Assembly (NCBI GenBank): GCA_963796285.1
Contig: CAWCKW010000012.1
Location: 448,001-512,000 of the forward strand
DNA from: Nitrospirota bacterium
GTDB lineage: Bacteria; Nitrospirota; UBA9217
Length of the DNA: 64,000 nt
Reading direction: 5' to 3'
The notes beneath the pieces are model-generated. The model was not told the DNA's origin. It ran no database searches and saw only the letters and a program-made list of their open reading frames with translations. A program made the position numbers and the translations under genes. Positions 1 through 64,000 of this stretch are shown piece after piece. How positions within the stretch are numbered: the stretch's first letter is position 1; each line of letters opens with the position of its first letter.

Positions 1-1
1 G

Positions 2-316
2 CTTTCAGGAGGGGAGAGGCGGAGGGTAGAGATCGCCCGGGCGCTTACTCTTTCGCCGAAATTCATCCTCCTGGACGAGCCTTTTGCGGGGATCGACCCT
101 CTTGCGGTCCAAGATATCCAGGGAATCATTTCGCTTCTGAAGAGCAAGGGGATCGGGATACTGATTACCGATCACAATGTTCGGGAGACCCTCGCGATCA
201 CCGACCGGGCGTATATTATCAGCGAAGGGGAGATCATCGAGGCGGGTTGTGCGGCTGAAATCATGGCAAGTCCGAAAGTACGGCAATTTTACCTGGGCGA
301 GGCTTTTCGGTTATAA
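2..316 (+). CDS. lptB: LPS export ABC transporter ATP-binding protein, 3' part (runs off window start)
   Basis: Frame from position 2 reads [15 protein letters not shown]...[12 protein letters not shown]...[11 protein letters not shown]...FYLGEAFRL*; lies directly upstream of rpoN. Confidence 0.93.
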
Positions 317-333
317 TTTAAAAAAGAAAACAT

Positions 334-423
334 CAGGATCCAGGAGACAGAAGTCAGAAGGATTAAGTCGATATCCTACGATGAATCTCTTCAGGCTCCT
401 GAATTCTGGCTTCTGACTCCTGA
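334..423. repeat. Heptamer-periodic inverted repeat (CAGGAGN/CAGAAGT family)
   Basis: Left arm CAGGATC CAGGAGA CAGAAGT CAGAAG; right arm TCCTGAA TTCTGGC TTCTGAC TCCTGA; related copies at 14198, 55593, 56256. Confidence 0.75.
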
Positions 424-429
424 GAAAAC

Positions 430-1905
430 ATGGAAGCACGGCTCGAACTAAAACTGCAACAAAAGCTCATCATGACTCCACAGCTCCAGCAGGCCATTAA
501 GCTGCTGCAGTTGTCGCGTCTCGAACTGGTGCAATCGGTCTCTCAGGAACTGATCGAGAACCCAGTCCTTGAAGAGGTGCCTTCTGAGGAATCCGGGGAG
601 GATCCCGCTTCTGAAGAAGGAGAGACTGCTCCCGAGACACAAACGGCCGCGGAAACGCTGCCTGAGGTTGGGCCGGAGCAGGAAGCGACCCAGGAGCTCA
701 AAAGCGATCTCGAACTCGGCCCTCAGTGGGATGAATATCTCAATGAGATGGGAGACGGCCGCGATTACGGTAATGCGGAAGCAGATAATAAAGAACTACC
801 TTCCTATGACCAGACCCTGACGCGCCTTCCATCATTGAGCGATCACCTTCTGTGGCAGCTCCATCTTTCGGTATCGGACCCCGGCCTGGTGAAAGGCGGA
901 GAATGGATCATTGGCAACCTTGATGATGATGGTTATTTTCGAGCAACCCTTGACGAACTGGCGCAGCAGTCCGGCTTGTCGTTACGGGAGATGGAACAGG
1001 CGCTCGATCTTATACAGGGCTTCGATCCGCTGGGTATAGGTGCACGCGACCTCCGGGAATGCCTCCTGATACAGGTTAGACAGCTCGATCTTCAGGGGAC
1101 GCTCGTCGAGAAGATCATTGAGGACCACCTTGGTGACCTGGAAAAGAGAAAATATCCGAACATCGCTAAAGCCCTCAATGTAACGCCCCAGGAGGTCATG
1201 GAGGCGTCGCACATCATTATCCACGAGTTGGAACCGAAACCCGGCAGGCCTTACCTAACTGCTGATACCAATTATGTGGTCCCGGATGTTTACGTGATCA
1301 AGGTTGAGGACACGTATGTGGTGCAGCTCAATGATGAGGGGCTCCCGAGGGTCCGCATCAACCCTTATTACCGCAAGTTGATCAGCCGGAATGATGCCAT
1401 TGACAAGGTGACCAAGGAGTACGTCGAGGAGCGATTGCGTTCGGCCCAGTGGCTCATCAAGGGGATGGAGCAGCGAAGCAAGACCATCTATAAAGTTGCC
1501 GAGAGTATCGTCAAGTTCCAGCTCGAATTTCTGGACAAGGGCATCACCCACCTGAGGCCCATGGTGCTGAAAGGCGTGGCTGAGGACATCGGCATGCACG
1601 AATCCACGATCAGTCGCGTGACGACGAACAAGTATATGCACACTCCGCAGGGTATTTTCCCGATGAAGTATTTCTTTACAACAGGATTTTCCGACGGTAC
1701 CGGCACCGATATCTCATCGTTGACCGTCAAAGACACGATCCAGAAGATGATCAAAGAGGAAGACCTGGCAACGCCGCTCAAGGACCAGCAGATCGTCGAT
1801 CTTCTGAAAGCGCGAGGGATCGATATTGCGCGAAGAACGGTGGCGAAATACCGCGAGGAGCTCCGGATACCGCCGACGAGTGTACGAAAAAGGACGGGAA
1901 ATTAA
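430..1905 (+). CDS. rpoN: RNA polymerase sigma-54 factor
   Basis: Gln-rich N-terminus MTPQLQQAIKLLQL, HESTISR HTH, RpoN box ARRTVAKYRE. Confidence 0.98.
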   Translation: MEARLELKLQQKLIMTPQLQQAIKLLQLSRLELVQSVSQELIENPVLEEVPSEESGEDPASEEGETAPETQTAAETLPEVGPEQEATQELKSDLELGPQWDEYLNEMGDGRDYGNAEADNKELPSYDQTLTRLPSLSDHLLWQLHLSVSDPGLVKGGEWIIGNLDDDGYFRATLDELAQQSGLSLREMEQALDLIQGFDPLGIGARDLRECLLIQVRQLDLQGTLVEKIIEDHLGDLEKRKYPNIAKALNVTPQEVMEASHIIIHELEPKPGRPYLTADTNYVVPDVYVIKVEDTYVVQLNDEGLPRVRINPYYRKLISRNDAIDKVTKEYVEERLRSAQWLIKGMEQRSKTIYKVAESIVKFQLEFLDKGITHLRPMVLKGVAEDIGMHESTISRVTTNKYMHTPQGIFPMKYFFTTGFSDGTGTDISSLTVKDTIQKMIKEEDLATPLKDQQIVDLLKARGIDIARRTVAKYREELRIPPTSVRKRTGN

Positions 1906-2040
1906 ATAAGCGCCAATATCATTCAACAAACACCAACTGTCAAGCTGCAAACGATGAGAAAATTGGAATTTGGAGTTTAGCGATCATTTGTATTTTGGGA
2001 TTGGGGTCTGGAATTTAGTACTATCTAAGGAGGATACAGT

Positions 2041-2577
2041 ATGCAGGTTACCGTGATAGGAAGGCACATTGAGGCAACGGAAGCGCTCAAACAGTATGCA
2101 ACGGAGAAGGTAAGCAGGTTGGAGAAGTATCTTCCGAAGACCATTCAGGTGGTTATTACTCTTTCCGTCGTAAAAAAAGTTCACCATATTGCAGAAGCGG
2201 TTATTAAATCCAACGGCCTGCTGATCCAGGCGTCGGAAGAAACTGAAGAGATGTATTCTGCGATCGATCTCCTGACCGCGAAGCTCGAGCGGCGAGTCAG
2301 GAGATACAAGGAAAAGCTGGTTGAGCACAAACATCTAAGCAAAAAGGACGGATCCGTTACCACAGCCCCCTTGTCGTCGCACTCCGAAGACCGTATCCCG
2401 CAGATAATCAAGACCAAACGTTTTGATCTCAAGCCGATGCAGCCGGAAGAGGCCGTGATGCAGATGGAACTTCTGGACAAGGATTTTTTCATCTTTGCGA
2501 ACGCCGGCAGCGGCCATGTTAACGTTATCTACAAGAGAAAAGACGGGAACGTGGGACTCATCGAACCCGCACTGTAA
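2041..2577 (+). CDS. hpf: Ribosome hibernation promoting factor, long form
   Basis: S30AE N-terminal domain (EMYSAIDL..KLERRVRRYKEK) plus C-terminal KPMQPEEAVMQMELL...NVIYKRKDG; follows rpoN. Confidence 0.95.
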   Translation: MQVTVIGRHIEATEALKQYATEKVSRLEKYLPKTIQVVITLSVVKKVHHIAEAVIKSNGLLIQASEETEEMYSAIDLLTAKLERRVRRYKEKLVEHKHLSKKDGSVTTAPLSSHSEDRIPQIIKTKRFDLKPMQPEEAVMQMELLDKDFFIFANAGSGHVNVIYKRKDGNVGLIEPAL

Positions 2578-2589
2578 GGAAGTGTCGCT

Positions 2590-3081
2590 ATGCCTACAAT
2601 ACGGGACCTGTTGCAGGAGAACCTGATCATCGAAGAGATCGAAGCCGAGGACAAGCAGGGTGTCCTCCGCGAGTTTGCCCGCCTGCTCAAATCCATGAAC
2701 AGGGTCGACAACGAAGAGGAGCTCTTGCGGGTATTGCTTGAGCGTGAATCTCTCGGCAGCACCGGTATCGGTGACGGGGTGGCGATCCCGCACGGTAAGC
2801 TGCCCATGAGCTCCGGGATGATCGTTGCTTTTGGCAGATCAACTAAGGGGGTCGACTTCCAGGCCATGGACTCAAAACCGGTCCATCTCTTTTTACTGCT
2901 GGTGACTCCTGAAGACAGATCGGGAGATCACCTGAAGGCGCTGGCCAGGATCTCCCGTATTTTTAAAAATCCTGGTCTTCGGGAATGCCTACTGACGGCT
3001 CCCACCCGGCAGGAAATTCAGAGACTGATATGCCAAGAGGACAGCAAATATCCGCAGCCGCAGGCCGTGCTGAAAAAATGA
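2590..3081 (+). CDS. ptsN: PTS IIA-like nitrogen regulatory protein
   Basis: ERESLGSTGIGDGVAIPHGK motif with phosphoacceptor His; HLKALARISR. Confidence 0.93.
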   Translation: MPTIRDLLQENLIIEEIEAEDKQGVLREFARLLKSMNRVDNEEELLRVLLERESLGSTGIGDGVAIPHGKLPMSSGMIVAFGRSTKGVDFQAMDSKPVHLFLLLVTPEDRSGDHLKALARISRIFKNPGLRECLLTAPTRQEIQRLICQEDSKYPQPQAVLKK

Positions 3082-3959
3082 AGGTCACGGTGGCAGAATT
3101 GACGGGAACCGCGACGGTCCTTGCGGGACGCGCAGGACTCGGCAGGGAGATTCTTTCTCCGCAGATGACGGCCCCTGAACTGTCTGCGCCACCGGGGAAG
3201 GGGACCGCCTCGTGCGTCATGCATCTCCGGCCGAGCCAGGTCGTTTACCTGTGCTCGCTTCCCGTGAACGAGCGAAAGCGGCTTGCCCGTGTTCTGGTGA
3301 AACAGAAACCCGCTTGTATCCTTCTTAGCGGAGGTAAAATCTGTAAAGAGCTTCTTGATACTGCGGATGCTTCGAAGGTCCCGTTACTCAAGAGTAAGAA
3401 CCTGCCGGAACTTCGACGTCTATTGGTGGAAAAACTATTGCCGTGGGTCAGTCTTCACGGCGTGCTGGTGCGGATCTTTGATCTCGGTACGCTCATCATT
3501 GGGGAAAGCGCGGTCGGCAAGAGCGAGGCCGCCCTTGATCTGGTGCTCCGCGGTCACAAGCTTGTTGCCGACGACCTCGTGATCCTGGAAAAAAAGAACA
3601 GCGAGATCAGCGGCAGACCTCCAGAAATGGGAGCGGACCTGTTGCAGATCCGTGGGCTCGGGATCATCAACATCAGGGCATTGTACGGAGAATCGGCGAC
3701 GATCGACGAGAGCTCGATCGGGCTGGTTGTGGAACTGGCAGAGTGGAAAGCGGGTCAACAGTACAGCCTCGTCGGTCTGCGAGAGAGGCGCTACCGGATA
3801 CTTGGGGTCAGCTTGCCCTATCTGAAACTGCCGGTCAAGCCCGGCAGAAACATGGCTACGCTCATTGAAGTGGCGGCCAGAAATCAGATGCTTAAAAAAC
3901 GCGGCATTTTTACCGCTCGGGACCTGGACAGAAAACTTAGAAAGAGGCTCAAGGGATGA
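3078..3959 (+). CDS. hprK: HPr(Ser) kinase/phosphorylase
   Basis: LHGVLV...GESAVGKSEAALDLVLRGHKLVADD, LQIRGLGIINI, PVKPGRN; ATG 3078 overlaps the ptsN stop (ATGA). Confidence 0.93.
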   Translation: MKVTVAELTGTATVLAGRAGLGREILSPQMTAPELSAPPGKGTASCVMHLRPSQVVYLCSLPVNERKRLARVLVKQKPACILLSGGKICKELLDTADASKVPLLKSKNLPELRRLLVEKLLPWVSLHGVLVRIFDLGTLIIGESAVGKSEAALDLVLRGHKLVADDLVILEKKNSEISGRPPEMGADLLQIRGLGIINIRALYGESATIDESSIGLVVELAEWKAGQQYSLVGLRERRYRILGVSLPYLKLPVKPGRNMATLIEVAARNQMLKKRGIFTARDLDRKLRKRLKG

Positions 3960-4819
3960 ATTGTACACGCCTGGTTGTTGTTACGGGCCTTTCCGGCTCA
4001 GGCCGGAGCGCAACGCTGAAGGCCTTCGAGGACATGGGGTTTTACTGCGTAGACAACCTCCCGCTCTCCCTGCTTTCCGCGTTCGTCGAATTCGCTCAGA
4101 GATCGGAGGAGGCGTTTCAATCAGCCATTGGTATCGACATCCGGGAAAAGGGCTTCCCCAAACTGTTCCCTGCATTGTATGGTGAGCTGAAGTCCCAGGG
4201 CTGCGCCATTGAATTGCTTTTCCTGGATGCATCGGACCAGACGATTGTACGGCGTTTCAGCGAGACGAGAAGACCTCATCCCCTGTCGCGGGGGACGACG
4301 CCATTGTTGGACGGGATACGTATGGAGCGGGAAGCGCTTGCCGAGGTCAAGAAACTGGCTGACCGGATCATCGATACCTCGGACTACACGGTCCACGATC
4401 TGCGCCAGACGATCGAACGGCACTATGCCGCCGGCGATGCCGTCAGGCCCATGGTGATCACCCTGCTCACCTTCGGCTACAAATTCGGCGTTCCCTACGA
4501 CCTCGACCTCCTGTTCGATCTCCGCTTCCTGCCGAACCCGCACTTTGTGCCTGAGTTGAGGCCCTCCACCGGAGAAGATCCAAGGGTCAGAGAATACATC
4601 ATGGCGCAACGCGATTCCGTAGAGTTTCTGGACAGGCTCCAGGGGTTTATCGGGTACCTTCTGCCACGCTACAGGAGCGAGGGGAAAAGTTATCTTACGA
4701 TCGGGTTTGGATGCACGGGCGGCAGACATCGATCAGTCGCGGTCGCATTGATGATCGCGGAGTGGCTCAGGCGGAGCGGTTACGACGTCATTATAAAACA
4801 TCGGGACAGGGGAGAGTGA
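3956..4819 (+). CDS. rapZ: RNase adapter / P-loop NTPase, RapZ (YvcJ) family
   Basis: VTGLSGSGRS, EDMGFYCVDNLP, RRFSETRRPHPL, FGYKFG, GCTGGRHRSV. Confidence 0.96.
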   Translation: MNCTRLVVVTGLSGSGRSATLKAFEDMGFYCVDNLPLSLLSAFVEFAQRSEEAFQSAIGIDIREKGFPKLFPALYGELKSQGCAIELLFLDASDQTIVRRFSETRRPHPLSRGTTPLLDGIRMEREALAEVKKLADRIIDTSDYTVHDLRQTIERHYAAGDAVRPMVITLLTFGYKFGVPYDLDLLFDLRFLPNPHFVPELRPSTGEDPRVREYIMAQRDSVEFLDRLQGFIGYLLPRYRSEGKSYLTIGFGCTGGRHRSVAVALMIAEWLRRSGYDVIIKHRDRGE

Positions 4820-4932
4820 ACGAGTTCATGGAGTTTATTGTGTCTAACGAGTCTGACGAGTCGTAAATAGAAGCGTTAAACTCGCAAACTCTTGAGATGC
4901 AATGAACGCAAAGGACTCTCTTGACCCTCTCA
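4814..4932. repeat. Degenerate inverted repeat with about 9-nt periodicity
   Basis: GAGTGAAC GAGTTCATG GAGTTTATT GTGTCTAAC GAGTCTGAC GAGTC ... AACTCGCA AACTCTTG ... GACTCTCTT GACCCTCTC. Confidence 0.5.
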
Positions 4933-4947
4933 AAAGGAGATTTGAGC

Positions 4948-5349
4948 ATGATCGGACTGGTGGTGGTATGTCACGAGGACATGGGCGCCGAGTTAGTGAA
5001 GGCCGCAGAGATGATCGTAGGCAAGATCGATGCGGTTGCGACGGTGAGCGTGAAACAGGAGAGTGCGCCGGAATTGCTCAGAGATGCAATCCAGTCCGCG
5101 ATAAAAAAGGTGGATGGTAAAAAGGGCGTCATGCTTTTTACTGACATGTTCGGCGGGACACCTTCCAATATCGCCCTCGCTTTTCTTGGAGAATCGATCG
5201 AAGTGGTCACCGGCGTCAACCTTTCGATGCTGATCAAGTTCGCAAATCATCGTGATGAAAAATCTCTTCTCGAGCTTGCCAGGCTCGTCCAGGAGGCGGC
5301 GCAGAAGAGCATCGTGATAGCAAGTCAGATGCTGAAAGGGAAAAAGTAG
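4948..5349 (+). CDS. PTS mannose/fructose-family IIA component
   Basis: MIGLVVVCH, FTDMFGGTPSN, VVTGVNLSML; RBS AAGGAG before ATG 4948. Confidence 0.93.
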   Translation: MIGLVVVCHEDMGAELVKAAEMIVGKIDAVATVSVKQESAPELLRDAIQSAIKKVDGKKGVMLFTDMFGGTPSNIALAFLGESIEVVTGVNLSMLIKFANHRDEKSLLELARLVQEAAQKSIVIASQMLKGKK

Positions 5350-5355
5350 GTCCTC

Positions 5356-5841
5356 ATGATAGTGTTGAGCCGCATAGATGACCGCCTGATCCATGGACAG
5401 GTTGTGGAGGGGTGGGTAAATTTTCTGAAAGCGACCTGCATTTTCGTTGCCGACGATCGGGTTGCGTCGAATCCTTTTCAGCGTACCATCATGGAGCTTT
5501 CCGTGCCGCAAGGATTGAAGGCCGTCATCGGCCGGGTTGAGGACATCTGCGATCTGGTGCACACCGAGGCGCTCAATGCAGACAGGATCATCCTGTTGTT
5601 CTCGAACCCCGCTGACGTTCTGCGCGCGATCAATTCGGGACTGGACTGCCGGGTGCTCAATATCGGCGGCATGCACTATGTACCTGGGAAACGCAAGCTC
5701 ATGGACGTGCTTGCAGTCGATGATGCTGACCTGGCGGCGCTCAAGGAGCTTGCTGCAAAGGGCATCAAGATTGATGTACAGACGGTCCCGAACCAGCGGC
5801 GGGTGCCGCTTGAAAAGATCTTCACCACCTGTCATGTCTGA
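5356..5841 (+). CDS. PTS mannose/sorbose-family IIB component
   Basis: RIDDRLIHGQV signature; LNIGGMH. Confidence 0.95.
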   Translation: MIVLSRIDDRLIHGQVVEGWVNFLKATCIFVADDRVASNPFQRTIMELSVPQGLKAVIGRVEDICDLVHTEALNADRIILLFSNPADVLRAINSGLDCRVLNIGGMHYVPGKRKLMDVLAVDDADLAALKELAAKGIKIDVQTVPNQRRVPLEKIFTTCHV

Positions 5842-5921
5842 AAAGGCAGAAGCAGTGGTTCGTAACGATGTCCAAAGTTCAGAGTCCCGGGTCCCGTGGT
5901 TTTACGTAAAAGGAAATCTCC

Positions 5922-6701
5922 ATGCCTGTGCTTGATGCACATATGGTTCTCGCCGTTTTGGGCATCGCACTTCTCGGCGGACTCATTGGGCTCGATCGGA
6001 CCGCGGTCGGTCAATTCATGATCTCGGAACCCATCGTCGCCGCTCCCCTGACGGGGTGGATACTTGGTGATCCGATAGCGGGGACCATCATCGGCGTGGT
6101 TCTCGAACTCGTCTGGGTGCTTGATATGCCGATCGGCGCCTTTGTGCCCGCAGATGCGACGATCAGCGCTGTGTCCGCAACGGCTATTGCAGCGCTGGGG
6201 AGCGCGGGGAACGCGCCGCTTCCGGTGATCGGATTCAGCATTCTATTGACCACTGCGATGGTGCCGGCAACCATGAGGGCCGACGGCATTGTCAGGCACT
6301 GGAACTCGCGGCTGGCTGACGCTGTCATGACCGGTCCAGGACCTGATGCCGGACGCAGGTTGGCCCGCGCGCACCTCAGCGGACTTCCGGTATTCTTTAT
6401 GAAGTCCTTTGTCTTGTACCTTGTGTTTCTGCCTCTGGGTCTTGCAGCGGTATCAGCGTTCGATCATTTGCCCGAGAATGTTCACCGGGCGATGTCCCTG
6501 TTCGTGAAGTTCCTCCCCCTGATCGGGGTAGCGCTGGTGGTGCGTAAACTCTCTATGAAAACAGTCGACCTTTTTTTGCTCAGCGGGTTCATGATTGCAG
6601 CAATGGCGGGGTACCTCTTCCATGCCCCGGCGGTTATTATCATACTGCTATCCGTAACCGGCGGATGGTTGGGGGCCAGATACCGTGAACGACGTTCATA
6701 A
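5922..6701 (+). CDS. PTS mannose-family IIC component
   Basis: Hydrophobic; LDRTAVGQFMISEPIVAAPLTGWILGD...LELVW...PIGAFVP. Confidence 0.88.
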   Translation: MPVLDAHMVLAVLGIALLGGLIGLDRTAVGQFMISEPIVAAPLTGWILGDPIAGTIIGVVLELVWVLDMPIGAFVPADATISAVSATAIAALGSAGNAPLPVIGFSILLTTAMVPATMRADGIVRHWNSRLADAVMTGPGPDAGRRLARAHLSGLPVFFMKSFVLYLVFLPLGLAAVSAFDHLPENVHRAMSLFVKFLPLIGVALVVRKLSMKTVDLFLLSGFMIAAMAGYLFHAPAVIIILLSVTGGWLGARYRERRS

Positions 6702-7467
6702 AAGAATAGGCCCTGACGACCTGTTCGGAGTGTTTCTCAGGGCCCTGCTTATTCAGGCGTCATGGAGCTTTGAACGAATGCAATCGATCGGGTTCGCATA
6801 CGCGATCGAACCGGTGCTTCGAAAACTCTATCCGGACCCGTCAGAGTATGAATCTCGGATACGTCTCCATCTGGAGTATTTCAATACCCAGCCATTCCTT
6901 GCTGCATACATCCTGGGCGCAGTAGTACGGATGGAAGAGGACCGGGCGATTGGCCGGAATGCGGGTGGCGACGTCCCCGGTCTGAAGGCGGCGCTTATGT
7001 CGCCGCTCGGAGCGCTCGGCGACAGCTTCTTCTGGGGCGCTCTCAAACCGCTGGCCGCTGTAGTGGCTGTGGCGCTGCTTATGACCGGATATTGGTGGGC
7101 GCCGCTCGTGTTCCTGGTGTTCTACAATACCTGGCATGTGGGCCTCAGGGCAGGCATGCTGTTCTGGGGCTACCAGAGTGGTGGCGATGCCGTGGCGCTT
7201 ATGACCAGGTACAGCCTGATGAAAACAACCAAACGGTTCAAACTGATCACGCTTACTGTCCTCGGCGGGATTATCGGTATGGCTCCGGCCTGGAGACTGG
7301 AGTTCCAGCCGATGGTCAATGGGTCGTTTTTGTTGATGGCGCTGTTTTGGCTGGTTATCACAGCGGCATTGGTCGCGGTTTTTCGGCGAGGCGGGTCTCC
7401 GATACAACTTATGATTGGGCTGGCAGTGTTCTGTCTTGCCTTGGCGTACGCGGGAGTCATTGAATGA
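6685..7467 (+). CDS. PTS mannose-family IID component
   Basis: QASWSFERMQSIGF, HLEYFNTQP, LMSPLGALGDSFFWG. Confidence 0.92.
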   Translation: MNDVHKRIGPDDLFGVFLRALLIQASWSFERMQSIGFAYAIEPVLRKLYPDPSEYESRIRLHLEYFNTQPFLAAYILGAVVRMEEDRAIGRNAGGDVPGLKAALMSPLGALGDSFFWGALKPLAAVVAVALLMTGYWWAPLVFLVFYNTWHVGLRAGMLFWGYQSGGDAVALMTRYSLMKTTKRFKLITLTVLGGIIGMAPAWRLEFQPMVNGSFLLMALFWLVITAALVAVFRRGGSPIQLMIGLAVFCLALAYAGVIE

Positions 7468-7733
7468 AGAAAAAAGAGCTGTTGATCGAGAACAAATTGG
7501 GACTTCATGCGAGGGCCGCGGCCCAGATCGTGAAGACGGCGAGTGCATACGTATCCAAGATCACGCTGGCCAAGGATGGTCTCGAGGTGGACGGTAAAAG
7601 CATTATGGGGATCATGATGCTGGCCGCCGCCAAGGGGTCAACGGTACTTCTGCACGCCCATGGGGAAGATGACGACCGAGCAATAGAAGGAATGGAAAAG
7701 CTTTTTCACGACAAGTTCGGGGAAAAAGAATAG
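7464..7733 (+). CDS. ptsH: Phosphocarrier protein HPr
   Basis: NKLGLHARAA (His15) and DGKSIMGIMML (Ser46). Confidence 0.97.
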   Translation: MKKKELLIENKLGLHARAAAQIVKTASAYVSKITLAKDGLEVDGKSIMGIMMLAAAKGSTVLLHAHGEDDDRAIEGMEKLFHDKFGEKE

Positions 7734-7785
7734 AAGAAAGAGCGCAGTAAACAACAGAAAGCAGACAGGGAACGGAACAGACGAA

Positions 7786-9540
7786 ATGAACGAAAAATCT
7801 TACAAAGGGATCGTGGCATCCCCAGGCATCGTGATCGGCAGGGCGTACCTTCTCGACCGCCGCAAGGTGGTAGTGGCGGGCAGGCGGATAGAGGCTGTCA
7901 GCGTCAAGGACGAGGTGTCACGGTTCAAGAAAGCGGTGGACGTCTCCAAGGCCCAACTCGAGGAGCTCAAGAAGCGGTTTACGAAAGGGCTTGGGAAATC
8001 CCATCTCTACATCCTCGAAACCCACATCATGCTGCTCGAAGACAAGATGCTCGTCGAAAGCACGGTCAAGCGGATCAAGGAATATCTTCTGAACGCTGAA
8101 GGCGCGCTCAAGGAGACGATCGCTGCCATCGGGCTGAAGTTCGATACCATCGAAGACGAATATCTCCGCGATCGCAAACTGGACGTTGAACAGGTCGGTG
8201 AGAGGATCCTGCGCAACCTCGTGGGACATAAGCAGGAGAGCCTTGCCGATATCAACGAAGAGGCCGTGATCATCGCACACGATCTCGCTCCGACCGACAC
8301 ACTCATGATGCGAAAGGACAAGATCCTCGGATTCGCCACCGATGCAGGCAGCCGGACATCGCACACGGCCATCCTCGCCCGTTCGCTCGGCATCCCCGCG
8401 GCGGTCGGTCTGGAGAGCATCAGTAAAGCGGTCAAGACCGGCGACGTGGTCATTCTCGACGGTATTCACGGTGTAGTGATCGTCGACCCGGACGAAGAGA
8501 CGTTTCTCGATTACCTCAAGAAGCAGCGGCAGTATAAGTATTTCGAACAGGAGCTCCAGAAGCTCAAGTCGCTGCCCGCCGAGACCCTCGACGGACATAT
8601 GGTCCATCTCCAGGGCAATATCGAGCTTCCGGAGGAGGTCGCGTCCGTACAGGACCATGGCGGCACCGGTATCGGGCTATATCGCACCGAGTTTCTGTTC
8701 ATGAACAGGTCGACCTTGCCGACCGAGGAGGAGCATTACATAGCCTACCGCCATGTGGCAGAGAAGGCATCGCCCCATGAGGTGGTGATCCGTACGCTCG
8801 ATGTGGGCGGCGACAAGATCGGCCTGCCGGGCGGCTTTGACCGGGAGTCGAACCCCGCGCTTGGCCTCAGGGGGATCCGCTTTTGTCTCAAGAACCGCGA
8901 CATTTTCAAGCCACAGCTGCGCGGTCTCTTCAGAGCGACTGCTCACGGGAACATCAAGCTCCTCATTCCCATGATCTCTGGCCTGTCCGAGCTGCACGAG
9001 ACCAAGAGGGTCATCGAAGAAGTGAAGGCAGAGCTCAGGGCCGAAAGCAGGGCTTTCAATGAACAGGTGGAGATCGGGGTGATGATCGAGATCCCGTCAG
9101 CCGCAATGATCGCCGATCTTCTCGCACAGGAAGTCAACTTCTTCAGCGTGGGAACGAACGACCTGATCCAGTACACACTCGCGATCGACCGCCAGAATGA
9201 GCACGTTGCGTACATGTACGAGCCCCTCGACCCGGCGGTGCTTCGGTTCCTGAAGAGCGTGTCGGAGGCCGCGCGTCACGCGAACATCACGCTCGCGATG
9301 TGCGGTGAGATGGCGGGTGACCCGCTTTATTCGACGATCCTTATCGGTATGGGATTCCAGCGCCTGAGCATGAATGTGGCCTCGATCCCCTGGGTAAAAA
9401 AAGTGGTCAGATCGGTCCGCATGCAGGACGCAGTCGAACTTGCATCGCTCGTGATGCAGCAACCCACGGCCGCATTGGCAAGAAAGACAGTGGAACACTT
9501 TATGGAAGAACGGTTCCCGGATCTTGCAGCGGAACTGTGA
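7786..9540 (+). CDS. ptsI: PTS enzyme I
   Basis: GSRTSHTAILAR, GIGLYRTEFLF, NPALGLRGIR, FSVGTNDLIQY, MCGEMAGDP. Confidence 0.98.
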   Translation: MNEKSYKGIVASPGIVIGRAYLLDRRKVVVAGRRIEAVSVKDEVSRFKKAVDVSKAQLEELKKRFTKGLGKSHLYILETHIMLLEDKMLVESTVKRIKEYLLNAEGALKETIAAIGLKFDTIEDEYLRDRKLDVEQVGERILRNLVGHKQESLADINEEAVIIAHDLAPTDTLMMRKDKILGFATDAGSRTSHTAILARSLGIPAAVGLESISKAVKTGDVVILDGIHGVVIVDPDEETFLDYLKKQRQYKYFEQELQKLKSLPAETLDGHMVHLQGNIELPEEVASVQDHGGTGIGLYRTEFLFMNRSTLPTEEEHYIAYRHVAEKASPHEVVIRTLDVGGDKIGLPGGFDRESNPALGLRGIRFCLKNRDIFKPQLRGLFRATAHGNIKLLIPMISGLSELHETKRVIEEVKAELRAESRAFNEQVEIGVMIEIPSAAMIADLLAQEVNFFSVGTNDLIQYTLAIDRQNEHVAYMYEPLDPAVLRFLKSVSEAARHANITLAMCGEMAGDPLYSTILIGMGFQRLSMNVASIPWVKKVVRSVRMQDAVELASLVMQQPTAALARKTVEHFMEERFPDLAAEL

Positions 9541-9667
9541 AGGAAATTCGGATTGAGGAATGAGAATCAAAAGTCCTCTGGATTTGAATGTGCGATCCGG
9601 GATCCATAAGAGAAGGGGAGTCCGGCAGTGCAGAATGCGGAAATTGGCCTAGACAAGATGGCGCGCG

Positions 9668-10753
9668 GTGGTGACGTTCAAAAGATCACCAAGAACCCAC
9701 GGTGGGAATATCTACGCAGCGGCGAAGCGCTATGGCCTCAAAGAAAAGAAGATCATTGATTTCAGCTCGAATGTGAATCCCTTGGGACCGTCATCCGTGG
9801 CAATACACGCGGCGAAAAAAGCCCTCTCGTACATCGACCGCTATCCCGACCCGGACATGCGCGAGCTGCGCACGGCGATCGCACGGTATTTCGGCATCAA
9901 GCCGGGGCACGTTATGTGCGGCAACGGATCGAATGGCATCATTCATCTCATCCCTCGCGTATTCAGGCCGAAAAAGGTATTGATCCCATTCCCGACCTTT
10001 TCGGAATACACTGCCGCAGTGCGAGACGCCGGTGGCGAGGTTGTGCCATTCCCTCTTTTGGAGCGGGCAGGTTTCCGGATAGACCCGCTTGAGATATCGT
10101 TTGCACTGAAAGACGTGGACATGGCATTCCTCTGCAATCCCAACAATCCAACCGGTCAGATTATTCCCAAAGCGGAGATGCTCGAGATCGTACAGTATGC
10201 TCGTGAGCACGGGGTGGGACTGGTAGTAGACGAAGCATTCATGGACTTTATGGAATCCGAATCGATCATCAAAGAAGCGGTGGAATCGTCCCACCTGATC
10301 TGTCTGAGGGCCTTCACCAAGTTATTCGGCATGCCGGGGCTCCGGATCGGGTACGCCGTGTCCGATGAGAGGACCATTGCTGCTCTGCGTGAGGGGCAGG
10401 AACCGTGGACAGTAAGCATTCCCGCCGAGCAGGCTGCGATCGCGGTCTTAGGTCATTGGTCCTATATCAGCAAAACCCGCCGGTTGATAGAAAAAGAGCG
10501 CAGCCGTCTTCTTTCAGCCCTCAGGATCCTGCCCGGCGTAGAGACATTTCCCTGCTCCGCGAATTTTATCTTCATCAAACTCACCTCCATGGATGTCCCG
10601 ATGTTTGTCGACAAACTCGGTGAACGCGGGATGCTGGTTCGAGACTGCTCTTCCTTTGCCGGGCTTGATAAAAGCTATATCAGGATCGCGGTACGGACAG
10701 GCCGGGAGAATAAGCGATTGATCAAAGCGTTCAGAGAGTTGCTGGTGCGGTAA
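9668..10753 (+). CDS. cobD: Threonine-phosphate decarboxylase CobD / HisC-like PLP enzyme
   Basis: HGGNIY, DFSSNVNPLGP, YPDP, LCNPNNPTG, VDEAFMDF, FTKLFGMPGLRIGY. Confidence 0.82.
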   Translation: MVTFKRSPRTHGGNIYAAAKRYGLKEKKIIDFSSNVNPLGPSSVAIHAAKKALSYIDRYPDPDMRELRTAIARYFGIKPGHVMCGNGSNGIIHLIPRVFRPKKVLIPFPTFSEYTAAVRDAGGEVVPFPLLERAGFRIDPLEISFALKDVDMAFLCNPNNPTGQIIPKAEMLEIVQYAREHGVGLVVDEAFMDFMESESIIKEAVESSHLICLRAFTKLFGMPGLRIGYAVSDERTIAALREGQEPWTVSIPAEQAAIAVLGHWSYISKTRRLIEKERSRLLSALRILPGVETFPCSANFIFIKLTSMDVPMFVDKLGERGMLVRDCSSFAGLDKSYIRIAVRTGRENKRLIKAFRELLVR

Positions 10754-11033
10754 CCTTCCCCCTCTGTACAGTGCAACCCGATACTATCGAAAAAAACCTG
10801 CCACTAGGCACGGCGTACGTTAACTGTTAAAATCCAAATTTAAAACAAGTTCAGAAGATGAAAATTAAAATTGTTAAAATATTGGTGCTTGGTTTATTGA
10901 TTTGAATCTTGACGTCGACATTAGAAATAACAATCTTCATGACAATGGGACTGTAGTTCAAGCAGGTTTTCCACGAGTCTATCAAACAGAGGAATTGACA
11001 CTATTTGTCGTACACCCGCAATCCGATATTTTC

Positions 11034-11061
11034 TTGACAACACAATGGGTTTTTGTATAAT
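11034..11061 (+). promoter_or_regulatory. Sigma-70 promoter of glyQS
   Basis: TTGACA-16 bp-TATAAT about 50 nt upstream of glyQ. Confidence 0.75.
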
Positions 11062-11110
11062 AGCACTCTATTTTCCTATCTTTCCGAGTTTTTCCGTGCA
11101 GGGGTAATCC

Positions 11111-11981
11111 TTGACATTTCAGGACCTTATTCTTACATTACAGAACTACTGGGCCTCTAAAGGCTGTGTCCTTCATCAGCCGTATGACACCGAGGTCGGC
11201 GCAGGGACGTTTCATCCCGCTACGTTTCTCCGCGTTCTGGGCCCTGAACCGTGGAAAGCTGCTTATGTCCAGCCTTCGCGCAGACCCACAGACGGGCGCT
11301 ATGGCGAGAACCCCAACCGATTGCAGCACTATTACCAGTTCCAGGTGATCCTGAAGCCCCATCCGGAAAATGTCCAGGAACTCTATCTCGAGAGCCTCGT
11401 TCAGCTCGGCATTAACCCCCTGAAGCACGATATTCGTTTTGTCGAGGATGATTGGGAGTCGCCCACGCTCGGGGCTTGGGGCCTCGGGTGGGAGATCTGG
11501 CTGAACGGCATGGAGATCACCCAGTTCACCTATTTCCAGCAGGTTGGCGGCATTGATCTTAAGCCCGTTTCCGCCGAGCTTACCTATGGAGTGGAGCGGC
11601 TTGCCATGTATCTCCAGGGCGTGAACAATGTGTATGACCTCGTGTGGACCAAGGGCGTGAAGTACGGCGATATCCACCATGACACGGAAGTTCAGTTCTC
11701 GAAATATAACTTCGAGCTTTCCGACCGGGAGATGCTTTTCCGGCAGTTCGAATCGTATGAGCGGGAAAGCGAGAAGCTTATCAAGGCAGGGGTCGTGTTC
11801 CCGGCCTACGACTACTGTCTCAAGTGCTCGCACACCTTCAACCTGCTCGATGCCGCCGGCGCGATCAGCGTGACCGAGACGGACGGGCTACATCGGGCGC
11901 GTGCGGAAGCTTGCGCGCCTGTGCGCCCACGCGTACCTGGCGGACCGGGTGGCGAAAGACTTCCCGATGTTGAAGAAATAG
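11111..11981 (+). CDS. glyQ: Glycine-tRNA ligase alpha subunit (one extra base near 11879, probable sequencing error)
   Basis: [37 protein letters not shown]; after AISVTE the shifted frame gives [13 protein letters not shown]...FPMLKK* (TAG 11979-11981). Confidence 0.93.
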
Positions 11982-12017
11982 GGTTAGGGTTCAGGGATCG
12001 AGGCAAAGCGACAACCG

Positions 12018-12111
12018 TTTCGCGCAAAGACGCAGAGGACGCAAAGGGAGACAATTCAGAAGTTAATTCAGTTCAAGTTTTTCTTTGCGCTTTGCGGCTT
12101 AGCGCGAGAAA
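12018..12111. repeat. Intergenic inverted repeat, CGCAAAGACGCAGAG type
   Basis: TTTCGCGCAAAGACGCAGAGGACGCAAAG ... CTTTGCGCTTTGCGGCTTAGCGCGAGAA; related degenerate element at about 34335-34425. Confidence 0.65.
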
Positions 12112-12130
12112 AGTTATTTTGGAGTTTTCT

Positions 12131-14197
12131 TTGGCAAAAGAATTCCTATTAGAGATCGGCACCGAAGAGATACCGTCCCGCTTCATCAACCCGGCGCTCG
12201 AGAAGATGAAGGAACTGTTCGCAGGGCTTCTTGCCGCGGGGCGCGTCGTATCGCGTGGCGACATGAAGGTCTACGGTACGCCGCGGCGGCTTGTTTTATA
12301 CATTCCCGAAATGGACGAGCGCCAGGCGGACATTTCGAAAGAAGTGACCGGTCCTCCGAAAAAAATCGCCTTTGACGCTGAAGGCAAACCCACGAAAGCG
12401 GCGACGGTGTTCGCAGAGAAGAACGGCATCCCGGTGAGCGCGCTCGCGTTCAAGACAACGGACAAGGGCGAGTACGTGGTCGCGCGCATCGATGAAAAGG
12501 GCGGGGACACGGCGGAGTGGCTCAAACAGGTGCTGCCTGGGTTCATCCTTTCCATCCCTTTTCCGAAGACCATGCGCTGGATGGACAAGGACATCCGGTT
12601 CGCCCGGCCCATCCACTGGGTGCTCGCCCTGTGGGGCGGTTCTGTAGTAGAGTTCGAGCTGGGCGGCATCAGGAGCGGCAGTCTCTCCCGCGGCCACCGG
12701 TTCATGAGTCCCGGCGCGTTCCTGGTCAAGGATTTCAAATCCTACCTGTCGCAGGCTGAGCCGAATTACGTCGTGCTCGACCCGGAGGTGCGGAAACAAC
12801 GGATCATAACACAGATAGAGGAACTCGCGAGATCACAGGGAGGCGCAGTGCTCGACGACCCTGGCCTCGTGGAAGAGGTGGCAAATCTCGTGGAGTTTCC
12901 GGTAGCGGTCATGGGCACGTTCAACAAGGATTACCTTCGGGTGCCGAAAGAGGTCCTGATCATGGCCATGCGTGAGCACCAGCGGTATTTCAGCGTCGTG
13001 GGATATGACGGCAACCTGCTCCCGTACTTTATCACGATCAGCAATACGCGGGCCGAGGACATGGAGATCGTCCGTGCCGGGAATGAGCGCGTGCTCGCGG
13101 CCCGCCTTTCGGATGCGGCCTATTTCTTCGATCACGATTTAAAACAGCCGCTTGCTGCCCGGGTTGAAGGGCTCAAAAAGGTCATGTATCAGGAGAAGCT
13201 CGGCACGACCTTCGACAAGACCATTCGCGTAAAGGCGCTTGCAGCGTATCTTGCGGGGCTGTTCAGTTCGGACATCCGTGTGGCCGAGCGGGCCTCCGAA
13301 TTGTGCAAGGCCGATCTGCTTACGGGCGTGGTGGGGGAATTCCCAAAACTCCAGGGTGTGATGGGCAGGCACTATGCCCTCATCTCCGGAGAAGATCCGA
13401 GAGTGGCCGATGCGATCCTTGAACATTACCTTCCTCGTTTCGCGGGAGATAAACTGCCCGGGACCCTTGAAGGCGTGTGCGTCGGGATCGCGGACCGGAT
13501 CGACACGATCACGGGGTGTTTCTCCGTTGGCCTGATTCCGAGCGGCTCCGAAGACCCCTATGGCCTCCGGAGGCAGTCCGTTGCCATCCTGAACATGCTG
13601 CTAGATCGAGGCCTGAGACTCTCGCTTGCAGATCTGATCGCCGAGGCATGCAAGGGGTTTGCTACCCGGAACAAGCTCAAAGAAGACACGCTGGATTTCT
13701 TCCGGCAGCGGCTTGCGGGCATCCTCGCCGCAGAAGGCATCCGCTCCGATGTGGTGGATGCCGCGCTGTCCGTCGGGTTCGACGACCCTCTTATCGGGCG
13801 CGAGAAGGTGCGGGCACTCGACGGCCTCCGGATATCGGAGGATTACCAACCGCTGGTAACGGCCCTTAAGCGCGCAGGCAACATTCTGCCGAAGGACTTT
13901 GCTGGCGCGGTCAAGAAGAGCGCCCTGATACTGGACGCAGAGAAGGCGCTCAACGAGGCGTTCACGGAGATCAGGGACCGGGTGAAGGACAAGACGGCGA
14001 AGCTCGATTTCCGGGGGGCGCTCGCAGATATTGCCTCGCTCAGGAAGCCGGTTGACGCCTTCTTCGATACGGTCATGGTCATGGACAAGGACGCAGAGGT
14101 GAAGGCGAACCGTATGGCGCTTCTCGCCGGCGTGACAGGGCTTTTCGCCGGGATCGCGGATTTTTCGCGCCTCGTGCTTGGCGCTGAAGAGAAGTAG
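12131..14197 (+). CDS. glyS: Glycine-tRNA ligase beta subunit
   Basis: TTG start after GGAG; [25 protein letters not shown]...[35 protein letters not shown]-terminus. Confidence 0.95.
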
Positions 14198-14263
14198 CAG
14201 GGGTCAGGAGTGAGGGGTCAGGACATTAATACTGACTCCTGACTTCTGGCTTCTGCATTCTGA
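14198..14263. repeat. Heptamer-periodic inverted repeat
   Basis: CAGGGGT CAGGAGT GAGGGGT CAGGA ... CTGACTC CTGACTT CTGGCTT CTGCATT CTGA, starting right after the glyS stop. Confidence 0.8.
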
Positions 14264-14289
14264 TAAATCATATCCAGGAGGATAGTTCT

Positions 14290-16971
<2,682 letters not shown>

Positions 16972-16988
16972 AATTTGTCTGATATCTG

Positions 16989-17019
16989 ACAAGGGCGGCG
17001 AATGCCGCCCTTGTTTTTT
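16989..17019 (+). terminator. Rho-independent terminator after ppdK
   Basis: ACAAGGGCGGC-GAAT-GCCGCCCTTGT followed by a T-run. Confidence 0.88.
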
Positions 17020-17084
17020 ATTGGACAGGATGTGTACGAAGTGGTGGTATTACTCTTAGCCGTTTGTTTATGATACGAAGGCAC

Positions 17085-18191
17085 ATGAACACTCTAGATG
17101 AAAAATACATGCGCATGGCGCTTCGCCTTGCTGAGAAAGCCGCAGGCCGTACGAACCCAAATCCCATGGTGGGGGCCGTGGTGGTGATGAGCGGCAAGGT
17201 CATCAGTCGCGGCTATCACCGGAAGGCGGGGGAACCACATGCCGAGGCGATCGCGCTCAAGAAAGCGGGCAAGGCGGCCAAAGGCGCGACGCTTTATGTG
17301 ACGCTTGAGCCATGCTCGCATACGGACAAACGAACACCACCATGCACACCGCTCGTTCTGCAAAGCGGCGTCAAGCGGGTCGTGGTGGCCATGATCGACC
17401 CGAACCCGCTTGTCTCCGGCAGAGGCATCAGGACCCTGAGGAAGTCAGGTATTGAAGTGGTTACCGGAGTGCTCGAAGCGGACGCGAAAAAGCTGAACGA
17501 GGCGTTCATAAAATACATCACCACCGGCATGCCCTTTGTTACTCTCAAGATCGCCCAGACCCTCGATGGGAGGATCGCGACCGCTGCCGGTGAATCGAAA
17601 TGGATAACCGGCGAAAAGGCGCGGGAAGAAGGGCACAGGCTCCGCGATATCAACGATGCGATCCTCGTAGGGATCAATACGGTCTTGAAAGATGATCCTT
17701 CTCTTACAGCGAGGATTCCTGGAGGCCGCGATCCCATCCGCGTCATTGTTGATACCAAACTCAGGACCCCGCTGAACGCGAAGGTCATTACTCAGAAATC
17801 ATCGGCAAAAACCCTCATCGCCACGCTCGAAACCATGCCAAAAGACAATCTCGTCAAGCTTTTGGACACGGGCGCGGAAATACTGTTAGCTAAGGGAAGG
17901 AACGGGCAGGTAGACCTGAAATATCTCATGAAAATGCTCGGCAGCTTCGGGATCACCTCCGTGCTCATCGAGGGCGGTGCTGAAGTGAATGCATCGGCGC
18001 TGAAGTCAGGCATCGTTGACAAGGTCGTCCTGTTCGTTGCGCCGATGCTGATGACGGGCAGAGATTCACTCTGTTCCATCGGCGGTGCGTCGCCGATGAA
18101 GCTTGCTCAGTCCATAGGCCTTTCTGATATGCAAGCGCGAATAATCGGACAGGATCTGATGATAGAAGGGTATGTTAAAAAGACGCGTTAG
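17085..18191 (+). CDS. ribD: Riboflavin biosynthesis deaminase/reductase
   Basis: PNPMVGAVVV, HAE, LEPCSH...TPPC, LKIAQTLDGRIA, SKWIT, LIEGGAEV. Confidence 0.96.
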   Translation: MNTLDEKYMRMALRLAEKAAGRTNPNPMVGAVVVMSGKVISRGYHRKAGEPHAEAIALKKAGKAAKGATLYVTLEPCSHTDKRTPPCTPLVLQSGVKRVVVAMIDPNPLVSGRGIRTLRKSGIEVVTGVLEADAKKLNEAFIKYITTGMPFVTLKIAQTLDGRIATAAGESKWITGEKAREEGHRLRDINDAILVGINTVLKDDPSLTARIPGGRDPIRVIVDTKLRTPLNAKVITQKSSAKTLIATLETMPKDNLVKLLDTGAEILLAKGRNGQVDLKYLMKMLGSFGITSVLIEGGAEVNASALKSGIVDKVVLFVAPMLMTGRDSLCSIGGASPMKLAQSIGLSDMQARIIGQDLMIEGYVKKTR

Positions 18192-18246
18192 CTTGGATTG
18201 GTTTCTTGCCGACGTGCCTTGACATGTGCATAGAGCAAATAGAGCG

Positions 18247-18789
18247 TTATCCAGCAAGTACAATAACGATGTCCCAGTATTCAATTCTCGTCATATCCTT
18301 CCGGAAGGACACCATGCTATTCTCTCCAGCATAACCAATCCCAATCATTATTGAAATTGCGGCCAGCGCTGAGACTGCATCGGTCAGGAGAAACTTCAGC
18401 AGCCGTATTTTCAAGATCCCTGCCACGAGAATTATCTGGACCCGGAGACCGATCAAGAGTCGTCCGAACAGAACATAGAAAACGCCCCTGAGTTTGAACC
18501 GGGCCTCGGGTTTTGTCAGTTTATCTAGAGATAAAAAACAATGGAACTGGTGACGGACCACGATCTGTTTCGTCTTTATTTGCTGCCGAGATGATAGATA
18601 TGGTATCTGCGACCAACAGCCCGTATACGAGCATACGACAGCTGCGGAGGGAATGTATGACTTTCTGGGCGATCAGGAGCTTGCACAGCATAAGGGTGGC
18701 GCCTTCAGCAAAGGGAAGGCCGATCCGGCTGAGGAGGAGCAGGCGGAAGCGTCCAATGTACGGATAAGCTCTGTGAATTGTGAAACATT
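18247..18789 (-). pseudogene. Degenerate DedA/VTT-family membrane protein
   Basis: Fragments in different frames: YPYIGRFRLLLLSRIGLPFAEGATLML... and ...VLFGRLLIGLRVQIILVAGILKI...KFLLTD; both substitutions and frameshifts degrade the consensus. Confidence 0.6.
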
Positions 18790-18817
18790 TGCCAGGGTAT
18801 TATCTTCTATCAATAAG

Positions 18818-19216
18818 TTAAAGGCTGTGGACGAGGTATAAAACCAGAAAAAAACCGACCGCTATGATCGATATGGCAAGGAGCACGCTCAAGATAGCTG
18901 ACGGTTGATATGAGTCATCATCAATCTGGCGTTCGACCTTCTTGTATCTGATGAACGCCAGCACGCTCATCACCATGCCGAGTCCGACAAGGATGATTCC
19001 GATCATCGAAGAATATCCCTGGGGCGGGGGAACAGTCTCTTTCCCCAGGTAATAGGCCATCTGTTTCACGAACAGGGAGAACTTCTCAACCACGAATCCG
19101 AAGGCCATGATCGAAATGCTCGTCCGTATCCAGGCAAGGAATGTCCGTTCGTTCGCCATGTGAACACGACGGTTGCGGACCGGTGCAGGACGCATATCTG
19201 TGCTCATGTCCATCAT
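18818..19216 (-). CDS. YidH / DUF202 inner membrane protein
   Basis: HMANERTFLAWIRTSISIMAFGFVVEKF signature; three hydrophobic segments. Confidence 0.9.
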   Translation of the reverse strand: MMDMSTDMRPAPVRNRRVHMANERTFLAWIRTSISIMAFGFVVEKFSLFVKQMAYYLGKETVPPPQGYSSMIGIILVGLGMVMSVLAFIRYKKVERQIDDDSYQPSAILSVLLAISIIAVGFFLVLYLVHSL

Positions 19217-19220
19217 CCCT

Positions 19221-19808
19221 TCACCCCTCAATGAATTTGAATATCCCGCTCCTGATCATCTTTACGGCGATGGCCGCCAACAGCAGGGCCGCAACCTTGG
19301 CAAAGGCGCGCGAACCATTGATGCCGACAATCTTGATGATGCGGTCTGCCTGAGCGAAGATAAGCCAGGCGAACAGGATGTTCACGACGAGTGACAGGAT
19401 AACCGGAATATACCCGTAATTGCCGACCAGGATGAGGGTAGTGGCGAGCGTTGCAGGTCCGGCGATGAGCGGTGTGCCGAAGGGAACAACGCCGAAGGTA
19501 GGGCTGACCGGGTATTTCTTTTCCCCGGCGCGAACGATGTCGAGGATCGCGATGATCATCAGCACGATCCCGCCGGCGATCATGAAGTCCTCCACCGTGA
19601 TGGCGAGGGCGGTGAACACGGCCCTGCCCAGAAACGTGAAGCCGATGGTGATGAGAAAGGCCGTAAGGATGGACTGACGCACAATCTTCTGGCGCTCATG
19701 CTTCTTTAATCCCTCGGTCATAGCAATGTAGATCGGAAGTGTCCCTGGCGCGTCGAGTGCCACCATTATGGGAATGATGCTTAACAAAAAAGAATTGAGT
19801 ATGTCCAC
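19221..19808 (-). CDS. MarC-family membrane protein
   Basis: DAPGTLPIY, FMIAGGIVL, GVVPFGTPLIAGPA, AAIAVKMIRSG; likely GTG start at 19808 after GGGAG. Confidence 0.92.
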   Translation of the reverse strand: MDILNSFLLSIIPIMVALDAPGTLPIYIAMTEGLKKHERQKIVRQSILTAFLITIGFTFLGRAVFTALAITVEDFMIAGGIVLMIIAILDIVRAGEKKYPVSPTFGVVPFGTPLIAGPATLATTLILVGNYGYIPVILSLVVNILFAWLIFAQADRIIKIVGINGSRAFAKVAALLLAAIAVKMIRSGIFKFIEG

Positions 19809-20180
19809 ACTATCTCCCACAAAGAAGTATAGCTGATATCCCCTGGGCTGTCCAGCTCTTCGGCATATTTATTGGACACCGCAGTGCCGAACGATGGATG
19901 GTCATATAGTATTGTCTTAGCGAAATCGATAAGTAATTTGTGAAAAAAGAGGAAAGGAATAAATATCATAAAAAATGTGGGCACCGTTGCCCGGGTTGTC
20001 AGGACGGTCTTTGCGGTCGTTAATGCAATTCTCTATTTTGCCTCCATCCAATCGGTAGCCCGGCATTTATTATACGTGGCTTTTTCGTCATTATTACGTT
20101 TCTCAAGAGCATAGCGGCGGTCTGTCCTTTATATAAGCAGCTCGGAATGCCGATGATCGAGAAATAAAAGTGATGCATTG

Positions 20181-20216
20181 AAAAAAAAGGCCGCCCCTCA
20201 TATGAGGGGCGGCCTT
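20181..20216 (-). terminator. Rho-independent terminator of cytochrome operon 1
   Basis: AAGGCCGCCCCTCA-TA-TGAGGGGCGGCCTT followed by a T-run on the minus strand. Confidence 0.9.
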
Positions 20217-20247
20217 GCATCGTTCATTGATGGAATGTTCTACCGGT

Positions 20248-21999
20248 TTACCATGATCTTGCTGGAGTGTGATCCTCGCCATGACAGCTGAAGTTGCCGC
20301 ATTCCCCCAGAGCAGTCGCGGTTCCGGTGTAATTCAATGTACTTAATATCGTTTGATACGCGGAGCTCATTGTAGATGTGTTGAGATCGTTGAAATGAAC
20401 ACTGGCAAGTTTCGTCGTATCGTGGCATTCCGTACAGGCTGCGAAACCCACGTGCAATGAGTGCTCACCCGAGTGATAGCTGTTATACTGAGCCGTACCG
20501 GACGCGTGGCATGAGGTACACTGCGTATTAACATCAATAACGGTGCCCGAAAGCCAGCCCGGAGTTGTCTGGCCGCCGTGACAGCTGACATTCGTGCACG
20601 TATTATTCGTGGCATTATAGGAAGCAGCACCGGATTTCGCATTATACGTCGGATCGAGGATCACATCGACGACGCCGTTCTGGTGTAGCGCGGTTCCATC
20701 GCCCGCTCCTGTATGGCACGTGGCGCAGACGATGATCGTCGAAACCGCGACATGAGGCGCGTGCTGTCCGGCAACGTTCGGGGAAACGGCACCGTCGGGC
20801 GGGATCGCATGACAGGTTCCGCAGGTTGGCGTCGCATGGCAAAGCGTATTGTTGAAGCAACCCGGAGTCGTACCCGCTGGAACGGTTGCGTAGGAGGGTG
20901 GAGTTCTGTTGTTCAAATGGCAGAGCGCGCATACGGGGGCATTCCCCTGGTCCGTGGTTGTGTGAACATACGTATCGCCCGGCAGCCATGGGAAAGCGTG
21001 TGGAGGCGTACCGGTCGTGCCGGCTTGGTGACATGTAAAACATGACTGGTTCGCAGTTCCGCCGGTGAAGTCACTTCCGTGACAGGTCTGACAGTAGCTA
21101 AAGCCAGCCGTGGAGGTTGGCGCTGACTTCGCCGCTGCACCGTGTGAATTCGGGTTTGCCCAGCCTGCAGCGTGGCCTACAGCTCCATGGCAGAGTGTAT
21201 TGTTGAAGCAATCCGGAGTTGTGCCCGCTGGAACGGTTGCGTAGGAGGGTGGCGTTCTTCCGTTCAAATGGCAGAGCGCGCACACAGGGGCATTCCCCTG
21301 GTCCGTGGTCGTGTGGGTATATGTATCACCGGGCAGCCATGGGAAAGCATGGGGAGGCGTACCGGTCGTGCCTGCTTGGTGACATGTAAAACATGACTGG
21401 TTCGCAGTTCCGCCGGTGAAGTCATTTCCGTGACAGGTCTGACAGTAGCTAAAGCCAGCCGTGGAGGTTGGCGCTGACTTCGCACTTGCGCCGTGGGCAG
21501 AAGGAAGCTCCCATCCGGCCTGGTGACCTACGGTTGAGTGGCAGAGTGTATTGTTGAAGCATCCGGGCGCCGCCCCTGAATCAAAAGGCGAGGGCTGAAC
21601 AGAAGAGTTAGCGCCGTTCGTATGACACAATGCGCAGATCGGGGCATTGCTCTGGTCGGTATTCGTATGGGTCCGGGTCCCGCCTCTCCAGGGCTTCGGC
21701 GAGTGTGGTGCGCTGACAGAAGCGCCATGACAGCCTGCCGTGTTCAGGCAGGTCATGTTGGAGATACCCCCGTTGAATTTGTCGGCATGACATTCCTGAC
21801 AGACTGCAAAGCCCGTCGTTGAACCAGCCGCAGACTTTGCGGCTGCTCCGTGTGAATCAGGTGATTCCCAGCCTGCATCGTGTTTTCCCGTGTCCGAATT
21901 GATCAGGGACTTGGGCGTGCGTGCATCGCTGCATCCAAGGGAAAGGATAAGCATCGCACTGCTCAGGACTACTCCAGCTTTTACGATTATTTGTGACAT
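20248..21999 (-). CDS. Multiheme c-type cytochrome lipoprotein (Geobacter CxxxxCH/CxxCH type, ExtD/ExtG-like), up to 18 hemes
   Basis: Lipobox LSLGC; counted 12 CxxCH, 2 CX4CH and 4 CX5CH motifs; internal 117-aa repeats. Confidence 0.9.
   Translation of the reverse strand: MSQIIVKAGVVLSSAMLILSLGCSDARTPKSLINSDTGKHDAGWESPDSHGAAAKSAAGSTTGFAVCQECHADKFNGGISNMTCLNTAGCHGASVSAPHSPKPWRGGTRTHTNTDQSNAPICALCHTNGANSSVQPSPFDSGAAPGCFNNTLCHSTVGHQAGWELPSAHGASAKSAPTSTAGFSYCQTCHGNDFTGGTANQSCFTCHQAGTTGTPPHAFPWLPGDTYTHTTTDQGNAPVCALCHLNGRTPPSYATVPAGTTPDCFNNTLCHGAVGHAAGWANPNSHGAAAKSAPTSTAGFSYCQTCHGSDFTGGTANQSCFTCHQAGTTGTPPHAFPWLPGDTYVHTTTDQGNAPVCALCHLNNRTPPSYATVPAGTTPGCFNNTLCHATPTCGTCHAIPPDGAVSPNVAGQHAPHVAVSTIIVCATCHTGAGDGTALHQNGVVDVILDPTYNAKSGAASYNATNNTCTNVSCHGGQTTPGWLSGTVIDVNTQCTSCHASGTAQYNSYHSGEHSLHVGFAACTECHDTTKLASVHFNDLNTSTMSSAYQTILSTLNYTGTATALGECGNFSCHGEDHTPARSW
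20839..21540 (-). repeat. 351-nt in-frame tandem repeat encoding a four-heme module
   Basis: GCA(A/G)AG(C/T)GTATTGTTGAAGCA recurs at 20839, 21190 and 21541; two near-identical units plus a diverged third. Confidence 0.92.
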
Positions 22000-22427
22000 T
22001 CTCTGCACCTCTCATTATTCTGACGGCCATGGCAGGGGACACAGGATGCCGGATTGATCTTGCCGTCGATTTTATGCTGATTCAAATAATCTCCCCGATG
22101 CGGTAAGGTCCGTTCCGGGGCATCGGGATACTTGTCGCTGGGTTTGATCTCTTCTTTGTTCGCGTGGCAGTCGGAACAGAAGGATTCCGCATGGCAGACG
22201 TCACAGGTCAGTTTTTGCTGCGCAGCGTAGAACTTGTGTTTTTTGATCCAATCCGACCGGTGGTCCAGTGATGCTCTCCAATCTGTATGACACTCGCTGC
22301 ACTGGGGCATGCCCTGGACCTCCAGTGGGTGTTTTCCTGCAGTGCTTTGGTGAACAGCACAGGAAAACAACAGTGTGCCGGACACCGCCAGAATTCCAAG
22401 GATGAAGGTTTTTATCTTCGTAGTCAT
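21987..22427 (-). CDS. Pentaheme c-type cytochrome lipoprotein (ExtC/ExtF-like)
   Basis: Lipobox LFSC; CSECH, CDVCH, CSDCH, CVPCH, CRECH. Confidence 0.9.
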   Translation of the reverse strand: MTTKIKTFILGILAVSGTLLFSCAVHQSTAGKHPLEVQGMPQCSECHTDWRASLDHRSDWIKKHKFYAAQQKLTCDVCHAESFCSDCHANKEEIKPSDKYPDAPERTLPHRGDYLNQHKIDGKINPASCVPCHGRQNNERCRECHK

Positions 22428-22458
22428 TTATGATATCTCCTGAGGGGATGGTGTTCTG

Positions 22459-23751
22459 TCAATTGCTCTTTGTGCTCTTTTTGACCGCCGACGGGGTATT
22501 TTTATTCCCAGAATCTAAATGTGCTTCAAATGAATACACAAACGTTGCCATGGCCCGAACATCACGCTTGAAGTCAGAGTCCGTGGCGTAAGTCACATCG
22601 GCCACGAGTCGTGCTTTTGGCGTAATGGCATATCCTGCCGCTGCAGAAGCATTGTCTGCATGCTTGACACCATTGATCTCCTGCTTGTAGGCAAGATGAA
22701 TTAGCTGCAGGGAGACGTCGGCCCTGGAAATCTTCTGGGACACGTATATTCCCAGTTCGTCATATTGCAGAGCGGCGGTGGCACCGTCCATACGGTGGCC
22801 ACTGACACCCATGCCAAAGGATTCACCGGCAAAGGCCATCTTCCCGCCGTAGTAGTTGGCCTGGCCCGCGATGCTGTAGTGAAAGTTCTTATAATCAGCG
22901 ATTGCCGTAAGCTGGCGGGTGATCGCATAGTCTATCGATCCGCCCGCGGTTGTTATTGTTTCATTAGGATCGATGTTCGGAAAAGTGAATGCACTCACGG
23001 TCAAGGAAGAAAAGAACTGCTTGTAATCTATTTTAGAGAACTCGCTGTTCAGCCGCAGATCGCCAAAAGGACCGACGGTCATATAGTAGCTGTGCTGCAT
23101 CCAGCCACGCTCTATGGCATTATACGAGGAAGTTCCCTGTACTTCCAGTTTAGTCAGCGGTCGAAGCCAGATATCGACACCCTCTTCCCTCCGGAAGCTG
23201 CTCGAGTTGTTTTTTTCATCGAGATGCGATATGCCGATGATATAGTAACCCGGGAGCCCCTGCGCGATCCGCCCGCCCGCTATCGAGTCGCCTCTCCTCG
23301 TATCGGATATCGTTTCAACGGGACTGCCCCCGAATGCCGCGACGATGAAACCGCCTTTCAGGTCAGTACGTGCATGAATACCGTCTACCTGTTCGGAAGC
23401 TATGCCCTCATGTACCAATACCCTGCCGACATCGAGCACTGCATTAGCAGACCGTTTCTTGATGCTGATATACGCGTACTGGAGATCGTCGTTGTATCTG
23501 CCATTGGTGCTTTCGTCCCTCAGATCATAGCGGTACCACCCGCCGAAGTTGAAAGACACGGAATCCTTGTCTGAGTTGTCCACCTTAAAATTGAGGTATT
23601 CGGTGAGCGGCATCAATTTTGTTGAATCCACAGTCTCCCGACTCATTAGATATGTTCGGGATTGGCCGGTAACGTCGAGGGCTGAAGCATTTGATGAGAC
23701 TAAAAGGAAGGCAAATAAAACGTGAAGCGATAGGAATAAGCGTATTCGCAC
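22459..23751 (-). CDS. Outer-membrane beta-barrel of a porin-cytochrome complex (ExtB/ExtE-like)
   Basis: GTG start after GAGGGG; signal peptide ending ASA; amphipathic Tyr/Gly-rich strands; clear paralog at 60845; upstream of multiheme lipoproteins. Confidence 0.8.
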   Translation of the reverse strand: MRIRLFLSLHVLFAFLLVSSNASALDVTGQSRTYLMSRETVDSTKLMPLTEYLNFKVDNSDKDSVSFNFGGWYRYDLRDESTNGRYNDDLQYAYISIKKRSANAVLDVGRVLVHEGIASEQVDGIHARTDLKGGFIVAAFGGSPVETISDTRRGDSIAGGRIAQGLPGYYIIGISHLDEKNNSSSFRREEGVDIWLRPLTKLEVQGTSSYNAIERGWMQHSYYMTVGPFGDLRLNSEFSKIDYKQFFSSLTVSAFTFPNIDPNETITTAGGSIDYAITRQLTAIADYKNFHYSIAGQANYYGGKMAFAGESFGMGVSGHRMDGATAALQYDELGIYVSQKISRADVSLQLIHLAYKQEINGVKHADNASAAAGYAITPKARLVADVTYATDSDFKRDVRAMATFVYSFEAHLDSGNKNTPSAVKKSTKSN

Positions 23752-24058
23752 GTGAGTAGCCCCCTCTAGTTGAAATACATAAATGCAGAAACTTACAGGA
23801 TTACCACTTCCGTTTTCTAAACTTGTAGCGGCTCGTGATTGTATTGATAGAGCAAGATATAAATGAAAGATGAATAGCCTGAGGATATGCAATTAGCAAA
23901 AGCATATCGTTCTGAAATTTTGTGTAATTTTACATCACAGCTTAGAATAAATCAAACGCTAATTTTACTTTGAGGCCGCATATGATTGTGCACAAAAGTC
24001 ATTCATTTAATGATATGAATTAGCCGTTGAATATATGTCATAAACAGATGTTTTTTTA

Positions 24059-24074
24059 TGTGACGTAAATCACA
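24059..24074. promoter_or_regulatory. TGTGA-N6-TCACA operator (CRP/FNR-family or Rex-like)
   Basis: ATGTGACGTAAATCACAT in the AT-rich region upstream of the porin operon. Confidence 0.55.
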
Positions 24075-24297
24075 TTGGCGAATATCTTAGCAATATCTTC
24101 AGCAGCATACTAGGGAATATCGCTGACAAATCGTAATTTGTGAGTGCCAACTACGCCACATTTAATAAGACCTCGAAACATACGTGATGTTTTAAAAGGG
24201 CTGTCGGGTATGATGGCAGGAAGGGGATTATATTTTGCAATCGAATTTATATTGTGGGAGGCAAACAGGACTTCGGAACAACGGTGCGGGTGTAGAT

Positions 24298-25049
24298 CTA
24301 AAGGTTCTTCGGGATCTTACGGTTAACGCTCTTGTTCTTCGAAGGGTCGTCGGTAAGCATGAGCGCGCCATCCTCGCCATGGACCATGTAGATGGTGTAC
24401 CGTGGTCTGTGCACTTTTTCATCGCCGCCATAGATTCTCAAGATCCGCTGCACGTAATTTTGCGTTTCTCGGTATGGCGGGATGGTCCCCCACTTTTTCA
24501 CGGCGGTTTCACCAGAGTTGTATGCCGCGAGCGCGAGCGAAAGATTGCCTTCATAACGATCTATTAGATATCGCACATATTTCACCCCACCGTCGATGTT
24601 GTCATTGGGATTGAACGAGTTGCCGACTTTCATCTCAGCAGCGGTCTGCGGCATGAGCTGCATCAGACCCATGGCGCCTTTTCTTGACAGCGCATAAGGG
24701 TTGAAATCAGATTCCACTTTCACGATCGCGTGCACAAGCGCGGGATCGACGCCGTGGCGGTTGCACGCGGAATTTATGATATCGACATAGGCACTAGGAC
24801 TGTTTGATGATGAGCTCGATACGCGTGAAGGGCAGGTGAGCATGCAGAGCGGACGTGGTCTGTTGTTTTGCGGCGGCAGCTGATTTTAATTTTCTGTATT
24901 TCTTGGCAGTGCCGACACTTAGGTTGCTGAAATGCATCACGCCATTCTCATCGGTATACTGATAGATGTCGGCCAAGACGCAGCGTGGCTGGCAAAGGGA
25001 GAAAAGCAGCAACGTACATGCCAATATGAGGAGTTGTTTTCCTATCCAT
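24298..25049 (-). CDS. Lytic transglycosylase (DUF4124 + SLT domain), two frameshifts
   Basis: ADIYQYTDENGVMHFSN; AIVKVESDFNPYALSRKGAMGLMQLMP, LALAAYNSGE, PPYRETQNYV. Confidence 0.85.
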
Positions 25050-25234
25050 CCACGACCTCAAAGACAAAAGAGAAATAAAGAAGATGATTACGACGCAACA
25101 TATGGCTTATATTATAACGCAATAAAAACTGTTTTGTCAACTAAAAATTGGATAAAAATTGATTTACTTTTGTATTCTCTCTAGTCACAAATGAGCACTC
25201 GTATGGGACACAGTATCGTATGATGCGCTTATTA

Positions 25235-25297
25235 TTGACAACAAAGCACCGAAGACACTATAATTTTCTTGACAATAGTGCGGGTGTGCATTAATAT
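25235..25297 (+). promoter_or_regulatory. Tandem sigma-70 promoters for tRNA-fMet
   Basis: TTGACA-18-TATAAT (25235-25264) and TTGACA-17-TAATAT (25269-25297). Confidence 0.65.
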
Positions 25298-25308
25298 GCA
25301 TTTCTCAT

Positions 25309-25385
<77 letters not shown>

Positions 25386-25396
25386 AATTAAATCAG

Positions 25397-25427
25397 AAGG
25401 CTGAGAGGATGTTCTCTCAGCCTTTTT
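25397..25427 (+). terminator. Terminator after tRNA-fMet
   Basis: AAGGCTGAGAGGA-TG-TTCTCTCAGCCTTTTT. Confidence 0.8.
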
Positions 25428-25539
25428 GCGTTCTATTGGAAGATAAATGAGGCGTATGATCGTTCCTGCATGCCGAAGCAGCTGTCCAATATCAGGTGTT
25501 TGCGTCCGAAAAGCGACAATGTTGCTATTATTGAACATT

Positions 25540-25568
25540 TTGACAGCAGTGCTTTTTTGCCGTATAAT
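25540..25568 (+). promoter_or_regulatory. Consensus sigma-70 promoter of the groES-like gene
   Basis: TTGACA-17-TATAAT. Confidence 0.8.
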
Positions 25569-25603
25569 GGCTTCATCAATATTCTACAACAAGGAGAAAT
25601 ACC

Positions 25604-26057
25604 ATGAAGCTGAAACCGATGAACGATTGGGCTGTGATACGGCCGTCCGACGCGGCGGAGAAGACCGCAGGTGGGCTCTATATTCCGGATAGCGCAAAAG
25701 AAAAACCACAGGAAGGCGTTGTTGAGGCGATCGGGCCCGGCGCTTTTGAGGAAGAGAAGTACGGGAAGAAGAAGGACCTAACGAAAAAAAGAAAGTTCAA
25801 CCCCACTACGGTAAAGCCTGGCGACTTGGTGCTCTATGAACGCTATGCGGGGCAGACGTATGCCATCGAGGGCGAGGACCTGGTACTTGTGCGTGAACGA
25901 GATATCCTCGGCATTCTGTCGGGTGATGGCCGGAAACCGATTCAGATTCACGGCGTCCACGTCTGCCAAGGGAACAACGGCGATCGTGAAAGAAGTGTCA
26001 GGCCAGGAGAAAAAGGCTAAAAAGCCGTTGGCCAAGAAACCGGGAAAGAAAAAATAG
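25604..26057 (+). CDS. Orphan GroES (Cpn10)-like co-chaperonin with Lys-rich extension; probable frameshift near 25945
   Basis: MKLKPMNDWAVI, EKTAGGLYIPDSAKEKPQEGVVEAIGPG, VKPGDLVLY, RERDILGI; no groEL adjacent. Confidence 0.8.
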
Positions 26058-26071
26058 CATACGAGGCGATA

Positions 26072-26638
26072 GTGGAAGACGAGTGCGTAGTACGTGGGAA
26101 AAAGATCCTATCCATCCTTGAGCAGGAGTTCGAAGATGGGGAGAGTCTGGCTGCAGAGGCGAGGAAGATGATTTCCTACCTGCTGGTGGAAAAAAAGGGA
26201 TACTTGCCGGAGGATATCGAGAAGAAGGTTGTGTTCGCGGTGAAGGTTGGCCAGGAGACTGCGTATTCTTCCGTGGATTTTGTTGTTTCAGTTCACGGGA
26301 AGAAGGCCATGGTCATCAAGTGCGTGGCTGGCTCCCTCTCGTCACGGGAACGCCAGGTAGTTGCCGCCGCCCGTCTGATTGGAGCACCACCCGTGCTCGT
26401 GGCGGTTGTGGCGGATCCTATAAATGCCGAGGTTCTGGATGTTAGAACGGGTAAACTTGTAGGAGAAGGTTTCGGCGCTATTCCAATCAGGGATCAGTTG
26501 ATACAGATGATTTCAGAAGGTGCTTCCCAGGTACTCTCTCCGGAGAGGCTTGAAAAGGAAAAACGTATTCTGCTCGCCTTTGATGCCATACGCTGCAGTG
26601 TTCCTCAGGGAGCGAATGGTGGTGTTGATATCGGGTAG
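26072..26638 (+). CDS. Type I restriction enzyme HsdR N-terminal-like (PD-(D/E)xK) domain protein
   Basis: LVEKKGY..EDI, VDFVV, VIKCVAGSLSSRERQVVAAARL pattern typical of stand-alone HSDR_N_2 proteins. Confidence 0.6.
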   Translation: MEDECVVRGKKILSILEQEFEDGESLAAEARKMISYLLVEKKGYLPEDIEKKVVFAVKVGQETAYSSVDFVVSVHGKKAMVIKCVAGSLSSRERQVVAAARLIGAPPVLVAVVADPINAEVLDVRTGKLVGEGFGAIPIRDQLIQMISEGASQVLSPERLEKEKRILLAFDAIRCSVPQGANGGVDIG

Positions 26639-26639
26639 A

Positions 26640-26825
26640 GTAGCACTGGTGAAGAGCAGGAACCGCTCCAGCGCGCCGCTCGCGATGATGAAGGCGACGA
26701 AGACCTCATCGAAGTCACCGCTGAAGAGCACCATGTTCAGTTGAGACCCGCACTTTTCGAGATTCGCGAGACGGCTTACCCGTTCTTGAATTATTTCGCT
26801 GATTCGCTCTATCCCCGTTTCTTCC
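26640..26825 (-). pseudogene. Truncated DsrE/DsrF/DrsH-like (DsrE2) gene remnant
   Basis: LNMVLFSGDFDEVFVAFIIASGA resembles the DsrE2 N-terminal motif; directly downstream of tusA; similarity is lost afterwards. Confidence 0.55.
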
Positions 26826-26831
26826 TGGGAA

Positions 26832-27056
26832 TTATTTTTTTGTGATGGTTGCGATGATGTCCTTGCCGGACTTCGAAAAACCGGTGAGCTCATTCCCCGT
26901 CTTTTCGCACCATGACTTGACGTCGGGTTCGAACGCCGCGTCGTCGCAGACTACCTCGAAGACATCGCCGGTTGCCCCTTTTCTCGTTGCCATCGATAAC
27001 TTAAGCATCGGCATGGGGCAGGACATCCCTCTATAATCTAAATCGGTTTTCGCCAT
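26832..27056 (-). CDS. TusA/SirA-family sulfur carrier
   Basis: LDYRGMSCPMP, EVVCDD..FEPDVKSWCEKTGN; RBS AAAGGAGG. Confidence 0.92.
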   Translation of the reverse strand: MAKTDLDYRGMSCPMPMLKLSMATRKGATGDVFEVVCDDAAFEPDVKSWCEKTGNELTGFSKSGKDIIATITKK

Positions 27057-27320
27057 AAATCCTCCTTTATCAATATATATTCCTTTTTATTTTTTGCCCT
27101 TGACTTCAGAATAAAAACCGCGGCATTCTTTTGTCCCGTGATGACTTTTCCATTCAAAGGGCATACTAGACAACCCTATTTTTTGCTTTAATTTACTTTA
27201 TAGGCCGTATGATGTAAATACCCGGAGATGATATTATCATATACCGTGCGCCAAAACAAGCCTTGACTGTACGCTCGCCGTGATGCTACAATCATTGAAA
27301 TTCTTTTTAAACAGGGGCAG

Positions 27321-27785
27321 ATGAACAGGGCAGCGAGAGCGGCCATTCTTTTTATTTCGCAGGGTGCCTATGCTGGGAGATTTCCGGTTGCCCCAGGCAC
27401 CGCTGGTACGATCGTCGGGGTATTCCTCTATGAGGTAATGAAGAATCTTGCCCCTGGTCAGTATGTTGCGCTCTGCGTCCTCATTTCCCTTCTCGGCACA
27501 TGGGCCGCGGGCCGCGCCGAGTCCCTTCTCGGCACCAAGGACAGCGCCTCGATCGTGATCGATGAGATCGCAGGTTTTCTTTTGGCCATGTTCATGGTCC
27601 CAACCTCCTGGGGATTTGTAGCCGCGGGTTTTTTGCTTTTCAGGGCGTTTGATATCGTGAAACCGTGGCCGCTCAGGCGCCTGCAGGACCTGCACGGCGG
27701 CCCTGGCGTGATGCTCGACGACATCGGGGCAGGGATTTATACGAATCTTGTGCTTCAGGCGGCCTTGTTTTTTATTTCACGATGA
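27321..27785 (+). CDS. pgpA: Phosphatidylglycerophosphatase A
   Basis: PVAPGTAGT, IVIDEIAG, FRAFDIVKPWP, GVMLDDIGAG. Confidence 0.95.
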   Translation: MNRAARAAILFISQGAYAGRFPVAPGTAGTIVGVFLYEVMKNLAPGQYVALCVLISLLGTWAAGRAESLLGTKDSASIVIDEIAGFLLAMFMVPTSWGFVAAGFLLFRAFDIVKPWPLRRLQDLHGGPGVMLDDIGAGIYTNLVLQAALFFISR

Positions 27786-28624
27786 ACCGGATAACCGAAG
27801 ATACCTTCGAACAAACCCTCAAGTCCTTCATTCGCTCGGAACAGATCGACCTCAGCAAGGTTTCCTTTGTTGATCCCTACGGCATGCTGGCGCTGCTCGA
27901 AATCGGCGAGCTCTGCCTGCTTGAGGATGTGAGGAAAAGCGTCATCCTCCCGCAATCTCCCGAGGTATGCGCATACCTCGACCGGATGGACTTCTTTATG
28001 TTTGCGAAACGCTGCTTCACACTCGACTATTCTTCATCCGGATTTTCCGAAAACCATCACCGCACCCCCGAGTCAGACGTCCTACTTGAAATCACGCCGA
28101 TTGAGAAGTCGAACGACATCCACTCCATTGTCGGAAAGGTGAGAGACCGTGCCCAGGCCATCCTTGCAACTCATCTGCATTACGACGAACGCGCGATAAA
28201 CGGCTTCATCGTGGCGCTCTCCGAAGTCTGCCAGAACATCATCGAGCACAGCGAGAACACAGGCTTTGTTGGGATACAGAAGTACCGGTTTCAGGGCATG
28301 AATAAGAACATCGTCAAGATCGCGGTCATGGACGTGGGGGTAGGATTTCGCAAATCTCTCTCGCACCGTTTCAAGCTGAAGGGAGACCTTGACGCCATCG
28401 ACCATGCGCTCCTGCACGGCGCGTCTCGTTATGAAGACAAGGGCAGGGGCCATGGACTCGCCGCAGTCAGGCGTTTTGTCAAAGAGTGGCAGGGCAAGCT
28501 TTCTATTCGCTCAGGCACGGCAAGGCTGTCTATCATCCCGTCATGGGCCAGGGGCATGGAACAGGAACGAAATCTCATCTCTTTCCCCGGAAGCCAGATC
28601 AATATCATGTTGCCGGAAATGTAA
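27782..28624 (+). CDS. STAS-like + HATPase_c (anti-sigma kinase-like) protein
   Basis: N-terminal IDLSKVSFVDPYGM; GHKL boxes SEVCQNIIEHS, VMDVGVGF, GRGHGL; no H-box; ATG overlaps pgpA stop. Confidence 0.78.
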   Translation: MNRITEDTFEQTLKSFIRSEQIDLSKVSFVDPYGMLALLEIGELCLLEDVRKSVILPQSPEVCAYLDRMDFFMFAKRCFTLDYSSSGFSENHHRTPESDVLLEITPIEKSNDIHSIVGKVRDRAQAILATHLHYDERAINGFIVALSEVCQNIIEHSENTGFVGIQKYRFQGMNKNIVKIAVMDVGVGFRKSLSHRFKLKGDLDAIDHALLHGASRYEDKGRGHGLAAVRRFVKEWQGKLSIRSGTARLSIIPSWARGMEQERNLISFPGSQINIMLPEM

Positions 28625-28718
28625 CCTATTCGCTCACTCATAACCCAAAACCTTTTTGGGGAGCGGGCTGGGTGAGAGGGAAACGCCACACATCATTCCC
28701 TTTCTTGTGAAAAAAACC

Positions 28719-28761
28719 TTGACAAATTCCTCCACATATGGTTCAATTGAATCAATTGAAC
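28719..28761 (+). promoter_or_regulatory. Sigma-70 promoter overlapped by a perfect 21-bp palindromic operator
   Basis: TTGACA 28719-28724, 17-bp spacer, TGnTTCAAT -10; GTTCAATTGA-A-TCAATTGAAC at 28741-28761. Confidence 0.72.
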
Positions 28762-28815
28762 TAAACAGTGCATACCGTAGGGGCCGGGAACAAAAGATGA
28801 GGAACAGGACCTGGA

Positions 28816-29376
28816 ATGATCAAGTACGACCTTTATAAATTACTCAAAGACGAACTCGGCAACGGATCGAAGGACCTTGTTACCCGTCCGTCAGGACAGG
28901 CGATCCGGGAGCGGATCGAGCGGGACATTCAAGAAGAACAGGACGGCGCCGTGGTGGCGCTGGATTTCTCGAAGATCGGCGTGATCGATTATTCCTGTGC
29001 CGACGAGATCGTGACAAAGCTTGTGTCGCGTCTGCTCGCCGGGGAATACGGGGACAAGTACCTGCTCCTCGCGGGGTTGAATGAAAACCAACGGGAGAAC
29101 ATCGAGGTCGCCATCGAACGAAAGGATCTCGCGGTCATGGCTGAAATGCGTGACGGCAGCAGGGTCGTTCTGGGAAATCTCAATAACTATCTCAAGGACA
29201 CGCTCGACTTCATCGTCAAAAAGAAAAAGGTTACTTCCAAAGAACTCTCGGACGCTAAGAACGTCGAGGCGAATACGAGCGGCACCCGTCTCCTGAACCT
29301 TTACAAGAAGCGGCTTGTGAAGCGCATCGAGGAAACCCGCAGCGACGGGAAGGTATGGGCTTACGAACAGCTCTGA
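28816..29376 (+). CDS. STAS-like (DUF4325-like) domain fused to a C-terminal winged HTH
   Basis: LDFSKIGVIDYSCADEIV STAS motif with Ser; C-terminal VTSKELSD...ANTSGTRLLNLYKKRLVKR...GKVWAY. Confidence 0.72.
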   Translation: MIKYDLYKLLKDELGNGSKDLVTRPSGQAIRERIERDIQEEQDGAVVALDFSKIGVIDYSCADEIVTKLVSRLLAGEYGDKYLLLAGLNENQRENIEVAIERKDLAVMAEMRDGSRVVLGNLNNYLKDTLDFIVKKKKVTSKELSDAKNVEANTSGTRLLNLYKKRLVKRIEETRSDGKVWAYEQL

Positions 29377-29467
29377 TGGCCAAATTTCATTGACGGCGGG
29401 TGCGGCACGATGATACAATGAAAGCCATTATCTCAAATGCGGATTGTTTTGCGAAGGTGGACTTTAC

Positions 29468-30703
29468 ATGCGCGCTGAAATCATAGCCACTGGCACCGAA
29501 CTCCTTTCGGGCGGTGTGCTCGACACGAATTCCCTGTTCCTTTCGGAAGAGCTTATGCTCATTGGCCTCGAGACCGCGTTCATGACTGTCGTGGGGGACG
29601 ATGAAAAGGACATGGAAGAGGCGCTGCGCCGGGCTTTGGGAAGGGTGAATACTGTGATCGTCACCGGTGGGATCGGGCCGACCGAGGATGACATCACTCG
29701 CAAGGTGATTGCGAAGATCATCAAAAAACGGCTGGTCCTGAACGAGGATGCGCTAAAGGCCATCCACGCAAGGCTTGCTGGCAGGGGAAAAGAATTTGCG
29801 ACGTCAAACGACCGGCAGGCGCTGGTCCCGTCGGGCACGAGACTTCTTCAGAATCCCGCAGGCATTGCGCCTGGTTTCTACAGCGACGAAGAAGGCCTGT
29901 TCATCGCGGTCCTTCCCGGCGTGCCGAAGGAGATGCGGGCGATGTTCAACGAGGGGCTCCGGCCCGTACTCGAAGAGCGGTTCGGCGGCAGGTCGTTCAT
30001 CCGGCGAAGGATCTTGCGCACCTGCGGTCTGTCCGAGTCTGGCGTGAACCAGGCACTCCAGGATATCCTGAAACGTGCGGATCCGGTTGTCGGTCTCACT
30101 GCAACAGGAACCGGCGTGAACATTCGCATCATCGCACGTAAGCCCAGTGCCGAGCAGTCTCAGGCACAGGTGGACAGGACTGATGCGGCAATACGGGAAA
30201 AGCTGGGTGATAGCATTTACTCGGTTGACAGCCAGGACATGGAGGAAGTAGTCGGCGCGCTTCTCAAACAGCGGAGGCTCAAGATTGCGGTCGCGGAATC
30301 GTGCACCGGGGGGCTCATCGGCGCGCGGATCACGAATATCCCGGGCAGTTCGGATTATTTCGAGCGGGGGGCAGTGACCTACAGCAACCTGGCGAAATCC
30401 GAAATGCTCGGCGTGCCGGCTGAATTGATCGTGCAGCGCGGGGCGGTGAGTAGCGAAGTGGCCGCAGCCATGGCAGAGGGCATCAGGCAGGCCGCGAAAA
30501 CGGATATCGGTCTTTCGGTGACGGGAATCGCGGGACCGGGAGGCGGGAGCGAACAAAAGCCGGTTGGGTTGGTCTATACGGCGCTTGCAACGAGCCAGGG
30601 CGTAAAAACTCAGGAATACCGGTTCCTCGGCGAGCGCGAACAGATACGGATGCAGTCCTCGCAGATGGCGCTGGATATGGTGAGGAGACATTTGATTGCT
30701 TGA
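29468..30703 (+). CDS. cinA: Competence/damage-inducible protein CinA (MoCF-like + PncC NMN deamidase)
   Basis: IATGTELLSG..DTNS, TGGIGPTEDDIT, LPGVPKEM, AESCTGG, GAVSSEVA, TGIAGPGG; own promoter TTGACG..TGnTACAAT at about 29390-29419. Confidence 0.96.
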   Translation: MRAEIIATGTELLSGGVLDTNSLFLSEELMLIGLETAFMTVVGDDEKDMEEALRRALGRVNTVIVTGGIGPTEDDITRKVIAKIIKKRLVLNEDALKAIHARLAGRGKEFATSNDRQALVPSGTRLLQNPAGIAPGFYSDEEGLFIAVLPGVPKEMRAMFNEGLRPVLEERFGGRSFIRRRILRTCGLSESGVNQALQDILKRADPVVGLTATGTGVNIRIIARKPSAEQSQAQVDRTDAAIREKLGDSIYSVDSQDMEEVVGALLKQRRLKIAVAESCTGGLIGARITNIPGSSDYFERGAVTYSNLAKSEMLGVPAELIVQRGAVSSEVAAAMAEGIRQAAKTDIGLSVTGIAGPGGGSEQKPVGLVYTALATSQGVKTQEYRFLGEREQIRMQSSQMALDMVRRHLIA

Positions 30704-30794
30704 TTGCGGATTTAGGAGCGAGTGACGACTGATGAAGACAATATGTATCGAAAACGCTTTTATTCCGCAATCCGCATTCTGAACATCCGAAATT
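30703..30794. repeat. Heptamer-type inverted repeat (TTGCGGA/TCCGCAA family)
   Basis: ATTGCGGATTTAGGA ... TTCCGCAATCCGCATTCTGAACATCCGAAAT; related arms at about 9547-9645 and 33829-33861. Confidence 0.55.
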
Positions 30795-30797
30795 ACT

Positions 30798-31356
30798 ATG
30801 CGACTCTTCATCGCCATAGAGATACCTGAGACATCAAGAAGGAAATGGCGGAGGTCCAGAGCAGGCTCAAGGGCGCGGGCGTGGATGCAAGCTGGACCCG
30901 GCCAGAGGGAATACATCTGACGCTGAAATTTCTGGGCGAAGTCCCGGAACGCGGGTCACCGGAGATTATGAACTCGTCTCGCAAAGGTTGTGGAAGGAAC
31001 GGGCCGCTTCCGGTTTGATGTTGCAGGAGTCGGGACGTTCCCCAATCCGAAGAATGCGCGCGTTGTCTGGATCGGCTGTCCGGGGAGATCGAAAGCTAAC
31101 GAAGCTCCAGATTGCTGTTGAAGATGCAATGGTCGGTCTCGGTTTGGCGCGTGAGGACCGGAAGTTCACACCGCACCTTACCCTCGGCAGGATCAAGTAT
31201 ATCCGGTCCCGCGATAGATGGCTCGAAGATCATTGGAAGAGGTCAAGGACATCAGACTGCCTGGGATTCGAAGCGACGGCGGTCAGCCTGATGAAGAGCG
31301 AGCTCAAGCCAGCGGGCGCGGTGTATACGGAGATGGGAAGGGTGGAGCTGCGATAA
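30798..31356 (+). CDS. thpR: RNA 2',3'-cyclic phosphodiesterase (2H family), several frameshifts
   Basis: MRLFIAIEIP, HLTLKFLGE, FTPHLTLGR, MKSELKPAGAVY; lies between cinA and recA. Confidence 0.85.
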
Positions 31357-31486
31357 ACGATAGACGAGAGAAGCGACAGACAAGAGACGGATGCGTCCCT
31401 CTTCTTAGTGAGCGAAGCGAACGGTCGTCCATCGTCCTTCGTGAAATGAGATGCTCGTCCTTCGTGAAGTAAGGCGGTCGTCCATC
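31357..31486. repeat. Heptamer-type inverted repeat (GACGAGA / TCGTCCT family)
   Basis: ACGATAGACGAGAG..GACAAGAGACGG ... TCGTCCATCGTCCTTCGT, TCGTCCTTCGT, TCGTCCATC. Confidence 0.55.
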
Positions 31487-31518
31487 AGAATATTCATAAC
31501 TCGAAAGGAGATCCATTC

Positions 31519-32607
<1,089 letters not shown>

Positions 32608-32634
32608 CGTTAACAGAGCGCCGGGAGGTTATCC

Positions 32635-33825
32635 ATGAATCTGAATGAACTGCTCAAAACAACCTTTGAAAAAAAGGCCTCCGATCTGCATCTGAAGGTC
32701 GGCGTGCCGCCCATCCTCAGGATCGACGGCAGGCTGGTCCCGATCGAGACCGAAAAGCGGACAACCCAGGAGGAAGCCCTTGCCATTGCCCTGGGTATCA
32801 TGAACCCCGCACAGAAGGCAAAGTTCATGGAGAAAAAAGAGCTGGACATGGCCTACGCCGTTCCGGGGATGGGCCGCTTCCGCCTGAATGTGTTCCAGCA
32901 GCGCGGCAGCGTGGGAATGGTGTTCCGCATGATCCCGACCAAGATACTGACCTTTGAGGAACTCATGCTTCCGACCGTGCTCCAGAAGGTTGGCAGCGAG
33001 CAGCGCGGTCTCATTCTCGTTACGGGAACGACCGGGAGCGGCAAGTCCACAACTCTCGCCGCGATGATCGATTACATCAACACGTCCCGGACTGCCAACG
33101 TCGTCACGATCGAAGACCCGATTGAATTTTTACATAGGGACAAGAAGAGCATCGTGAATCAGCGCGAGATCGGCTCGGACACATTCTCCTTTGGCGATGC
33201 CCTCCGGAGCGCTCTTCGGCAGGATCCGGATGTGATCCTTGTCGGCGAAATGCGAGACTTCGAGACCATCTCCATCGCCCTGACCGCCGCCGAGACCGGC
33301 CACCTGGTGCTCTCTACCCTGCACACGGTCGATGCGGCTGAGACGATCAACCGCGTCATCAGCGTCTTTCCGCCGTACCAGCAGAAACAGGTACGAATGC
33401 AGTTTGCCGCGGTAGTCAAAGGCATCATTTCCCAGCGTCTTGTTGCCCGGGCAGACGGCGCCGGCCGCGTGCCGGCGGTCGAAGTGTTGCTCGGCACGCT
33501 GTCGGTGCGAGAGGCCATCATCGATGAGACAAAGACCCGTCAGATACCGACGATCATTGCCGGCGGACAGCTTCACTACGGGATGCAGACCTTTGACCAG
33601 TCACTCCTCATGCTCTACAAGAAGGGGACCATCACCTACGAAGAGGCGCTGATGACGGCGAGCAATCCAGACGACTTCGCTCTCAGGGTCAAAGGCATCC
33701 AGTCGACGAGCGATATGTCGATGGAGGCGGAAGAGAAGAGAACTTCAGGTATTAAAGAAAACATTGGCGGAGTAAATAAAGCGACGGACAGCGAATTCAA
33801 GATAGACCGGTTCGGGGACAAGTAG
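32635..33825 (+). CDS. pilT: Type IV pilus retraction ATPase, PilT/PilU family
   Basis: ASDLHLKVG, LVTGTTGSGKSTTL, TIEDPIEF, ALRQDPDVILVGEMRD, AAETGHLVLSTLHT, GMQTFDQSL. Confidence 0.92.
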   Translation: MNLNELLKTTFEKKASDLHLKVGVPPILRIDGRLVPIETEKRTTQEEALAIALGIMNPAQKAKFMEKKELDMAYAVPGMGRFRLNVFQQRGSVGMVFRMIPTKILTFEELMLPTVLQKVGSEQRGLILVTGTTGSGKSTTLAAMIDYINTSRTANVVTIEDPIEFLHRDKKSIVNQREIGSDTFSFGDALRSALRQDPDVILVGEMRDFETISIALTAAETGHLVLSTLHTVDAAETINRVISVFPPYQQKQVRMQFAAVVKGIISQRLVARADGAGRVPAVEVLLGTLSVREAIIDETKTRQIPTIIAGGQLHYGMQTFDQSLLMLYKKGTITYEEALMTASNPDDFALRVKGIQSTSDMSMEAEEKRTSGIKENIGGVNKATDSEFKIDRFGDK

Positions 33826-33843
33826 TCAATTGCGGATTGTAGA

Positions 33844-34326
33844 TTGCGGAATTCGGATTTAGAAAAAAAAGAATTGACGAGGGCAAAGAATACCGCCTAT
33901 CGTTTACTCGCCTTCCGGCCGAGAAGCCGGGCGGAGCTTGAAACAAAGCTTCACGATAAGGAATTTGATGCCGCGATCATCTCGGCTGTTCTTGACGACC
34001 TGGCGCGGTTCGGTTATGTGAATGATCGACAGTTTGCGAACCAGTGGGCGCGGAGCAGGATCAGGCTTCGGGGGTTCGGCAGGCGCAGGATCGAGCAGGA
34101 ACTCAAGAACAAGGGGATAGACAGGGAGATTATCAGGGAGGTCTTTGCAGAGGTTTTTATCGATGAAACGGAGATCGAGACCGCGAAGCAGGTTGCGGGG
34201 AAAAAAATCAATGCGATGAAGTGCCTTGACCGAGAGACCCGCAGGCGGCGGCTTGCAGGGTTTCTGGAACGGAAGGGGTTCTCTTTTGAAATTATAGGGG
34301 CCGTTTTGCGTGATGCTTGCAAATAA
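33844..34326 (+). CDS. recX: Regulatory protein RecX
   Basis: LLAFRPRSRAEL, GYVNDRQFA, GRRRIEQELKNKGI, FLERKGFS; exact start uncertain. Confidence 0.9.
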   Translation: MRNSDLEKKELTRAKNTAYRLLAFRPRSRAELETKLHDKEFDAAIISAVLDDLARFGYVNDRQFANQWARSRIRLRGFGRRRIEQELKNKGIDREIIREVFAEVFIDETEIETAKQVAGKKINAMKCLDRETRRRRLAGFLERKGFSFEIIGAVLRDACK

Positions 34327-34464
34327 CAATTGCCTCTCACGCGGAGGACGCAGAGGAAAACGGTTCCACTGAACAAGCTGATTTGCCGCAATACTATCCT
34401 TCGTCTCTGTTCTCTGGCTCCCCCGTAAGGGAAACAAAACTCTAATGGGGTAAATCTGTAGTAA

Positions 34465-37133
<2,669 letters not shown>

Positions 37134-37416
37134 ATTCCCGAAGAATAGGGCTTTGCGCCGGTTTTGTCGACAGGTTTTTTCCCGTTCTCTCTCACCAGGC
37201 TGCAAGTTATGTTATAATTTAGGTATGCTAACCCGGACAAGCCGGAACATAAACCCTTTTTGCCGCAGAGGATACAGAGTTTAAAATATATGACACATTT
37301 GATTGTCCCGAAATACGACAAGCCTCTATCTAAGTGCTTCGTGGAATCTGGTGCTAAATATTTTAGCCATATTGTGGAGAAGTTGTTTTATAACTAATTA
37401 AACCAAGGAGGTTACC

Positions 37417-37737
37417 ATGACGGTCGCAGATATGCTCAAGAAAGCAATGCTGGCAGGGCTGGGAGCGCAGGAAAAGGCCAAGGAATTCGTCGATGAACTG
37501 GTCAAGGCAGGGGAACTGTCCAAGAGCGATGGCGCCACGCTTGTGAAAGAGTGGGCATCCAAGGCCGAGGAAAGCACCAAGGACATTGACCTTAAGATCA
37601 AGGACGCGATTGGGGGCGCGTTCGAGAAACTGAATATCCCGACACGGGACGACCTTGAAAAGCTTGAGAAGAAGATACAGGGCATTTCGGCCCGACTCTC
37701 GAAAGTAGAGGGCGGGGATGGGAAAGGCGGGGCATAA
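37417..37737 (+). CDS. Phasin-like / PHA granule-associated protein (PhaF/I-like)
   Basis: LKKAMLAGLGA..KAKEFVDELVKAGELS, LNIPTRDDLEKLEKKI. Confidence 0.75.
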   Translation: MTVADMLKKAMLAGLGAQEKAKEFVDELVKAGELSKSDGATLVKEWASKAEESTKDIDLKIKDAIGGAFEKLNIPTRDDLEKLEKKIQGISARLSKVEGGDGKGGA

Positions 37738-37758
37738 GGTCAGAGCCCTGGCGCGCTG

Positions 37759-39465
37759 ATGCCTTTGTTGGGATCCAGGAGAAGACATTTCCGGGACATT
37801 CCGCGGATCGCTCGGATCATCGCGGTGGCATCCCGCCACGGGTTCGGCCACCTTGTCGAGCAGATGGGTCTGCAGCGTTTTTTCTCGCTCGGCAGGCGAA
37901 TTACTACGTTCAAAACACCCCCCTCCCTCGAACACCGCTTGAGCGCTCCGGAGCGCCTCAGGCTTATGTTCGAGGAACTGGGGCCTACGTTCATCAAACT
38001 CGGGCAGGTGCTGGCATGTCGTCCGGACATGCTGCCTATCGAGTACTCCCGTGAACTCACCAAATTAACGGACGCTGTTGCCCCCTTTCCCTTCCAAATA
38101 GCCAAGGAAATCATTGAGCAGGACCTGCATGGTCCTGTTGAGCGCATCTTTGCCGCCTTTGACGACATTCCCGTGGCCGCGGCATCCATCGCACAGGTAC
38201 ACCGGGCAACGCTCCTTGACGGCTCCAAGGTAATGGTAAAGGTCCAGCGGCCCGATATCGACGCCATCATCGATCGGGACATCAGCATCATGCGGGGGAT
38301 CGCCGACCTCATCGAATCGCGGGTCCCGGAGCTGGCGCCATACAATGTCCCGGGGATCGTGGATGAGTTCGCGCATACCATTAAAAAGGAGCTCGATTTT
38401 TTCATCGAAGCTGCAAACGCGGCACAGCTCAGGAATAACTTTGACAAGAGCGATGTCCTGTACATTCCACGCATATACAGTGAGCTTTCGACCAAGCGGG
38501 TGCTGGTGCTTGAGAGGATCGAAGGCATCCGGATCGATGATTTTCAGCGGCTCGAACAGGCAGGTTTCGACCGCCGGGAAATCGCACTCAAGGGCGCTGC
38601 CGCCTTTTTTAAAATGGTGCTCCGGGACGGGCTCTTTCATGCTGACCCGCACCCGGGGAACATCTTCGTCCTCCCCGACGGCCGGCTCGGCCTTGTCGAC
38701 TTTGGCATCATGGGCAGGGTCACGGAAGAGAATATGGAGCTCTTCGCAAATATATTCGTTGCGCTGGCGGAACATAATTATGATGCCCTTGTTCGGCAGT
38801 ATATAAGCCTGGGTTTCGTGTCCGAAGAGTCCGTGAACATAGAAAAATTCGAACGCGAGATGAAAGAGGACCTTGCCGAGCTTCTGGAACCCTATTACGG
38901 CATGCAGGTGAAGCAGATCGACTTCGGTGCCTACATCGACCGCGTTACCCATATTCTCCTTCGCCATAAGCTGAGGCAGCCCTCGAACCTCTACCTTATG
39001 GACAAGGCGCTCATCACGCTCGAAGGGCTTCTGAAGCAGCTCGATCCGTCATTCAACTATTTTGAAGCGGCACAGCCCTATGTGGCCGAACTGGTCCGCC
39101 GCAGACGAAACCCCCTCCGCGCCGTACAGGCCATTCGGAAGAACATGGCGGACTTCGCTGACGTCTTTTCGCAACTGCCGCGACAGTTGAAAGCGACGTA
39201 TCGGAAATTCATGCAGGGCGACCTGAAGGTCACTATCCATCACGAGGGCCTGACTCAGCTGATCAAGGACCTCGATAAAGCGAGCAATCGGCTTTCGTTC
39301 AGCATTATTACCGCGGCCATCATTGTGGCGTCTTCCATCATCATCCATTCGGGCACGGGACCGATGCTTTTCGGCTTGCCGACGTTCGGCCTGATAGGGT
39401 ATGTTATAGCAGCACTGCTGGGACTCTGGATCCTGGTGGGAATCTTACGCTCGGGACAGCTTTGA
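37759..39465 (+). CDS. ABC1/AarF/UbiB-family atypical kinase
   Basis: EELGPTFIKLGQ, AAASIAQVHRA, VKVQRP, FHADPHPGN, VDFGIMG; C-terminal TM helices. Confidence 0.94.
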   Translation: MPLLGSRRRHFRDIPRIARIIAVASRHGFGHLVEQMGLQRFFSLGRRITTFKTPPSLEHRLSAPERLRLMFEELGPTFIKLGQVLACRPDMLPIEYSRELTKLTDAVAPFPFQIAKEIIEQDLHGPVERIFAAFDDIPVAAASIAQVHRATLLDGSKVMVKVQRPDIDAIIDRDISIMRGIADLIESRVPELAPYNVPGIVDEFAHTIKKELDFFIEAANAAQLRNNFDKSDVLYIPRIYSELSTKRVLVLERIEGIRIDDFQRLEQAGFDRREIALKGAAAFFKMVLRDGLFHADPHPGNIFVLPDGRLGLVDFGIMGRVTEENMELFANIFVALAEHNYDALVRQYISLGFVSEESVNIEKFEREMKEDLAELLEPYYGMQVKQIDFGAYIDRVTHILLRHKLRQPSNLYLMDKALITLEGLLKQLDPSFNYFEAAQPYVAELVRRRRNPLRAVQAIRKNMADFADVFSQLPRQLKATYRKFMQGDLKVTIHHEGLTQLIKDLDKASNRLSFSIITAAIIVASSIIIHSGTGPMLFGLPTFGLIGYVIAALLGLWILVGILRSGQL

Positions 39466-39714
39466 GCTTGCGCAATGCCGGAATAACACTGTATCCGCTC
39501 CGCTGCCCCTTCCCTTCGAGAAGTGAGAAAAGGGAGGGGATGGATCTTGGTAGAATATGGAATAAAGACATATTTGTGCTACGACAGTCATTGTATGTAC
39601 AAGATAAATCCAGTCAATCTTATGCTTCTGTTCGAGTCTATTTAGCAAGACAGCTTGTCTGGAACTGACGTTTGGAATACATGATTCAATAACCTCCTTG
39701 TTGTGTGGGGAACG

Positions 39715-40773
39715 ATGCGAAAAATAGCAAAAAAGAATCTCTGGCTGTTATTCCTGATCTCTACCGCGGCGCTGACAGCCGTTATCCATCTGTATATTGC
39801 CCTCTTTATCCCGCCCTCCAATGAGAAGGTTTGGAAAGAGGTCCAGGTGACCGAAGGGATGAGCTTGAAAGCGATCGCGGGGACCCTGCAGAAAGAAGGC
39901 ATCATCCGCTTCCGGGTATACTTCGAGATCATCGGCAGGTTGCAGGGCTTCAGCCGCAATGTACACGTGGGCTACTACGGGTTGAACACGCACATGAGTT
40001 TATGGGAGGTCCTGGATATCCTGCGAAAGGGCAGGATCATCGAATATGAGATCGTGGTCCCCGAGGGATATAACCTGTACCAGATCGCCTGGACACTGTC
40101 CGGCACTCCGCTTATTTCCGAACCCCATGAGTTCATTGATCTGGTGAAAAATAAGAAATATGTCCATTCTCTCGGTATCGAGGCTGATACCCTCGAAGGA
40201 TACCTCTTCCCTGACACGTACTATCTGCCCAAGGGCATCAAGCTTGAAGATATTCCAAAAAAGATGGTTCAGCGATATAAGGTTGTATTCACTGACAGCA
40301 AAAGAAAACGTGCGGAGGAACTCGGGTTCACCGAGCAGCAGATCATTACCCTTGCTTCGATCGTGGAAAAAGAGGCCAAGGTTGATTCGGAGCGCAAGCT
40401 CATCTCCGCAGTGTATCATAACCGGCTGAAGCTGGGGATGAAGCTCCAGGCAGATCCCACCGCAGTGTACGGCACCAAGGCGTGGATCACAACGGTCACC
40501 AGGGAGGACTTGAAGCGACGGTCACCTTATAACACCTATCTCCACAAGGGTCTCCCTCCGGGTCCTATCGCGAACCCTGGTGAGGGTGCGATCCTTGCCG
40601 CTCTTTATCCAGAGAATGTGGACTATCTCTTCTTTGTCGCTCAGGGAGACGGCAGCCACTTTTTCTCAAAGGATTTCGGTTCTCATGAAAAGGCTATTGG
40701 CAGGTACCGGTCGAACAAGAAAAGGGTGAAGCAGCAGGGGCAGGAGAAGCAGTCCGCAGTCAGCAGTCAGTAG
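39715..40773 (+). CDS. mltG: Endolytic transglycosylase MltG (YceG)
   Basis: VPEGY, LEGYLFPDTY, LASIVEKEA, NRLKLGMKLQADPT, SPYNTY..GLPPGPIANPG. Confidence 0.96.
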   Translation: MRKIAKKNLWLLFLISTAALTAVIHLYIALFIPPSNEKVWKEVQVTEGMSLKAIAGTLQKEGIIRFRVYFEIIGRLQGFSRNVHVGYYGLNTHMSLWEVLDILRKGRIIEYEIVVPEGYNLYQIAWTLSGTPLISEPHEFIDLVKNKKYVHSLGIEADTLEGYLFPDTYYLPKGIKLEDIPKKMVQRYKVVFTDSKRKRAEELGFTEQQIITLASIVEKEAKVDSERKLISAVYHNRLKLGMKLQADPTAVYGTKAWITTVTREDLKRRSPYNTYLHKGLPPGPIANPGEGAILAALYPENVDYLFFVAQGDGSHFFSKDFGSHEKAIGRYRSNKKRVKQQGQEKQSAVSSQ

Positions 40774-40850
40774 TCGGCAGTCACGGCCGCGGATCCCTCA
40801 TTCCGCATAGGCACCTATATATCGATCAAGCTGTTTCTCTTTTGACACGA

Positions 40851-41258
40851 TTAATTATCAAGCATGACGGAGAATCCCGAGAAGGGGGGGAAGGAACTCA
40901 CCTTTGCCGGAAGGCCCCGCGAATCGAATTTTCCATATGCCATCGAGTCGTCGAAGAATCTGATGGTCTGTTTTGTCGCGTCGATCTCGAATTTTCCCCC
41001 ACCGACGATGTCCCATTCCTGGTCATAGATATCGTATCGCTTTCTTTCAGGATCATAGCTCCCCTCAATCCCCTTGTCGAGGCAGAACCGCTCCACGATG
41101 TTGGCATGATATTTAGTAAATTCCTTTGGCGACAGAATGAGATATTCCATTGATCCGTTCCGGATCTGGACGAACTTGCCGATGATTACCGGCGGAACGT
41201 CTGTCTTCGCGATGGCGGTATAGTAGAGAGGCGAGTAATCGATCAATTCGAAGGCCAT
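40851..41258 (-). CDS. Janus/Ocnus (PHPT1-like phosphohistidine phosphatase) fold protein, putative
   Basis: GKFVQIR, YHANIVERF, IVGGGKFEID..KQTIRFFDDSMAYG match the recalled PHPT1 motifs [38 protein letters not shown] in order and spacing. Confidence 0.68.
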   Translation of the reverse strand: MAFELIDYSPLYYTAIAKTDVPPVIIGKFVQIRNGSMEYLILSPKEFTKYHANIVERFCLDKGIEGSYDPERKRYDIYDQEWDIVGGGKFEIDATKQTIRFFDDSMAYGKFDSRGLPAKVSSFPPFSGFSVMLDN

Positions 41259-41514
41259 GGCTAAAGTATATCATGTGTTAGCGACCAGGAGGAAGGGGAG
41301 AAGGGTAGAGGGGGGAGGAAGCTAATAGGTTGGCATAAAGACTACACCTACAACTCTGCAATTTCATTCGACGCAACAAGCATGTAAATACGGGTTGTTA
41401 ATTAGCACGAACGACTCAGCTGAGGGTGCGATTTTAGCGACCTTCTCCAGCGACAATGGCTAGACATCTGTGTAGGTTCCAATCCAGTTTACACGACCTG
41501 CCGACTGAATGAAT

Positions 41515-42510
41515 TTATTGCCACACCATGATTCGACCTTCATTACCCTTAAGTTGCTCTCTTTCCCCGTCTTAACATTTAATACAAATATCATATTGAT
41601 TACATATTGCCTGTCATTATACATAAGTAACAAGCATCAGGTGACCAAACTGCTGGTTCTTCAACCCATATTTCTTCGGTTAGCTTCTTGCTAGTCTGTG
41701 GAGCCAGAATATAGATAAATGAATGCTTAATCTGATAGTTCTCTATTTCAAGCAAAGCAGTTTTTTCTTTACTTTGTGATGACATTATTTTCTCAAATTC
41801 TCCGGTCTTCATTTTGGAATGGGCTATTATCCTCTTAATTATGGACTCGTCTACATCATGAGATAGGTACACAATTTTAGTCCCATCATTAGACACAGTT
41901 GGTGCATAGCCAAAATCAATAATCTTTGTTTCTTCATTTGTTACACTGTCAAAGATGTATATTTTATAGTCCTTCGTACTAACCGCTAATCTTTTTCCGT
42001 CCGGGAACCATGATGGTTTGAATCGCGCCAAGCCAAGATAGAAATTTGCACGTTAGCTGAGCCATCATTTCGAGTAAAATCAAATACCAATCCTTAATCC
42101 AGTCTTCTTGTAATCTCTCATCTGGGTTTCTTGTTTTTACCTGCAAGTAGGCAATGCTTTTACCATCGGGAGAAAAAGATGGGTTCCTCGTAACGTTTTT
42201 CGATGAGATTGTGTTCGACCTTTTGTTATCTGAATATATTAGTAACCTAAAGTCTTCATCTCCTGTAGTCGTAATCACCCTTTTTCTTCCATCACGCGAC
42301 ACGTCAAAATCGTTTACAAGGGAAACAGAGTCGATTGTAATTGCTTTCTGATTGTCCTGAAGATAAGCCAAACTTTTCCATGTGCCAATTTGATACAACT
42401 TCGACATAACCAACACATTTGTCGAGCATGTTTCTGGCGCTTTAAGCATTTGTTGTCATTTGAATTGTAAGAAGTAATATGATTGTTGAGAGATAAAAGA
42501 ACCTCTTCAT
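41515..42510 (-). pseudogene. AT-rich TolB-like (PD40) beta-propeller gene, multiply frameshifted
   Basis: RBS AGGAGG and signal peptide MKRFFYLSTIILLL; repeats NPSFSPDGKSIAY, PSWFPDGKRL, PTVSNDGTKIVY, PAVWSPD. Confidence 0.65.
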
Positions 42511-42564
42511 TTAGAATGCCTCCTACGATTGAAACAATATATTAAAGACGACTAGCTATTTATT

Positions 42565-42607
42565 GAGTAGACCCCTATGATTATGCGCAAATCTACGGGG
42601 TCTACTC
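42565..42607. repeat. Perfect 11-bp inverted repeat at the edge of the AT-rich insert
   Basis: GAGTAGACCCC-N21-GGGGTCTACTC. Confidence 0.6.
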
Positions 42608-42717
42608 AACACCGCAATATGGGTTCATAGTTAGGTAGTCGATTGCACAATTCTAAGTGAACTCTTGGTTTTTCGATGTATATGCTAATTGCAATAGTAC
42701 AGGAAGTAATGCTCAGC

Positions 42718-43524
42718 CTACTCCCGCTGCCTCGGGTCGAGCGCATCGCGAATTCCTTCTCCGAGCAGGTTGTAGCCGAGTACGGTGATGAGGATCGCAA
42801 GGCCGGGGAAGGCCGAAAGCCACCAGGCGATCTCGATGTTGTCCTTGCCTGAGGACAGCAGGCTGCCCCAGCTCGGGGTAGGGGGCTGAACGCCGAGGCC
42901 GAGAAAGCTCAAGGCCGACTCGATAAGGATCGCGCCGCCGATGCCCATGGTTGCGGAGACGAGGATCGGGGAGAGGCCGTTCGGCAGGACGTGCTTCATG
43001 ATGATGCGGCCGTCGGTGGCGCCGATGGCGCGCGCGGCGATCACGAACTCGCGTTCTTTGAGCGAGATGAACTCGGCGCGGATGAGCCGGGCAGGCTCCA
43101 TCCAGCTGGTGAGCCCGATCACGATCATGATATTGATGATGCTCGGTTCGAGGATGGCGATCACTGCCAGGATCAGGAAGATCGTGGGGATGCTCAGCAT
43201 GATATCCACGGCCCGCATGATCGCGCTGTCGATATAACCACCGTAGTAGCCTGCAATGGCGCCGAGAATGATGCCGAGGATCGTTGCTATTCCGACTGCC
43301 ACGAATCCCACCTCAAGCGAGATCCTTCCGCCCCAGAGCATGCGCGAGAGCACGTCCCTGCCGAGGTCGTCCGTGCCAAGCAGGTGCGAAAAACTCGGTC
43401 CGACGAGGATGTTCTTGATGTCGATGGTGGAGGGGTTATAGGGCGCGACCAGCGGAGCGAAGATGGAAAGGATGAAGATGAGCAGCACCAGCATCCCGCC
43501 GATGACGGCGAGCTTGTTCTTCAT
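42718..43524 (-). CDS. Peptide/nickel ABC transporter permease (OppC/DppC)
   Basis: HLLGTDDLGRDVLSR, EREFVIAARAIGA, ESALSFLGLGVQPPTPSWG, LLGEGIRDALDPR. Confidence 0.95.
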   Translation of the reverse strand: MKNKLAVIGGMLVLLIFILSIFAPLVAPYNPSTIDIKNILVGPSFSHLLGTDDLGRDVLSRMLWGGRISLEVGFVAVGIATILGIILGAIAGYYGGYIDSAIMRAVDIMLSIPTIFLILAVIAILEPSIINIMIVIGLTSWMEPARLIRAEFISLKEREFVIAARAIGATDGRIIMKHVLPNGLSPILVSATMGIGGAILIESALSFLGLGVQPPTPSWGSLLSSGKDNIEIAWWLSAFPGLAILITVLGYNLLGEGIRDALDPRQRE

Positions 43525-43600
43525 GAGGTAATGAAGCGTTTGGGATGTGAAGGATTCGTTGTTAATTGCTCATGTATATGCCCTGATTGTTTGCTTCAAT

Positions 43601-43623
43601 CGCAGGCTAAAGCCTGCGGCTAC
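43601..43623 (-). repeat. GTAG-type REP-like palindrome
   Basis: Minus strand GTAGCCGCAGGCTTTAGCCTGCG: GTAG tetranucleotide followed by a CGCAGGCT/AGCCTGCG hairpin. Confidence 0.6.
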
Positions 43624-43649
43624 CAAATTTGCCCTTGACCCTATGACAC

Positions 43650-44622
43650 TTATTTCAATCTCACCCTCGGATCAGTAAAGGCATACCCGATGTCCGCCAG
43701 GAAGTTCCCGAGCAGGGTCAGAAACGCGGCGGGCACTAGAATTCCCATGACAAGGTTATAGTCCCGCGACATGACCGACTGGAACATGAGCTGCCCCATG
43801 CCGGGAATGCCGAAGACCTGTTCAATGATCACACTGCCGCCGATGATGCCGGGGAGTGACAGGCCTAAAATGGTGATAACCGGCATGAGCGCGTTCCTGA
43901 GCGCGTGTTTGTAAATGACCACGCTCTCGGAAAGCCCCTTGGCCCTGGCTGTGCGGATGTAGTCTTGCCGCATGACCTCGAGCATGTTATTCCGGACGTA
44001 ACGCGAGAATCCTGCCAGCCCGCCGAAGGACAACACGAAGACCGGCAGGATCAGATGCTGGGACCTGTCCATGAGCCTGTCCCAGCCCGAGAGACCCGTC
44101 ACATCCAGGCTCTGGATGCCGGATATCGGAAGCACACCCCACTGCACACCGAACAGATAGATGAGCAGGAGCGCCAGCCAGAACGAGGGCGTGGAAAATC
44201 CTATGAAAACGAAGATGGTCGTGAACCGGTCGAGGAGCGAGTATTGCCGGGTGGCGGACATGATACCGATGGGGATGGCGATCAGCAGCACGAGCCCGAG
44301 TGAGAGCAGATTGATCGTGAGCGTGATCGGAAGGCGTTCGAGGATCTTGTCCTTGACCTTGCGGCCGTCGGCAAAGGCCTCGCCGAAATCGAGGGTCACG
44401 AACTTTGTGAGCCACGTGGCGTACTGTTTGTAAAAGGGCTGATCAGCGCCGTAGAGCTTGCGGAGACGCTCCCGCGCCTCTGCTGATGCCCTGTGCGGAG
44501 AATTCCATCTGCGCTTCGGCCGGTCCGCCCGGGGCGAGGCGCATGACGCCGAAGCTCAGCACGGTGATGCCGAGGAGAATGGGGATCATCAGGAGCGTGC
44601 GTTTAATAAAGTAGATGAGCAT
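43650..44622 (-). CDS. Peptide/nickel ABC transporter permease (OppB/DppB), frameshifts at about 44440-44500
   Basis: [21 protein letters not shown]; [43 protein letters not shown]. Confidence 0.92.
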
Positions 44623-44632
44623 TGCCAGGCGT

Positions 44633-44886
44633 TTATCCAGTGACCTTGTATACAAGATCGAAGGGCTTTGCAGTCTGGGAAAGCTTGATGCCGATGAACT
44701 GGCCGCGGATGGCTTTCTGGACCGGATGGTGGTCGAATTCCAGATCTCGATCTTCTGCGTAAAGTCGGTGTCGTTTCCCTTTACGTGGATGGAATCACCC
44801 ATCGCGAGGTCGCCGAAATCCAGCTTGACCGCTGCGATCGAGGTTTTGTCGAAAAATTTGATCACTGATCCGATTCGCTCTTCCAT
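44633..44886 (-). CDS. Small translation-elongation-factor-like beta-barrel protein (one frameshift)
   Basis: MEERIGSVIKFFDKTSIAAVKL..GDSIHVKGNDTDFTQKIE, continuing in another frame EFDHHPVQKAIRGQFIGIKL..PFDLVYKV. Confidence 0.6.
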
Positions 44887-44993
44887 GAGGGTAATCATAG
44901 TATAAATTGAGCGTCATTTCAAGGGAAAAGGGTTTTGCCCAAAGACAGGGAGGAGAGAGCGCCGAAAATGCATACGAGACGGGCACATAGCGC

Positions 44994-45022
44994 TTGACAA
45001 TACAGGGGAGTGTGAGTATTAT
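44994..45022 (+). promoter_or_regulatory. Sigma-70 promoter of the tRNA operon
   Basis: TTGACA-17-TATTAT. Confidence 0.72.
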
Positions 45023-45059
45023 ATGGCCTACCAGTCAGGGTAAATGTGTGGTTATACCT

Positions 45060-45136
45060 CGGGGCGTGGCGCAGCCCGGTAGCGCGTCTGCTTTGGGAGC
45101 AGAAAGCCGGAGGTTCAAATCCTCTCGCCCCGACCA
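45060..45136 (+). tRNA. tRNA-Pro (TGG)
   Basis: Cloverleaf; TCTGC-TTTGGGA-GCAGA anticodon arm; CCA. Confidence 0.96.
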
Positions 45137-45214
45137 GTTTAAAATTGGAAATGAAGATTAAATTGTAAATTTTAAATATTTCAATCTGTACTTTTCAATG
45201 GAGTGTAGCGACAA

Positions 45215-45291
45215 GCGCCTGTAGCTCAGCTGGATAGAGCAACAGCCTTCTAAGCTGTGGGCCATGGGTTCGAATCCCGTCAGGCGCACCA
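45215..45291 (+). tRNA. tRNA-Arg (TCT)
   Basis: ACAGC-CTTCTAA-GCTGT anticodon arm; GGTTCGAATCC; CCA. Confidence 0.96.
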
Positions 45292-45386
45292 ATAGATGAA
45301 AATAATAAAAAATAAATAGAAATATTATATTTTTTAAGGTATCATAACCCCTGTTATTTTTTTCATCAATTTCTTGGTTTTTTCAC

Positions 45387-45463
45387 GGTGGGCGTAGCTC
45401 AGTTGGTAGAGCTCCAGGTTGTGGCCCTGGTGGCCGCGGGTTCAAGCCCCGTCGCTCACCCCA
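45387..45463 (+). tRNA. tRNA-His (GTG)
   Basis: G-1 present; CCAGG-TTGTGGC-CCTGG anticodon arm; CCA. Confidence 0.96.
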
Positions 45464-45527
45464 ATTTTCGATCGTAGAGACGGTCATCTCGCCGTCTCTA
45501 CAGCTTTTATGAGGTGTTTTATCTGCC

Positions 45528-45604
<77 letters not shown>

Positions 45605-45686
45605 AAGATAAAGCAAATGAAAGATGCGGAACGAGACCAACGACGCAGTGCAGCGTCCAATCGAATCCGAAGCGAGTTAATTAATC

Positions 45687-45763
45687 GCGCCCGTAGCTCA
45701 GCTGGATAGAGCGTTGGCCTCCGAAGCCAAAGGTCGCGTGTTCGACTCACGCCGGGCGCACCA
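45687..45763 (+). tRNA. tRNA-Arg (CCG)
   Basis: TTGGC-CTCCGAA-GCCAA anticodon arm; CCA. Confidence 0.95.
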
Positions 45764-45779
45764 GAAAAAACAAATACTT

Positions 45780-45809
45780 AAAGCCAATAGAGTATCTATT
45801 GGCTTTTTT
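45780..45809 (+). terminator. Terminator after the tRNA cluster
   Basis: AAAGCCAATAGA-GTA-TCTATTGGCTTTTTT. Confidence 0.8.
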
Positions 45810-46130
45810 ATTGTTCATGGTTTGGGTCGTATATGCTTTTAACTTTATGAAATAAATAGATAGAGCGTTTGTTTTTTAGGCCAACATCCTTTTTCCAAGA
45901 ACTAAGGGCACTCCTCCCACATTATCTGATTATATCTTGTGCCTCTTCCCCGAGTAATACTGGCGCATGATCCGAACCTGCCGCTTCGAACTCTTTTTAA
46001 AGATTTTATTGTATGATATAGTCTTGAGTGTTGACTTTATCCGATTTCTGTTATAGTCACAATACTTTGAAATTCAAAAAGTTTCACCCGTGTTCAATAA
46101 CGGTTTACAATACAATACCCGTCGGAATTC

Positions 46131-46159
46131 TTGACAACTCAGTCATCCAAAGATACAAT
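46131..46159 (+). promoter_or_regulatory. Sigma-70 promoter upstream of the cupredoxin pair
   Basis: TTGACA-17-TACAAT. Confidence 0.6.
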
Positions 46160-46397
46160 CATTAAAGATGCCCTGAGTAGTGCAGCTTTTTATTTGATAA
46201 ACCGGATAATACCGTAAATCTGATCTTATCAAGGGAACTGATCAATAAATAGTCGGATGTGGAAACAGCCTAACAAAATGATATGGTGATTGTGGTACAA
46301 TTAATCACGGTGATTTAAACAATTGCATGAAAAATTAATTTCTGTTTTCCAGGAAAAGAGAAACTCAATCACAAAGAGACAAGGAGGAGAAACGATT

Positions 46398-46823
46398 ATG
46401 ACTACGAGAGGATCTATTATTGGAGGTACAGGCACGTTGGCGATGCTGATTCTGTTTTGCATGGGTGTGGTGGGATGCGGCAGAGGCGGTGGCGGCTCTA
46501 GCGACGGAGGCGGCACGCAACGCTCGTCCAGTTAGTCACGTGTCCTCAGGTACGGGAAGCACGGAAAACGTATCGATATACGGAGTTCGAATCACTCCGT
46601 CAAACTCCGAAAACAGTGAACTCCATTGTAAAATGGACGAACAACACGGCCTTGACAACACACACGGTTACCAGCACCACGGTGCCGACGAATGGTTCCT
46701 TCGATTCAGGGTAACCTGACCGCAGGCTCATCAGTCTGTTACCAATTCACAGCAGCGGGGACGTACCAGTACTGGTGCTCGATCCATACGACGCTAATGG
46801 AGGGAACCGTGGTTGTGCAGTGA
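46398..46823 (+). CDS. Plastocyanin/amicyanin-like cupredoxin lipoprotein (frameshifted)
   Basis: RBS AAGGAGGAG; lipobox VVGC; THTVTS; C-terminus GTYQYWCSIHTTLMEGTVVVQ* (type-1 Cu H/C/H/M). Confidence 0.72.
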
Positions 46824-46882
46824 TCTGACTTGCTTTCGGTCAAGTAGCCTTTTTCGAAGTTCAACTCAGGAAAGGATAAATT

Positions 46883-47291
46883 ATGCTCATACGACCTTGG
46901 GCAACGATTAATATGCTTGTGCTGTTTATTGCTGTACTGTTGAGCGCGCTGGGGTGCAGTGGCAGTACCCGCGATTCTTCTGGAGTTTCGACAACGAGCG
47001 CGCAGCTTGTGACCTGCCCCACAGCGTCGTTTGAATCCGTTGCGATCACATCAAGCAAGACTTTTTCGCGAACAGCGTGACGATCACCGTGAACGACATC
47101 GTCAAATGGACGAACAACGATTCGACCACGCATACGGTCACGAGCGGCGCTCCGGGGGCCACGGACGGCAAGTTCGATTCAGGCAATTCACTGCGGGCTC
47201 GACGGTCTGCATACAGTTCCTGGTTACAGGAACGTTCGATTATTTTTGTAATATTCACACCTTCATGACAGGGGCCGTGATCGTACAATAG
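46883..47291 (+). CDS. Second plastocyanin-like cupredoxin lipoprotein (frameshifted)
   Basis: Lipobox ALGC; VKWTNNDSTTHTVTSG..FDSG; GTFDYFCNIHTFMTGAVIVQ*. Confidence 0.78.
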
Positions 47292-47695
47292 ATGCTGCGA
47301 TGCGAATGCTGGGGTATATCGACACTGATGCGCTGTCGCATCTTCAGGATCCCGGCCGAGAGATCCTCTCTTATTGCATCGAACCATGATATCGATCGAG
47401 ATGGCGCAGTACGTAATGAGCCCACATCTTTGCAATATGCCGTATTTCAATCGATTATTCATAAACAATCTTAGGGCTCGTTGCTGCAAACGTTGATAGA
47501 GCAAAACAATATTCGCGAACGATGAAGATGATAAAGAGATAAATCCTCTTGACCGCTGAACACGGTTTGTGTTACATTGACGCCTGCTTTGGCAGATAAC
47601 GACTCCTAAAGAATCTGACCTTCATGTAAAATAAACAAGTTTCTTGCGGATAAAGCGCCGGATCATGAAAAAGCAAGCGCGGTAAAAGCGATAAT

Positions 47696-48065
47696 CGAAG
47701 TTCAAATCCTTCACGGCTCACCATAAAAAGTCAAGCCCCGTAAGCAGTTACGGGGCTTTTTCTTTTTTGAAATATCCCACCTCTGAATATTAATGTGTAT
47801 ACAAGTGTTTATATTAATCAGCGGTTCGATGGTTAGACTTCTTCATAGCTCATCATAAAAAGTCAAACGTCGTAAGCACTTATGTGGTTTATTCTTTTCT
47901 TAATATAGCCTATTTTTGAATAATTAAAGTGTATAAAAGTGTCTATATAAATCAGCGGTTCGAAAGCTCTACATCTTCACGACTCACCATGAAAAAGTAA
48001 AACCCTGTGGGCACTTAAGGGGCTTTTTCTTTTTTTGTCCTGTCGCATAATAAAAAGTGAATACA
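47696..48065 (+). repeat. Three tandem ~132-bp units, each with a tRNA-Lys 3' fragment
   Basis: CCA-equivalent ends at 47723, 47855 and 47989; each followed by AAAAAGT(C/A)AA..(G)TAAGCA.TTA..GGCTTT and a GTGTATA.AAGTGT.TATA-like motif. Confidence 0.8.
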
Positions 48066-48334
48066 TTGTTTGTTTATTGAAGATTCCCGCCTTAGACTAC
48101 TTCCTGAACTTGTTGTAGTTGCAACCCTTGGTAACACATAAAGCTTCAATCAGTATTCTTCAGCGCAAACCCGTCAAATACCACATCAACATTATTGACA
48201 ACTCAGAGCATCAGGCATATATTCGTGAACACTACTGTGAGCGGTTTGGCACATTCATTGCTAAATCCATCAATACCGAAAAATCGTGCTTATCGGGGCG
48301 GTTTTCGTTCCGATAATATTTTGTTAGTCATACA

Positions 48335-51300
48335 ATGATGATAAAGAAAGATCGACAAGATAAGAATAAAATCAAGAAGCAGCACTATGTGCCGCAACTC
48401 GATAAGGCGTCGGGTAACATGCAAAAAAGTGGCCGTCGTCTGTTCTTTATTATTTTCATTGCATCCGGCTTTGCCGGACTTCTCTACGAATCAATCTGGA
48501 CGCACTATCTAAAACTTTTTCTCGGTCATGCAGCCTATGCTCAGACCCTGGTTCTTGCCGTCTTTATGGGAGGCATGGCGCTTGGCTCCTGGTTCAGCGC
48601 GCGCTATTCCAAAAGATGGAGCAACCTATTGCTCGGTTATGCCATCGTGGAGGCGATCATCGGGGTTTTTGCGATGGTTTTTCATCCGCTCTATGTTCAA
48701 TTCCTTGATCTGGCCTACACCCGGTTAATCCCCGAGATAGGTTCACCGACGGCCATAACGTTCTTTAAATGGATAACTGCGAGTTTTTTTATCCTTCCCC
48801 AATCAATTCTTCTGGGAATGACCTTCCCGATGTTAACCGCCGGCCTCATTCGAAAATATCCCGAGAACCCCGGCTCTACCATCGCCATGCTGTATTTTTC
48901 GAATAGTATTGGAGCAGCGGCTGGCGTTTTGGCAAGCGGTTTTATGTTCATTGCATTGGCGGGACTGCCCGGTACGCTTATTATTGCCGGATTGATCAAT
49001 ATTGGCGTGGCGGCCATCGTTTGGCACAAAGTCCGCGATGACAAGTCTTTTGCCGAAAGAAACCGAAAAACGGCAGTGCAACCGGATGTGAACACGACCT
49101 CTACCTACCGGATACTGCTTACGGTAGCCCTCCTGACTGGAACGTCGTCACTCATATACGAGCTCGGCTGGATACGCATGTTGAACCTGGTGTTAAGCAG
49201 TTCCACGCACGCTTTTGAACTTATGCTGAGCGCGTTCATTACGGGTCTGGCTCTCGGAGGATTGTGGATCAGACGCCGTATCGAAGATTTGCAGCAACCG
49301 ATACGTTTTTTGGCATTCGTACAGATAGCCATGGGGCTTCTGGCACTGGCAACCCTGCCACTGTATGGAAAGACCTTTGAAGTGATGGCATGGCTTGTGG
49401 GCAACCTGGAAAGATCAATGATCGGCTATACGATCTTTAATGTTATCAGCCACAGCATGGCCCTGGCTATCATGCTCCCGGCCACGTTTTGCGCAGGTAT
49501 GACCCTGCCGCTCATTACCGCTATTTTGCTTCGGGATGGATATGGCGAGAAAAGCATCGGTGCGACCTATGCGTTCAACACCGTCGGTTGTATTATAGGC
49601 ATCTTTTTAGCCGTTCACCTTGTCATGCCGATACTCGGGCTAAAGGGGATGCTCGGTCTGGGGGCGGGCATCGACATTGCGCTGGGTTTGGCGCTGGCAT
49701 GGTGGGCCTTCCCTGCTAGGCGTATTCCGGCCATATTAACTGCCATGAGTACAGCGATCCTCCTGTTCTCCATGATCTGGATACAGTTCGACACTCGGAA
49801 TATGTCCTCTGGTGTATATAGAACCGGGCAACTGTTCCGCGCAGGTGAAGAAGAGGTGTTATTTCACCACGATGGTAAGACCTCGACGGTATCCGTGGTT
49901 AAATATCGAGACGGCGTCCTTTCGATTGCAACAAATGGAAAACCCGACGCAAGCATCAATGTTATACAAGAAGCGGTCTCAAGTGATGAGTCGAACCAGA
50001 TCTTGCTTGGTGCCATGCCACTCGTCTTTCACCCGCATGCGAAGACTGCCGCCGTCATCGGATGGGGCTCGGGGATGACGACGGATATTCTTTTAACCAC
50101 AGCGCAGCTCGATCGCGTGGATTCCGTGGAGATCGAGCCGACCATGATCAAAGCCGCCATGTTTTTTCGTCCTCGCGTGGAACTGGCTTATATCGATCCC
50201 CGCAGTCATATCCACATCGAAGATGCGAAGACATTTTTTTCCACCTACAATAAGAAATACGACATCATTGTTTCGGAACCTTCCAATCCGTGGGTCAGTG
50301 GCGTCGCAGGACTTTTTTCAAAAGAGTTCTACCTAAGAATAAAAGACCACCTTAACAAAGACGGCCTCATGGTTCAGTGGTTACACCTCTATCAGATTGA
50401 TATGCCACTGGTAGCATCGATATTCGAGGCGTTATCATCTCAGTTTGCCGACTATGCGGTCTATAGCACGAATGAAGCGGATATCGTGATCCTCGCGCGA
50501 CCTGCCGGTGCCGTTCCCGAGCCTGATCCGGGTGTGATACGGGAGAAGGGGCTTTCATACGAATTGAGAAGGATGGGGATCAACGGGCCCCAGGACATGA
50601 TCGTACGAAGAGTCGGCAATAAGCGCTCCCTGGAGCCTCTGTTCGAGAGCTATGGGGTAGAGGCCAATTCCGATTATTACCCGCTGCTGGATCTGAATGC
50701 TGCCCGCGCGCGATTTATGGGAACCACGTCTACAGATCTTGTGACCGCTAACGCTCACTTAACTCTGCTGCCGGTTATGGAGATGCTCGGGCAATACCCT
50801 TCAGACCTGAAAACCACGGAAGTAAGTTATTCGAATTATGACCGATCGAAAAAAATTCACGTATCCGCCTTGTTGAATGAGTATATACTTCATGGTTTAT
50901 GGAAATGGGAACATCCGGACACTCGTCTGTCCGAAAACTTTCGTAAGTATGCTGAAATGGTCAGGCAGTCGCTATCGGATTGTTCGGATAAGACGCGCGA
51001 CAAAAAATGGTGGGATGGCATGCTCTTCATGGTGGCACAGCAGATATTACCCATTCAATCACCCAATCAGCTGGGAAAACTCTGGGGGAAAGCTGATTCC
51101 TCCTGCAGGGCACAGCTTTCTACGTCCCAAAGGGACTTCATAACACTTCTCAGAGCCATTGACAAGCGAGACGCACCATCTATGTCTCATACCGCTCGAA
51201 AGCTTCTCGAAGAAATGCCTGGAGCGAATTCGGCTCTTCGATCCTATATACTCGCATCCGGCATGCTGGGCGATCTTTCCAACGGGGAAAAACGGGCAGC

Positions 51301-51400
51301 GCAAGGATTGTGGGAGCAATACGGGAATCGCTTGGACGCAAAAGACTCGCAGACATTGTTGATGCGTCTATTGACCGCTCATGCCAAATTAGCTAATTAG
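48335..51400 (+). CDS. Fused membrane (MFS-like) / spermidine-synthase-like SAM-dependent protein
   Basis: About 13 TM helices with SGFAGLLYESIW and LMGMTFP-like repeats, followed by VIGWGSGMT, VEIEP, EDAKTF, YDIIVSEPSNPW. Confidence 0.85.
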   Translation: MMIKKDRQDKNKIKKQHYVPQLDKASGNMQKSGRRLFFIIFIASGFAGLLYESIWTHYLKLFLGHAAYAQTLVLAVFMGGMALGSWFSARYSKRWSNLLLGYAIVEAIIGVFAMVFHPLYVQFLDLAYTRLIPEIGSPTAITFFKWITASFFILPQSILLGMTFPMLTAGLIRKYPENPGSTIAMLYFSNSIGAAAGVLASGFMFIALAGLPGTLIIAGLINIGVAAIVWHKVRDDKSFAERNRKTAVQPDVNTTSTYRILLTVALLTGTSSLIYELGWIRMLNLVLSSSTHAFELMLSAFITGLALGGLWIRRRIEDLQQPIRFLAFVQIAMGLLALATLPLYGKTFEVMAWLVGNLERSMIGYTIFNVISHSMALAIMLPATFCAGMTLPLITAILLRDGYGEKSIGATYAFNTVGCIIGIFLAVHLVMPILGLKGMLGLGAGIDIALGLALAWWAFPARRIPAILTAMSTAILLFSMIWIQFDTRNMSSGVYRTGQLFRAGEEEVLFHHDGKTSTVSVVKYRDGVLSIATNGKPDASINVIQEAVSSDESNQILLGAMPLVFHPHAKTAAVIGWGSGMTTDILLTTAQLDRVDSVEIEPTMIKAAMFFRPRVELAYIDPRSHIHIEDAKTFFSTYNKKYDIIVSEPSNPWVSGVAGLFSKEFYLRIKDHLNKDGLMVQWLHLYQIDMPLVASIFEALSSQFADYAVYSTNEADIVILARPAGAVPEPDPGVIREKGLSYELRRMGINGPQDMIVRRVGNKRSLEPLFESYGVEANSDYYPLLDLNAARARFMGTTSTDLVTANAHLTLLPVMEMLGQYPSDLKTTEVSYSNYDRSKKIHVSALLNEYILHGLWKWEHPDTRLSENFRKYAEMVRQSLSDCSDKTRDKKWWDGMLFMVAQQILPIQSPNQLGKLWGKADSSCRAQLSTSQRDFITLLRAIDKRDAPSMSHTARKLLEEMPGANSALRSYILASGMLGDLSNGEKRAAQGLWEQYGNRLDAKDSQTLLMRLLTAHAKLAN

Positions 51401-52018
51401 AGTCTGTATTTTAACTGTTGATCCGCTGATTCATGGAAAAACTACCTGCGAACTGATGATACGAATATTTTTGCGAAGGTCAAAAAGACAATATCGGATA
51501 AATCAAAAAAAACTAAAACAAGAAAGACCAAGAAGGGCAGAACGAAAACCGCCATATGATCCTACATGCGCGTCGAGAGGGTCGCCGAGAAACGTGCCCC
51601 TCACGCGCGCGTTAAAGTGTGCTTATTCCTTTCCATTGCCCTGATTCATCATGTCCGGAGAGCCGTGAAAGACTCGATCTGTCATTTCATTATACTATCT
51701 ATCAGGTTTATGCATTGCATGTTTCACTCGGTAATCGGGAATAGTCGCTATTTCTCTGAAGCACACAGTTGTAGGTGAACTTACCTATTATGATAGAAAG
51801 TCCAGGACGCGAACCAGACCTCGACTAGATGCGCCCCGCCAGAAGCTCAAAATCCTCCGCTGTGTGTAATCTGAAAAAACCCTTGACCTGCTTATGCCCT
51901 ATATGATAGTATCCACACCCGTTGAAGGATTGCCGGACATAAAATGTAGACACCGGTGACTACATTTTATACAATAATAACCTATTGATTATATGGTAAA
52001 AGTAAGCACTTACCTTTA

Positions 52019-52066
52019 TGACTCTTAATCAGCGGGTCGAAGGTTCAACTCCTTCACGGCTCACCA
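52019..52066 (+). pseudogene. 3' half of tRNA-Lys (CTT), att-like fragment
   Basis: TGACTCTTAATCAGCGGGTCGAAGGTTCAACTCCTTCACGGCTCACCA; acceptor 5' strand and D-arm are absent upstream. Confidence 0.85.
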
Positions 52067-52146
52067 TAATTAACTCAGGGAGCAGTGCGCAGCAGGCAGC
52101 GGGTCACGAAAGCTGCTTCACGTTCACTGCTCTCTTTGTTCATGCA

Positions 52147-52229
52147 GCGAGAGTGGCGGAACTGGCAGACGCGCCAGACTTAGGATCTGGTGGGCGACCA
52201 TGGGGGTTCAAGTCCCCCCTCTCGCACCA
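52147..52229 (+). tRNA. tRNA-Leu (TAG)
   Basis: GCGAGAGTGGCGGAACTGGCAGACGCG, CCAGA-CTTAGGA-TCTGG, long variable arm, CCA; upstream of tig. Confidence 0.95.
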
Positions 52230-52343
52230 AATACTGTACAAAGAACTAACGTCCAGAGTGTTGTAATGCAACCTTCGCATCTTCTTCATGCTGAGGGCGC
52301 TATAGATAAACGGACACTATTAACTCTTAAAAGGTGGTTGCCA

Positions 52344-53624
52344 ATGAAAGCGGTCGTCGAAGAAATCAATTCAGTAAAGAAAAAGATCACGATAGAAATT
52401 GAGCCGGATTCAGTGGCGAACGAGATGGATAAGGCCATTAAGGACGTTGCCAAAAAGGCAAAGATACCCGGCTTTCGTCCCGGTAAGGCGCCGAAGAATG
52501 TCGTGGAACAGCATTATGGAGAAGAGGTCCGGTCCGAGGTCATGAACAGGCTCATCTCGGACTCGTATCTCACGGCGGTCAGGGAGCACAATCTCAACCC
52601 CGTGGGTATGCCGCAGATCGAGAATATGACGCCGCTTGCCAAGGGATCTTCCCTGAGCTATACAGCTATCGTGGAAGTACGGCCGAACATCACGCTTGGC
52701 ACCTACGATGGCATCGAAGTGAAGGAACAGGACCTTGCGGTGACGGATGAGGAATTGAACCAGACCCTTGACCGTCTCCGCGAGATGTATGCCCAGCTCG
52801 AAGTCGTCGAGGGCCAGGCGCTTGCGAAGGACCACACGGCGATCATCGACTTCGAAGGGTTCCACGACGGGAAACCCATCGAAGGCGCCAAGGCCGCGGA
52901 CCATATGCTCGCCATCGGTTCGGGCAATCTGATCCCCGGATTCGAGGAGCAGCTCATCGGCATGAAGAAGGGCGAGACCAGAGAGATCCAGGTCACCTTC
53001 CCGGCGGATTATACCAATAAGGAAATAGCCGGCAAGGACGCGCGCTTTACGGTGACGCTCAAAGAGGTGAAGAAAAAGGTCCTTCCCGAGCTGAACGATG
53101 AATTCGCAAAGGATACCGGGGGCAATAAGACCGTTGATGAGCTGAAGGCGCGGGTCAAGGAAGACCTCGAGGCCAGGAAGCGCGACGAACTGGGATCTGC
53201 CCAGCGTGAGGAACTGATGACGAAGCTGGTGGACGCCCATTCGTTCGAGGTGCCGCAGGGCATGGTGGAACACGAACTGCAGGCCATGACGCGGCAGCAG
53301 GCCACTCGCTTTGCCCGGCAGGGCATGGACATCAAGTCTTTTGACGTGAAGAACTTCATGGAGAAGAACCGGGACCTGGCGGTGCAGCGTGTCAAAGGGA
53401 TCCTGCTGCTCGAAGAGATAGCGGAAAAAGAAAAGATCGATGTCAGCGACCAGGAACTGTCGGCATCCATCACAGCGATGGCAAAGAGCGCGGGCCAGAC
53501 CGCTGACGCGGTCAGAAAATACTACGAGTCCCAGGACGGCGGTCTTGAGAACCTGCGATCCTCGCTCATTCAGGAAAAGACGCTCGGTCTCTTGCTTTCC
53601 CGTGCAAAGAAGAGCTATAATTAA
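52344..53624 (+). CDS. tig: Trigger factor
   Basis: IPGFRPGKAP ribosome-binding motif; FKBP domain IDFEG..LIPGFEEQLIG..FPADY. Confidence 0.97.
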   Translation: MKAVVEEINSVKKKITIEIEPDSVANEMDKAIKDVAKKAKIPGFRPGKAPKNVVEQHYGEEVRSEVMNRLISDSYLTAVREHNLNPVGMPQIENMTPLAKGSSLSYTAIVEVRPNITLGTYDGIEVKEQDLAVTDEELNQTLDRLREMYAQLEVVEGQALAKDHTAIIDFEGFHDGKPIEGAKAADHMLAIGSGNLIPGFEEQLIGMKKGETREIQVTFPADYTNKEIAGKDARFTVTLKEVKKKVLPELNDEFAKDTGGNKTVDELKARVKEDLEARKRDELGSAQREELMTKLVDAHSFEVPQGMVEHELQAMTRQQATRFARQGMDIKSFDVKNFMEKNRDLAVQRVKGILLLEEIAEKEKIDVSDQELSASITAMAKSAGQTADAVRKYYESQDGGLENLRSSLIQEKTLGLLLSRAKKSYN

Positions 53625-53731
53625 AGCAGGAAAGATAAAGAATATTGGCCATGGATGCGCGCTTTCAGTCAAGAGCTTTTTAGTTTTTTTCTTGGGTTTC
53701 GCGGCTGAGTGGTAATCACGAAGGAGACAGC

Positions 53732-54337
53732 ATGTCATTGATCCCCATGGTAATAGAACAGACGAGCCGGGGCGAACGGGCATACGATATTTACTCCCGC
53801 TTGTTGAAGGACCGGATCATCTTCCTCGGTACGCCGATTGACGATCTGGTGGCGAACACGGTGATAGCGCAGTTCCTCTTCCTTGAGGCCGACGACCCGG
53901 ACAAGGACATTTATCTCTATATCAATTCGCCGGGCGGCATTGTGACCGCCGGGCTTGCGATCTACGACACCATGAACTATATCAAGTCCCCGGTCTCGAC
54001 CATCTGTATCGGCCAGGCCGCGAGCATGGGGGCGCTTCTTCTGGCATCTGGCACGAAGGGCAAGCGCTTCTCCCTGCCGCATGCCCGTATCATGATCCAC
54101 CAGCCCATGGGCGGGTTCCAGGGACAGGTTACGGACGTCGAGATCCATGCCAAGGAAATGCTGAAGATGAAGGAAACGCTGAACAAGATCCTGGCGAACC
54201 ACACGGGCCAGTCGATGGAGAAGATCCATGAAGATACGGACCGGGATTACTTCATGTCCGGCGAGGATGCGAAGGCGTACGGTCTTGTCGACGAGGTCAT
54301 TGCCAAGAAAGTGCCCCGGCTGGTGAAGGAGAAGTAA
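53732..54337 (+). CDS. clpP: ATP-dependent Clp protease proteolytic subunit
   Basis: [41 protein letters not shown]. Confidence 0.98.
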
Positions 54338-54340
54338 CCT

Positions 54341-55585
54341 ATGACGGAAAAGAAAGAACATAACGCTACCCCGCTCAAGTGCTCGTTCTGCGGCAAGGGG
54401 CAGGACGAGGTGAAGAAACTGATCGCGGGGCCCTCGGTTTTCATTTGCAACGAGTGCGTGGACCTCTGCAACGAGATCATTGCCGAGGAGTGGGAAGAGA
54501 CCAAGGAAGCGAAGACCCCGCGGCTTCCGAAACCCGCTGAGATCAAGCGCAATCTCGATGAATATGTGGTCGGGCAGGAGCGCGCCAAAAAGATCCTGTC
54601 CGTGGCCGTGCACAACCACTACAAGCGCATCGGCGTGCAGCATGAGATCGGCGACGAGGTCGAACTCCAGAAGAGCAATATTCTGCTGATCGGTCCAACG
54701 GGAGTCGGCAAAACCCTGCTCGCCCAGACCCTGGCGCGGATCCTCGATGTGCCTTTTACCATTGCCGATGCCACGACGCTCACGGAAGCCGGATATGTGG
54801 GCGAAGATGTGGAAAATATCATTCTTAAACTTCTTCAGAACGCCAACTACGACGTGGAGCGGGCGCAGCGCGGTATCGTATACATCGATGAGATCGACAA
54901 GATCAGCCGCAAATCCGAGAGTCCGTCGATCACCCGTGACGTCTCAGGCGAGGGTGTGCAGCAGGCGCTTCTCAAGCTCATCGAGGGGACGGTTGCCAGT
55001 GTGCCGCCGCAGGGCGGCAGAAAACATCCACACCAGGAGTTCATCCAGGTGGACACGAAGAACATCCTGTTCGTATGCGGCGGAGCTTTCGTCGGCCTCG
55101 ACACGATCATCGAGCAGCGCGTCGGCCAGAAGACCATGGGGTTCGGCGCCGACATCCAGAGCAAGAAAGAACGGAAACTGAGCGAGACGCTCGCCAACCT
55201 CCAGCCCGGTGATCTGCTGAAGTACGGGCTCATCCCCGAGTTCATCGGCCGTATGCCGGTGGTGGCCACGCTCGAAGAGCTCGACGAGCATGCGCTGATA
55301 GACATCCTCACCCGCCCCAAGAACGCGCTCATCAAACAGTATCAGAAACTGCTTGCGCTCGAAGGCTGCAAACTGCGTTTCACCGACGACGCGCTTATAG
55401 CCATTGCCAGGAAGGCGATCAGCCGCAAGACAGGCGCCCGCGGTCTCCGTGCCATCCTCGAGGACGTGATGCTGAACGTGATGTACGATGTTCCTTCCCA
55501 GCCCGGCATCCGTGAGTGCCTCATCAGCGAAGAGGTGATCACCGAAGGGGCGGAACCGCTGCTTATTTACGAGAAGATCGCGTAA
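54341..55585 (+). CDS. clpX: ATP-dependent Clp protease ATP-binding subunit
   Basis: [15 protein letters not shown] zinc finger, [35 protein letters not shown] loop. Confidence 0.98.
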
Positions 55586-55592
55586 CGAAAAA

Positions 55593-55679
55593 CAGGAGAC
55601 AGAAGTCAGTATTCAGGAGTCGGGATGATATCCGTCTCTCCCTTCTGGCTCCTGTCTCCTGACTCCTGATTCAGTCTCC
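55593..55679. repeat. Heptamer-periodic inverted repeat
   Basis: CAGGAGA CAGAAGT CAGTATT CAGGAGT ... TTCTGGC TCCTGTC TCCTGAC TCCTGA. Confidence 0.8.
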
Positions 55680-55681
55680 CT

Positions 55682-56283
55682 ATGAAAATACTCTCAGCCG
55701 AATTCGTCATCAGCGCCGCGGGACCCAAGCAGTTCCCGCTGGACAGCAGACCCCAGATCGCCATTGCCGGCCGTTCGAATGTCGGAAAATCTCGATCATC
55801 AATTCACTCCTCCACCGGAAGAACCTGGTAAAGACGAGCCAGACGCCCGGGAAGACCCAGCTTATCAACTTCTTCATCATCAACGAGTCCTTCTATTTTG
55901 TAGACCTGCCGGGATACGGTTACGCCCGCGTTCCCTATGCCGTGACCGATGCCTGGGCGCCGATGATCGAGGGGTATCTGAAAAACGCTCCGCAGTTGTC
56001 CGCTGTCGTCGTTCTTCTGGACAGCAGGAGAGAGCCCGATGAGCGGGATGTCCACCTTATCAATTGGCTCCGGCAGTACGATATCCCGGTGATCTTCGCG
56101 CTGACAAAGATCGACAAGCTGAACCGTCAGGAGACAGACCGGGCCCGGCGGAGCATCAGCGCGTCGCTGGGGATCCCTGATGACCTGGTCCTGACATCGG
56201 CAAAGAGCGGGCAGGGGATCAAAGAGCTGTGGGGGGTAATAGTTAAAAAATTAAAGGAGCCAGGAGTCAGAATTCAGGAATAA
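55682..56283 (+). CDS. engB: Ribosome biogenesis GTPase YihA/YsxC (single-base deletion near 55791)
   Basis: [41 protein letters not shown]. Confidence 0.93.
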
Positions 56284-56363
56284 GGAGAATACTGTTGATT
56301 GTCTTTTCCCTTTTTTCTGTATTTTCTATTTCGTCTGGTTCTGGACTTCTGAATTCTGACTTC
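56256..56363. repeat. Heptamer-periodic inverted repeat overlapping the engB 3' end
   Basis: GGAGC CAGGAGT CAGAATT CAGGA ... TTCTGGA CTTCTGAATTCTGACTTC. Confidence 0.72.
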
Positions 56364-56364
56364 A

Positions 56365-56920
56365 AAACATTCAAAGAGGCTCTCAGGGAAATCTTACGCT
56401 ACCTCACCGGTTCGCCTCTTTGGGCCACTGCGCTCAGTATTATCTTCTATGCATCGGCCAGTACCGCTGCCGGTTTTCTCGAGAAGAAATCAGCGCAGTT
56501 GAAACCGATCGGGTCGGGACTCAACCTCATCATCCTGTTCATCTCTGTTCAGCTTTTTCTGCACCTGGGCGCAGCTGTATACTTCCCGAGGGTATCGCAA
56601 CAGCTCAACTTCTTCTCCTGGCCGGCTTTCACCTATGCCGCGCTCCATATCTATGGTGATCTCTTCATCATGCCGTACGCATCGCCAGTATCCACGTGAA
56701 GGAGGATGCAGCGTTCGTCGTTATAGAAAAGGAAAGTTTCGTGTCAATGCTTGCCCAGAACCCCGCAATTACGGAATCGCTGAGTCGCATACTCTCCGAG
56801 CGCCAGGCCGGTCTTGAAGCGGAACGGGAGAGACTTGGTGCCGCTGCGCGTGAGCGCCGCAAGCAAGAAGGACGTTTCCGGTCCGATGCTTTCCAAGATC
56901 AGAGAGTTTTTCGGTGCTGA
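56365..56920 (+). pseudogene. Internally deleted membrane protein with cNMP-binding C-terminus (probable cyclic-nucleotide-gated MscS remnant)
   Basis: TM helices end abruptly at about 56690, then EDAAFVVIEKESFVSMLAQNPAITESLSRILSERQ...MLSKIREFFG, typical of the end of a cNMP domain. Confidence 0.5.
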
Positions 56921-57060
56921 AATAAATAAAATAGCTATGATCATCTTTTCCACCGTTCCTTTCGTCAGAATCCACCTCATAGTTGATATACTTGAACAAG
57001 TCCCGGATGGTGTCTTTACGGGCGAACGGAACTCACCTGTCCTATCCATCTGAAAAAACT

Positions 57061-57094
57061 AGATTGCCCCCTCACTTCGATCCTCGCATTGACA
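57061..57094. repeat. Degenerate AGATTGCTTCG..CTCGCAATGACA-type palindromic repeat
   Basis: AGATTGCCCCCTCACTTCGATCCTCGCATTGACA. Confidence 0.4.
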
Positions 57095-57168
57095 ATTCGG
57101 TCGGTTTTCCAGAATGTTTCTTTTTTAAATTGAGGTTAAGACTCTTTTTCTGAACCTGTATTTTATAG

Positions 57169-57197
57169 TTGACATACCAGAATGCAAACAGTATAAT
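57169..57197 (+). promoter_or_regulatory. Consensus sigma-70 promoter (distal) for the decaheme cytochrome
   Basis: TTGACA-17-TATAAT. Confidence 0.72.
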
Positions 57198-57360
57198 ATG
57201 TGAAATACAATAAATGTTTGTATTGTTTCCGCAATGAAAATTCATTATTAAATCAAATAGTTAATATATTATCTTTTTGTTTAATTTGATACTGTTTGCA
57301 AATAATTTCGGACAATACCGCTAAAATTTGAATATTGTATTTTGTTTAGTTTTAATTTCA

Positions 57361-57389
57361 TTGACAGATGAATTATCATTTGATATACT
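57361..57389 (+). promoter_or_regulatory. Sigma-70 promoter (proximal) for the decaheme cytochrome
   Basis: TTGACA-17-TATACT with extended -10 TG. Confidence 0.72.
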
Positions 57390-57590
57390 TTTTCTGTTTA
57401 AGCGTTTATCAATGTGCTGAAGAGTCTAATCATCGTATGATAGCCTCAGAAACAGTGTATAGATGGAATGCAGTTTGATGAATGAAAGGAGGTGGCATCA
57501 ACATCATTCCCGCTAAATTTTACTTTTAATAGTTTGCCATATGCAAAGAGCGTGAGAAAAAAAAACAATTACAGGGAGGTAACAAAGGTT

Positions 57591-59938
57591 ATGAAGATTT
57601 TTAAGCACAAATATGTATTTTTGGTATTAGCTTTACTCTTTATCCTGCCGCTGATGTTTGTTGGATGTTCGGGCAGTGATGGCTCTGACGGCGCGAACGG
57701 CGTGAACGGCACGAACGGCACGAACGGCACGAACGGCACGAACGGCGCGCCCGGCACGGATGGCACGCCCGCGGTCGTGACCAATGATGCATGTATGGTA
57801 TGCCACACCACCGGCAAGATCGAGGATATCGCGGTTGCGCATCCCGACCCGACCAATAATAATCTGGTCGTTACTATCACTAGTGTGGCAAACGTCGGCG
57901 GGTTCCCAGTGGTTGCTTTCACGTTGACTCAAAAAATCTTACAACCGGGGCTCTTTCGAGTCTCACTACAATTACCAATAGTAATCAGAGCATTAAGATC
58001 GCCGACCTGATCCCTGCCAGTACTGGTACTAATACCTGGTCAACTGATTACTTCGAGATGTGGGTTTCGGAGACACCCAGTACAGTGGCTAAAATTGCAT
58101 GTGCAGCTGGTACCAAAATTAATACGGCTGGCACAGCCTGCACTGTAAGTGCAGGCGCGGCAGGAAATCTGGCAACACCTGCCACCAACCTCCTTGACGT
58201 AAGCGATAAAGCCAACGGCAATTACGTTTATACCTTTGTTACTCCGTTCGGTTCAGCCTGGCCGGGCTACAACAATGCCGACTATGCGGCTGGCAATAAG
58301 AGGCGCGTAGCGATAGAGTTGAGTTCTCCTCCCACCGGATTCAACAAAGCAGTCGGGATCGCGGATTTCACGGGTGATGCCTGTTGATGGTGGCGCTGCT
58401 GCTACCCTGATCGCTTCCGTGCGCCAGTTCGTCACTATCCAGGCCTGCCAGAAGTGCCACGGCCCGTTGATGGATGGTGCGGCCCATGCCAATAACCGTA
58501 ATGATATCCGTGAGTGCGACTTCTGCCACAGTGCGTTATATGGCTCCTTGCCTAGCCATGCCGCGGGCTTTATGGCAGCGGACAACGCCGACCTCCCGGT
58601 CTTCATTCACGGGATCCATGGTTCAACGTGGAATGATACCGATGATCAATTCCCGATGGGACCTGCAGTAACAAGTCCTGTCACCTATCCGCAGGAGCTC
58701 AAAAATTGCACGGTCTGCCATAGCGATCCCAGCGGCTCTGCCCCTGGCGATCTAACGGGCCTCAACAACTGGAAGACCCATCCGACCGGCAGGGTCTGCC
58801 ATTCCTGTCATACGACGAATATCATCACTGCGGCAACTACCACCATCGCCGCTACGTTCACGCATGACAGCACATTAACCACAAAATTCCCCGTTCCCAG
58901 CTGGTCCACTAACCGATGCAGATTGCAGCGGCTGCCATGGGAGTGCCGGAACTGCTGGTAGATAGTACGGACATCGTTACCGTCCATAGCACTGCGGCTG
59001 CCGGTAATGACGTTCCTGAATACGTTGTAACCATTGCAACTAGCACTGCGGCCAACGGCTCGTTCTACGTATCCGGCGAGACCTTTACCGTGGACGTAAC
59101 CTTGGCAACCAATCCGGCCATTACGACCCAGACGCCTGTCCCGGATGCCTATACCACGGCTAAAGATGCTGCTTATCACTCCGGCGGCGGACTTGCTGTC
59201 GCCAGCCTCTACGTCTATGGACCCCGCAGCTTTGCTCTACCGTTGACGGGCACCCAGGCCAACAGCCTCTTTGGTAAGGGCGATGCAACCGGCTTCCATT
59301 ATGCAGTGAAGGTTCCGGCCGGCACGACTAACGGTACCTACCTGATTCGCGCCCGGATTGCTGACTATTCGTACGATAGAAACAATCCAACCGGAGGCGG
59401 TGCACACGCGTACCAGATTGAATCGACTAAACTGGCACTCTTCCAAATTGGTAACGCGACTGTACAGAAGAAAGTTGACGGCAATGCCTGCGTCGACTGC
59501 CATGGCACCACCATGATGCACGCAACCGACCACGCAGCGGCATTCGATACCGATGAATGCACTGCCTGTCACGACCAGTCGGGCGGACATGCGGCCTACA
59601 TCGGCAACCGGGTGCACGCAATCCATTCCGCCTCTGCAACGGGCGATATGGTCGATGGCCGTGACTGGTCACAACTCGTGTACGAACTCGGAAAACCGGT
59701 CACGGAAGAAGGGGCGTTTACTGGGCCAACGGTTACGAGCCCGGTAACCTTCCCGCTTGGCGATATTAGCCCGGCAACTTCAACATCACAGAGCACCTAC
59801 AAATGCGTGATCTGCCATACTTCCGCAAGCTCGGGGACCTATAAGACCAACGCCTATGAGACCCCGTGTCTTGGGTGCCATGGTGATGTTCCCGGCGCAA
59901 CCGACCATATGATCCAGAATGGCGGGAAGTTTCAGTAG
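57591..59938 (+). CDS. MtrC/OmcA-like decaheme c-type cytochrome lipoprotein (several frameshifts)
   Basis: Lipobox FVGC; Gly-X-Y linker; CMVCH, CQKCH, CDFCH, CTVCH, CHSCH, CSGCH (out of frame at about 58924), CVDCH, CTACH, CVICH, CLGCH; IHGIH / VHAIH motifs; beta-rich spacer domains. Confidence 0.8.
57690..57743 (+). repeat. 9-nt tandem repeat encoding collagen-like GTN triplets
   Basis: GGCGCGAAC GGCGTGAAC (GGCACGAAC)x4. Confidence 0.9.
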
Positions 59939-59983
59939 AGTCATCGCTTTGAAATGGTAATTTAATTTCAGAGACAGCTTCGC

Positions 59984-60012
59984 AGGGCGGACCGAAAGGT
60001 CCGCCCTTTTTT
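59984..60012 (+). terminator. Rho-independent terminator
   Basis: AGGGCGGACC-GAAA-GGTCCGCCCT followed by a T-run. Confidence 0.92.
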
Positions 60013-60107
60013 ATAGGCGAACTATGGCTGAATACGAATAAGGGCTCAACGCCTGGCTGCACGTACTTTTTTGCATGAAAACGTTCCGAGTTACGAGGGA
60101 GAATGAA

Positions 60108-60458
60108 ATGAGAATCAAACCAATATATTCCTTTGCATTCCTGCTGTTCATGGTGTCTCTGTTCAGTTTTTCAGGTTGCTCCAAGCTGTCCGGACCTTCG
60201 GATGCAGAAGTGATCAAAGCTGTGAGTGAAAGCCAATTTTTCACACATAATGTTACTTTGATACCACCCGTTGTAATCGTGGAAAAGGCCGGCCGTAATA
60301 AGGATGGCTTCTGGCCTGTCAAAGTTAACGTAATATTTACTTATGAGATAAAGGACAAGCAAATTTCCGCGCCAATGCAACAGACGCTTATATTTAACAT
60401 GGACAAACAGAAAGACAATGAAGGTCATAGCGTTTGGAGGGCTGCCCTCGGTCATTAG
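60108..60458 (+). CDS. Hypothetical lipoprotein
   Basis: RBS GAGGGAG; signal peptide with lipobox FSGC; no recognised domain. Confidence 0.65.
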   Translation: MRIKPIYSFAFLLFMVSLFSFSGCSKLSGPSDAEVIKAVSESQFFTHNVTLIPPVVIVEKAGRNKDGFWPVKVNVIFTYEIKDKQISAPMQQTLIFNMDKQKDNEGHSVWRAALGH

Positions 60459-60590
60459 GAGAAGAGTATGCTAACGTGAATGATGTAACCTGCCTGCCGT
60501 CGGGCGCTTAATGGTTGCTGTTCCCGTGCTGTCCGGTATTCTGTTGGTTGCCACCGCTTTAGAATTCTTAGTGCGTAGCGCTCATCGTAG

Positions 60591-60621
60591 GGCATGCCTT
60601 TAAAACAGGCATGCCTTTTTT
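60591..60621 (+). terminator. Rho-independent terminator
   Basis: GGCATGCCT-TTAAAAC-AGGCATGCC followed by a T-run. Confidence 0.8.
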
Positions 60622-60844
60622 CTTGATTTGTTCTTCGTACTTCTGTATACTTTCAACAATTTTTACAGGCCGTTATGTTACGATGCAGCCCCCGGGTTGT
60701 GGTAAGATGATGCAAAATTCATTCGAATGTAGGACTCGTTTTGAGTCGCAGGCCATCTCTGGCCGGTCACAGTTTAAATTATTAATTGGCCGCTGAAATT
60801 TCAATGGGCGACCTATCACATATATCTGAAAGGAGGAATGCATT

Positions 60845-62143
60845 TTGAGAAGTGACAGGTTCATGCAAACAATTTTGAGCGGTACCCTCGTCAGACGGGC
60901 GGTATCGACGATGGTCGTACTGTTGGTGAGTTCGCTGTTCATTCCGGCCATCTCACAATCAGCCACCGTAACAGGTGATTCCAGTACCTATGTGCAATCC
61001 AGGGAGGCCGAAGACAGTTCTAAAATACTGGGAGTTTATGAATATCTCGATTTTGCCGTGCAGAACATCGGCAACGAGACGATCTCGTTTCACACGGGCG
61101 GCTGGCTTCGCTACGATCTGAAAGAGGAGGAGTTCGGCGATAAATCCGCGAACGATCTGCAGTATTCCTACCTGAGCTTTAAAAGTAAAACCGACAACAC
61201 CGTCGTCAACTTGGGCAGGGTGATGGTCTTTGAGGGTGTGGCTGCGGAGCGGGTGGACGGGCTTTACGCACGCACCGATCTTATGGCCGGGTTCGGCATC
61301 TCGGGATTCGGCGGCAGTCCTGTAGAGACCGGCAGTGATATGCCGGGGAACAATGTGATTTATGGCGGCCGGTTGTCTCATCAGTTCGGCGACGTATATA
61401 AGATCGGGATATCGGCGCTCAAGGAAGAAAAAGACAGTCAGGACTACCGGAGGGAGGAAGGCCTCGATATCTGGGTGCATCCGATCAACAAGGTGGACCT
61501 GACCGGGCGATCGAGCTACAACGACGTCACCAAGGGATGGATGGAACAGAGTTATGCACTGATGCTGGGCCCCTTTGAAAAGCTGCGGCTCAATGCCACG
61601 GCCTCATGGATCAACTACGACGACTATTTTTTCAGGACCACTATGAGCGCGTTCACCTTGCAATCGGGTCTTATTCAACCGAATGAGAAGGTGCGTACCC
61701 TGGGAGGAGAGGCATCCTATCCGATCACGGACCAGGTGCTCATTACCGCTGATTACAAGAATTTCAGCTACGATATCGCGGGCAAGGCGGATTATTTCGG
61801 CGGGAAGGTAAAATATTCCCTGTCCGGATCAGGGGGCGCGGGGATCGGTTATCACGCCATGATGGGAGAGACGGACAAGTTGAAGTACAACGAGTACCGG
61901 GTCTATGCATATAAGAAGTTCGGCCATCTCGACGTGTCCGCTGACGTGATCGATGTTGCCTACGTCAACGCAATAAACGGCGTCAAAGATTCCTATTCCG
62001 CTTCACTCGCGGCCCAGTATGATCTCGCGGAGGCCTGGAAACTTGGTGCGGACGTGGAGTATTCCCATAACCCGGATTTTGACAGGGACATCAGGGTGTT
62101 CTTCAAGGTCCTCTACCACTTCGGCGCGAAAGGAGGAGCATAA
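60845..62143 (+). CDS. Outer-membrane beta-barrel of porin-cytochrome complex 2
   Basis: TTG start after AAGGAGG; signal peptide; shares GGW.RYDL, DLQY.Y.S, FGGSPVET, RREEG.DIW and DYKNF.Y.IAG.A with the 22459 paralog. Confidence 0.82.
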   Translation: MRSDRFMQTILSGTLVRRAVSTMVVLLVSSLFIPAISQSATVTGDSSTYVQSREAEDSSKILGVYEYLDFAVQNIGNETISFHTGGWLRYDLKEEEFGDKSANDLQYSYLSFKSKTDNTVVNLGRVMVFEGVAAERVDGLYARTDLMAGFGISGFGGSPVETGSDMPGNNVIYGGRLSHQFGDVYKIGISALKEEKDSQDYRREEGLDIWVHPINKVDLTGRSSYNDVTKGWMEQSYALMLGPFEKLRLNATASWINYDDYFFRTTMSAFTLQSGLIQPNEKVRTLGGEASYPITDQVLITADYKNFSYDIAGKADYFGGKVKYSLSGSGGAGIGYHAMMGETDKLKYNEYRVYAYKKFGHLDVSADVIDVAYVNAINGVKDSYSASLAAQYDLAEAWKLGADVEYSHNPDFDRDIRVFFKVLYHFGAKGGA

Positions 62144-62144
62144 G

Positions 62145-62585
62145 ATGAACACCGTAAAGACAAAAATGGTTATTTTAGCATTGTTAACGATGCTCTTCGG
62201 AATCTATGCCTGTGCCCATACGGTCAGTAGAGCGGCGCAGCACCCCGTTGAATTGACTGCTCCGCCGATGTGCAGCGACTGCCATCAGGACTGGAGGTCG
62301 GCATTGGACCATACCAGCGATTACTCGACGCGGCACCGGTTCTACGCAGAGCAGCAGAGCCAGACCTGTAAGGCCTGCCACAAAGAGTCCTTCTGCTCGG
62401 ACTGCCACGCGCACAAGGAAGAATTGAAACCGAGCGACAAATTCAAGGATTCTGTTGAGCGGGACATGCCGCACCGGGGAGACTACCTCAGTCAGCACAA
62501 GATCGACGGCCGAATAGACCCGGCATCGTGCATGAAGTGCCATGGACGCTCGAATAATGAGAGGTGCCGCGTATGTCACAAATAA
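62145..62585 (+). CDS. Pentaheme c-type cytochrome lipoprotein (ExtC/ExtF-like)
   Basis: Lipobox IYAC; CSDCH, CKACH, CSDCH, CMKCH, CRVCH; paralog of 21987-22427. Confidence 0.9.
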   Translation: MNTVKTKMVILALLTMLFGIYACAHTVSRAAQHPVELTAPPMCSDCHQDWRSALDHTSDYSTRHRFYAEQQSQTCKACHKESFCSDCHAHKEELKPSDKFKDSVERDMPHRGDYLSQHKIDGRIDPASCMKCHGRSNNERCRVCHK

Positions 62586-63598
62586 CTAAATTCAAGATAA
62601 TGAGTCTGCTCATCCTTGCCGGATTGCTGTTCATGGCCGGGTGCGGCAGCTCTACTCCGAACTCAAAGGCCTCGTCAGGTGCAAATGCAGATGGACAGCA
62701 TGCAGCCGACTGGCTGCCTGCCGGACACATGGTTGCTGCACAGGAGGACCAGAGCGCCTGCACTGAGTGCCACGGGAGCAATTATGATGGCGGAATTTCC
62801 GGGGTATCTTGCACCACGTGCCACCTCGGCGGGGTCGATGCAATCCATCCGATATCCTGGAGTATTGGGGCCGGCATCGACTCGAATCACGCGGCCTATG
62901 TGGCCAGCAATGGGACCAGTGCGTGCGCAAATGCGTTTTGCCACGGCTCCGCACTAACGGGCGTCGTCAGCAGCGGTCCAGCCTGTGTTTCGGCTGCCTG
63001 TCACCAGAACGGATCTCCATTTAACTTTACGGGATGTACGTCCTGTCACGGGAATCCACCATCAGGGTCTGTCGCTCCGAATAGATCAGGAGCACACGAC
63101 TCTGTTGCAGGACACTTTGCTGCGCAGGTCACTCTACCTGATGGGTGCAATACCTGCCATAGCGGTGCGGGATCGGGGACAGTCAATCACAATACCGGAA
63201 CTGTTGTTGTATCATTATTGAGTTCCTACAACGCAAAAAGCGGCATAGCCGCGTATAATGCCGACGGTACCTGTTCAAAGGTGAGCTGTCACGGAGGACA
63301 GACGACGCCGGTATGGTTGACCGGTTCCATCAATGTTACCACCCAGTGTACGTCCTGTCATGCATTTGGCACTTCCGAGTATAACAGTTTCGTGTCCGGT
63401 CAACATGGCTTGCATGTGAATAGTTTACAGATTTCCTGTATCGAGTGCCACGACACCACGAAACTTGCCATAAACCATTTTTCTGCCTTAAATACTCAGG
63501 AACTGGAAGGGCCTGCTGCGGCAACGATAAACAGCAATGTAAACTATGACGGTACATCGTGCACACCGCTATGCCATGGAAAGGATACCTGGCAGTAA
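62573..63598 (+). CDS. Multiheme c-type cytochrome lipoprotein (CxxxxCH/CxxCH type), up to 10 hemes
   Basis: Lipobox MAGC; 6 CxxCH, 3 CX4CH and 1 CX3CH; C-terminal half collinear with the 20248 protein (YNAKSG.A.YNA, VSCHGGQTTP.WL, CHDTTKLA). Confidence 0.9.
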   Translation: MSQITKFKIMSLLILAGLLFMAGCGSSTPNSKASSGANADGQHAADWLPAGHMVAAQEDQSACTECHGSNYDGGISGVSCTTCHLGGVDAIHPISWSIGAGIDSNHAAYVASNGTSACANAFCHGSALTGVVSSGPACVSAACHQNGSPFNFTGCTSCHGNPPSGSVAPNRSGAHDSVAGHFAAQVTLPDGCNTCHSGAGSGTVNHNTGTVVVSLLSSYNAKSGIAAYNADGTCSKVSCHGGQTTPVWLTGSINVTTQCTSCHAFGTSEYNSFVSGQHGLHVNSLQISCIECHDTTKLAINHFSALNTQELEGPAAATINSNVNYDGTSCTPLCHGKDTWQ

Positions 63599-63645
63599 GT
63601 GGTGCTTTCGCCCGAAATTCCTGTCTTTGGGTATTTATGACGATA

Positions 63646-63684
63646 AAAGAAGGCCCGGACGATATGAGTCCGGGCCTTCTTTCT
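63646..63684 (+). terminator. Terminator after cytochrome operon 2 (possibly bidirectional)
   Basis: AAAGAAGGCCCGGAC-GATATGA-GTCCGGGCCTTCTTT. Confidence 0.85.
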
Positions 63685-64000
63685 ATAAATCCCCAGCATT
63701 TCAGGCTTAATATGTAGGGGCCAGCCGATATCTGGATTCCGTAATCAACCTGTTTGCGCCGGTTCCTGGGCCGATCAAAGTAAAAATGACGTTATCGTTA
63801 TCGGATTATCGAGCGAAAGAGACAAGTCTCATATGTTGAACGAATTCGTTTCACATTTTCGTTATGCTCATTATCGGGCAGCAACAGGCCCGAATTTGCA
63901 AGCCCTCGGAGACCCATGATAGCAGCAGCTAAATTGATTTGGAATGGCTGCCTGGCTAATTATAGTGACCTTTATTTAGGGCTTATTCATGAGGTGATAT

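Follow-up and report, generated by a model that had tools for sequence, protein, structure and literature searches.

A bacterial member of the PHPT1 / Janus-Ocnus family in Nitrospirota, predicted to act on phosphohistidine

We found that a 64,000-nt stretch of Nitrospirota DNA (hereafter the window) encodes a bacterial protein of the phosphohistidine phosphatase PHPT1 / Janus-Ocnus family (PF05005). The coding sequence (positions 40851..41258, minus strand) is a gene under selection, and we predict with moderate confidence that its product is a metal-independent P-N hydrolase, whose substrate is most likely protein phosphohistidine (pHis). PHPT1 itself is described as a eukaryotic enzyme (PMC4389004), whereas the window protein is bacterial.

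A selected gene with the PHPT1 fold

The 135-aa ORF that a sequence-only reading had pointed out is present in the ORF list and upon codon reading, with an ATG start and a TAA stop; that reading gave no strand, and we place the ORF on the minus strand. The four motifs it had named were all found, in collinear order: GKFVQIR (residues 27-33), YHANIVERF (residues 50-58), IVGGGKFEIDATKQTIRFFDDSMAYG (residues 84-109) and FSGFSVMLDN (residues 126-135). The ORF encodes a single-domain protein of ~15 kDa, and its dN/dS against a 90%-identical orthologue (L002) is 0.125, a value obtained from one pair, L002 being the sole orthologue near enough to measure. The ORF is a real gene on which purifying selection is acting.

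Next, we examined the family of the encoded protein. Residues 31-113 match positions 8-93 of the 108-position PF05005 profile with 25.0 bits (gathering cut-off 23, E 2.2e-5), and a genome-wide search with the same profile (24.3 bits) identifies the gene as a single copy in the window's genome. The margin of the window protein over the Pfam cut-off is only 2 bits. Among 123 diverse relatives, aligned with identity down to ~25% and used for all column counts below, 108 match PF05005 individually (E<=0.01, best 3e-10). Furthermore, human PHPT1 is the top PDB match of two family profiles (E 0.008 and 4e-7), which, together with the Pfam score, bears out the PHPT1 signature proposed from the sequence. 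NCBIfam, searched at E<=10, holds no family for the window protein.

The fold gives the same answer. The AlphaFold model (pLDDT 93.9, pTM 0.88) superposes with VIA-align on PHPT1 with Z 13.5, 104 of 106 residues at an rmsd of 2.9 A and 23% identity; the PHPT1 superpositions, at Z 13.5, 12.9 and 11.0, cover 104 residues at 2.9-3.1 A, and the runner-up fold reached Z 4.3. Likewise, the best five Foldseek matches are all PHPT1 (E 1e-6 to 6e-5), followed by a match at 0.14. An unrelated fold would have spoken against the proposal, and PHPT1 was the only clear match of both programs. A spurious ORF with a chance likeness in motifs is refuted by hundreds of homologues at full length, the dN/dS, the fold and the Z of 13.5, and is extremely improbable; the modest Pfam score is all that favours it. 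Collectively, Pfam, the PDB profile searches, the model, Foldseek and VIA-align place the coding sequence as a prokaryotic member of PF05005, and the protein belongs to the PHPT1 / Janus-Ocnus family.

Active-site residues and departures from PHPT1

The catalytic site of PHPT1 is listed as Lys21, His53, Ala54, Arg78, Ser94 and Ala96, and roles are described for the Ser94 hydroxyl and the Ala96 NH (PMC4817053). The same source names Lys21, Glu51, Tyr52, His53 and Ala54, in agreement with the PHPT1 residues given in the earlier reading, and the C-terminal-half string given there, with Arg78 and Ser94, is present in residues 70-111 of PDB chain 2ai6_A. These catalytic-site residues would correspond to the best-conserved columns of the bacterial family, namely H51, S105, K28, A52 and A107.

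The C-terminal half of the site could be aligned directly, residues 81-122 pairing without a gap with PHPT1 70-111 (2ai6_A). Ungapped HMMER alignments set Gly86-Gly87-Gly88-Lys89 (40992..41003, minus strand) against PHPT1 Gly75-Gly76-Gly77-Arg78, with the three glycines kept in 122, 123 and 117 of the 123 diverse relatives, respectively. Ser105-Met106-Ala107-Tyr108-Gly109 (40932..40946, minus strand), the proposed phosphate-binding loop, is identical to PHPT1 Ser94-Met95-Ala96-Tyr97-Gly98; S105 and G109 are invariant (123/123), Y108 is found in 119 and A107 in 100 of the relatives. The distance from GGG to the serine is 19 in both proteins, so the equal GGG-to-SMAYG spacing noted from the sequence holds.

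In the N-terminal half, Lys28 (41175..41177, minus strand) lies on the model's first long strand and, by fold match, would be the counterpart of PHPT1 Lys21, a phosphate or substrate anchor; it is K in 119/123 diverse relatives and invariant in the 46-sequence alignment of the close clade. Tyr50-His51-Ala52 (41103..41111, minus strand) is the putative counterpart of PHPT1 Tyr52-His53-Ala54, with His51 the proposed catalytic residue. The histidine is conserved in 123/123 diverse relatives, whereas a non-conserved one would have told against a phosphatase, and it is accompanied by A at position 52 in 103 and by Y or F at position 50 in 112. We infer that His51 is the equivalent of His53, because the folds superpose, because the model's helix 1 (residues 51-62) opens with His51, and because the Y-H-A triplet at the start of that helix is identical in the two proteins. 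This pairing rests on structure, since neither phmmer, run on the PDB with the window protein as its single query, nor an N-terminal-half profile found PHPT1. That profile was built from the window and 50 of 67 locus segments, leaving out 16 near-duplicates as well as L068, which is apparently frame-shifted, and at E<=10 against the PDB it returned chance-level BRSK matches only; the miss is explained by indels relative to PHPT1.

Human PHPT1 (PDB 2hw4, 2nmm, 2ai6) is also a single domain, and its 125 aa, compared to 135 here, agree with the similar length claimed earlier. The two proteins share the Pfam family, the fold, the GGG motif and its spacing to the serine, the SMAYG loop, the Y-H-A triplet and, putatively, the conserved Lys of strand 1, and they differ in their indels. 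The Lys-to-His segment of the window protein is ~9 residues shorter, and ~13 residues are added from the His helix to the strand that carries GGG. Accordingly, the His-to-GGG spacing is 33-37 in 123/123 relatives, compared to 22 in PHPT1 (His53 to Gly75). Spacing and model together define a clade-specific insertion of ~13 residues (residues ~63-80, 41019..41072, minus strand), which may correspond to the beta-hairpin of the model (strands 66-69 and 74-77). Residues invariant specifically in the 46-sequence clade alignment are R57-F58-C59, D79 and W82.

In the mechanism that we propose, the phosphoryl group would bind at the N-terminus of helix 1, where it would be held by the backbone NH of both His51 and Ala52 and, from the S-M-A-Y-G loop, by the hydroxyl of Ser105 and the NH of Ala107. 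Positive charge would come from Lys28 and from Lys89, the latter in place of PHPT1 Arg78, and His51 would activate the attacking water.

Some features weigh against a phosphatase. The Arg78 position is Lys89 here, a basic residue still and one that does not vary within the close clade; in the wider family the position is variable (among the 123 relatives, H 26, R 23, K 17, W 11, M 10, plus further residues). Asp103-Asp104 replace PHPT1 Gly92-Tyr93, and the gene has no linked pHis-carrying protein. The variable Arg78 position would also fit a protein that uses the PHPT1 fold without catalysis, for example as a regulator binding phosphate or phosphoproteins, and the Drosophila Janus and Ocnus proteins, after which the family is named, were first known by their expression patterns and not by enzymology. 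We consider such a protein very improbable, because invariance over the 123 sequences falls precisely on the Gly-rich loop, the Ser that binds phosphate and the catalytic His, as one would expect of an enzyme.

Distribution, neighbourhood and substrate

At least 405 database proteins match the window protein (E<=1e-3), and a separate search gave matches in 283 clusters at 50% identity. Of the genomes sampled, 61 of 401 in Nitrospirota (15%) and 66 of 151 in a Zixibacteria phylum (44%) carry a homologue. Within the genus of the window's genome the gene was found in 1 of 8 other genomes, and five genus-mates with completeness of 98-100% show no PHPT1-like match; the gene is accessory and patchy even inside its own genus. 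Eukaryotic PF05005 sequences were absent among the matches listed in three homologue searches. Phage origin or carriage was rejected, as tblastn against 50,697 phage records gave no match, the 18 pattern matches of an IMG/VR scan yielded none that was confirmed, and BFVD gave 0 matches (E<=1e-3). The one viral lead left is an Atlas cluster in which viruses make up 40% of the known taxa.

The gene is a solitary one in Nitrospirota, and in the window's clade it is convergent with mltG. No conserved partner gene was found at the Nitrospirota loci; the contig scan for related loci used a close-clade profile and thus covers close relatives. An enrichment of signalling genes around it was rejected, with response-regulator domains in 3/94 immediate neighbours compared to 2/70 controls.

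A -10-like hexamer, TATACT (41265..41270, minus strand), ends 6 nt upstream of the ATG. Among the 21 loci with >=60% identity, window included, 11 have a TA[TC]A[AC]T ending 6-7 nt upstream of the start codon, and the 110-nt upstream stretches of those loci contain just 13 such hexamers in all, these 11 included; the positioned hexamer is found in 0/26 loci under 60% identity. TATACT is probably the gene's own promoter, which would give rise to a leaderless or near-leaderless mRNA. Pairwise alignment with L002 delimits a conserved proximal upstream region with a CT-rich tract and the -10-like box (41259..41355, minus strand), and farther upstream there is no alignment with this closest relative. 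A generic scan returned 2 promoter-like sites, compared to 1.9 expected, and 0 terminators, and Rfam gave no family for positions 40700-41750 (E<=1). Among the 20 sequencing runs listed in a search for expression, none was of RNA.

The Zixibacteria loci have a different organisation, which suggests a small-molecule substrate since the partners are phosphoesterases and a transporter. The target ORF was identified at 20 loci of the Zixibacteria phylum, and at 15 of them the homologue lies 3′ of a metal-dependent phosphoesterase of the PHP family, on the same strand and at a distance of -61 to +41 bp. Genes for an MFS transporter and for an HDIG protein are found upstream. The partner was assigned by a profile match to TM0559 (2.6e-8) and by Foldseek matches to 3e38 and 2anu (5e-8 to 3e-7). 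With the same fold and chemistry, the protein would then be a metabolic or house-cleaning hydrolase of a small phosphorylated metabolite; candidates are phosphoramidates, for example N-phospho-amino acids in free form or nucleotide phosphoramidates, and other labile phospho-compounds. The patchy, accessory-like occurrence in the genus and the absence of signalling enrichment in Nitrospirota fit this reading as well, and PHPT1 also hydrolyses non-protein phosphoramidate substrates. PHPT1 is, in addition, reported to act on phospholysine (PMC4389004). However, the PHP operon context belongs to another deep clade (15 Zixibacteria rows in a quick tree), the PHP partner has no match in the window's genome when searched with a single query, and the characterised family members described in sources including PMC11277029 are all protein-acting. 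We regard a small-molecule substrate as unlikely, if a serious contender, and a hydrolase of protein pHis as the preferred reading.

Relation to SixA and significance

SixA resembles the window protein in being small, stand-alone and bacterial, and in its action on pHis, which is only proposed for the window protein. It belongs to the histidine-phosphatase superfamily, unrelated in family and mechanism, and goes through a phospho-His enzyme intermediate. Searches of Pfam and NCBIfam (E<=10) with the window protein gave no match to the SixA (TIGR00249) or His_Phos_1 models. SixA is described as standing alone among bacterial pHis phosphatases in having proposed targets in vivo, its target in E. 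coli being NPr (PMC7948535), and Ndk is given as a further one (PMC12934123).

We considered whether the PHPT1-like protein stands in for SixA on the PTS(Ntr)-type phosphocarriers (HPr/NPr, EIIA) or PPDK of the window, the substrates suggested in the sequence-only reading. In favour, SixA acts on NPr, the genome carries HPr, an EIIA_2 protein and PPDK_N proteins, and it is without a SixA above the NCBIfam cut-off (best match 26.9 bits compared to 74.5). However, EIIA (~2608-3030), HPr (~7470-7709) and a PPDK_N-bearing ORF (~14359-15378) lie 25-38 kb from the gene in the window, and the lack of physical linkage stated in the sequence-only reading holds. Furthermore, a hand count in the family of the window's genome gave 11 genomes with both genes, 19 with PHPT1-like only, 13 with SixA-like only and 21 with neither. 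SixA-like genes are thus present in 11/30 genomes with the PHPT1-like gene and 13/34 without it, which is chance level; complementarity was rejected, as the two genes occur independently. Three of the five near-complete genus-mates without a PHPT1-like gene are also without SixA-like at E<=1e-10. A role as SixA stand-in is therefore improbable.

The animal members of PF05005, Drosophila Janus-A, Janus-B and Ocnus and C. elegans PHIP-1, share the Pfam family of the window protein. Two of them, Ocnus and PHIP-1, are reported to be orthologues of PHPT1 whose roles depend on phosphatase activity (PMC13602238, PMC9724660). The animal proteins work in JAK/STAT and G-beta pathways, which bacteria are without. 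In vitro, PHPT1 is reported to dephosphorylate CheA, a pHis protein of bacteria (PMC11277029).

The sequence-only reading had presented the protein as a candidate new bacterial pHis phosphatase. The fold and the invariant His uphold the candidate, and "new" is a relative term, as Pfam already places the protein above its threshold and the family tag exists: a JGI record and the automatic names of Atlas clusters label relatives "Janus/Ocnus family". Our literature search found no paper on bacterial PHPT1 / Janus-Ocnus members. The automatic annotation tempers the finding.

Taken together, these results describe a well-populated bacterial branch of the PHPT1 family, with catalytic residues intact, in 15 and 44% of the genomes sampled in two phyla. 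Signalling and phosphotransfer in bacteria depend centrally on phosphohistidine, and the protein is a concrete candidate, easy to express, for a second pHis (P-N) phosphatase of bacteria. Natural variation at the Arg78 position and in the inserted hairpin informs the mechanism of the medically studied human enzyme, and the bacterial branch offers a route toward the evolutionary origin of PHPT1. As a tentative extension, the Nitrospirota and Zixibacteria proteins could form a second class of bacterial erasers of protein pHis, independent of SixA, and mark a prokaryotic origin of PHPT1. If so, pHis erasers would act on the intermediates of two-component, PTS or PEP-utilising enzymes, and animal PHPT1 would derive from a bacterial family instead of being a eukaryotic invention.

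A real PHPT1-like gene with a predicted PHPT1 fold

The window carries, on its minus strand, an ATG-initiated ORF of 135 aa (40851..41258, TAA stop at 40851-40853) in which the sequence-only reading had recognized the signature of the animal phosphohistidine (pHis) phosphatase PHPT1. The four motifs that it quoted are all present and collinear in the ORF, and we read in the minus-strand DNA the codons of Lys28 (41175-41177), Tyr50-His51-Ala52 (41103-41111), Gly86-Gly87-Gly88-Lys89 (40992-41003) and Ser105-Met106-Ala107-Tyr108-Gly109 (40932-40946). A database search returned 405 homologous proteins at E<=1e-3, nearly all of 132-138 aa, and an exhaustive search matched 283 clusters (50% identity), 122 of them at E<=1e-10. 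Furthermore, comparison with the 90%-identical orthologue L002, the sole pair near enough for this measurement, gave dN = 0.045, dS = 0.363 and dN/dS = 0.125. Collectively, these matches and this ratio demonstrate that the gene is real, and it is under purifying selection.

The window protein scores 25 bits (E 2.2e-5, curated cut-off 23) against PF05005 (Janus/Ocnus) over residues 31-113, and no NCBIfam model matched it. As a single sequence it did not reach PHPT1 in the PDB. We built profiles from two alignments: a close-clade alignment (A1) of the window protein with 45 matches spread over 59-87% identity, taken from the best 120 of the 405 matches, and a diverse alignment (A2) of the window protein with 122 representatives of 120-150 aa and identity down to ~25%. 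The latter were drawn from 149 new representatives (P0121-P0269) among the cluster matches listed, P0145 being excluded because its match is confined to its N-terminal half. Human PHPT1 was the top PDB match of both profiles (E 0.008 for A1; E 4e-7, 33 bits, for A2), and 108 of the 123 A2 members match PF05005 when scanned individually.

The AlphaFold2 model of the window protein, computed on A1, has a mean pLDDT of 93.9 and a pTM of 0.88. In Foldseek against the PDB, the five best matches were all PHPT1 chains (probability 1.00, E 1.2e-6 to 5.8e-5), after which E rose to 0.14. With VIA-align, 2nmm_C, 2hw4 and 2ai6 gave Z of 13.5, 12.9 and 11.0 (next fold 4.3) and rmsd of 2.9-3.1 A, with 104 residues aligned per PHPT1 chain (2nmm_C, 106 residues) at 23-24% identity, spanning model residues 1-135 and PHPT1 chain residues 8-122. 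Because both methods pick out PHPT1, the kinship proposed from sequence alone withstands examination of the predicted fold, and an unrelated fold can be set aside. On these profiles and this model, the window protein is a PF05005 member with a predicted PHPT1 fold.

Proposed counterparts of the PHPT1 catalytic residues

The accessible text of PMC4817053 lists Lys21, His53, Ala54, Arg78, Ser94 and Ala96 as catalytic-site residues of PHPT1 and Glu51, Tyr52, His53, Tyr93 and Met95 as substrate-binding residues, phosphate being bound by the NH groups of His53, Ala54 and Ala96 and by the Ser94 hydroxyl. In both the A1 and A2 profile alignments, the C-terminal half of the window protein aligns to PHPT1 directly and without gaps, pairing Gly86-88 with Gly75-77 and Ser105-Met106-Ala107-Tyr108-Gly109 with Ser94-Met95-Ala96-Tyr97-Gly98. 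From GGG to Ser the spacing is the same, 19, in the two proteins, as had been claimed. The two proteins differ at Lys89, which replaces Arg78, and at Asp103-Asp104, which replace Gly92-Tyr93.

The HMMER alignment to PHPT1 does not cover the N-terminal half of the window protein, and a profile restricted to residues 16-68 (A3) did not find PHPT1 in the PDB at E<=10. This miss is the consequence of indels, as Lys and His are mostly 23 residues apart in the bacterial members, compared with 32 in PHPT1, and the His-to-GGG distance is 33-37 residues in 123/123 members compared with 22. We infer from model and alignment that His51 is the counterpart of His53, because it is the first residue of model helix 51-62, where in PHPT1 the His53 and Ala54 NH groups bind phosphate, because the Tyr-His-Ala triplet is identical in both proteins, because nearly all PHPT1 residues are superposed on the model by VIA-align, and because its column is invariant in A2.

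Across A2, His51, Gly87, Ser105 and Gly109 are conserved in 123/123 sequences, Gly86 in 122, Lys28, Phe29 and Tyr108 in 119, Gly88 in 117, Ala52 in 103 and Ala107 in 100. The concern that the histidine might not be conserved among homologues is dispelled by its presence in every sequence and, judged from these columns, the predicted catalytic set is conserved. The column of Arg78 is variable (H 26, R 23, K 17, W 11 and M 10 of 123), Lys89 being invariant only within the close clade of A1, which has invariant residues of its own (R57-F58-C59, D79 and W82).

Under the mechanism that we propose, the window protein would hydrolyse the P-N phosphoryl bond independently of metal, with His51 acting as base, phosphate held by the helix-1 NH groups, Ser105 and the Ala107 NH, and charge supplied by Lys28 and Lys89. 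A non-catalytic role ranks last among the readings considered, and we regard it as very improbable.

Candidate substrates and genomic context

By family precedent, PHPT1 acting on bacterial CheA in vitro according to the accessible text of PMC11277029, the window protein is probably a protein-pHis phosphatase, and this reading ranks first. The possible substrates named from the sequence are indeed encoded in the window, on the plus strand: HPr (~7470-7709), an EIIA_2 of PTS-Ntr type (~2608-3030) and, within a 911-aa ORF, one of the genome's PPDK_N proteins (~14359-15378). As had been stated, they have no physical linkage to the PHPT1-like gene, lying 25-38 kb from it.

SixA is an unrelated bacterial pHis phosphatase and, according to PMC7948535, the only one in bacteria with proposed in vivo targets. 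The window's genome has none above cut-off (best 26.9 bits vs 74.5), and SixA-like genes (E<=1e-10) are found in 213/401 genomes of its phylum. A hand count over 64 genomes of the window's family gave 11 with both genes, 19 with only the PHPT1-like gene, 13 with only the SixA-like gene and 21 with neither. This lack of complementarity leaves plain replacement of SixA unsupported and speaks against a SixA-like role on the PTS, a third-ranked and unlikely reading. In a separate search, no Ndk domain (PF00334) was found in the window's 96%-complete genome, the same search being positive in 12/14 control genomes.

Signalling genes occur near some of the 69 loci recovered when patterns specific to the clade were run against 185,579 species genomes, namely a hybrid His kinase with Hpt domain (5), a REC-PilZ protein (4) and a PAS-GGDEF protein (8). 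With neighbour ORFs called crudely (greedy longest ORFs), the 94 immediate neighbours in 58 loci include YceG 14 times, Response_reg 3 times and GGDEF 3 times, and 70 control genes at position +/-4 include Response_reg twice and PilZ 3 times, so that no enrichment of signalling neighbours is seen. Among the 69 loci, the ABC permease upstream and mltG/ubiB downstream are kept only in relatives of at least ~60% identity, and the neighbours vary in the rest.

A different arrangement was observed in the Zixibacteria phylum, where the target ORF was identified in 20 of 23 loci examined. In 15 of these 20 a gene for a ~350-aa protein precedes the homologue in the same orientation, with a spacing of -61 to +41 bp. 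Upstream come genes for an MFS transporter, an HDIG-domain protein and an unassigned ~670-aa protein, and nuoA-nuoB-nuoC-nuoD-nuoE follow downstream on the same strand after 58-245 bp. The ~350-aa partner reaches neither the Pfam PHP nor the NCBIfam CehA/McbA curated cut-off, and we assign it as a predicted two-domain PHP-family metal-dependent phosphoesterase because a profile search matched TM0559 (2.6e-8) and Foldseek with its model (pLDDT 77.8) matched 3e38 (4.8e-8) and 2anu (2.7e-7). One query did not find this partner in the window's genome. This operon context and the absence of signalling linkage both point to a small-molecule phosphoramidase or house-cleaning role, a possible reading that we rank second.

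In an unrooted tree from a quick search, with several long branches, the 15 Zixibacteria proteins with the PHP-family partner form one deep clade (SH-aLRT 95), and the other clade holds all 52 Nitrospirota rows, window included, plus 5 other Zixibacteria rows. A distinct PHPT1-like clade, with CKFV in place of GKFV, was noted in the 20 Zixibacteria-phylum regions (L075-L093).

In the window itself, mltG/YceG (39703-40773, plus) is convergent with the PHPT1-like gene, with 77 nt between stop codons, and ubiB/ABC1 (37759-39465, plus) lies beyond. Upstream are 341 non-coding nt, followed on the minus strand by two overlapping ORFs with PD40 repeats (TolB-like beta-propeller; 41600..42031 and 41979..42449) and OppC-/OppB-like permeases. 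The PD40 pair resembles a gene that has been frameshifted or is decaying, and it may lie on foreign DNA; the 1.3-kb segment (~41400-42700) has 35-42% G+C vs 52-63% in its flanks, and the PHPT1-like gene ~48-51%.

No Rfam family was found at the locus, and a generic promoter scan gave background level only. No RNA run containing the stretch stood among the 20 runs listed. The ~95 nt before the ATG (41259-41355) are strongly conserved with L002, sequence farther upstream not aligning, and contain a TATACT hexamer (41265-41270, minus) that stops 6 nt short of the ATG. In 11/21 loci at >=60% identity the pattern TA[TC]A[AC]T likewise ends 6-7 nt before the start codon, and these make up 11 of its 13 occurrences in their upstream stretches; among more distant loci the placement was found in 0/26. 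By eye, no Shine-Dalgarno sequence was seen in this stretch of the window and L002-L021, where a conserved CT-rich tract precedes the box. The position of the box and the lack of a visible Shine-Dalgarno sequence suggest leaderless translation in the clade, and we infer that the gene probably has its own promoter and a leaderless or near-leaderless mRNA.

Distribution and place in the Janus/Ocnus family

One copy of PF05005 was found in the window's genome (3.58 Mb, 13 contigs), and none in 14 well-known control genomes. By title, the 69 loci are nearly all from Nitrospirota or Thermodesulfovibrionales MAGs, plus one Zixibacteria MAG and one ‘Betaproteobacteria’. The last title appears to be a misnomer, because the contig coordinates and score of this locus (L006) equal those of G164, a genome of the window's own family; its synteny, at the place shared with G164 and G402, is like that of Nitrospirota loci.

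Sampling of two phyla found PHPT1-like matches in 61/401 genomes sampled evenly across the window's phylum (two of the matches weak and partial), 44/329 of its high-quality genomes, 29/63 genomes of its family and 66/151 sampled genomes of the phylum of the Zixibacteria genome. Within the window's genus only 1/8 other genomes has a match, and five of the seven without one are 98-100% complete. Apparently broken homologues were also seen: in L068 (6019-6177) the N-terminal half is out of frame, and in G242:C45:48484-48881 and G462:C13:58370-58758 the gene is in two pieces, with an in-frame TGA in one piece. They are consistent with an accessory status of the gene and with its ongoing loss from certain lineages.

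There are weak hints that some phages encode PHPT1-fold proteins, namely the BFVD entry A0A1B4XX83 (Tenacibaculum phage pT24, 108 aa; Foldseek E 3.8e-3) and one Atlas cluster of 125-aa proteins (Atlas score 0.90) whose known taxa are 40% viruses; direct sequence searches of phage collections gave nothing firm.

PMC4389004 presents PHPT1 as an enzyme of eukaryotes, and bacterial relatives go unmentioned in the accessible text of a 2024 review. We found no paper on bacterial PF05005/PHPT1-like members in the full-text literature, a scope with few subscription journals. Among the matches listed, a PF05005 match is already precomputed for many database rows, two rows (P0014 and P0271) have been given the name ‘Janus/Ocnus family’ by JGI, and look-alike Atlas clusters, mostly Nitrospirota, are automatically named Janus/Ocnus. 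Since the PF05005 threshold is passed and these resources already say Janus/Ocnus, the window protein represents a new bacterial member of a known family, with clade-specific structural differences, rather than a system of a new kind.
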